Shown here one piece after another: positions 1-36,597 of a stretch of 36,597 nt of DNA. Each line of letters begins with the position of its first letter. Position 1 is the first letter of the stretch. The DNA is from a virus (Duplodnaviria > Caudoviricetes): the IMG/VR virus record IMGVR_UViG_3300046786_000692, positions 1-36,597 of that record. One strand, given 5' to 3'. Made by a program: the position numbers and the translations under genes. The notes under the pieces are model-generated. The model did not search any database, was not told where the DNA came from, and was given only the letters and a program-made list of their open reading frames with translations.

Positions 1-646
1 TGACGTTACTACCATTTACTGTGCCCGATGGTGTCTCATCGTATACAAACGAGCTTGATCCCTGCATGAATGCGGTAGTATTCGTCTCATAATCAACAAG
101 GAGGATGTCTCCAGTGACCGGAGCCACCGCCATTGTAAACCCTTGTGTACCCTCTGTGTAGTCTGTCGTGCCTCCCTTGAGCCGTATACCGTTGTGGTAT
201 ACCCGTAGGGAGCCTGGTTGGAATCGTGACGCTGTGGTGAATGCAGTATTGCTACTGTTGACTGCTCCTCCTGGTACCTCACCTCGTACCATGGAAGCTG
301 TGCCCATCCCTATAATATCTTCTATCGTCTTTGCCGTAAGATTGAGCGCTATTTGATCCCCCACTACTACTGTACGTGCACTCGTGCTCTCTTGTGTACG
401 GGTAATGGTGAAGGCAGTGTTCCCCCCTGATGGTGAGGCTTTCGCTGTGATGCGTACTATCTCTGCGTTTGCGGTCAGTGGCTTCGTTCCTGCGGGCCAT
501 ACAACCACGTTATATGCTCCTACCGTTGCGGGGTCAGGAAATACTGCTGCGTCTGCATCTGAAAGACTGAGGGAGGTTCCTGATGTTGCAGGAGAAGGAG
601 CTACGCTAACAACACCGTAGACAAAATTCTTAACATAATCAGACAT
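1..646 (-). CDS. Tail fibre-like virion protein, 3' end beyond window (not in ORF track)
   Basis: Hand translation from ATG at 646: MSDYVKNFVYGVVSVAPSPATSGTSLSL...ITRTQESTSART...EVPGGAVNSSNTAFTTASRFQPGSLRVYHNGIRL...APVTGDILLVDY...ETPSGTVNGSNV, open to position 1; the E-x-P-x-G-x-VN-x-SN unit starts to repeat at the window edge. Confidence 0.75.
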   Translation of the reverse strand, partial: MSDYVKNFVYGVVSVAPSPATSGTSLSLSDADAAVFPDPATVGAYNVVVWPAGTKPLTANAEIVRITAKASPSGGNTAFTITRTQESTSARTVVVGDQIALNLTAKTIEDIIGMGTASMVRGEVPGGAVNSSNTAFTTASRFQPGSLRVYHNGIRLKGGTTDYTEGTQGFTMAVAPVTGDILLVDYETNTTAFMQGSSSFVYDETPSGTVNGSNV

Positions 647-661
647 AATTTGAATACAACT

Positions 662-1219
662 TTAGGTCATCTGTACTTTGTGTGTTATCGCCAAAGTGTC
701 ACCCGATACTACGTTTATTGCCGCAAATACATTTCGTGCAAGCAAGTTTCCGCCGGATGTGTTGTTGTCTAACAACCCCTCTTCTGTTACGGCGAATGAT
801 CCGGTGAAGGTGAACGTCTTGGCCCATTGTTCAGTATCGTTTGCTGTGGTTGTGGTTACATTAGTTACCGTGGCTGCGCCTCGTTGCCCACCATTGGTCG
901 TGATCTCACTTCCAAGGGCAGTATCAGCCGCATTTGCGGCAACCGCTCCTATACCGATTGCAATGGCTGTGACTGGCGCTGTGGTTGTGCCTCCAAGTTG
1001 TTTCGCGGTTATCTCCTTACCTTTGGTGACTATGAGGTTGTGGCGAATTATAGTCCCCGTATACATACCCGTGATGAAGGGAATCTGAACATCCTTTCCG
1101 GTCATCTTGTTAATAATCCTCCATAGCACATTCTCTTTGAATAATTTCTTTGCTACCCCGTGTTTATCAGCGAGGCTTACCTCTACGGTACCTTTTAGTT
1201 TTGTGTTGTCTTTGAACAT
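662..1219 (-). CDS. Virion structural protein (tail-associated)
   Basis: 185 aa, T/A/G-rich beta-type sequence (IAIGIG...DTALGSE...FTFTGSFAVTEEGL...GNLLAR) within the structural operon. Confidence 0.65.
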   Translation of the reverse strand: MFKDNTKLKGTVEVSLADKHGVAKKLFKENVLWRIINKMTGKDVQIPFITGMYTGTIIRHNLIVTKGKEITAKQLGGTTTAPVTAIAIGIGAVAANAADTALGSEITTNGGQRGAATVTNVTTTTANDTEQWAKTFTFTGSFAVTEEGLLDNNTSGGNLLARNVFAAINVVSGDTLAITHKVQMT

Positions 1220-1233
1220 AGTTGAAATAATGA

Positions 1234-1959
1234 TTAGTAATTGAACCCGTTGTCTCCCGTTTGCGCGCTACTTGGTTGTCGTGCGACAATTACTCGAGAA
1301 AGGTTTGGATTGCGTATTGAGTTGATCGCATTCTGATAGTCTACTGCAAACGTCTTCTCACTGCCGGTTAATGGAATAGGTCTATCTGCGAGCTCCTTCC
1401 ATTCTATTATAACTCGTGTTGCGAGTAATTTGTGGAATGCTCGAGGGAATCCATGCGTAGTAGTGCTTGGGTCTATGCTCATATCTGTGGAGCCCGATAG
1501 ACTTGTGAGGTGAGCGGGCCATGAGAAAGCCCAGAGCTTGAGACCGCCTGTTACGTCTATTACTGCTCCTGAGTAGAGCCACAATGACCCCCTGAAGAGA
1601 TCATACTTTGCGCTCCCCTGTGAGTTGCTGAATGCTCCAACAATCGCATCTTCTCCTGTAGTGCCTCTGTAGTTCAAGAGATCAAGCTCAGAGAGAGGTA
1701 TCCAGTTCACACCATCGAGCTTTGCTTCAACATACTTGATCTGATTCAATAGGTCTGCCGGCAAAGGATATTCCCTCTGATTTACCACAAGGTCTGTAGT
1801 CTGTGGCATCCCGAAGTAGTCTTCGTTTACCTTGAGAATATCCTTCGCAAACTCATCTATGAATATATTCGACACAAGCATTATGTTTGCATCGGTAAAG
1901 GTCGTTGAATTTGTCCGTGTTTTAAGACGGATATAATTTGCGTACTCTTGTTGTGTCAT
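1234..1959 (-). CDS. Head-tail adaptor/connector-like protein
   Basis: About 241 aa; DLVVNQREYPLPAD and FPRAFHKLLA patterns typical of podovirus adaptor proteins; position after capsid genes; ATG at 1959 preferred to TTG at 1965. Confidence 0.6.
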   Translation of the reverse strand: MTQQEYANYIRLKTRTNSTTFTDANIMLVSNIFIDEFAKDILKVNEDYFGMPQTTDLVVNQREYPLPADLLNQIKYVEAKLDGVNWIPLSELDLLNYRGTTGEDAIVGAFSNSQGSAKYDLFRGSLWLYSGAVIDVTGGLKLWAFSWPAHLTSLSGSTDMSIDPSTTTHGFPRAFHKLLATRVIIEWKELADRPIPLTGSEKTFAVDYQNAINSIRNPNLSRVIVARQPSSAQTGDNGFNY

Positions 1960-2003
1960 AGACAATACTTCAAATAGTAAATTCTACTATTTGTTGTATC
2001 TGC

Positions 2004-2537
2004 TTAGCTTAGAGCTTGATTGACCGCTTCGTCCCTATCAACCAACATGTCTTTTCCTGCTGAGCTCGTTATATTAAAATGAGCTGAGAGCAGTTCAAAC
2101 ACGGTCTGTGGAACTGAGATCATCTGACCCTTTGGATATACAAATACAACACCGTTGATACCAACCTCATGCGTGCCTCCTGGCTTCTCGTTTATACCAA
2201 GGGGAATCATCATTGCAAACTTTGGTTGTGCGTTCAGCTTCTCGACAAGTGCTTCTCTTTGGCTTTTACTTGCGAGCTCTATCCTCTTCATCTCTTCCTG
2301 TGGTGATAGTGCTGGTGTTTTACCAGATTTCTTATCCATAGAGTCCAATCTGTTTTCGAGTTTTTCAATCAAACGTGCCTGTGACTTTACAAGGTCTTCG
2401 AGAGATGATGGTTCTTTGTCTTCTGATGTGTTGTCTGTGCCTGCGGCTTTGTCTGTTGTTACGACCTTATCCTCATTTTTTTTAACATTATCAGGAGTAC
2501 TAAAGTCATCCGGTTTGATCTGTTTGTGACCTGCCAT
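2004..2537 (-). CDS. Hypothetical head-region protein
   Basis: 177 aa, coiled-coil N-half and VGINGVVFVYPKGQMISVP C-domain; AT-rich leader. Confidence 0.7.
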   Translation of the reverse strand: MAGHKQIKPDDFSTPDNVKKNEDKVVTTDKAAGTDNTSEDKEPSSLEDLVKSQARLIEKLENRLDSMDKKSGKTPALSPQEEMKRIELASKSQREALVEKLNAQPKFAMMIPLGINEKPGGTHEVGINGVVFVYPKGQMISVPQTVFELLSAHFNITSSAGKDMLVDRDEAVNQALS

Positions 2538-2575
2538 AAAAATATAAAATAAAAATAATAAATACCAATATTTAC

Positions 2576-3085
2576 TTACTGAACTGCACTGAACTTGGGC
2601 GCGAGGTATCCGAGATTGACATAGGTCACGGTAAGGTGTCCTGCATCAAGATCGTCTGTGGTTGCATTAAACAGTGTGGCTCCTGCCGCTACTGCTACTC
2701 TCACGTATCCAACGGGTGTCTTTCCGGTAGGAACCTCTGGAATCAAAGCTGTTCCTGCTCCTGTCGCAATTGTCCCCATAGTGAGTGTGGGAGTACCATC
2801 TGCAATCAAGCTCAAAAGATATACCGCTTCCTGCACTGATGCTGCGTTTGGAGCAATATCATGTGTCGTTGCGGTGAATGCTACCTCTGCTGTCGTTTTA
2901 GCCTTAAATACTCCATTGTGGAGATAGTTAATGGTCGAGGCAATCTTTATTTCTTTCTTGCTTGTAGAGCCTATCACGAGTCCACCTGTTGAAAGGGCGC
3001 GATAAAGCATACTGGTGTGTATCTGATCGAAACCATCCATGATGTTTTGATCGTATCCTGCGTACTTTGCGTCTTTAGCTAACAT
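2576..3085 (-). CDS. Putative capsid decoration/minor head protein
   Basis: 169 aa, A/T/G-rich, directly downstream of the major capsid gene; function inferred from position. Confidence 0.55.
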   Translation of the reverse strand: MLAKDAKYAGYDQNIMDGFDQIHTSMLYRALSTGGLVIGSTSKKEIKIASTINYLHNGVFKAKTTAEVAFTATTHDIAPNAASVQEAVYLLSLIADGTPTLTMGTIATGAGTALIPEVPTGKTPVGYVRVAVAAGATLFNATTDDLDAGHLTVTYVNLGYLAPKFSAVQ

Positions 3086-3109
3086 AGTTGTATGTGTAAA
3101 TTTTTAATT

Positions 3110-3140
3110 ATGGGGGATAACCTTATTAGCTACCCCCCAT
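3110..3140 (-). other. Stem-loop after the major capsid gene
   Basis: ATGGGGGGTAGC-TAATAAG-GTTATCCCCCAT pairs with G-U on the minus strand; no U-tract, so more likely an mRNA stabiliser or weak terminator. Confidence 0.6.
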
Positions 3141-3153
3141 GTGAAAAGAGTCA

Positions 3154-4125
3154 TTAAACAAGCGCGTGCTCGAGTCTCAAGAGATAAAGCTGTTGCAATA
3201 TCGCTGCTCCAAAGGTTGCTTTCCAACCTGAAGACCATCTTTGGTTGAGTGGGTCAGTTGTACCCGCACTTCCAAGAGGTTTAACGATGTTGTGCATTGC
3301 TTCACCTGAGATACGAGAGATACCGTAAGCATCGGCTCCGAGAATCAGCGTGGAGTACACGTCGATTGCTCCATTGCCACCTGCGGTAAATACTTTCGCT
3401 TGTGTGGTCTCAACGAATCGAATCTCATCAAACTTTCCTACTTCACCTGGCATCACGTCAGCCTTATTTGCATAAAGCTCAACTGGTGTCCAACCCACGA
3501 CGCTTTTCAGAGCATAGGTTGTGTTTGGGTGAATAATTCCAACGTAACAAGCGTTGACTGGCGTGGTCGCATATCCTGTATCTGGTGACACAAGACGTGT
3601 GATCTTCTTAACGTTGTTGCGCTTCATGGTACGAACAGCAATTCTCAGTTCGTCAATAGCGAGTATGTCTCCGGCTGAAACGTCTGTGCGTGCAGCATTA
3701 ATCTTTGGAGAGGAAACGTCTACATACTGTACGTTTGTACCTGCATTCATAACGGTTGCGAGCAGTGTGTCAAGAGACAACCCTGCCTGTTCTCCAAGCA
3801 CCTCTGCCGCTTCAACAAGCACAGCATCGGGTGAAGTGAAGTCAACCCAATCAGATCCCAATATGAAGTCACCATACTGTTGTACGGTTGTGGTAACGTC
3901 AGTCACGGAAAGAGTCTTTCCGGCTGGTGTCACACCTTCTGTAAGGGGGGTAACACTTGCAGCGAGAGCCCCAAACTTTCTGAACTTAATGATATTCGTA
4001 CTGTTCTTCGGAATATCTTTAATTTGGGCCCACTTGTCGTGGACTAGTAATGGCAACGCTCTTTCGAGAGTTGTTCGAGAGTATATATTACTCACTGGAT
4101 ATGGTACTTGTGCTACTCCGTTCAT
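3154..4125 (-). CDS. Major capsid protein, N4-gp56 family (HK97 fold)
   Basis: 323 aa; PLTEGVTPAG, QQYGDF, GEQAGLSLD, GEVGKFDEIRFVET, GSAGTTDPLNQR..GWK motifs. Confidence 0.92.
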   Translation of the reverse strand: MNGVAQVPYPVSNIYSRTTLERALPLLVHDKWAQIKDIPKNSTNIIKFRKFGALAASVTPLTEGVTPAGKTLSVTDVTTTVQQYGDFILGSDWVDFTSPDAVLVEAAEVLGEQAGLSLDTLLATVMNAGTNVQYVDVSSPKINAARTDVSAGDILAIDELRIAVRTMKRNNVKKITRLVSPDTGYATTPVNACYVGIIHPNTTYALKSVVGWTPVELYANKADVMPGEVGKFDEIRFVETTQAKVFTAGGNGAIDVYSTLILGADAYGISRISGEAMHNIVKPLGSAGTTDPLNQRWSSGWKATFGAAILQQLYLLRLEHALV

Positions 4126-4143
4126 AGTAAAAAATTAAATAAT

Positions 4144-4202
4144 AAAAAAAGCGCTCATTCCTTCAGATCAGACATTTAGTCTAATCTCAAGAAACAAGCG
4201 CT
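4144..4202 (-). terminator. Intrinsic terminator/attenuator in the capsid gene leader
   Basis: About 23-bp stem AGCGCTTGTTTCTT-G-AGATTAGAC / GTCTGATCT-G-AAGGAATGAGCGCT with G-U pairs, then a U-tract about 20 nt before the capsid ATG. Confidence 0.8.
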
Positions 4203-4215
4203 CGGTATTTCCGTT
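4200..4215 (-). promoter_or_regulatory. Leader motif AACGGAAATACCGAGC, copy 1
   Basis: Exact 16-nt match to 22494-22509; mini-hairpin CGG-AAATA-CCG overlapping the 5' arm of the terminator. Confidence 0.8.
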
Positions 4216-4260
4216 GTCGCAAGTTGTTCGGGCTACACTACGCCCGCATCACTGTTATAT

Positions 4261-4288
4261 ATAGTACACACTTTCTGAGCTCTGTCAA
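4261..4288 (-). promoter_or_regulatory. Sigma70-type promoter for the capsid operon
   Basis: TTGACA-16 nt-TACTAT. Confidence 0.7.
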
Positions 4289-4312
4289 TGGGATGCGCCC
4301 ATTTTGTAATGA

Positions 4313-4858
4313 TTACACCTTGAACTTCACCTTCCCTGACTTTATTCCCTGTATCATGGTAGAGAACTCGTCCTTACTCATGGTAGACACGTCCGGCACT
4401 GATCCTGACTCGTCACCACCACGCGCTGCATTACCTGTGGACGCGGCTGTTGAGCCTGCCTTTGCCTTCGCCTTTGCCTCATCTGACATCTTGGCGCCTA
4501 TGTTGAGCAGTGCTTTACCTGCAACTGCATGTGCTACTGCTTCAACTGACATGTTGCGGGCCCGTTTATCTAATGCAAACTCTTTGATCTTCGCTTCATA
4601 CGGTCTGAGTAATGCTCCTACCTCTGTTTGGAAAAAGGTCTCGAGCTCTGCTTTACGCTCAGTCAGTTGTATTTTCTCTTGAATGGGAGCTATTGCGCTG
4701 TTGATTGTTGTACGTACCTCATCATCCCCTGACCCCTCATCGTCTTTCCCTTTCTTGTCATCCCCTGCTCCTGCTTCTTCCGGATCGAGAGTGAATGGAT
4801 TTATAATTTCCTCTATCTTTGGCGCTTCGCCTTCTCCTGTTTTTGGTTTTTCTTCCAT
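4313..4858 (-). CDS. Capsid scaffolding protein (putative)
   Basis: Acidic disordered N-terminus, helical core, C-terminal VSTMSKDEF motif; between portal and capsid; start reassigned to MEEKPK at 4858. Confidence 0.7.
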   Translation of the reverse strand: MEEKPKTGEGEAPKIEEIINPFTLDPEEAGAGDDKKGKDDEGSGDDEVRTTINSAIAPIQEKIQLTERKAELETFFQTEVGALLRPYEAKIKEFALDKRARNMSVEAVAHAVAGKALLNIGAKMSDEAKAKAKAGSTAASTGNAARGGDESGSVPDVSTMSKDEFSTMIQGIKSGKVKFKV

Positions 4859-4880
4859 GTTGTGAATATAAAATGATAAA

Positions 4881-5168
4881 TTAGTTGTAAGGATCGAACT
4901 GTTTGTCATCAAATGGTGTTCGTTGGTAGTGTTTTATGAGTTTGCCTGGAATCTCAATGAGCTTTAGTAGGTAGGTGCGCTTGAGTTTGAGTGTCTTCTC
5001 ACCTTCTGGAGTGAGCCCCTCGTCGTTGAATATCATTTCTTCAATAAGCTTTATGTTTTCCTTCAGAACAGTGCAGATGTGTGTCCATCCCTCAATAGCC
5101 TGTAGTTGAGCGAGAGCCATTATCGCTCTGTCCCTTACTTGTTGTACGTCAGTAGGTTTGGTGTCCAT
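4881..5168 (-). CDS. Small helical protein after the portal
   Basis: 95 aa, L-x-x-L-x-x-x-EGW pattern common after podovirus portals. Confidence 0.65.
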   Translation of the reverse strand: MDTKPTDVQQVRDRAIMALAQLQAIEGWTHICTVLKENIKLIEEMIFNDEGLTPEGEKTLKLKRTYLLKLIEIPGKLIKHYQRTPFDDKQFDPYN

Positions 5169-5204
5169 ATATTATGTATATGAGAGCATCATACAATGTC
5201 TCCA

Positions 5205-7295
5205 TTACCTTTGCAATGGCTGTCGTGGTGATACTGCCTGTGCTGATCTGCGACCAGACAGGAGTAAGTTTGCCTGCTCAGGATTTCCCTGTTGGGCTGC
5301 TTGTTCTTCCGGTGATGGCTTGGGGAATGCGTCAGGGTTTTCTTTCTTGAGCCTCATCTTCTCTTTGTGGGTCTCAATGTGAGCATAGGCGGCGGGGGTA
5401 TCTGCTGCCTTACCATGTATCTCAAGGTGGATCATGTCATTATCTGATGCCATGACACGTTGTAGTATGTTCTTATTCAGGTTCTCGTTCTCCTTCTCTG
5501 CCTGCCATTCGTCAGTTACCCTAGGTAAGAGTAGGTCTACCACCTCTTTCTTAAATCCATGCAGTCTCCCAAGCTTCCTCAATGCAAAACGTTTGTTTGC
5601 GCTTGGATCCATGAGAAGAAGTGCTGTGTAGTCTTTGAACTCTGCGAGCTCCTTCATTCTCTTTGCTTCCTGGAGTATGAATGAATTGATGGTAATATCA
5701 GGGTCTTTCTCACCATTGAGTATGATATTCTCTCTTGTTATCTCACGGAGCTGAGTACCAAGCGCGCCCTCTATCCTCATTGATTTCTTCTGTGCAAGGC
5801 TGAAGTGCTCTTTGTACATGTCATACCATCTAATCCAAAACCTGCGCTCACTCCAACCAAATATCTTTGCAGAGAGTGAGTATCGGGTGTCTACCTTTGC
5901 AGCCACTATATTGAGCTCACCAAGGGTACGTTGATCTTTTGATATGACACCCTGTTGTAGTTCGGGTGTTGCAGTGGCTCGCTGGGCCCCTTGATCCAAG
6001 AACTCCATGACATAGCTTATGGCATTTGCCTCGAAGGGTGTCTTTGGTATTGGTCTAATGGCACGATCTATATTACCTTTGCCTGGAATGAACCTGTTGA
6101 AGTCTACATTCTCAAGGTCTGCTTTGTTGGTGATGATGTCCTGGTCATATATGTAGCTTGGGAAGAATCGATACTTTGCTTCTTTGACTACGAGGTTTTG
6201 AATAACTGCCCTCATGCGCTGTTTATCTTCAATAAGGTCTGGTACTGATACTCCATCCCATGAGTGAGCCATTGGATAAATCGTCCTGTCGATGATGGGC
6301 CACTTCTTCGTCTTTATGATGGTGTACCGGACAACTAACGAGAGTGATTGATTGAGCTCGACGATACACTTTGTATATTTTTTGGTCTTCGGGTCTTTCC
6401 AATACGTAAGCCATTGCATAAGCCTATACTGATTATTGGCTCCCAGGTCTTTATTACCTGTTGTTTGTGGCTCAATACCCATTGCATCCTTGCGCTGTTT
6501 TTGAGCTTCATCAAAGAGTGACTTTGGGTTTGATCCGGTTGATCCTGGAGCACCCGATCCTGGAGTGCCTGTTGCTGAAGTAACATTGTCTAGTTTCAAC
6601 TTGTCTAGGTCGAAAAATGAACCATTGTCCTCCATCTCTGGCATTGTGCGTAGTATCTCTCGTCCACCAAAGCGCATAGCACCTATACCAAGCTTATTGC
6701 CATTGACTGACCACGCGTCGGGGTCTCTCTCCCATGTGGTGGGGTCAATGAGCTCAGGTATAGGGGTGTTTGTCTCAGTGTCCCAATGGGTCATGAATGC
6801 AAGGGCACGACCAAAGAAGCTTGCATCCCAATTCCACTCGTAGTCGAAGATGTCCTTTTCCATTTCAATAGAGTCATTCTCTGCAAGGTTGTGGAGGTTG
6901 TTTGCCACGTCTTCGTCTCCGTATCCTGTGGTGAAGTCTACCGTGAGTCTGTCATCGTAGAGTGATGCGAGGATTGTCTGATGCACGGTGAAGAGAAGAT
7001 GGTCTCCAACCGCGTCGTCATCCCTACGCTGGTTGTTATATAGCTTGAGTCTCTTCAGATTCTTCTGCATCTTAGGAAGCATGGAGTCGAAAGAGTAGTT
7101 ATGTTCAGCTTGTATTTGTGGGAGAAGATCCTTAAAGTCTTCTTGTTTGTACCCCGTCTGGTCTTCCACTGCCAGGGGAGCAGATTTAACCGGCTTTGAT
7201 CCGTTTTCAGACTTGGTGATCTGTGGTACGTTTTCAGTAGGTTGTTCGGCTGTAGCCTGTGGCATTGGTGCCTGAGCGAGTTGTTGTGTGTCCAT
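5205..7295 (-). CDS. Portal protein (P22-like)
   Basis: 696 aa after the terminase; WDGVSVPDLIEDKQR, ELQQG...RTLGE patterns; Q/P-rich termini. Confidence 0.85.
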   Translation of the reverse strand: MDTQQLAQAPMPQATAEQPTENVPQITKSENGSKPVKSAPLAVEDQTGYKQEDFKDLLPQIQAEHNYSFDSMLPKMQKNLKRLKLYNNQRRDDDAVGDHLLFTVHQTILASLYDDRLTVDFTTGYGDEDVANNLHNLAENDSIEMEKDIFDYEWNWDASFFGRALAFMTHWDTETNTPIPELIDPTTWERDPDAWSVNGNKLGIGAMRFGGREILRTMPEMEDNGSFFDLDKLKLDNVTSATGTPGSGAPGSTGSNPKSLFDEAQKQRKDAMGIEPQTTGNKDLGANNQYRLMQWLTYWKDPKTKKYTKCIVELNQSLSLVVRYTIIKTKKWPIIDRTIYPMAHSWDGVSVPDLIEDKQRMRAVIQNLVVKEAKYRFFPSYIYDQDIITNKADLENVDFNRFIPGKGNIDRAIRPIPKTPFEANAISYVMEFLDQGAQRATATPELQQGVISKDQRTLGELNIVAAKVDTRYSLSAKIFGWSERRFWIRWYDMYKEHFSLAQKKSMRIEGALGTQLREITRENIILNGEKDPDITINSFILQEAKRMKELAEFKDYTALLLMDPSANKRFALRKLGRLHGFKKEVVDLLLPRVTDEWQAEKENENLNKNILQRVMASDNDMIHLEIHGKAADTPAAYAHIETHKEKMRLKKENPDAFPKPSPEEQAAQQGNPEQANLLLSGRRSAQAVSPRQPLQR

Positions 7296-7306
7296 AGGTT
7301 AGTGTG

Positions 7307-7582
7307 TTAATCCTCTACTATTTTACCTTCCCTTGCAGCCGCGTACATCTTCTTGAATGGTATCTTCTTTCCGTCTTTCTTGACTTCGACGACACTTTCA
7401 ATGTCAAATTCACCCATGATTATCTCTCCTTCCCTTCCTGGCATGCTTGGCTCTACCATGTTGTAATTTGGGCCTTGACGTAGTGATGTTAGTTCAACCT
7501 CTATCTGTAGGGTATATTTCTCTCCAACCTTAAACTCATTGAGCTTGTTTATGTCTTTTTGAGACAATGTGAGATATGACAT
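7307..7582 (-). CDS. Hypothetical protein
   Basis: 91 aa, beta-rich (FKVGEKYTLQIEVELTS); own promoter immediately upstream. Confidence 0.65.
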   Translation of the reverse strand: MSYLTLSQKDINKLNEFKVGEKYTLQIEVELTSLRQGPNYNMVEPSMPGREGEIIMGEFDIESVVEVKKDGKKIPFKKMYAAAREGKIVED

Positions 7583-7590
7583 ATCCTTAC

Positions 7591-7599
7591 ATTATACCA
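7591..7599 (-). promoter_or_regulatory. Extended -10 promoter, near-leaderless transcript
   Basis: TGgTATAAT ending 8 nt before the ATG at 7582. Confidence 0.6.
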
Positions 7600-7600
7600 A

Positions 7601-7813
7601 CTACACACCTTTTTTGATGTATGATTTTACGTCGTCAAGTTCTACATAGTCGTTCGGGTTGATTGCTTCTGACCCCTCAGTGATTATCCTTCGTGGCTCA
7701 CCATCCATTTTGTGTACCTTGAATATGCCATACTGATATTTGCGCATCTTGGCTATCATTGCAGCCTCATAAAATGACACGGTGATGGTGATTGTTTTTT
7801 TCTTTTGTTCCAT
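7601..7813 (-). CDS. Small DUF2292/YezD-like protein
   Basis: 70 aa; helix-YG-strand-DG-strand pattern EAAMIAKMRKYQYGIFKVHKMDGEPRRI; start overlaps the TerL stop; family call by eye. Confidence 0.5.
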   Translation of the reverse strand: MEQKKKTITITVSFYEAAMIAKMRKYQYGIFKVHKMDGEPRRIITEGSEAINPNDYVELDDVKSYIKKGV

Positions 7814-9321
7814 TATTTGTACGGGTCAAGATTAGTAATACCACCTGGAGTGCTAACCTGTCCCATTGATAATGGAGAGTGTACCACTGACTTTATTACC
7901 GGCATCTCTTCAAATTGTGGGTTTTCAAGGAGTACTCTGCCTATGTTTTCCATGAAATGGTCGTCTTTATCCATTGCAACTTCTTTAGGATTCTTCTGTT
8001 GTGACTGCTTACCCCTCCAGTCATCCCATTGCCAATGAGTAAACTCGAATATGTGGCGCTGACAAGTTTCAAACACAAATAATCGTGGTGGTACGACAAG
8101 ATACCCATCCTTCTCCTGGTAGTTGAGCTCGTTACGGGTGAGCTTAATAGCATCTGTCCGGCGCTTGGAGCCTGGATGGTATAACAGTCCTGCGTTTGCA
8201 AGCCTCTTTGCAAATGAGTTTACGTGCGCTTGGTCGTGTTGATTCTCTATGAAAGCCGATTGATCGAGAATACGTCGTATGATCCGGTAGTTTGCTTCCT
8301 TACTCTTTATGAGCTCGACAAGTTCATCCTCCTCGTAGTTGCCCCATATCTCGTCTACTATGATCTTCCTACCCGACCTGTCGATTGCAACGAAGCTGAT
8401 CGCATCCTTCGTACGTGGGTGATAATCAAAAGCCTCAACCACTACCCAATCCTTTTTCTTTATGGGGAATGGGGTTAGTTCGTGTACCTTTTTAGTGTAG
8501 TTCTTAAATATGAGCCCGATCAAGTGTTGAAACTTGCCAAACACACGGGCCTGCATGTCTTCAGGATCGTACTGTGCGATCATACGCATGATATTGTCAT
8601 GCTTCAAGAAGCCTCGTACCCCATGTTCTTCACATGCTGACTCTACATCTGCCTCTACAAATGACCGGAAGCCTGCCTCGTTGTTAGGATTAGTGATAAT
8701 CTCGTCGTACATCCATGCAGAGCCGGTGAGCGGAGTAGCGGTGATAAATGATGTTCCTCCTGCTCTCAGACGTGCAATAGACGCCTTGTAGATCATATAG
8801 GGCGGTGGCTCATCAAACCATATAAGCCCGAGAGTAGCTCCTTCGAACTGTGTGGGGTCTTGCTCATACGTCATGACCGATATTTCCCATCCAGTATCCG
8901 TTGTCCACTTAGACTCGTATTGCTTCCCTCCCTTGGTAGTTTGGTATTTCTTGTGAGTATCAAACCTACCCCTGGGGAAGTACTCTTTCATCTTCGGTAT
9001 GATGTTGTCTGCAATAACGGCAGGATCAGAGATGATACGGATGGTCTTTGGATATGGCCAGTTGAGTATGAGGTCTTGCTGAAAGAATGGATTGCCACAG
9101 GGCCATATCAAATTTGCTATGAAGTTCACACCCAACAATGACTTACCTATACCGTTTGCCGCCGATATGAGGGAGACAATGTATTTGTTGGAGGCTATGT
9201 TGTTTATATACTCCTCACCCTTACCAGTAGGGACGAAGTATCGATACTTCTCATGCTCCCACCGGTAGATGACTGTCTCATCAAGTTTTCTTAGCTCTTG
9301 GGCTAGATTTGCTTCGTGCAT
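7813..9321 (-). CDS. terL: Terminase large subunit
   Basis: Walker A AANGIGKS, Walker B LIWFDEPP, TATP coupling motif, RNase H-like nuclease acidic residues (FDYHPR, DKDDHFME). Confidence 0.93.
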   Translation of the reverse strand: MHEANLAQELRKLDETVIYRWEHEKYRYFVPTGKGEEYINNIASNKYIVSLISAANGIGKSLLGVNFIANLIWPCGNPFFQQDLILNWPYPKTIRIISDPAVIADNIIPKMKEYFPRGRFDTHKKYQTTKGGKQYESKWTTDTGWEISVMTYEQDPTQFEGATLGLIWFDEPPPYMIYKASIARLRAGGTSFITATPLTGSAWMYDEIITNPNNEAGFRSFVEADVESACEEHGVRGFLKHDNIMRMIAQYDPEDMQARVFGKFQHLIGLIFKNYTKKVHELTPFPIKKKDWVVVEAFDYHPRTKDAISFVAIDRSGRKIIVDEIWGNYEEDELVELIKSKEANYRIIRRILDQSAFIENQHDQAHVNSFAKRLANAGLLYHPGSKRRTDAIKLTRNELNYQEKDGYLVVPPRLFVFETCQRHIFEFTHWQWDDWRGKQSQQKNPKEVAMDKDDHFMENIGRVLLENPQFEEMPVIKSVVHSPLSMGQVSTPGGITNLDPYK

Positions 9322-9838
9322 AGACTTTTTCTAATTGTTCAAGTATCTCCTTCCTCTTTGCCTGTACCTCTTCGTCTGTCATGTTTGCGTAGCCGTCCAT
9401 GTTTACGTCCAGCTTATCAGGCGGGTATTTGTTCTGCAACCTGAAGACCATGTCGAGTGCAGTAAGACGAGATTTATGTTCAGGTAGGGTGTAGTAGGCT
9501 GTGGGGAATACCATCGACCTGTCTATGAATATGAGCTTTGTTCCTGGAGTAGACTCGATAAAAATCTTTATGTCCTTGTCCTTCATCTCTTTGGGAAACT
9601 GAGATGTGCCGTGTCGGGCTGCGAGTACTGAGTGCTGTTGTGTTTCAGTGAGTAGTTCTTCGGGAAAATACTCCTTTAGTAGGTCTTGAAAGCCCTTACC
9701 TCCAACAACATCTGTGCTTGTTGTTTTGCCATATCCTGCCTCTTTCACCAAATCCTTCATGTCGGGCATCTTCCCTTTGTTTTTCTTTATATGTGCAGCA
9801 ACCAAGCGTGCGGCCTTACGTTGTCGTATTGTAGCCAT
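9281..9838 (-). CDS. terS: Terminase small subunit (putative)
   Basis: 185 aa, N-terminal HTH-like T-x-RQ...EAGY, C-terminal NMTDEE; overlaps terL by 41 nt. Confidence 0.7.
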   Translation of the reverse strand: MATIRQRKAARLVAAHIKKNKGKMPDMKDLVKEAGYGKTTSTDVVGGKGFQDLLKEYFPEELLTETQQHSVLAARHGTSQFPKEMKDKDIKIFIESTPGTKLIFIDRSMVFPTAYYTLPEHKSRLTALDMVFRLQNKYPPDKLDVNMDGYANMTDEEVQAKRKEILEQLEKVYARSKSSPRAKKT

Positions 9839-9895
9839 AGTGAATTATACATCTAACAATACCACATGATAATACACTGTGTCTCATGTTGCAAC

Positions 9896-9926
9896 AAAAA
9901 GCCCCCCACCAGACGGGGTAGGGGGT
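9896..9926 (-). terminator. Intrinsic terminator before the packaging operon
   Basis: ACCCCCTACC-CCGTCT-GGTGGGGGGC followed by TTTTT. Confidence 0.75.
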
Positions 9927-10015
9927 AAGTAAGTAAACTGTGTTTTATGCCATGTTTTGTAATAATTGGTATTTTTGTGCTCACTAGCTTGACATTCTAG
10001 GGGGGTTTATTTTTC

Positions 10016-10219
10016 TCAAGCCACCTTCGTACCTTTAATGTGGGCTGCTCTTGCCTTTAGCTCTTCCTGTGTACCCACAAACACGTGCATCTTGTCCATG
10101 TATAACTTGCCTTCTTCATCATCCAGGTGATTGATGGTGTTCCGTGTTTCGTTGTATGGATAGTCAAACATCCTACAAAACTTCCGGATAAACTTGAGGT
10201 CTTTTCGAGATGTCTTCAT
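10016..10219 (-). CDS. Hypothetical protein
   Basis: 67 aa, ATGA overlap with the upstream gene. Confidence 0.6.
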   Translation of the reverse strand: MKTSRKDLKFIRKFCRMFDYPYNETRNTINHLDDEEGKLYMDKMHVFVGTQEELKARAAHIKGTKVA

Positions 10220-10527
10220 TTTTTGTTGTTCTCCTGCAAAATGGCAATGTATTCTTTGGTAATTTCAATGTCGCGCTGTACTTGTGCATGCTCGAGTCTC
10301 ATCTGTGCTATCTCAGCCTCACCCATATGCCACCTACCAAAGTCCATGAAGTTCACCCTCTTCTCTTTAGGAAGTGCGAGAAAGTCTACGCGCTCCTTTG
10401 ATGCCTGTGCAATAATACGCTTCAATGCACGTTCTCGTAGGTCTTTCTTCATGAGATCGTTCTTTGCGACTTGTAACAACTCTCCATTCGTGAGCACGTT
10501 GGGTGCCTCTTTCTTTTTGTTAGCCAT
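10216..10527 (-). CDS. Hypothetical coiled-coil protein
   Basis: 103 aa, AT-rich leader, operon packing. Confidence 0.65.
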   Translation of the reverse strand: MANKKKEAPNVLTNGELLQVAKNDLMKKDLRERALKRIIAQASKERVDFLALPKEKRVNFMDFGRWHMGEAEIAQMRLEHAQVQRDIEITKEYIAILQENNKK

Positions 10528-10543
10528 AGATATATAGATAAAA

Positions 10544-10714
10544 TTATAAAATAAATAACCTGTCTATTCGATTCTGTCGCTCCTTTTTAATCCTTACCTT
10601 CTCTCGGTATTCTAACTTGAAACACTCGAAGCACTTGTTCGTACAATATGCTCTCAGTCCCGTGCTGCGCTTTTTATTCCTACATTTTATGCAAGTGAAC
10701 TTAAACGCGTGCAT
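10544..10714 (-). CDS. Small Cys-rich putative zinc-binding protein (not in ORF track)
   Basis: MHAFKFTCIKCRNKKRSTGLRAYCTNKCFECFKLEYREKVRIKKERQNRIDRLFIL, 56 aa, two CxxC pairs, fills the gap between neighbours. Confidence 0.6.
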   Translation of the reverse strand: MHAFKFTCIKCRNKKRSTGLRAYCTNKCFECFKLEYREKVRIKKERQNRIDRLFIL

Positions 10715-10715
10715 G

Positions 10716-10982
10716 TTAGTTTATAGTTCTCTGTTTACTGTTAACCAAGTCACTGACAATGCCCGCCTTGATCTTCATTGCAAGGGGAACGAGACCCACG
10801 TTCAAGTCTGCGACTATAAGCGCCTTTATGAGTTGTTCGTCTTTCTTAATCAGCTCAAACAATACCTCAAGAAGATTTGCCACGTCTTCTAACTTACCTT
10901 CAATGAGAGCGACTCCTTCCTCTCCACTCTTAGTAACGTGTATGAGTGGTTCTATCTTTATGTACTTTTTTATGGGTGACAT
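10716..10982 (-). CDS. Hypothetical protein
   Basis: 88 aa, operon packing. Confidence 0.6.
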   Translation of the reverse strand: MSPIKKYIKIEPLIHVTKSGEEGVALIEGKLEDVANLLEVLFELIKKDEQLIKALIVADLNVGLVPLAMKIKAGIVSDLVNSKQRTIN

Positions 10983-10990
10983 ATATAAAA

Positions 10991-11494
10991 TTAAAATGTA
11001 TAACCTTCAGAGACACACAATCGGTATCCTGTCCAATGCAAGGGCCAGTATGTGCTTACTCCATAAGCTGCCGTATCAAGATTCTCATAATCGTCGAATA
11101 TGTATGAGCAATCAGTACTCTTTCCCATCTTAGACCTCATACTCTGCCATGTAGGACACTGTATCTGAGTGAGCCCACACGATGCGCCACCATCTCCACA
11201 CTTGAATGCTGAGTTGAGACGCTTACCATCCAGTCCGGATTCTTTCATAATCATACAGGTGAAGCCGTCCGGATTCACCCCATACTTCTTTGCTGCTCGT
11301 TCTGCTACCAACTTTACCTCTTCCTTGTCTGCGATATACCTTATTGTATATGCCTTCTCAGACTTTATCACGCGCTCTTCTACACGCACAGCAGGCTTAT
11401 TTATGATGACATTCACGGGAGTATGCTTTGCCTGTAGACCGAAGACAGCAACTACTGACAGTATCGCAAGTAGGATAATGATGTAAGTTTTCAT
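10991..11494 (-). CDS. Membrane-anchored/secreted lytic transglycosylase-like (SLT, lysozyme fold) protein
   Basis: Hydrophobic N-terminus; AAKKYGV...MIMKESG (catalytic Glu), SCGLTQI, TW motifs. Confidence 0.75.
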   Translation of the reverse strand: MKTYIIILLAILSVVAVFGLQAKHTPVNVIINKPAVRVEERVIKSEKAYTIRYIADKEEVKLVAERAAKKYGVNPDGFTCMIMKESGLDGKRLNSAFKCGDGGASCGLTQIQCPTWQSMRSKMGKSTDCSYIFDDYENLDTAAYGVSTYWPLHWTGYRLCVSEGYTF

Positions 11495-11520
11495 ATAAAA
11501 TATAAAATGAGTACATGAAC

Positions 11521-11549
11521 ATCATATAACAATATATTTATCCTGTCAA
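11521..11549 (-). promoter_or_regulatory. Sigma70-type promoter; 23 bp identical to 18262-18284
   Basis: TTGACA-GGATAAATATATTGTTA(17)-TATGAT. Confidence 0.8.
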
Positions 11550-11575
11550 GGGGAAGTGTGTATAATGAGTGATAA

Positions 11576-11734
11576 ATGAAGGAAATACTACCACCATCAA
11601 CCTGGGAGATCGAGTATTGGGAGACACACAATAACAACCTTGGTCTTCCGCAAGGCACGATATTTGACTCTCAGAGCTTTGTTAAATGGGAAGCAAAACA
11701 AAAACCTATTGAAAGTTCAGGGCCCAAGAAATGA
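11576..11734 (+). CDS. Small hypothetical protein (not in ORF track)
   Basis: MKEILPPSTWEIEYWETHNNNLGLPQGTIFDSQSFVKWEAKQKPIESSGPKK, 52 aa; TATAAT at 11561-11566 upstream, terminator downstream. Confidence 0.55.
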   Translation: MKEILPPSTWEIEYWETHNNNLGLPQGTIFDSQSFVKWEAKQKPIESSGPKK

Positions 11735-11756
11735 TACGTATTATCAAACCTATTTA

Positions 11757-11785
11757 GCCCCGCTATCCATGCGGGGTATTTTTTT
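11757..11785 (+). terminator. Intrinsic terminator
   Basis: CCCCGC-TATCCAT-GCGGGG then TATTTTTTT. Confidence 0.75.
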
Positions 11786-11791
11786 ACCCTT

Positions 11792-12085
11792 ATGGAACGA
11801 AGGAAGAGGTTGTTTAGCCATGAAGTAAAGAGAACGCGCCTTGAGATGCAGGAATTTATGTGTGGAAATTGTGGTCAAGACTTATGGAAGAAGCCATCAG
11901 GGTATACTCAAGGGCATCACATAGTTCCTCACTCTCTCGGAGGCACCCTAGAGCCTGAAAACTTAGTTATTTTGTGCCCTTCCTGCCATGTTGAAGCGGA
12001 TAACGCGGTGATGCTACACGGGACAATATATGGAGGGTATCATATTAGCGAGTCAGATTCTTCACAAAGGAGATCAAAACACTAA
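11792..12085 (+). CDS. HNH endonuclease
   Basis: CGNCG...GHHIVPHSLGG...ENLVILCPSCH: zinc-binding HNH signature. Confidence 0.88.
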   Translation: MERRKRLFSHEVKRTRLEMQEFMCGNCGQDLWKKPSGYTQGHHIVPHSLGGTLEPENLVILCPSCHVEADNAVMLHGTIYGGYHISESDSSQRRSKH

Positions 12086-12177
12086 GTCAAGATAGATAGT
12101 GCTGCCCTATCGACCTCTTGTTCCCAGAACAAGCGCTCTGCTGTTGAGCTATATCTTGTATATTTATGTACAGTATA

Positions 12178-12885
12178 TCAAACCTGCATGTATCTAGGCA
12201 TACATTCTAGCATACTCTGTTGTCCTTCTAGCACTCTCCGTATCTCATACGCGCCCTCAGCCCCGCTTTCCACAATATCAATACACTTGTGTGGTGTAAT
12301 CCTTTCCGGAACCGTCACCCACCTTACTCTTGGATCAGTACCGTTCTGATTCAGGAGGGGTCTATTCAATTCGCTCCTATTGAGTATTGCCAAGTACTCT
12401 CTTGAGAGCATTGCCTTGTCTGACGGGAGAAGTATGTCTGACTGGTCATCGTCTATTGATCTAGCACATAGGCTACTCAGTGCTTCCCTGGCATTATCCC
12501 TGTTCACCGTGTGCCTTTCTGCGGGTCTTCCCTCTCGTAGCTGATGGAATACGTCAAGCAAGGGTGGACGTAGAACCAGGGGGATTGTACGAGCTTTTTC
12601 TCCTATGTAGTCAAGAATGAAGTCTCGTCTGCTTTTCTGCATGAACTTTGAGTTGGCAACCACCAGCCCGTATCCTTCTGTGAGACCATTACTGATAGCG
12701 TGGGTGATCTGCTCTTCCCAATCGTCGATCCTTTCGGGCCCAGCGATTCTTCCCCCTGGACGCTCGTATGCTGTACCAAAGTCAAAATTGAAGCAATCCT
12801 CCCCATAGAGATGCTTAATCCCACTGGCAAGAGTAGACTTGCCTACACCGGAGACCCCACCTATAAGTAAAACGGTTTGATTCAT
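12178..12885 (-). CDS. P-loop kinase (AAA_33 / nucleotide or polynucleotide kinase-like)
   Basis: N-terminal LLIGGVSGVGKST Walker A in NMP-kinase position; Arg-containing lid-like segment. Confidence 0.75.
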   Translation of the reverse strand: MNQTVLLIGGVSGVGKSTLASGIKHLYGEDCFNFDFGTAYERPGGRIAGPERIDDWEEQITHAISNGLTEGYGLVVANSKFMQKSRRDFILDYIGEKARTIPLVLRPPLLDVFHQLREGRPAERHTVNRDNAREALSSLCARSIDDDQSDILLPSDKAMLSREYLAILNRSELNRPLLNQNGTDPRVRWVTVPERITPHKCIDIVESGAEGAYEIRRVLEGQQSMLECMPRYMQV

Positions 12886-13334
12886 ATATACTCAACAAGC
12901 CTGATGTGTGCTTTCCTCTTATGTTGCTCATAGAACTTCCTGGTGTTCTCCATTTTCTCTTTTGCGCATTCTCTCGCTTCTTTGAAGGTCTTAAACACCT
13001 CTGAGAACTCATACGCTGTATTTCTTCCTTGCACAATATCTCCATAATCACCTACAAAGCGCACAATATACTTCTTCTTTTCCTTGGTTATCTCAATGAG
13101 ATGATTCTCTTGGAAAGCATCTTTGAGAGTATCTTTGAGAGTATCTTGTGGTGTGGGTTGATCTTTATCAATCCAATACTTATCATGATTCACACACTCC
13201 TTGTTCGGCTTCCGCTTGAGACTGTGACATTCGGGACAGAACTCAATGGGAGGAGTCGCATCCCTTTGTTTCTTTTCGTCCCGATACGCTTTTCCCATTT
13301 CTCGGATTGAGTTGATGAATTTGGGTTTTGTCAT
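12882..13334 (-). CDS. Hypothetical protein
   Basis: 150 aa, FCPECH...C..H possible zinc site; ATGA overlap with the kinase gene. Confidence 0.6.
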   Translation of the reverse strand: MTKPKFINSIREMGKAYRDEKKQRDATPPIEFCPECHSLKRKPNKECVNHDKYWIDKDQPTPQDTLKDTLKDAFQENHLIEITKEKKKYIVRFVGDYGDIVQGRNTAYEFSEVFKTFKEARECAKEKMENTRKFYEQHKRKAHIRLVEYI

Positions 13335-13338
13335 AGGG

Positions 13339-13602
13339 TTATTTAATGTTTTCTAATGGTTTATTATCTTTAATTATGAACATCAAACTATCCTCAGTTT
13401 CGTAAGCCCTGTAAGTTCCACCCTGTGATTTTGCAATGGATACTCCAACAATCTCTTTTACATCGGTAAATGATCCCCACTTGGACACAGCCACAAGTGC
13501 GTCGTTGGGCTGAATGAACTTGAGCGCTTGCTTTTCGTGGTCTGTTTCAGGAGTCAACATAATCTGTTTCGCTCCGTCAGTGATTAGTATTGATATTTTC
13601 AT
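13339..13602 (-). CDS. Hypothetical phage protein
   Basis: Start reassigned to MKISILITDG at 13602; QIMLTPETDHEK pattern. Confidence 0.65.
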   Translation of the reverse strand: MKISILITDGAKQIMLTPETDHEKQALKFIQPNDALVAVSKWGSFTDVKEIVGVSIAKSQGGTYRAYETEDSLMFIIKDNKPLENIK

Positions 13603-13616
13603 AGATATATAAAAAA

Positions 13617-13724
13617 CTAATAAAATACTTCGTACCGTAACCAATCTAATACCTCAACCAACAATCTTGGCATCCAGCGAATGTCACGAACATGGCTCAA
13701 GAGTATCCACATCTTACGTCTCAT
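13617..13724 (-). CDS. Small hypothetical peptide (not in ORF track)
   Basis: MRRKMWILLSHVRDIRWMPRLLVEVLDWLRYEVFY, 35 aa, ATGA-coupled to the upstream gene. Confidence 0.45.
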   Translation of the reverse strand: MRRKMWILLSHVRDIRWMPRLLVEVLDWLRYEVFY

Positions 13725-14035
13725 TTGTCCGTAAAACGAGTAACGATCTCAGCCCAATTCTCCTTGTACTTCATATCGGGGTGCTCAATCATATATTCAA
13801 CAATGTCTCTACAAATCACTTCCTTGTTGGGGGGGGATAGTCTCTTCTCATGCTTTATCAAATAACCACAGACTGTGCCCACTCCGTAAGAGCCTCGACC
13901 CAACATGTACCGTACAGCAGACATGATAATGACCGCTTCGTCTGATTCCATATACCCAAGCACCTCATCCTGCATCTTTTTACTTACCTTAACTGCGTGT
14001 TTGATTGCTTTTGATATTTCTTTTTGAGAAAACAT
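13721..14035 (-). CDS. Hypothetical phage protein
   Basis: 104 aa, AVRYMLGRGSY motif recurrent in phage small proteins. Confidence 0.65.
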   Translation of the reverse strand: MFSQKEISKAIKHAVKVSKKMQDEVLGYMESDEAVIIMSAVRYMLGRGSYGVGTVCGYLIKHEKRLSPPNKEVICRDIVEYMIEHPDMKYKENWAEIVTRFTDK

Positions 14036-14037
14036 AG

Positions 14038-14277
14038 TTATTTTTTTTCAATAGGTTTTAACCAGATGTCATCAAAACTTCTCAAATTGTTGAGCACAAA
14101 CTCTATTTGTCTTTTGGGAACCTTGGATTTAGCATGTAAGAGGTCAACAATTGTAGACCATCTCAGCCTGGTTTTCTCAATTGCTCGCATGGCTTCTGCG
14201 ATCTTAACAATGTCTTCTGCAACCTCTTCAAAAGGTGGGAGGGGTATTTGTCCAGGGTCTTCTAAGTGAACTGTCAT
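14038..14277 (-). CDS. Hypothetical phage protein
   Basis: 79 aa helical protein, AT-rich leader. Confidence 0.65.
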   Translation of the reverse strand: MTVHLEDPGQIPLPPFEEVAEDIVKIAEAMRAIEKTRLRWSTIVDLLHAKSKVPKRQIEFVLNNLRSFDDIWLKPIEKK

Positions 14278-14297
14278 ACTAATAAAATAAATAATAA

Positions 14298-14597
14298 ATC
14301 TGCACAGTGAGATGATGGGTAGGCCATTTAGTTCCCCATTTACACCTTGTTTACTGTGACGCCTCTCCAGTCACACACCTACACATCACCTCGCTCTACA
14401 GATCACATGTTAAGACTTAACGTGTACTTACCATGTATTTAACATGTTCTTCAGATCACATTGGGGTGTATGGGTTGGCGTGTAACGACGCCTACGTTTT
14501 AGTTGGGGAGGCATGAGTTGGACATGCGACCTCTCACCCCGTGGTGAGCGCTCTAACACTGAGCTACTCCCCGAATGAGATCCCCATACACCCCAAT
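14298..14597 (-). ncRNA. Structured non-coding region of three tandem hairpin domains
   Basis: Inverted repeats 14460-14474/14583-14597 (15 bp perfect), 14405-14413/14439-14447 (9 bp), 14298-14323/14378-14403 (26 bp imperfect). Confidence 0.6.
14503..14573 (-). tRNA. Degenerate tRNA (tRNA-Pro-like pseudo-tRNA)
   Basis: CGGGGAG TA GCTC AGTGTTA GAGC G CTCAC CACGGG GTGAG AGGTC GCATG TCCAACT CATGC CTCCCCA A: four stems pair, but 6-nt anticodon loop without U33, TCC T-loop, CTA instead of CCA. Confidence 0.65.
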
Positions 14598-14840
14598 CTA
14601 ATCTCTATAATGTTCCAGGAATGACTTACAAAAACTTCCGAAAGACTTCTTACTTCTTCTGTCTAACAATTTGCTCTCTGCGATATTTATCCCAAATAAA
14701 TACATGCTAAAAAAATCGTACATTTTTTCACTAGGATTTAAAGTCTCAGTCACCGACAATACTCTTTGTTTCTCGTCATACCAAAACTGAATAGAGTATA
14801 TTGCCTTTCTTTTTGCGTAATTATATTTTCTGGTTTTCAT
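14598..14840 (-). CDS. Hypothetical protein
   Basis: 80 aa, ATGA overlap, AT-rich. Confidence 0.55.
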   Translation of the reverse strand: MKTRKYNYAKRKAIYSIQFWYDEKQRVLSVTETLNPSEKMYDFFSMYLFGINIAESKLLDRRSKKSFGSFCKSFLEHYRD

Positions 14841-15136
14841 TTCCCCTCCTTCTTTAGATCGGTTAACATTTCCAATTGTCCTATTCTGTCATTTGGACAA
14901 TTACAACATCCTTGGTCTTCAGTGATTATTTTCTCCATCTTAGTCATCAACTCTTGCTTCTCATCGGATAGGAGTTTGTCTATTGCAAGAACGAATAGGC
15001 TCCAGGGTATCATTGATATGGTTTTTGATACACCACCTGAGAATATGACCTCTACCGGCTCCTCTCTTCTCAGTAGCAGGGCTCCTTTTAGTTTATTCTC
15101 CCAATCGTTTGTGTGTGTATCAGGGTTTTTTGACAT
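14837..15136 (-). CDS. Hypothetical protein
   Basis: 99 aa, operon packing. Confidence 0.55.
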   Translation of the reverse strand: MSKNPDTHTNDWENKLKGALLLRREEPVEVIFSGGVSKTISMIPWSLFVLAIDKLLSDEKQELMTKMEKIITEDQGCCNCPNDRIGQLEMLTDLKKEGK

Positions 15137-15151
15137 AGGGGTTGTGAGAAA

Positions 15152-15466
15152 TTATAAAGATGCTTCCTTCGCAATATTGATCTCAGAATCAAAGACAAGG
15201 TTGCCGTGTTCCACACAACCAGGACAGAACCGGTTGACTATCAACCTCGGTTGTCTGCAATTCTTACACCAAGCGACAATGCCTACACTTTTTATTACTT
15301 GAGCTTCTATCTCCTTTCGAATCTTTCTTTCCCTACTTCGAAGTCTGAAAAGGGATTTTACGAAAGCATACTTAATTTTTATACGCTGCATAAAGGGAAG
15401 CACGGGACTATCTAATGCTTCATCAAAAAGCCGGATCTGTTTGTGTATGAATGTGTTGTGTTTCAT
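15152..15466 (-). CDS. Hypothetical protein with CxxC...CxxC zinc ribbon
   Basis: WCKNC...FCPGC. Confidence 0.6.
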   Translation of the reverse strand: MKHNTFIHKQIRLFDEALDSPVLPFMQRIKIKYAFVKSLFRLRSRERKIRKEIEAQVIKSVGIVAWCKNCRQPRLIVNRFCPGCVEHGNLVFDSEINIAKEASL

Positions 15467-15467
15467 A

Positions 15468-15734
15468 TTAACAATATTCCTTAATTTTTAATTTCTTATA
15501 GATATGCTTCATGATGTCGTTCAGCGCGACACTTCCCCCAAACTTATAGCCCAGCTTCTTGTAATACTTCTTCGCTGCCTGTAATAGCTCTGTTGCGTGT
15601 CCTTTACCCTCTTCCTTGCTCTCAATGAGGTACAAGGTGGCCCAGTCTGCACCAAGTCCAAACTCAGCCGTACATGACTTGTGAGTCCATTGCTCCGTCT
15701 CCATTCCTTGGAATTTGATACGTTGGATTTTCAT
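15468..15734 (-). CDS. GNAT-family acetyltransferase-like protein
   Basis: Acetyl-CoA motif A-like ESKEEGKGHATELL and a C-terminal N...HIYKKL segment. Confidence 0.65.
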   Translation of the reverse strand: MKIQRIKFQGMETEQWTHKSCTAEFGLGADWATLYLIESKEEGKGHATELLQAAKKYYKKLGYKFGGSVALNDIMKHIYKKLKIKEYC

Positions 15735-16000
15735 TTGCTTATTTTGCTTAAAATCTCTTTCGCCTTGACGCGTTGCTGTGCCCTGAATACTTCTATCTCA
15801 TATTCATCTCCATATTTTGGAGTAAAATTGATTATCTTCTCCACCACAGCCTCTAAAATCTCGAGGGTTTGGTTTTTATAACTTAGACCCTCGCGCAGAC
15901 TCTTGCTCAAATCTACATTCAAATCTCCATACCTCTTGAAACGAACAACCTCTCCTGTCTTGAATTGTCGCTTTATTTGTCTTGGTGTGCCTATTTTCAT
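15731..16000 (-). CDS. Hypothetical protein
   Basis: 89 aa, ATGA overlaps at both ends. Confidence 0.6.
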   Translation of the reverse strand: MKIGTPRQIKRQFKTGEVVRFKRYGDLNVDLSKSLREGLSYKNQTLEILEAVVEKIINFTPKYGDEYEIEVFRAQQRVKAKEILSKISK

Positions 16001-16143
16001 ACTAATATAATTGAAAGTAAAACTGCTGCTAACGCGAACTCAACTATCCCAACAAACATATAGATCGTCTCTTTGTTTGCCCTTGGCTCTGCAATGAGCT
16101 TGATGGGTGTATAGTTCTTTTTTTTGACTGGTGGGTATTTCAT
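15997..16143 (-). CDS. Small membrane protein (not in ORF track)
   Basis: MKYPPVKKKNYTPIKLIAEPRANKETIYMFVGIVEFALAAVLLSIILV, 48 aa, C-terminal TM helix, ATGA overlap. Confidence 0.6.
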   Translation of the reverse strand: MKYPPVKKKNYTPIKLIAEPRANKETIYMFVGIVEFALAAVLLSIILV

Positions 16144-16152
16144 GTGTACTGC

Positions 16153-16347
16153 TTAATTTATAGGAGCGCCCTCTTCTCTCAGCTCTCTACCGTCCCATGA
16201 TTTATGAATGATAATCAAGTGACCATTTTCAAATAATAGTTTCGGATTGCACATACATTTGTACCCTTTCTCCTCATGTTCGTGTTGGTCGTTTACCGGT
16301 AATACGTGTATCATTTTCTCTGTGGGTATGTCCTCAAGGTTTACCAT
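16153..16347 (-). CDS. Small His/Cys phage protein
   Basis: IHVLPVND..EH...C.C.P...IIH.S.DGRE pattern. Confidence 0.65.
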   Translation of the reverse strand: MVNLEDIPTEKMIHVLPVNDQHEHEEKGYKCMCNPKLLFENGHLIIIHKSWDGRELREEGAPIN

Positions 16348-16592
16348 AATTCCTTCAAATTATTGAACTGCTCTTCGGTCATTTCAACTCTTGAGATAAT
16401 CAGGCGCCCCGCACGATTCACCCACGCGGTAATATTTTCAGCCAAATCCTTTGGATTACAAAACCAAAAGTCCTTTAATACACTGCTATACACTCTATAG
16501 TACGTTTTCTTTTGCTTCAGCATTAGCCTACGCCTAGATGATGTACTCGTTACCTTTACCTCCCCTATGGTTTGCTTTTTCGGTATCCTCAT
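16341..16592 (-). CDS. Hypothetical protein
   Basis: 83 aa; C-terminal EMTEEQFNNLKE pattern. Confidence 0.6.
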   Translation of the reverse strand: MRIPKKQTIGEVKVTSTSSRRRLMLKQKKTYYRVYSSVLKDFWFCNPKDLAENITAWVNRAGRLIISRVEMTEEQFNNLKELW

Positions 16593-16852
16593 AGTTCTTC
16601 AGAATAAATACTAACTGAGCCTTTCTTACCTTCTGCCTTCTTGCGCGCATCATTAACCTCACGATAAAACTTCCGTACCTGTACCAGGTGGTCGAAGTAG
16701 TACCAACTCACGTATACCGGATTCTTGGAAATGCCATTCCTAACCTCTTCGATCAGCACATAGTAGTCTTTCTGAGTAATGCGCTCCTTTTTAGTTTTGA
16801 CCGTATATTTATACTGCATGTGTTTTATTGTAATTTTCAACGTATTTGTCAT
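16589..16852 (-). CDS. Hypothetical protein
   Basis: Up to 87 aa; the true start may be the internal MQYKY. Confidence 0.55.
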   Translation of the reverse strand: MTNTLKITIKHMQYKYTVKTKKERITQKDYYVLIEEVRNGISKNPVYVSWYYFDHLVQVRKFYREVNDARKKAEGKKGSVSIYSEEL

Positions 16853-17798
16853 AAATGTCTTTCACTCTCTTGAAGTCATTATCACTTATGAAGTCGATCA
16901 TCTTAACGTCAAAGTCTTTCTTTATGGCTCCTATCTGTTTGAGCTTATCAAAGTTTGTCTTCACCCATGCTATCTGAAAGTTCTGTGCTGGTTCAGACGG
17001 ATCAGCATCAACAACAGATTCTACGTCAGGAGCGGGCGGGGTCTCGTTTTCATAGCTGTCGAGCTTCTGAATGGTTGCGCTTGCCTGCTTGAATGAGAGT
17101 TGAGTCAGTGATGTCACCCCGTAATGATTGTAGATTTTCCCCTTATCCTTCCCCTTCTCCTTCAGCAAGATAGCTATCTTCGTGAGCTGTGCCGGTGTTG
17201 CGGGGTATATCTTGGGTTGGTTTTTCGAGAGCGCTTTATTGCCGGTCTCGTCACTCAGCTCATCAGAGCTTATGGTTTCAAGGTCTTGAGAGAATACATC
17301 TGAGAGAGCAGCAAAACGAATTACCGCGTCAACCTGGGCCCGCTTCTGTGCGATCTTCACTACCTTGTTCTCTGTAGCTCCGCTCTCTGCCATGGTACCT
17401 ACGCCCCTTCCCTCTGATACCGCTTCTCCGGACGTGTTGTAGAGTCTACACACAAAGGCAACCACACCCTGCTTACCTCCGAACATGATCCAGGTGTCGT
17501 TATCCTTCTCGAACTTTGGTGTAAGGTGGAAGAGTGAGCATAGTTTCTCGGCTCCTGGCTTGAATAGTCCCTTCTTTGAATTGAATGATGCTCCGGTTTT
17601 TGACGTACCCTTGATTGAGCCATAGTCCACGCCATCAATGAGACTGTCTCTCACATATTTGGTCATGATCTTGCGCTTCTCGGTCTCAAGGTTTACGATC
17701 CTTTTCAGCTCTCGTATCTCTTGGGATACGCTCAACCTACCTGGTGACACCTTCGCTGGTTGTGTAGTTATTTCCTTTGTTTGAGTAGATTCTTCCAT
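16809..17798 (-). CDS. Putative ssDNA-annealing recombinase (Rad52/Sak-like, inferred)
   Basis: DYG...LFKPGAEKL...KIAQKRAQVDAV...SDVFSQDLE core and PATPAQL C-terminal domain; located in the replication module. Confidence 0.55.
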   Translation of the reverse strand: MEESTQTKEITTQPAKVSPGRLSVSQEIRELKRIVNLETEKRKIMTKYVRDSLIDGVDYGSIKGTSKTGASFNSKKGLFKPGAEKLCSLFHLTPKFEKDNDTWIMFGGKQGVVAFVCRLYNTSGEAVSEGRGVGTMAESGATENKVVKIAQKRAQVDAVIRFAALSDVFSQDLETISSDELSDETGNKALSKNQPKIYPATPAQLTKIAILLKEKGKDKGKIYNHYGVTSLTQLSFKQASATIQKLDSYENETPPAPDVESVVDADPSEPAQNFQIAWVKTNFDKLKQIGAIKKDFDVKMIDFISDNDFKRVKDIYDKYVENYNKTHAV

Positions 17799-17824
17799 AA
17801 CATATAAAAATATTTGATAACAGT

Positions 17825-18106
17825 TTACTTCCTTACGTACACCTTTTCAACTGAACATTTTGCATACATCGCTCTGATCTCTTCAGGGTTCATTATAGAC
17901 TTGCCCACCACATCGCTGTTTGAGCTTATCCAGTAGATAGAAAATGCGAGAACTGCAAATACGATTCCTACAAGCATAATTCCGATGTTCTTCACAATTT
18001 TGAATATCATATAAAATATAGGCAATTTAATAATAGGTTCCTTCTTCATGTACTTTTCCACTCCTTCGCTCTTACTATCTGAGTTCACAAATGGTTTAAT
18101 CATCAT
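17825..18106 (-). CDS. Membrane protein
   Basis: 93 aa with a TM segment (IGIMLVGIVFAVLAFSIYWI); strong SD AAAGGAGGTG upstream. Confidence 0.6.
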   Translation of the reverse strand: MMIKPFVNSDSKSEGVEKYMKKEPIIKLPIFYMIFKIVKNIGIMLVGIVFAVLAFSIYWISSNSDVVGKSIMNPEEIRAMYAKCSVEKVYVRK

Positions 18107-18246
18107 TTTGATACACCTCCTTTCCTTCGGGGGGTATTCCAGTAAGACGATCTACAATTCGGGCACGTCTTTGGTTCTTTCTCTTGGCGCATAAGCCAAA
18201 TGTGTCCGCATCTGTAACAGGTTCGCTTTGGGATTGTTATTTTCAT
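18103..18246 (-). CDS. Small zinc-ribbon protein, putative regulator (not in ORF track)
   Basis: MKITIPKRTCYRCGHIWLMRQEKEPKTCPNCRSSYWNTPRRKGGVSK, 47 aa; ATG 8 nt after a -10 box. Confidence 0.8.
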   Translation of the reverse strand: MKITIPKRTCYRCGHIWLMRQEKEPKTCPNCRSSYWNTPRRKGGVSK

Positions 18247-18254
18247 ATGCGAAT

Positions 18255-18283
18255 ATGTTACAACAATATATTTATCCTGTCAA
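18255..18283 (-). promoter_or_regulatory. Sigma70-type promoter; 23 bp identical to 11528-11550
   Basis: TTGACA-GGATAAATATATTGTTG(17)-TAACAT. Confidence 0.8.
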
Positions 18284-18303
18284 GTGCAAATGCAAATATG
18301 AGG

Positions 18304-18699
18304 CTAAATTTCAACAAATATCATCTTGTGTTTCTGTTTCTTTTCAGATAAATACTTGTGGAGAAACATCTTTAATTTTATCTTGTACACCTCTGTCCGG
18401 ACACCTTTCACATCCTCGACAACATGTACCTTCCGCTCGTTATCAAAATACTCGAAGTCTGCAACGTAACAGATACACCGGTGCCTCTTTCCTGTGTAGT
18501 CTGTGAATGCGGGTAATATCTCAAACACCGGTTGCAGGTTGAGGTTCCGTATGACCTTCCCCGCTTGCAACATCTTGAGCTCAGTATATCTGTTTGCCTC
18601 TTTTTTGCTGTCAAAATTGATTCCATCTACCTTTGTGATGCTATTCCCGTATTTACTCCCCATCGTTGATCCTAGTGGCATTCCCCATGTGTTTTTCAT
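18304..18699 (-). CDS. DUF1064 family PD-(D/E)xK endonuclease
   Basis: SKYGN..T.VDGINFDSKKEA.RY, LQP.F, YVADF.Y, VEDVKG motifs. Confidence 0.88.
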   Translation of the reverse strand: MKNTWGMPLGSTMGSKYGNSITKVDGINFDSKKEANRYTELKMLQAGKVIRNLNLQPVFEILPAFTDYTGKRHRCICYVADFEYFDNERKVHVVEDVKGVRTEVYKIKLKMFLHKYLSEKKQKHKMIFVEI

Positions 18700-18723
18700 G
18701 GTTGTAGTTTTAATTGGTAACCG

Positions 18724-19101
18724 TCAAAATTGATTTAATACATCTTCTTTCAATAGGTCTCGTATGAAGCCTGTGTTCTTACTCTTCGAGAAAGCAAAGT
18801 ATGAAGCTCTGTGTATCTCTCCGGTAAAGCTCTCCACAATATTCAAGAGTATTTCATGTCCTTCAAAACGAAACGACACGTCAATATCCCATGACGATGC
18901 CCGCTTGTGTTTCTTGACTCGCGGAGCACCTTCCTCAGCAAGTGCCTGTTCCAACATAACCCTGAAACCACCTGGTAGGTTGCGTACACAGGTCTTTACC
19001 CGCGCCCACGCTTGACCATCGGGTGTAACTTCTACCGCCTTGGTAAGTTGTACGTCCATATCTCGGGCCCTGTCTTGTATCATTGAGGCTAATGTTTTCA
19101 T
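18724..19101 (-). CDS. Hypothetical protein
   Basis: 125 aa downstream of the initiator gene. Confidence 0.6.
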   Translation of the reverse strand: MKTLASMIQDRARDMDVQLTKAVEVTPDGQAWARVKTCVRNLPGGFRVMLEQALAEEGAPRVKKHKRASSWDIDVSFRFEGHEILLNIVESFTGEIHRASYFAFSKSKNTGFIRDLLKEDVLNQF

Positions 19102-19109
19102 AAAATAAT

Positions 19110-19847
19110 TTAATTGGTATTAGAATCGGGAATCCTACTCGCTAACGTCTGTACGCTTGGTTTTAGTGTATCACCGGTAGCTCTCCATTTATCTACCTGC
19201 TCATCACTCCGAAGCAGAAAGCTCGGATCAGCTACCCAATGCCTGTTATTGTCGCCTCTATGAAACTTGGATTTCGCCAGACTATCAACTGCAGTCATAA
19301 TCTCGGAATGGGTAAAGTTCTTGAGTCTGTCCTGATACATCTTCCTGAGACCAGGAGTAGCTCTGTAGTTTTTACCAAATAACTGGTTAAACTTAGAAAC
19401 AAACTCTTCAAGTCCCGTAGTATATATATTATTATCATTCTTTACATTCTTTACATTCTTGTATGTGTCATTCTGTTGATATTCTGTTGTCATTTTGTTG
19501 TCATTCTGTTGTTTATTATCTTGGTACTTATCCCAATTAAGTATTGTTATGATGCGATATTTGTTTGTTTTTTGTTGTACTATTTGTTGTAAGTTTTTCT
19601 CCAGAACATCGAGCCATAATTCAATAGTGCCTTCGGACACTCCAGCCTGCTTTGCCAAAGCCTTTCTTCCAGTCAATAATTGACCCTGTTTTATCTGTAT
19701 TTTAGTATTTCCTAGAACGAAAGACTGATCTTTATGTGAAGCGCTCAATAGTAGATATACCCAAAAGCCTAGTTTATTCATTCCGCCTAGACAAAAGGAA
19801 TTTTCAAGTATTTTTCTGTGCAGTTTAATCCATCCGCTATTTTTCAT
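19110..19847 (-). CDS. Replication initiator / replisome organiser
   Basis: GWIKLHRKI...YLLLSA.H...GQ..T.R..LA winged-helix N-domain, Q/N/K-rich linker carrying iterons, W.AD..FLLR C-domain. Confidence 0.85.
   Translation of the reverse strand: MKNSGWIKLHRKILENSFCLGGMNKLGFWVYLLLSASHKDQSFVLGNTKIQIKQGQLLTGRKALAKQAGVSEGTIELWLDVLEKNLQQIVQQKTNKYRIITILNWDKYQDNKQQNDNKMTTEYQQNDTYKNVKNVKNDNNIYTTGLEEFVSKFNQLFGKNYRATPGLRKMYQDRLKNFTHSEIMTAVDSLAKSKFHRGDNNRHWVADPSFLLRSDEQVDKWRATGDTLKPSVQTLASRIPDSNTN
19421..19511. repeat. Iterons and AT-rich tract: putative replication origin
   Basis: Four tandem 11-mers (consensus TCATTCTGTTG) at 19468-19511, three 9-mers (consensus CATTCTTTA) at 19436-19462, AT tract 19421-19435, inside the initiator gene as in lambda O. 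Confidence 0.75.
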
Positions 19848-19877
19848 AACATATAAACGTAAATAACATATGCGAAC

Positions 19878-19907
19878 ATCGTATCACAATATAATATCTG
19901 TTGTCAA
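19878..19907 (-). promoter_or_regulatory. Sigma70-type promoter for the initiator gene
   Basis: TTGACA-18 nt-TACGAT; spacer contains ATATTGT like the two twin promoters. Confidence 0.65.
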
Positions 19908-19908
19908 G

Positions 19909-20175
19909 TCAGTTGTACATTCGGGCCCGCAACTCTCGAAAACTACTGAACAGCTTCTTTGCGTCTATGGGTAGGTCTCCGTTCCAAAACCTCATCACGA
20001 TTCCTCTGACATCTTCTGTTTCGTGTGTTACGAAGAAGGTATATTGCTTCTCTTGCTTTGTCATGTCTACTATGGTGCATCCAGACGCGAGAAGGGACGC
20101 GGTGATGTATACGTCTCGTGTTTGATATGTTCCGTTGTCTACGTGGTACTTGTCTCTTTCATTGTGGTTATTCAT
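19909..20175 (-). CDS. DUF5659-like protein
   Basis: YQTRDVYITASLLASG...FWNGDL.IDAK.LF..FRELRARMY pattern. Confidence 0.75.
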   Translation of the reverse strand: MNNHNERDKYHVDNGTYQTRDVYITASLLASGCTIVDMTKQEKQYTFFVTHETEDVRGIVMRFWNGDLPIDAKKLFSSFRELRARMYN

Positions 20176-20202
20176 TTGATATAAATATAAGTAATGTTGA
20201 TA

Positions 20203-20231
20203 AAATTACACCATTATTAAGCATATGTCAA
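20203..20231 (-). promoter_or_regulatory. Possible sigma70-type promoter
   Basis: TTGACA-17 nt-TAATTT. Confidence 0.45.
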
Positions 20232-20485
20232 GTTAGTGATGCGCGTACCCACTCAAAACGATCCGGCCATACGTTGAACAACCTACCTGTTTCTATCTTC
20301 TCACAATACTTACAGTTTGGATCAGTACACACAAAGAACTTGTTTTTGCAGACAAACGCTCCCTTCACCCGTCCGGCGAAGGGGAATGTATAGTCTACAT
20401 ACCACTTCTTCACGTAACAGGAGAGGAGGTGTGGATACTCCCTATTGTCACAAAGATGCAACTTTGTATGAGTCTTCTTCAACAT
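20228..20485 (-). CDS. Cys/His-rich hypothetical protein
   Basis: 85 aa, H.C...H..C and C....CxxC. Confidence 0.55.
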   Translation of the reverse strand: MLKKTHTKLHLCDNREYPHLLSCYVKKWYVDYTFPFAGRVKGAFVCKNKFFVCTDPNCKYCEKIETGRLFNVWPDRFEWVRASLT

Positions 20486-20570
20486 GTGTTGTTTCAGAAT
20501 TGCTTATACTGTACTCTATTGTAAGGGTCACAAGTTCTCATCATTACATGAGGTAGCTGTGACCTTTTTT

Positions 20571-20855
20571 CTACAATCTATCCAGTCTAACGTCTTTCTG
20601 TAGCCTCGAGTCCTCATAAGCTCCTTTATAAACGAGCTGAGCTATACCGAACACAATAAGTATTGTTTTTGATACTGCCTCCACTCCTGCAAGCATTGTT
20701 GCATAGTGGAATCCTTCACCTTGGACAAAATTGATACCAATACCAACCAATGAGCACACCACTACAGATACCCAAAACCGTGCATCAGATTGAGCCACCT
20801 TTCGATTGATAAGATCAATAAGAGGTGGGAGCAAAACTGCGATTAGCTCCATCAT
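20571..20855 (-). CDS. Holin-like membrane protein
   Basis: 94 aa, 2-3 hydrophobic segments and a charged C-tail, in the lysis cassette. Confidence 0.65.
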   Translation of the reverse strand: MMELIAVLLPPLIDLINRKVAQSDARFWVSVVVCSLVGIGINFVQGEGFHYATMLAGVEAVSKTILIVFGIAQLVYKGAYEDSRLQKDVRLDRL

Positions 20856-20931
20856 AATTATTTACCTAGAATTAGTAAAGCCATTCCGATTATCATTAAG
20901 AGCCCTGCAATAGGATAAAAATAAATAGTAA

Positions 20932-21126
20932 TTACTTCTTTTTCAATGCTGACAATTCCCTCTCCAACCTCTCTATAGTCTTTTCTTTCTCCCTGTTGCA
21001 CTCTACGAGTTGTAAGTTCTGACTATAAATCGATATTGTTGCCTCTTTTAATTCCTCTATCTTCTTAAAAGAGATACCCTTAAGATCGCTCAATTCCTTT
21101 AGTATCAATTTTAATTCCTCTTTCAT
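20932..21126 (-). CDS. Coiled-coil protein (possible -1 frameshift extension to 20858)
   Basis: 64 aa heptad pattern; ATGA overlap. Confidence 0.6.
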   Translation of the reverse strand: MKEELKLILKELSDLKGISFKKIEELKEATISIYSQNLQLVECNREKEKTIERLERELSALKKK

Positions 21127-21578
21127 TTGTAAGAGTATACAATGTTAAACTCTTCTGATTCTCTGGTGAATGATATTGTCCTTATAGGATTTACTTTTAT
21201 AACATAAAGATTTCTCAGGTGCATCTTACCTATAGGAAGCTCGGGCGGAACAGGAATAGAAATAGTTTTCTTATGACACCCTGAAGGGAGTATGTTCTTG
21301 ATCAGAGAAGTTGTTATGGGTGTAGAGAGCACAATTCCATTTACAAAACTTCTCGTTATCTCAACTGGTTCTGAGGTATATCTACAATAATCAGAAACAA
21401 ATCTAAGCTTTCCTCCTTGTGTGGCTATTTTATCAACTATGGGGAATTTGTCACCCTTAAATTCTATTGTCCTATAGGGATAAACCATCCAAAAACCTAC
21501 AATCAAAAGAATAATCATTGCAGGAACAAAAACCAAGAGAGATATTATATTAGCTATAATTTGTTTGTAGTTTGTCAT
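21123..21578 (-). CDS. Membrane-anchored protein of the lysis cassette
   Basis: N-terminal TM helix then a beta-rich domain with two Cys. Confidence 0.65.
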   Translation of the reverse strand: MTNYKQIIANIISLLVFVPAMIILLIVGFWMVYPYRTIEFKGDKFPIVDKIATQGGKLRFVSDYCRYTSEPVEITRSFVNGIVLSTPITTSLIKNILPSGCHKKTISIPVPPELPIGKMHLRNLYVIKVNPIRTISFTRESEEFNIVYSYK

Positions 21579-21841
21579 TTTTGTGAAACAACGACCAGAG
21601 CTATAAGAGCGACTATAACAGCCGTAACGATGAGCATTATTACATAATTAACTGATTTCTTTGTTTGTCCGTATTCACTATTTACCCATTCTTTGGTAGC
21701 ATAGTCTCTTTCTAGTCTCTCATCTATCTTCTTGGTACGTGAGTCTATGTTATTAACTTTTTCTATGAGACCACCCATATCAAAACCCTTCCGGATTAGT
21801 TCAGATACGTCAATATTTGATTGTTTATTGTTTTGATCCAT
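21575..21841 (-). CDS. Coiled-coil plus C-terminal TM protein (holin/XhlA-like)
   Basis: Start at MDQNNK; YVIMLIVTAVIVALIALVVV TM helix. Confidence 0.65.
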   Translation of the reverse strand: MDQNNKQSNIDVSELIRKGFDMGGLIEKVNNIDSRTKKIDERLERDYATKEWVNSEYGQTKKSVNYVIMLIVTAVIVALIALVVVSQK

Positions 21842-21862
21842 GGCTTTTAAGTAATGTTTCAC

Positions 21863-22438
21863 TCATAATCCTAAAATCTTTCTAATGTTGTTTACCTTCG
21901 TGTCGTTCGAGTTCGTTGACTGCATCTCTTTCGTGACAGCGTTTACCTTCTGTGTGTCGTTCATAGGTGGTGTTACCCCTCCAAGTTGCCACGTGACAAG
22001 GTTTGGATCAAGGATGTTCAGGAAGCCCTGGAATCCATTATTTGTATTGAGTCTGTTTGCATACTGATCCGTTTCTACAAGGTTACAGTGGAGATGAGGG
22101 CCTTGAGAATTGCCGGAATTACCCGTGTATCCAACAAGTTTCCCTCGAGGGATAGATTGACCCGCGCTCACGTTGATACTCGAGAGGTGACAATACCACA
22201 CAGCGCATTTTTGGGAGGCATCCCAGATGACGATATAGTACCCGTAGACTGGATCCCACCCTGTTCTGAGGATCTTGCCAGTCTCGAATGGCACAACGAG
22301 TCGTACGCCTACAGGAGTAGCCCAATCTACCCCTTCGTGGCCCGCTAGACCATAGGGTTTGTAGTATGCGGGGTTAACTCCGTAGTATTGAGATACGGGA
22401 TACTGTCCTTCAAAGATGTCTGAGAGTGTGTATTTCAT
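21863..22438 (-). CDS. M23 family peptidase (endolysin)
   Basis: HEGVD (HxxxD), YCHL, GYTGNSGNSQGPHLH (HxH). Confidence 0.9.
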   Translation of the reverse strand: MKYTLSDIFEGQYPVSQYYGVNPAYYKPYGLAGHEGVDWATPVGVRLVVPFETGKILRTGWDPVYGYYIVIWDASQKCAVWYCHLSSINVSAGQSIPRGKLVGYTGNSGNSQGPHLHCNLVETDQYANRLNTNNGFQGFLNILDPNLVTWQLGGVTPPMNDTQKVNAVTKEMQSTNSNDTKVNNIRKILGL

Positions 22439-22450
22439 AGGATTATATAT

Positions 22451-22496
22451 AAAAAAAGCACCAGGAGTCAGATACTTGCGTACTGCCCTTAGTGCT
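22451..22496 (-). terminator. Intrinsic terminator/attenuator in the lysis leader
   Basis: AGCACTAAGGGCAG-TAC-GCAA-GTA-TCTGACTCCTGGTGCT with a GNRA loop, then a U-tract 12 nt before the endolysin ATG. Confidence 0.75.
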
Positions 22497-22509
22497 CGGT
22501 ATTTCCGTT
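22494..22509 (-). promoter_or_regulatory. Leader motif AACGGAAATACCGAGC, copy 2
   Basis: Exact match to 4200-4215, same overlap with the terminator 5' arm. Confidence 0.8.
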
Positions 22510-22561
22510 ACACTTCTATTTGTATCGGAGACACCTACTACTCGTCTCCCCAATTACAATC

Positions 22562-22590
22562 ATATTAGCGGTTGGGAAGGAAGTTGTCAA
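22562..22590 (-). promoter_or_regulatory. Sigma70-type promoter for the lysis operon
   Basis: TTGACA-17 nt-TAATAT. Confidence 0.7.
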
Positions 22591-22684
22591 GGGTAAACGG
22601 ATACACAATGGATAGCAATATAACAATCTTAAAGAAAACAAGCAGGAAACGCCTCGTAATTGATACTGCTCTGTTGAATATCAT
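22565..22684 (-). CDS. Possible small hydrophobic peptide (not in ORF track)
   Basis: MIFNRAVSITRRFLLVFFKIVILLSIVYPFTLDNFLPNR, 39 aa, ATGA-coupled to the giant gene; overlaps the lysis promoter. Confidence 0.35.
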   Translation of the reverse strand: MIFNRAVSITRRFLLVFFKIVILLSIVYPFTLDNFLPNR

Positions 22685-25600
22685 TTGAGCTTTCTAACTT
22701 CTTTTAATAGGGGAGCGCTAATGAGCTTCTCCTTTTTCAGTGTCGCAATGAGCTTATCAAACTTCGCCTTACTCCTTCCTTGCTTAATCTCTTTCAGATA
22801 TACCAGCTTCTCTTCGTTCGTTCCGGCAGTGAAGAAGCGATCCACAACCGTGTCGTATTCTCCCTGTACCACAGCAACTCTGAACTTCTTCGTGATACTT
22901 GTTGCTTTTGTCTTTTCTGCGGTTGTGGTTGGTCTGTGCCCGATGATCTCCTTCACCAGGTTCTTCTCAATGTCCTGCTTACGGAAGAGTGACTTCGTTC
23001 CGGATGTGTACGTGCGCACTGCCTGAGTGATGATCTTCTTATTCTCGATACTCTCCTGTGCTTTGCGCTGTTCGATACCAACCTCAAGCTCTCTCGTCTT
23101 CTCATACTCCCCGTAGTCTGAGGTCTTTATCCAGCGCCCAAGCACGTTTGAGATTATGGGGAGCTCGAGTACCTTCTGTTGCCATGACTTAGATGATGGC
23201 ATTTGCTCTGTTACATACGTCTTCATGAGCACTCCTCCTCCCAATTGTTCGAACATCCACGTTGCAAACGGTTTGAGCTTGTATGAGCCTCCGGCCTTGA
23301 ATGCGTCGTCCGGTATCACGTTCCTATTACGGAAGAAGTCGTAAGGATTCTGCCCGAATGCAAACTGAGCTATTGCTATTGCTGACCCTATGCTTGGAGA
23401 CAGGGAGGGGAATTGCCCCGCCCCTATGGAGAATATCTCCTGAGCATCTTTCAAGAAGTCTCTGTCTTTTTTGGTTATCCTCATTCCCTTCCAGGTTATT
23501 GCTCCGATAAGTCTTCCTGTCTCGTCCTGGGGAATACGTACATAGATTAGCTTGCCTGTCGAGTCCATTCCCACAGGCACGATTGTATAGTTCGTCTTGT
23601 CGTACTCTGACACTTTCTCGAACATGTCCTTGAGTATGGGCCCGAATAATCCCTGTAGTGCAGCAAACATAAGGAGCTTTGGCAGTACGCTTACCATTGC
23701 GGTCTTGAACCAGAAGCCCCCCCGTGTCTTCGGGTCTGTTGCAACCTGGAGGTCTGAGCGCATACCCTCCTTGATAGCATTGGAGAAGAGGAATACCTCA
23801 TTTGTCCATGCGTAGTTTGATCCACGTCGTAAGAAGTCAGGTGATCCTGCCTTCGTTCGAACGAATTGTCCAAGCTCATGCGAGGGCATTCTCCCGTTTA
23901 GCTCAAGGTATGCTGCGACCTTTGGTAGTCTCTCGATAAAGTTCCCCGTGCGCTCAATAAGATTGAGTACTGCGTTAATGGGCGCGAGTATCGTGAACTT
24001 TTTCTTTTGTGTCATCGTACCCCACCTAGACATTATTGCATCGATCTGTGTATCAATATCAGTCTGACCTGAAAATACATCATTAGCGGTTACTGACAGT
24101 ATCTTCTGCGCTTCCATCTCCTTGATAATATTGTTTGGTTGATCGATTGCATCCATGAATGCGGGCTTGAGTGCCTGCCCGTAGCGTATGAATGCACGGT
24201 ACAGGGGGAGGTTGGGCGTATTCTTCCAGAACCGTGTGAAGTCGCGCACTGCATTGAATGTCTGGAAGCCGGTGTTGAATGTAATGAAGAGCGGGCGGTA
24301 TAGCTTCGAGTTCATAAACCTGAGAGCGGCAAGAGCCATGTTGGTCTGCCCTGCGGTCTGTGTGCCCACGGTTGATGCGATGTATTGGTCTACATAGTAT
24401 CCACGTAGCTTCCCTTTCTCGTATAGGGTAATGAGTCCCTGCGCTTTGTCGTCCGGATCAACAGGGAGTCTTGCGGTACCTGTCCACATATATTTTGCAT
24501 CCATGATCTCAGCGCCAAATTCCTTTTTGTAGAACTGCACTACTGAGCGCTTTGTTTTGTTGCGCTCGATTGCTCGTATGAGACTGATTGTCTTTTGAAT
24601 AGTGGAGTCTGCGGGGTTTGCTATCTCTTTGAGTGTTCCTACCTGTTGCTTTACTCGCGCATCGATATGAGTGTCTAGGTAGTCAAGTACCTGGAATGTA
24701 GCATAGGCGGGGTTGGCTTTTAATTCCTTTACCAGTTCGGGAGAGTAGAACTCCGAAGACTCTGCATCCTCAAGTATTGCCTTGGTTACTTCTCTAAACT
24801 CTGCGATATACTTCTCGAGCTTTGCGTATGTTTCGGAACCCATCGTCTCTGCGAGTTTAGCCATCTGCTTCGTTGCGGTCTCCGGTGTCTGACCCAATGG
24901 GTTTGCAATCTCTCCCCGTTCATTGATGACCCGCTCAAGGAAGAGCGCCTTCCCAAAGTCTGTCCATGCAATACCCGCATCCTTTACCTTTGTATATATG
25001 GGTTGTATCTTATCCACGACGAATGATTTAATTACCCCGCCTACATAGTTGTATTCCTCGAGCATATACAGTGGATTATCATCATCTGATATTTGCTTCC
25101 CCTGTTTCTTGGCCCGTGCAATATCGTCAATAACCTTTTGATTGCGATCTACAAAGTCATACTTGAGCTTAAACCAGTAGTTGTCTTTATTGGCTCGTTC
25201 CTCGAGAGATTTTGCAATGATCTTATCGTCACCCTTCTTGAACATATCATTGATTGCCTTGTCTCGATCATTGAGTAGAGCCTCTTCTCCCTTCATAAGA
25301 AGTTGCCACGTTTCCTCAAGTTGCATCCGTACGTCCGGCTTTGCGTTTAGTCTGTCGAAGAATGCTGTCCAAAACTTGGGAGCTTCAGTCTGTAGCAGGG
25401 AGGGATCATTGAATAATACGGAGATAGCATCCGCGTATAGCTCTCTCGAGGAATAGCGGTAGGAGGTATACCCATCGTCTGCGCTCTCGTCGAATGGCGC
25501 CCACATCTGTGTCAACTCTTTGAGCTCTTTGCGTATATCGTAGTTCTTGATGACCCCGTGCTCGTCCTCGAACTCACCCTTCAAGAACTTGTGGAGAGAT

Positions 25601-28600
25601 GCAATCCTACCTATGATATTTCCTCTTGAGAGTGTTCCTGCTGAGAGATAGTCAATAAGGTGTCCCACCTCATGTGCAAGCACACGGGCTGCAACGGCGG
25701 GATTCTTGAATATCTCAGGGGAAAGACGTATTCTATTGGGGCCCGTGAAGTCTCCATATTTCCCTCTGAGACTGGTTACAATGGGTGTACTTCCGGATAT
25801 TTCCTTTGCAAGAGCTACAAGCTCGGGCATCTCAATCGCTGAGATAGACACCTTGTTGTAGTGTTCCTCGTCTGTGCTCAGTAGTACCTCAACAGTCTTA
25901 TTCCGTGGTGTCTCAGTTATTGCATACTCTGATTTGCTGGCAGTACCGCTTGGCGCCTTCATTACCCTCTTCCAACTACCACCCTTTACCAGGTCTCGAA
26001 CTACCGATCGTTGCATGCCTGAGTATTGTTTGCCATTAGAATCAGTCATCTTCAGGGTATTTCCTTCTATTGCGGTTATTGTTACCTTCCCCTCCATGTT
26101 GGTCTTGCCTTGCGGGTCGAGTACGTCTCCTACCTTAAATTCATCCTTTACTCCCGTAGTCTTTTTCTCGACCACCTTCTCTGTTGAGGATTGAAAGAAC
26201 GTCTCATTCTCTTTCTTGATCTCAGACACGAGAGCGCCAAAGTCATTAACCTTCTCTGTTTTACCTTGTTCGACCTTTACTTGTCTCGCGGTCTCTATCT
26301 TTGCATCAAACACTTTCTCGAGTCCGTCGATTTTCGTTTCCTGCGCCTCGATCTGCTTCTCCTTTGCGAGTATGTCTGAGCGCACCTGCTCAATGGTTGT
26401 CTCTTTCCTTACGAGAGACCTCTCTATGTCAGATAAGGTAGCGCTCTCCTTGACTACTTTCTTCTTGTAGAACTCATAGTCACTTTCATCTCCTGTCTTC
26501 TGTGCCTCAGCGAGCTTGAGCTCTGAATAGCGCAAATCTGATTGTGCTTCCTTGTACTTATTGTCCACTCTCTCCAGGAATGACGCGTCAGACTTCATCA
26601 CTTCGAGCCGTTGCTTTTCAACGGTATATGTCTGTGACCTTTCGGCTTCAACACGTCTCACCGGATCAGTGATAAGATCGAGCTTCATTTCCTCGAAGTC
26701 AAGGTCTCCCACCTCTACTGTATTTCCTTTGTAGCTCCAGAGGTTTTTGATTCTCTTCTCTTTGGTCTCGAGCTTTTGGAATATGAAAGCATCGACTGAG
26801 TTTTCAATGAGGGGATAATGGATACGTACATTCTTCCATTTGTTACCCTGTCTCCATATACGACCCTCAACCTGAAGCATGTCTGTAGGATTCCAAGGGA
26901 GATGCAAATAATACAGGTCTGTGGCATTCTCCTGTAGATTTACCCCTTCCTTGATAGCCTCCGTGCCTATGAGTACTTTGATCTTGCCGGCGTTGAATGC
27001 GTCCTGTGCGCTCTGTTTTGCATCAATGGACATACCACCCTGCACGATACCGATCTCTTCACTCTTGTACTTCAGCTCGCTTATGAGATATTGCCTCACG
27101 AATGGGAAGAATTGAACCCCACGAGGCATGTAGATAACCTGCCCCACACCACCATTGTCTTTCTTCACTTGCCTGATCATATCCATCGTAGCCTTGATCT
27201 TTGGTGATTCTTCAACGAACGATTTGTAGTCATTGTTTACCTGTATAAAACTGGCTGTCTGGTCTTCATCTGTAGGAGCTTCGGGAGCGGTATTGGTTGC
27301 ATAGCGCGAGAGATGGGGGGATAGTGCAATGTTCTGCATCTCAGTGATACCCTGTATTACGCCCCCGTCCTTGGTCTTCAGGAATAAGGTCTCTGCTTTC
27401 TTCATCATTGCTACCTGTGTTTGCGTGGGATAGAGTATAGGAGTCTTCTTTACCTTCGTTGGTCTATACACCCCCGCCTCGTCGCCTGTCCGGAAGTCAA
27501 TATACTCTGTGACAATCTTCTGAAGCTGTTGTACGTTGATAAACTTCTCGATAATCTCTTCCTCTTTCGTGCTCTGATCTGCCTTGATGACGAGCTTTGG
27601 TGTCAATTCCATGAACATTGACATAAACTCGTTCACATTCTTGAGTCCTATATTCTCGAGCTTCTTCTTCGCCATGAGAGAGAGTATTGAGTAAATCTCA
27701 AGAGGACTGTTGGTGAATGGTGTCGCTGAGAGTAGGTGCACGTTTCGTCCTTGTTGTTGCTCAAGGATGTACTGTGTCATGAGATACGCCTTGATACCCC
27801 GCGCGGATGATGATCCGTGAACGTTGCGGTATTCGTTGCCCTTCCCCTTCTCTACCTTGGCTCCTACAAAGATGTTCTTAAAATTGTGTACCTCGTCTAT
27901 TGTGAGATGGTCAAAGTTCAAGTCCTCGAAGGTAACTTCCTCTGAGGTCTTATTGATTGCCTTCCCTATATACTCGTCTGCCTTTGCCTTCTCTCGTTCA
28001 ATCTCACGCTCTGTCTTATCCCCAATGCCCGAGATGGTGTCCTGTAGTCCGGCAAGCAACCTGTCGTATGTTTCAGGCTTAAATCCGAGCTTCGTCAATC
28101 CGTCGTATGTCATTACAGATATTGTGCCATCTGCCACCTTGAACGTCTTCAGGTCTCCTTTGAACTTACCCCCAAGATTCTCAAGGTGATTGATCTGCAC
28201 GCCTGGAATAACCTCTGCTATCTCCTTCTCCCAATTGCGCAGTGTTGCATTTGGTACGATGACCAGTGGTCTCTTTGTAAACCCACGCTTCATTGATTCG
28301 TTCAGTGCGATAATGGCGGTGAGTGTCTTTCCTACACCTACGTCATATCCAAGAAGCCCCACACCCTTCGATGAGAGGAATGCCGCTCCTTCAAGCTGTA
28401 TAGCCTTTACGCTCAATGGCTTTCCCTTAAATGTGCTGTGTACTTTTCCGAATAGTGGTACTTTTGAATAGTCAGCACGCACCATACCGTTGAATGCCCT
28501 ATTGTATCTATCCTCAAGTACTGACTTCTGATCGTCGGTTAGCTCTGTATTCACAAACCTCTGGAATAGTTTGTTGCCTACTCTTCGTCTGCGCTGTCGT

Positions 28601-31600
28601 ATTTCAGTGTTTCGCACCTTGTCTCCATCGTTTACCCGAGACCCATCAATGTACCCTTGTACCTCATACGAGCTTGAGTCCTCATAGGCTGCCCTATCAA
28701 GTGTACGCATCCATCGCTCGAACAAGTCCTTTACTCCATAGGGCTCTCCGTCCATGTCAAACTTCACATTCTCAATGAATGCAGATGTTGGCTGTAGCTG
28801 TGTATCACTGACCGTCATCTTTGGAGGCAGTGTTGTCTCTAGGGCTTTCTTCTGCCTTGCGTACTGTTTCTCAGATAGTCTGTCTTTGTTCTCTTCCAGG
28901 TTATCGAGCTTCTCATAGATGTTCCCTTGTTGATACATGAAGTTCGTGAAGTATTGAGCCTGCCCATTCTCGAAGTATGCGTTCACATCTGCATTATCAA
29001 GTTTGCTTGGCTCTGTGATGCCTTGGGCCCGAACATACTCCTGTGATAGCTCTCCGGTGGCTGTGATGTTATTCCATAAATTCATATCAGCCTGGCTCAC
29101 GTTTGACAAGGTAAGAGGTGTGCTCTTCTTCAATGAAGTGCTCGTAACCTTCTTGTCTATCTTGCGTGGTGGCACTTTCTCTTGTACTACCCGAGGCTCT
29201 GCCTCAACGGCTGAAGTCTCATCTGTGAACGTGGTAGTGGGCGGGTTTGTACCATTCGATACAATGGGAGCTGTGGTCTCCTGCTCTGTGGGTATCTCAA
29301 TGTCTATCTGCTCAAGGCGCGAGAGCCTATCCAGAGCCTCATCAAGACTGCCCGTTACTACCTTCTCTTCACCAAACCTACCCTTCTTTGTGGTCTCTTC
29401 CCCGAGAACATTACCTGTATTCTTCGCAAAGTAGTTATCGTTCGACATTCTATTTGTCCTGTTGTATATGTCTGTCTCGTCGCTCGTAGTGTTCTTCCTG
29501 AATACGAGCAGATCAGTACCTATCTCTGTGGTGTCGAATATCCCATTAGGGAAGCGGTACGCGAGTACAAGGTCTCCGAGAGCCGAGATGCGCTCTTTTG
29601 ATTTGCTCAGTGTAGTTCTCAATATACCCGAAGGTACGAGCATAGCAACGATACCATCCTTCTTGGTAAGATCGAGACTGCGCTTGATAAAGTACTCTTC
29701 GTACTTCTTAATGCTTGCCTCTTCCCCCATTCCAAGGTAGCGCCCTCGATGTTCTCCATAGGGAGGATTACCTACCACAACTTCGTATTGTTCTTTTACT
29801 TCCCTCTGTGTGCCACGCTCTGTAGTGAATAGTGTCTCGAATTGTTTATTGAATACGTTCGTATCCGGATACAGGAGCTTGAGTATGCGCGCGGTAGTGT
29901 CGTTTATCTCGAGTGCGTCAATATCTGCTTTACCGTATGCACCCTCTACAAACCGTCCTATACCTGCCGCCGGCTCGAGCACTCGCATGTCTTCGTTCAG
30001 TGTAATGTATTTACCGAGCACCTTCCATATTGCGTCTGTGACTCGTTGTGGTGTGTAGTATTCATCGAGAAGCCCACGACCCTCAGCGCCCTTGCTCTCC
30101 ATGCCTCCTGCTGGCTGGTATGCACGTAAGATGGCAGCCTGTTCTGCGGTTATGTTCTTTTCAATATCTACTTGGCCCGTAACTTTATCGACTGAAGTAT
30201 ATGCGTCGATGATTGATTGTATCGAATCAGCTATCCGTGTTGCAGATCCACTTCCAGGGCTTGTGCTGCTGATGTCAGATCCCCCTGATGCCATTTCGTC
30301 GCCACTGACAGTAGTGTTTTTTGTAGTGTTTCCGGTTGATCCTTCGCCCATGCCTTGAGAATCGGGAACTCCTTCTGATCCAATGAGTTGATTAGTGTCT
30401 CCACTTCTTTGTTCATTTGTGGTTATTATAGTCTCTTTTACCGTTTCTTTCAATGTTTCTTTTGGTACCTTTGCCTTTTTCTTTTTGTCTTCCTCATCTA
30501 TTGCGCCCGCCCCCTCGAGATTACCCTCAACCATGAGCGTTGTGTCCTTGGATGATTGCAATATCTCATCGTATATCTTCTTGAGTGAGAACACTTCGTT
30601 GACCTCTTTCCCATTGAGCTTCGTTACCAGTATATTGTCCGTGGAATATTTCTTACCGTTAATGTATCCACCAATCTGTGCAGAAAAATCACCACCTGCT
30701 TCTCCCATCTGTCCATTCTTGAGACTCTGTATGCTTTCGCCTCTCTTAACATAAGACTCTATGAGTTGTATAGCAGCTTGTTTTGGTGTACTTACCGGAG
30801 CTCTTTCACCTGAAGCTTTAGGTTGTCCCGATGTAAGCTCAGGAGTCTTACTCACTGGATCGTCTGGGAAGAATCTCTGTTTGAGTAGTTCTCTGATCTT
30901 AGCATCTGTCCCCTTTGTTATTTTCAATTCCTCTTTCGGCTTTGTGAATAGTGCTGGCTCGAGAGTAGCATTGTCTCCCACAATGTTTGACGATGATGGT
31001 GTGGGAAGATAGTACCCGTGTACCCCCTCGTTGTCTACAGACTCTATGATGACCCCCCGTCTCCCGCCCGCGACGTCCTGATAGTATACCTCCCCGCGCT
31101 TGTATTCCCCTTTCCCTATTGTTGCCTTCAACATCATCTCCTTCTGACTCTCAAGAGAATCACCGCCCTTGTCTTGTACCTTTCCCTCTTCAAGTATTGT
31201 TTTAACGTTGTCCAGTACACCGGCTACCTGTGAGTGATTTGCTATGAACTCTTCACGGCTCACTTCTCTTGCTCCATTCTTCAGATTATCCTTTATTGCA
31301 TCGAGATGTATCTGACTTTCCTTACCATTTGCATCGGGAATGTTCTCTGTTTCGTTTCTGAGAACAGACAGCTCGCTCGGAGATACTTTTGTGTACACTT
31401 TCTCTCCATTTTTATCCACATAACTCAGTACTGACGTTGCTTCTGTTGTGTTTTCTTGTACATTTTTGGTGTCAGAACCTGGCACTTCTGAAGTATGTGT
31501 GACAGTTTCCGCATGTTTCGCATTCTCAGCCTTGATAGACTCCATCTGCGCCTGCATCTCTGGAGTAAGTACTGGTTTTTCTCTGTTATTTAGTCCCATA

Positions 31601-33543
31601 ACCTCCTTGTACATGTCCATTTGCTCGCTCTGTGGGTTGTCTGCGAAGTACTTATCGAGTGCCGGCTTGATCTTGTCCTTTATGTCCTGCTCTTTGGAAG
31701 CAGAATAGGTGTCGAGAAGGTATGAGATAGACCCTTGCTCTCCTGAAAGTGCCTTATCAGCAGCGCCATACGCATTGTCCCCTACCTCTTTCATGATCTC
31801 TTTGGGGTCAGTCTTAGCCTGAATCATCTCTACGGCTGTGCGCTGTTGGTCTGTAAGCAATGAATTAACCAGGCCCGAGAGCTCACCACGCTTCTCAAAC
31901 TCCTGTGTGATGATGTCAGGTATTACGCCTTTTGGCTTTGTGTCGGTCTGTGTATCTGCTTTGTTCTCATTTACCTTTATTTCAATTGGCTGTATATCTC
32001 CCCGCTCCTTCGCACTTAGGGCTTTGTTGAGCGTTGCTTGTGATATGTTCATTATGGAGCCCTGCATAGCCACACCTATTGCGGTCACCATGAACTGCTC
32101 TGCCGCCCGATCAGTAAATACCTGTGGTAGGGCTTTCTGTAGGTCTTTCCTGCCCACGACGTTAGTAGGGTCTGGAAGTTCTATCTTCGTTTGATCTATG
32201 ATAGCCTGTCCCCAATTTTGTACATACTCTTCGAACACCTCGGGGATGATGCCATTCCATCCAACCTTCTCTGCTATGTTGAATAGTACCTCTGGTTTTG
32301 TAATGTTTCTGAGTACTCCGAAACGTGAGAGTATTGCTTTTTGGATAAATGATCCGGAATCTTCCACGATGGCCCCTGAGTGTTCCGATGCAGTCTCAAC
32401 GATGGTAGACGCATACCCTTTTGCAAGTGCCTTTTTATAGCTGTCTCCCTCGTTTAGTTTCTTAATGAGTATGTCACCCTTCTCTCCGGCGACGAGATTG
32501 TATTTAGGAAGCATATATTCAGATGTCCTCTGTGCAATAGATGGAACACGTATAGACCCTTGGGCAAGCGATCCTACAATTCCACCCGCAAGGCTTCGTA
32601 CGATCTTAGGGGCTTGTGTGAGCGCTTTGACAGTGATGTCTTTACCCATGTCATATGCACCACCGGTAATGGCAAAGTCAAGAAGGTATGCTGTATTTGG
32701 CGCTATTGACTCTGCAACCACGTCTCCAAGTCCTTTATCAATGTATGCCTGGATGATGGTTGCGTCTCTACGTTTGGTGTATGCTTTCTCTTCGTCTGAT
32801 AATGGAGTGTTCGTATTGAGCTTTACCTCGATAGCCTTCATTCTCTTGTTCTCTTCTGAATCTACCCAACTCTTTACGTATGGAACAATGTTGGTGAATA
32901 CTTGCTCGGGGGTACTGAACATCTCCGCAAACCGTTTAATAAATCCTTTGTTTGTATTAGCCTGACCGGTGAGTTGACGATATACCTGCACTTCTTCCTC
33001 GAGCGCGGATAGCTCCCGTTGCTTTGACAAAAAAGACTCAGTTTCTCCTTTCGATTTTGCGAGCTCTGCATCAGTGAAGACGAGCTTTGGTTTTGGTGTC
33101 TTTGTCATGTTGTCCCGCCTCGTCTGTGCAAGCTCTTCTCTGAGAGTTAACATGCGCGTCTCCGAATCCTTGAGCTTCTGCATGCTGTTGAGTGTGAACT
33201 TATTTACCTGTTCATCGCTGAATCCGGCCTTCTTCAGGCCCTCAACTTTTGGGAGTTTCTGTTGTAGTGGTGTCTCCGGCTCACCGAATAAGAAGTCTTG
33301 TACCTTCGTGCTCACTTTGTCTACGGTACTCTTTGCCTTCTGGAGGAATGTTTGCTCTACTACTGGTTTTTTGTCTACCTGCACTTCCTTTGCTTTTGGC
33401 TTATTCTCTATGACCCCATACTTTTTCTTGCGTTTCTCGTCATCGTAGAAGTCATCAAAGAAGGTTGAGCCAGTAGAAGACCCACCACTCATAGATGGCT
33501 TACTCGAGCCCGCAGGCCCATAAAACTGATCAAAATATGGCAT
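22681..33543 (-). CDS. Giant DarB-like polyvalent protein: N6-adenine MTase + SF2/SNF2 helicase + HExxH metallopeptidase-like + LPD38-like C-terminus
   Basis: 3620 aa; EYYTP, VLEPAAGIG, VGNPPYG (MTase, about 30060-29500); DVGVGKT, IDEVH, LSATP, QVEGRIWRQGN (helicase, about 28400-26800); LAHEVGH near 25665; LPD38-like call is tentative. Confidence 0.88.
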   Translation of the reverse strand: MPYFDQFYGPAGSSKPSMSGGSSTGSTFFDDFYDDEKRKKKYGVIENKPKAKEVQVDKKPVVEQTFLQKAKSTVDKVSTKVQDFLFGEPETPLQQKLPKVEGLKKAGFSDEQVNKFTLNSMQKLKDSETRMLTLREELAQTRRDNMTKTPKPKLVFTDAELAKSKGETESFLSKQRELSALEEEVQVYRQLTGQANTNKGFIKRFAEMFSTPEQVFTNIVPYVKSWVDSEENKRMKAIEVKLNTNTPLSDEEKAYTKRRDATIIQAYIDKGLGDVVAESIAPNTAYLLDFAITGGAYDMGKDITVKALTQAPKIVRSLAGGIVGSLAQGSIRVPSIAQRTSEYMLPKYNLVAGEKGDILIKKLNEGDSYKKALAKGYASTIVETASEHSGAIVEDSGSFIQKAILSRFGVLRNITKPEVLFNIAEKVGWNGIIPEVFEEYVQNWGQAIIDQTKIELPDPTNVVGRKDLQKALPQVFTDRAAEQFMVTAIGVAMQGSIMNISQATLNKALSAKERGDIQPIEIKVNENKADTQTDTKPKGVIPDIITQEFEKRGELSGLVNSLLTDQQRTAVEMIQAKTDPKEIMKEVGDNAYGAADKALSGEQGSISYLLDTYSASKEQDIKDKIKPALDKYFADNPQSEQMDMYKEVMGLNNREKPVLTPEMQAQMESIKAENAKHAETVTHTSEVPGSDTKNVQENTTEATSVLSYVDKNGEKVYTKVSPSELSVLRNETENIPDANGKESQIHLDAIKDNLKNGAREVSREEFIANHSQVAGVLDNVKTILEEGKVQDKGGDSLESQKEMMLKATIGKGEYKRGEVYYQDVAGGRRGVIIESVDNEGVHGYYLPTPSSSNIVGDNATLEPALFTKPKEELKITKGTDAKIRELLKQRFFPDDPVSKTPELTSGQPKASGERAPVSTPKQAAIQLIESYVKRGESIQSLKNGQMGEAGGDFSAQIGGYINGKKYSTDNILVTKLNGKEVNEVFSLKKIYDEILQSSKDTTLMVEGNLEGAGAIDEEDKKKKAKVPKETLKETVKETIITTNEQRSGDTNQLIGSEGVPDSQGMGEGSTGNTTKNTTVSGDEMASGGSDISSTSPGSGSATRIADSIQSIIDAYTSVDKVTGQVDIEKNITAEQAAILRAYQPAGGMESKGAEGRGLLDEYYTPQRVTDAIWKVLGKYITLNEDMRVLEPAAGIGRFVEGAYGKADIDALEINDTTARILKLLYPDTNVFNKQFETLFTTERGTQREVKEQYEVVVGNPPYGEHRGRYLGMGEEASIKKYEEYFIKRSLDLTKKDGIVAMLVPSGILRTTLSKSKERISALGDLVLAYRFPNGIFDTTEIGTDLLVFRKNTTSDETDIYNRTNRMSNDNYFAKNTGNVLGEETTKKGRFGEEKVVTGSLDEALDRLSRLEQIDIEIPTEQETTAPIVSNGTNPPTTTFTDETSAVEAEPRVVQEKVPPRKIDKKVTSTSLKKSTPLTLSNVSQADMNLWNNITATGELSQEYVRAQGITEPSKLDNADVNAYFENGQAQYFTNFMYQQGNIYEKLDNLEENKDRLSEKQYARQKKALETTLPPKMTVSDTQLQPTSAFIENVKFDMDGEPYGVKDLFERWMRTLDRAAYEDSSSYEVQGYIDGSRVNDGDKVRNTEIRQRRRRVGNKLFQRFVNTELTDDQKSVLEDRYNRAFNGMVRADYSKVPLFGKVHSTFKGKPLSVKAIQLEGAAFLSSKGVGLLGYDVGVGKTLTAIIALNESMKRGFTKRPLVIVPNATLRNWEKEIAEVIPGVQINHLENLGGKFKGDLKTFKVADGTISVMTYDGLTKLGFKPETYDRLLAGLQDTISGIGDKTEREIEREKAKADEYIGKAINKTSEEVTFEDLNFDHLTIDEVHNFKNIFVGAKVEKGKGNEYRNVHGSSSARGIKAYLMTQYILEQQQGRNVHLLSATPFTNSPLEIYSILSLMAKKKLENIGLKNVNEFMSMFMELTPKLVIKADQSTKEEEIIEKFINVQQLQKIVTEYIDFRTGDEAGVYRPTKVKKTPILYPTQTQVAMMKKAETLFLKTKDGGVIQGITEMQNIALSPHLSRYATNTAPEAPTDEDQTASFIQVNNDYKSFVEESPKIKATMDMIRQVKKDNGGVGQVIYMPRGVQFFPFVRQYLISELKYKSEEIGIVQGGMSIDAKQSAQDAFNAGKIKVLIGTEAIKEGVNLQENATDLYYLHLPWNPTDMLQVEGRIWRQGNKWKNVRIHYPLIENSVDAFIFQKLETKEKRIKNLWSYKGNTVEVGDLDFEEMKLDLITDPVRRVEAERSQTYTVEKQRLEVMKSDASFLERVDNKYKEAQSDLRYSELKLAEAQKTGDESDYEFYKKKVVKESATLSDIERSLVRKETTIEQVRSDILAKEKQIEAQETKIDGLEKVFDAKIETARQVKVEQGKTEKVNDFGALVSEIKKENETFFQSSTEKVVEKKTTGVKDEFKVGDVLDPQGKTNMEGKVTITAIEGNTLKMTDSNGKQYSGMQRSVVRDLVKGGSWKRVMKAPSGTASKSEYAITETPRNKTVEVLLSTDEEHYNKVSISAIEMPELVALAKEISGSTPIVTSLRGKYGDFTGPNRIRLSPEIFKNPAVAARVLAHEVGHLIDYLSAGTLSRGNIIGRIASLHKFLKGEFEDEHGVIKNYDIRKELKELTQMWAPFDESADDGYTSYRYSSRELYADAISVLFNDPSLLQTEAPKFWTAFFDRLNAKPDVRMQLEETWQLLMKGEEALLNDRDKAINDMFKKGDDKIIAKSLEERANKDNYWFKLKYDFVDRNQKVIDDIARAKKQGKQISDDDNPLYMLEEYNYVGGVIKSFVVDKIQPIYTKVKDAGIAWTDFGKALFLERVINERGEIANPLGQTPETATKQMAKLAETMGSETYAKLEKYIAEFREVTKAILEDAESSEFYSPELVKELKANPAYATFQVLDYLDTHIDARVKQQVGTLKEIANPADSTIQKTISLIRAIERNKTKRSVVQFYKKEFGAEIMDAKYMWTGTARLPVDPDDKAQGLITLYEKGKLRGYYVDQYIASTVGTQTAGQTNMALAALRFMNSKLYRPLFITFNTGFQTFNAVRDFTRFWKNTPNLPLYRAFIRYGQALKPAFMDAIDQPNNIIKEMEAQKILSVTANDVFSGQTDIDTQIDAIMSRWGTMTQKKKFTILAPINAVLNLIERTGNFIERLPKVAAYLELNGRMPSHELGQFVRTKAGSPDFLRRGSNYAWTNEVFLFSNAIKEGMRSDLQVATDPKTRGGFWFKTAMVSVLPKLLMFAALQGLFGPILKDMFEKVSEYDKTNYTIVPVGMDSTGKLIYVRIPQDETGRLIGAITWKGMRITKKDRDFLKDAQEIFSIGAGQFPSLSPSIGSAIAIAQFAFGQNPYDFFRNRNVIPDDAFKAGGSYKLKPFATWMFEQLGGGVLMKTYVTEQMPSSKSWQQKVLELPIISNVLGRWIKTSDYGEYEKTRELEVGIEQRKAQESIENKKIITQAVRTYTSGTKSLFRKQDIEKNLVKEIIGHRPTTTAEKTKATSITKKFRVAVVQGEYDTVVDRFFTAGTNEEKLVYLKEIKQGRSKAKFDKLIATLKKEKLISAPLLKEVRKLK

Positions 33544-33547
33544 AGGT

Positions 33548-34897
33548 TTATCTCATGTTCTCTCTTAACCATGTTGAGTCTATCTCTTTGTCCCTCAGAT
33601 ATGCTGCTCCGCCTGGATACTCGCTTCTGATCTTACGCACCAGATCCTCGGGGGATATTTGTTTACGCATGGCTTTACCTATTCCACTACCAGTATCAGT
33701 GTAGTCTGCGATGATTTTCTCTATGACAGATTGCTCGTTGACTTTATTTGTAGAAGAAGACCCCTCTGGTAGACGTTCTGCTCCAAGAGCTTTCGACTGT
33801 ACTTGTAGTGATCCGTCCGGCATCTTGACTATAATATCTGCATACTTCATGCCACTTGCGTCTTGACGTGTAGTAATAGACTTTACTTCTCCTTCCGGAT
33901 TGTCCTGTTTCAGGTTGCTCAAGAATCCAACACCAAGACCTGCTTGTACCTCGAGCTTATTGATTTGTAGTTGTTGTTCCTCTGATAGCGAACCATAGTC
34001 CATGTTGCCTGACTTGAGAGCCGAAGAGTATATCTGTAGGTTAGACCTTGCCGCATCCTCAGCACGTTGAGAGTCTTCCCTCTCAAACTTTAGGAGCATT
34101 GTCTCTCGCTCGCTCAGCTTGTCTTCCGCGCGCTGTAGGTCTTCCCGTGCCTGGTCTGCTTGTTTCTCTTGTGTACCTCGTATCATCTTGTACATCTCAA
34201 GATTTTTCGTAAACTCTGCATCATACTCCTGCCGTGCATTCTGATAGTCCTGTCCGGTGAGACTGATGATTGTATTGATTGTGCTGTATCTCCCCTGAAT
34301 TTCGTCCACAATGCGCGCCTTACGTGCTCCCAAGAACTGTAGCTCTACCTGGGCCCGCTTGTAGTTCTCGTTTATGCGCCCATCAATGATATTCTGTGCT
34401 ACGGTGCGCTTGTCCTCATTCATGGTTGACTCCTGGAGAGCGGCTTCAATCAGTGCCTCCTGCTCTTTCAGATCACCAAGGGATGTCTCAAGGTCTCCAA
34501 GTTTACCGTCTGATCGTAGTCTCTCGTATAGATCAACAAGCTTGGGTGCTGTTGGCTTCGTTCCGGAAGGGTCTGTCACAAACTTGTCGAACTCTGCCTT
34601 CAAGTCTTCGGGTGATTTGAATATAGAAGCATCTGCTGTCTGCTTATTCTTGAGCGCTACATTGTAGTTGTCGAGATACTTCTGCATGTTGGGGTCACCA
34701 CTACCTGAAGATTGATATGACTGTGGTACATTATTTCCTCCTTGTGAGCCTAGTACTGTAAGTATTCTCCCCCCCTTGTTGTTGTTGGATAGTTGGTAGC
34801 CTATCCCATCCTTGTATTGTGGTTGTACGGTCTCATCAAAACTGAGCCCGAATGATTTGATTTGATCTGCTGTGTAGTCGCCTGCTTGTAATGCCAT
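33548..34897 (-). CDS. Internal virion / DNA ejection protein (putative)
   Basis: 449 aa, long coiled-coil, between tail genes and the giant gene. Confidence 0.6.
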   Translation of the reverse strand: MALQAGDYTADQIKSFGLSFDETVQPQYKDGIGYQLSNNNKGGRILTVLGSQGGNNVPQSYQSSGSGDPNMQKYLDNYNVALKNKQTADASIFKSPEDLKAEFDKFVTDPSGTKPTAPKLVDLYERLRSDGKLGDLETSLGDLKEQEALIEAALQESTMNEDKRTVAQNIIDGRINENYKRAQVELQFLGARKARIVDEIQGRYSTINTIISLTGQDYQNARQEYDAEFTKNLEMYKMIRGTQEKQADQAREDLQRAEDKLSERETMLLKFEREDSQRAEDAARSNLQIYSSALKSGNMDYGSLSEEQQLQINKLEVQAGLGVGFLSNLKQDNPEGEVKSITTRQDASGMKYADIIVKMPDGSLQVQSKALGAERLPEGSSSTNKVNEQSVIEKIIADYTDTGSGIGKAMRKQISPEDLVRKIRSEYPGGAAYLRDKEIDSTWLRENMR

Positions 34898-34995
34898 AGG
34901 ATACGTAAATGTTTGCGATAGTATCGCTATATCATCTACATATCATGTGTGCACCTATTCATTATACCTCATTAGTACTCTTGCATCATGCGTAA

Positions 34996-35595
34996 CTATA
35001 CTCTGAAAACAATACCGTCCAGTGAAACGTAGGCATTGTTGTATACGATACCCACCACGTTTCCGTCTGACCCAATATCCACTCTTCCAAAAGCATTATT
35101 AGAAACGATGGGGAACATTCGTTGAGCACTTGGTCTATATCCCACCGGTAAAGTGAATATCAATCCTCCAGTCCCGCTCTTTATTGTTCCCTGTAAAACA
35201 ACAATATTATCAAGAGTCTTGTAGTAGGACAAACCCGCATATACAGATCCATAGTCAACCCAAGAGTTCTGTAGTGTGGGTACTGTGACAGCATTTCCTG
35301 ATGTAGCATTGCTCGCTGTGAGTGAGCCATCTAATCCAAGCCTGAATGGTGCGAGAGCAAATTCAGCGTGACCCGCCCACATACCAAGTTGATCGCTCAT
35401 GTGTATTGTCGTATTCTCTCCACCAACACGCAGATGCTTGAGTTGGTTGAATATCATCTCTGTCTGTTTCTGTATATACGGCAAGACTTGAGAGAGAAAT
35501 TTATCCATTAGCGCTGTATCTTCCTTGGGCGTTACTCCAGGCTCTTCGAGTTCTTTGTACTCTATTGGTTTTTCTTCTACCTTTTGTGTGTCCAT
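34996..35595 (-). CDS. Tail fibre / receptor-binding-type protein
   Basis: Start at MDTQKV; C-terminal domain TLQNSW...YYK...V.LQG.IK.G...IFTLPVGYRP...VSLDGIVF typical of phage tail tips. Confidence 0.75.
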   Translation of the reverse strand: MDTQKVEEKPIEYKELEEPGVTPKEDTALMDKFLSQVLPYIQKQTEMIFNQLKHLRVGGENTTIHMSDQLGMWAGHAEFALAPFRLGLDGSLTASNATSGNAVTVPTLQNSWVDYGSVYAGLSYYKTLDNIVVLQGTIKSGTGGLIFTLPVGYRPSAQRMFPIVSNNAFGRVDIGSDGNVVGIVYNNAYVSLDGIVFRV

Positions 35596-35599
35596 ATTT

Positions 35600-36597
35600 T
35601 TAGTCCAGTTTAATTCCGAATTGATGTACGGCAGGATAGGTATTAGCGGAAGAATTGAACTGTAGCGCGACTCTCGCAACCTTAGCTTCAATTGACCCGA
35701 GATCAAAGTCAACTCGAGCTCTCATGGTATCGATAACTCCGTTTATGGTGTGTGTTGTTCCATGATTAACCTTGACGAGCATATCAAGTGATGTATTTGC
35801 GGGCATCGTACCCTCATAGTCTGCCCATCCATATCTGAGCCTGGACAGATTGTAATAGTCGGGAAATATGAGCTTTGTCGTTATGTATGAAGACGTATAT
35901 CTGTTGGATTGATCTGTTTTATCACAACGATACGTCGTGCTCAATGGATCATAATATGCGGCAAATAGATTGAATTGGTTGCCTACATCCGATGTTTTAA
36001 TGCTATATATCTTCGAGATGGTTGATGCTGTGTTCAGTGGGAATTGATGTGCTATCACTTTAGGGTATCCTGCTGCTGATTGACCAATAACATACACCCC
36101 CGCAACACCGGCTCCGGAGTGGTCTGAGACACCAACAAATAATCTATCTCTATACACACACACCGCATCCGGATATATCACGAAATTTGGATATGGCTGT
36201 GTTCTATATGGTAGAGTCATATACAGCTCTGCCTTTGTACCATTGAGATAGTAGACCCTTCCACTCTTTCCTGCAAACATCAATACAGTATTGTCGAATT
36301 CTATCATTGCGGTGATGTCATGGTCTTGTATGGGGTCAGAGAATGAGAAAGACTTGGAGTAGGTATTCCACACAAATACTTCTGCAACCTTGGCTTGTGA
36401 GGAATATACCCCACCGATCACAAGGTCTGTACCAGACTTTGCCAAAGAATTTGCAAAATATCCATAGGGTAGTGTTAGCTTTGCTGCGGTATAGGTAGCG
36501 TTGTCTACTTGAGCAATGGTGTTACCAGTTGAAATATACAGGATCCCGTTTACTTCAGCCATAACGTGCGGGTCATGTCCGGCTATCGCTTGCCAAT
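35600..36597 (-). CDS. Beta-propeller-type tail (nozzle/stabilisation) protein, 5' end beyond window
   Basis: Frame stays open upstream of 36562 (WQAIAGHDPHVMAEV...); repeated beta-blades (NGILYI, TDLVIG, DNTVLM, RDRLFVG). Confidence 0.7.
   Translation of the reverse strand, partial: WQAIAGHDPHVMAEVNGILYISTGNTIAQVDNATYTAAKLTLPYGYFANSLAKSGTDLVIGGVYSSQAKVAEVFVWNTYSKSFSFSDPIQDHDITAMIEFDNTVLMFAGKSGRVYYLNGTKAELYMTLPYRTQPYPNFVIYPDAVCVYRDRLFVGVSDHSGAGVAGVYVIGQSAAGYPKVIAHQFPLNTASTISKIYSIKTSDVGNQFNLFAAYYDPLSTTYRCDKTDQSNRYTSSYITTKLIFPDYYNLSRLRYGWADYEGTMPANTSLDMLVKVNHGTTHTINGVIDTMRARVDFDLGSIEAKVARVALQFNSSANTYPAVHQFGIKLD

Follow-up and report, generated by a model that had tools for sequence, protein, structure and literature searches.

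The window analysed here is an entire virus contig of 36,597 nt (IMGVR_UViG_3300046786_000692), in which Pfam and PHROGs searches identified a terminase, an SU10-type portal and adaptor, a major capsid protein, a DarB-like helicase/methylase of 3,620 aa and an M23 peptidase. The DarB-like protein (22681-33543), which contains methylase and SNF2 helicase domains, is probably a virion protein. Most of the window genes are preceded by a U-rich stretch, without a Shine-Dalgarno sequence, and the sole confident plus-strand gene encodes an HNH endonuclease (11792-12085). This gene adjoins one of two tRNA-like elements with non-standard T loops that were seen by eye at approximately 12085-12160 and 14500-14575 (minus strand); one of the two has a Pro-like anticodon arm, and ARAGORN called no tRNA at these elements. 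The nearest capsid relatives in GTDB belong to Parcubacteria, Patescibacteria and Kerfeldbacteria bins, and other close relatives were binned with other groups; the host is likely a member of the Patescibacteria.

The major capsid gene and the M23 peptidase gene are each preceded by a leader on the minus strand, with the following features.

4261..4288, minus strand: capsid-leader promoter, sigma70 type (TTGACA, 16 nt, TACTAT), assigned by consensus match only
4229..4246, minus strand: 5' hairpin of leader 1 with a GTAGT loop, folding at -9.2, specific to this phage and outside the conserved element
4198..4220, minus strand: predicted antiterminator hairpin 1, with covariation in alignment A2
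4144..4203, minus strand: predicted intrinsic terminator 1 (-35.1 kcal/mol, 7 U), with a 5' arm formed by the 3' strand of hairpin 1
3154..4125, minus strand: major capsid protein, putative first gated gene, followed by head-completion and tail genes
22562..22590, minus strand: lysis-leader promoter, sigma70 type (TTGACA, 17 nt, TAATAT), assigned by consensus match only
22527..22549, minus strand: 5' hairpin of leader 2 with a GTAGT loop, unchanged in a close relative and not conserved in distant ones
22491..22514, minus strand: predicted antiterminator hairpin 2, from folding and covariation
22451..22497, minus strand: predicted intrinsic terminator 2 (-18.6 kcal/mol, 7 U)
21863..22438, minus strand: M23 peptidase, probable endolysin and putative first gated gene, followed by ORFs for small membrane proteins

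Every component that the initial annotation had assigned to the two leaders (promoter, hairpin, linker, motif, terminator and U-tract) was found. An identical 16-nt motif occurs at 4200-4215 and 22494-22509; the upstream hairpins at 4229-4246 and 22527-22549 carry GTAGT in both loops and are separated from the motif by linkers of 13 and 17 nt, and both terminators begin within the 16-mer and end in 7 U. The downstream genes were likewise confirmed as the capsid gene (PHROG 1357, E 7e-69) and a lysis gene, the M23 peptidase (PF01551, E 8e-20), with start codons 19 and 13 nt past the U-tracts and approximately 70 and 50 nt from the hairpins. We infer that transcription of the capsid leader starts near 4254. 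Promoter-like sites were no commoner in the window than in shuffled sequences (35 vs 35.9 and 29 vs 32.8), and the region was found in four runs, which are probably DNA contigs and include no RNA data set. A second class of TTGACA promoters was observed at 11517-11558, 18251-18292 and 19867-19907; an exact 24-nt stretch is common to two of these and is present in part in the third, and it may be an early-gene operator. A 13-bp hairpin without a U-tract lies 3' of the capsid gene (3085-3154) and possibly stabilises the RNA.

The identity of the two 16-mers is real but weak when taken alone, because an exact 16-mer repeat was present in 43 of 200 shuffles of the genome. One more match in the window, with 3 mismatches, lies inside coding DNA (0.20 expected from shuffles), and a third candidate site at 18328-18357 (13.7 bits, E 0.19) was rejected because it lies in coding DNA without a terminator. 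A search of IMG/VR for the exact 16-mer returned 18 matches, none with a terminator, which were judged to be chance occurrences. The weight of the element therefore rests on its position and its conservation in relatives, and not on the identity of the two copies.

We fetched 253 loci of capsid relatives and parsed the gap between the scaffold and capsid genes in 208 of them. This gap is short in most loci, and a subset contains a promoter, a small hairpin, a terminator and a U-tract. Comparison with these related leaders in alignment A2, which comprises 39 sites (the 2 window sites and 37 from relatives), showed that the hairpin is conserved and covaries. What the relatives share is a structure that extends beyond the 16-mer and differs in sequence between sites. 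In this structure, of which the 16-mer forms the top, an AA/A internal loop separates the lower stem from a 3-bp upper stem that carries an A-rich loop. Hairpin 1 has a lower stem at 4220-4216/4201-4198 with one bulged A, the AA/A internal loop and an upper stem at 4213-4211/4205-4203 closed by the loop AAAUA; hairpin 2 has a 5-bp lower stem at 22514-22510/22495-22491, the same internal loop and an upper stem at 22507-22505/22499-22497, again with the loop AAAUA.

Pairing of the upper stem is 100% in A2 by construction, since the scan used to pick sites demanded it; the outer pair nevertheless occurs as five pair types across the 39 sites (CG 23, AU 8, GC 5, UA 2 and GU 1) and the middle pair as three. 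The lower stem, which was not selected by the scan, is paired in 32, 30, 19 and 11 of the 39 sites going outward, and its second pair shows 16 two-sided changes, with no slid register near as good. As a bias-free check, a sequence-only anchor recovered all three upper pairs in 29 of 38 loci with a terminator call, drawn from 108 distinct loci with a capsid identity of at least 45.5%. Six of the nine failures were mis-anchored, the hairpin being present in other scans, and the anchor showed no hairpin in L180, L152 and L082. Across the phage sites, the A residues of the loop and internal loop are kept and the stems vary. A boxA-like, single-stranded reading was dropped because the stem covaries. 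An Rfam 15 scan of the window gave 0 matches at the gathering score, and five binned host genomes searched with a loose pattern gave counts similar to those of its controls.

The upstream hairpin with the GTAGT loop does not belong to the conserved element; it is absent from 36/36 relative sites. A -10 hexamer was found in 22 of 36 relative sites, at a median of 21 nt from the hairpin. In a close relative, 22473-22555 is unchanged, and the promoter spacer and the downstream gene differ. A close relative also carries approximately 275 extra bases at window position 4308-4321, after the scaffold stop and before the capsid promoter, with a 14-nt duplication on the flanks (three contigs). Within the capsid clade, sites are placed ahead of the capsid gene, and some genomes have further ones ahead of the adaptor, an internal virion protein or other structural genes; one genome (G003) has three sites and another (G051) has two, and the sites in these phages sit only before virion or lysis genes. 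The twin arrangement of capsid and lysis leaders is present in the window, but the lysis leader is not a trait of the family, as it was found in 0/5 M23 relatives; lysis gating would thus be a feature of this phage.

The initial annotation proposed that a protein-bound RNA element gates the late genes. The 3' strand of the lower stem of each hairpin doubles as the 5' arm of the terminator. In both leaders, folding predicted the hairpin to be the most stable structure of the nascent prefix and to lack lower-stem pairing once the leader is complete; the energy required to hold the hairpin was 10.1 and 5.2 kcal/mol in the two window leaders. The predicted folds and the covariation describe an arrangement characteristic of BglG/RAT leaders, a stem-loop that partly overlaps an intrinsic terminator and is mutually exclusive with it. 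Relatives of one class have an overlap of 4-5 nt between the upper stem itself and the terminator; in many sites, the upper stem alone merely abuts it (offset 0 or 1). With the hairpin forced, leader 1 still formed most of its terminator stem, which counts against a gate.

When the ORFs of the window were compared across records, only the ORF at 7601-7813 split cleanly by presence of the motif. This ORF and the region from which it may be transcribed are as follows.

7601..7813, minus strand: 70-aa DUF2292/YezD-like microprotein, candidate RNA-binding antiterminator, whose start overlaps the terL stop
9844..9925, minus strand: terminator (9925-9902) and promoter-like sites (9894 and 9872) upstream of terS

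Matches to the 70-aa ORF were detected by phmmer in 9/13 motif-bearing records vs 0/14 others, and a profile search recovered it in three of the four missing motif-bearing records. Among 66 loci spanning terL to portal, 15 had both the gene and a leader terminator, 49 had neither, 1 had the gene only and 1 had the terminator call only; the gene-only phage (L020) carries a variant hairpin that overlaps a terminator just 3' of the gene, before the portal. In 27 fetched records (four of them partial), which were picked with knowledge of their capsid-leader status, a site was present in 13/14 with the gene and 1/13 without it, and the site missed in the gene-bearing G007 is a variant with a 4-nt loop that was present in other scans. 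The distribution of the motif on a quick capsid tree (110 rows) needs only 2 changes, so the co-occurrence in phages rests on few independent events, in 2-3 capsid clades. For the 70-aa protein, PHROGs and NCBIfam gave nothing consistent and the ESM Atlas no usable match. We infer that the microprotein transcript starts in the 9844..9925 region upstream of terS.

An AlphaFold2 model of the monomer (mean pLDDT 76) contains a helix at residues 14-25 and a beta-hairpin at residues 30-46. The predicted fold of the 70-aa protein is beta-alpha-beta-beta, and the extra N-terminal strand forms the predicted dimer, with an interface of residues 7-12 and 29-35 of both copies. The homodimer model scored 0.49, compared with 0.00 for the best control, a mark that was reached by 20/30 solved pairs and 1/23 single chains; at least 97% of contacts agreed between runs, with a pLDDT of at least 77. 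The modelling supports a homodimer. The monomer model had no Foldseek match at E 0.001, the best VIA Z score was 2.3 (rmsd 4.9, 43 aligned), and a sequence search of the PDB found no match for the protein.

The window family, defined as 470 representatives at E up to 0.001, matched DUF2292 (PF10055) in HHalign at 96.1% (E 3e-9, 34 columns), through a core composed of a helix and a [YF]G beta-hairpin. The window protein itself did not hit DUF2292 at E up to 1 and falls below the Pfam cut-off of 22 bits; 8/18 family members gave weak hits and 2/74 representatives passed the cut-off. One Patescibacteria protein (in G538) bridges the two families, matching both profile A4 and PF10055. In 201 Patescibacteria genomes, we found 2 matches to A4 and 3 to PF10055, one of which is common to both, and by eye 3/4 Patescibacteria family loci have a hairpin and a terminator 3' of the gene.

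DUF2292 was found in 27/151 Bacillota and 9/151 Pseudomonadota genomes sampled, and also in Bacillus subtilis. A descriptor of the hairpin, applied within 250 nt downstream of chromosomal DUF2292 genes at 44 loci in three phyla, matched at 21/44 (1.4 expected), compared with 1/44 upstream, 0/44 far downstream and 2/44 on the reverse strand. The remaining 23/44 loci have no descriptor match downstream, which counts against a gate. Nineteen of these hairpins covary and have the same lower stem and internal loop; the upper stem of the chromosomal hairpins is mostly 4 bp and the loop frequently 4 nt. A covariance model built from the phage sites scored only 1 chromosomal hairpin at E <0.01 in 32 loci, so the phage and chromosomal sets are related types rather than a single tight family. 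The Bacillota hairpins are followed by a terminator, and the genes beyond look, from our reading of the sequences, like cysH, sat, cysD or sbp. In Pseudomonadota, the hairpin is present with no U-tract terminator nearby, so some DUF2292 members must act otherwise. A search of 20 chromosomal loci against Rfam at E up to 1 returned only upstream SAM or cobalamin riboswitches and one weak hit elsewhere. At two loci (L363:1290-1700 and L387:1170-1700), a SAM or cobalamin riboswitch is followed by the DUF2292 gene, the hairpin-terminator and a metabolic operon. Four Bacillota loci (L379, L380, L381 and L382) encode tandem two-domain DUF2292 proteins, consistent with a dimer as the working unit.

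A scan of IMG/VR for the combined hairpin and terminator pattern yielded 39 loci, one of which was a chance match in coding DNA. Nineteen belong to the capsid clade: 9 of them contain the gene, for 3 more it was found in the record, and 7 stop short of where it would be expected. Eight loci represent 6 unrelated phage groups, and in 5/6 of these groups an upstream ORF of 42-70 aa encodes a helix and a [YF]xG beta-hairpin (alpha-beta-beta). The profile of these microproteins matched chromosomal DUF2292 at 94.8%; they were not detected by PF10055 and A4 searches, and the window family had no direct profile match to them (1.4%). The remaining 11 loci form one group with a similar hairpin and a gap before the terminator, for which no partner was found even in a complete genome, and this also counts against a gate.

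The proposal that a protein-bound RNA element gates late genes is in keeping with a hairpin that covaries and is predicted to compete with the terminator, with its position before late genes and with the co-occurrence of a candidate partner, but the unit is wider than the 16-mer first proposed. We consider it likely that the leaders are BglG/RAT-like antitermination gates, opened by the phage microprotein, that delay the capsid and lysis genes. Under this proposal, the microprotein would be made together with the terminase from the terS promoter, on a terS-terL transcript in which its start codon overlaps the terL stop, and would accumulate until it opens both gates. The hairpin is predicted to form first on the nascent RNA and, with no stabiliser, to lose to the terminator. 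A dimer would bind the hairpin as it leaves RNA polymerase and hold the lower stem, which would keep the terminator from closing onto its U-tract and allow transcription into the capsid, tail and lysis genes. The result would be a lag between the packaging genes and the capsid and lysis genes that requires neither a phage sigma factor nor a Q protein.

Other readings account for parts of these data. The hairpin could be a loading site like lambda boxB, from which the same protein would make RNA polymerase processive and terminator-resistant; the many sites in which the upper stem only abuts the terminator (offset 0 or 1), and the survival of most of terminator 1 when the hairpin is forced, suit this reading. 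However, the hairpin always lies at the base of a terminator, with an overlap of 4-5 nt throughout one class, it is repeated at each gate (three sites in G003 and two in G051), as expected for local action, and the partner has no Arg-rich motif; we regard loading as unlikely. It is more improbable again that a host factor or no factor is involved, with the hairpin merely tuning terminator strength and the small gene co-inherited. The few independent events on the capsid tree and the phage group with a similar hairpin and no partner would fit such co-inheritance, but gene and hairpin are found together again in unrelated phages and in three bacterial phyla, and the A residues of the loop and internal loop are kept where the stems vary. 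The family is also rare in the likely host phylum (2/201 genomes for A4 and 3/201 for PF10055), which makes it unlikely that the host would supply a copy.

A protein that binds the hairpin might instead act negatively or post-transcriptionally, through repression, RNA stability or translation, as the Pseudomonadota hairpins with no U-tract terminator nearby would allow. In these phages, however, the predicted folds indicate that holding the hairpin could only weaken the terminator, and there are 19 and 13 nt between the U-tracts and the start codons, which are approximately 70 and 50 nt from the hairpins; we give this reading a slim chance, marginally below that of a host factor. The position of the element ahead of a terminator is aptamer-like, and its chromosomal copies precede sulfur-assimilation genes according to our reading of the downstream ORFs, both of which would suit a small-molecule riboswitch. 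Such a riboswitch is very improbable, since the conserved part measures approximately 25 nt and its stem varies freely, the regulated genes range from capsids and lysis to sulfur metabolism and surface proteins, and the element tracks a protein gene and has no Rfam match.

Within the DUF2292 family, OscA is described in PMC3596284 and PMC2996968 as a small protein of unknown function that is co-transcribed with the sulfate-binding-protein gene sbp, and inactivation of oscA causes chromate sensitivity (PMC2996968, PMC3596284). In the parts of PMC7921472 and PMC10433965 available to us, DUF2292 or oscA appear only as expression changes. The phage family resembles DUF2292/YezD/OscA in its profile match over 34 columns and in the same type of hairpin found 3' of chromosomal members; unlike these, the window protein is encoded kilobases from its putative target sites and has an extra N-terminal strand. 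We lean towards the view that DUF2292/YezD/OscA proteins are unrecognised, sensor-less RNA-binding antiterminators with a cognate hairpin, which would provide a third route to phage late genes beside the Q-type and sigma/activator routes and would gate operons for sulfur assimilation or surface proteins in several phyla, with phage-host cross-talk possible. If so, a new pair would join the short list of bacterial antiterminators, a widespread family of unknown function would gain a molecular function, the importance of oscA in the sulfur-starvation response would be explained, and phages would be able to time capsid and lysis genes using the host polymerase alone. The parts are tiny (70 aa and approximately 25 nt), and their natural stem and loop variants lend themselves to specificity tests and possibly to orthogonal switches.

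In the literature searched, we found no link between DUF2292/YezD/OscA and RNA binding and no description of this hairpin; the hairpin may be present, unnamed, among the 107 protein-binding candidates of PMC11109978 or the more than ten thousand phage RNA candidates of PMC10690425. The available part of PMC11109978 does not name the family, the motif strings are absent from six supplement files of PMC10690425, and yezD is absent from three supplement files of PMC12456014. The probable protein-RNA gate is conserved, belongs to a known type of mechanism, has a candidate partner and is apparently unpublished.

Lambda N acts on early genes and at a distance, with an Arg-rich motif, boxA and Nus factors, and its boxB has a GNRRA pentaloop. 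The proposed system resembles it in pairing a phage protein, here a candidate, with a small hairpin that has a purine-rich loop, for antitermination. Unlike in lambda N, the loop begins with A, the hairpin overlaps each terminator, the genes are late, and the partner consensus contains no Arg-rich stretch. With lambda Q and AlpA of P. aeruginosa, the proposed gates have in common a strong promoter, a short leader and a terminator before lysis and virion genes that a single phage protein opens. Those proteins load from a DNA site in the promoter, whereas the spacers of the two window promoters share no sequence and the element covaries as RNA; in addition, the leader-2 spacer of the close relative varies and the hairpin is constant.

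The ANTAR proteins EutV, NasR and AmiR bind a dual hexaloop RNA with A1 and G4 through a three-helix domain (PMC8934654). The phage element is like the ANTAR RNA in being a tiny hairpin embedded in the 5' arm of a terminator, but it has one conserved hairpin instead of two and an A-rich loop of 4-5 nt without G4. The loop is 5 nt in length, with A or U at position 4 in 37/38, no ANTAR domain was matched by Pfam in the 47 window ORFs or 18 family members, and the modelled partner has one main helix and a beta-hairpin.

In the BglG/SacY/LicT systems, a protein dimer binds a short leader stem-loop that partly overlaps an intrinsic terminator and causes read-through (PMC12591593); the available part of this article does not mention YezD or phage. 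The phage hairpin likewise partly overlaps the leader terminator, with binding and read-through being our proposal. It differs in that no CAT or PRD domain was matched by Pfam among 47 window ORFs (E up to 0.01) or 18 partner-family members, the partner is a 70-aa protein without a sensor domain, the RNA is shorter and its loop A-rich, and the targets are phage late genes. The proposed phage gate would work like BglG/RAT, but is not a member of that family.
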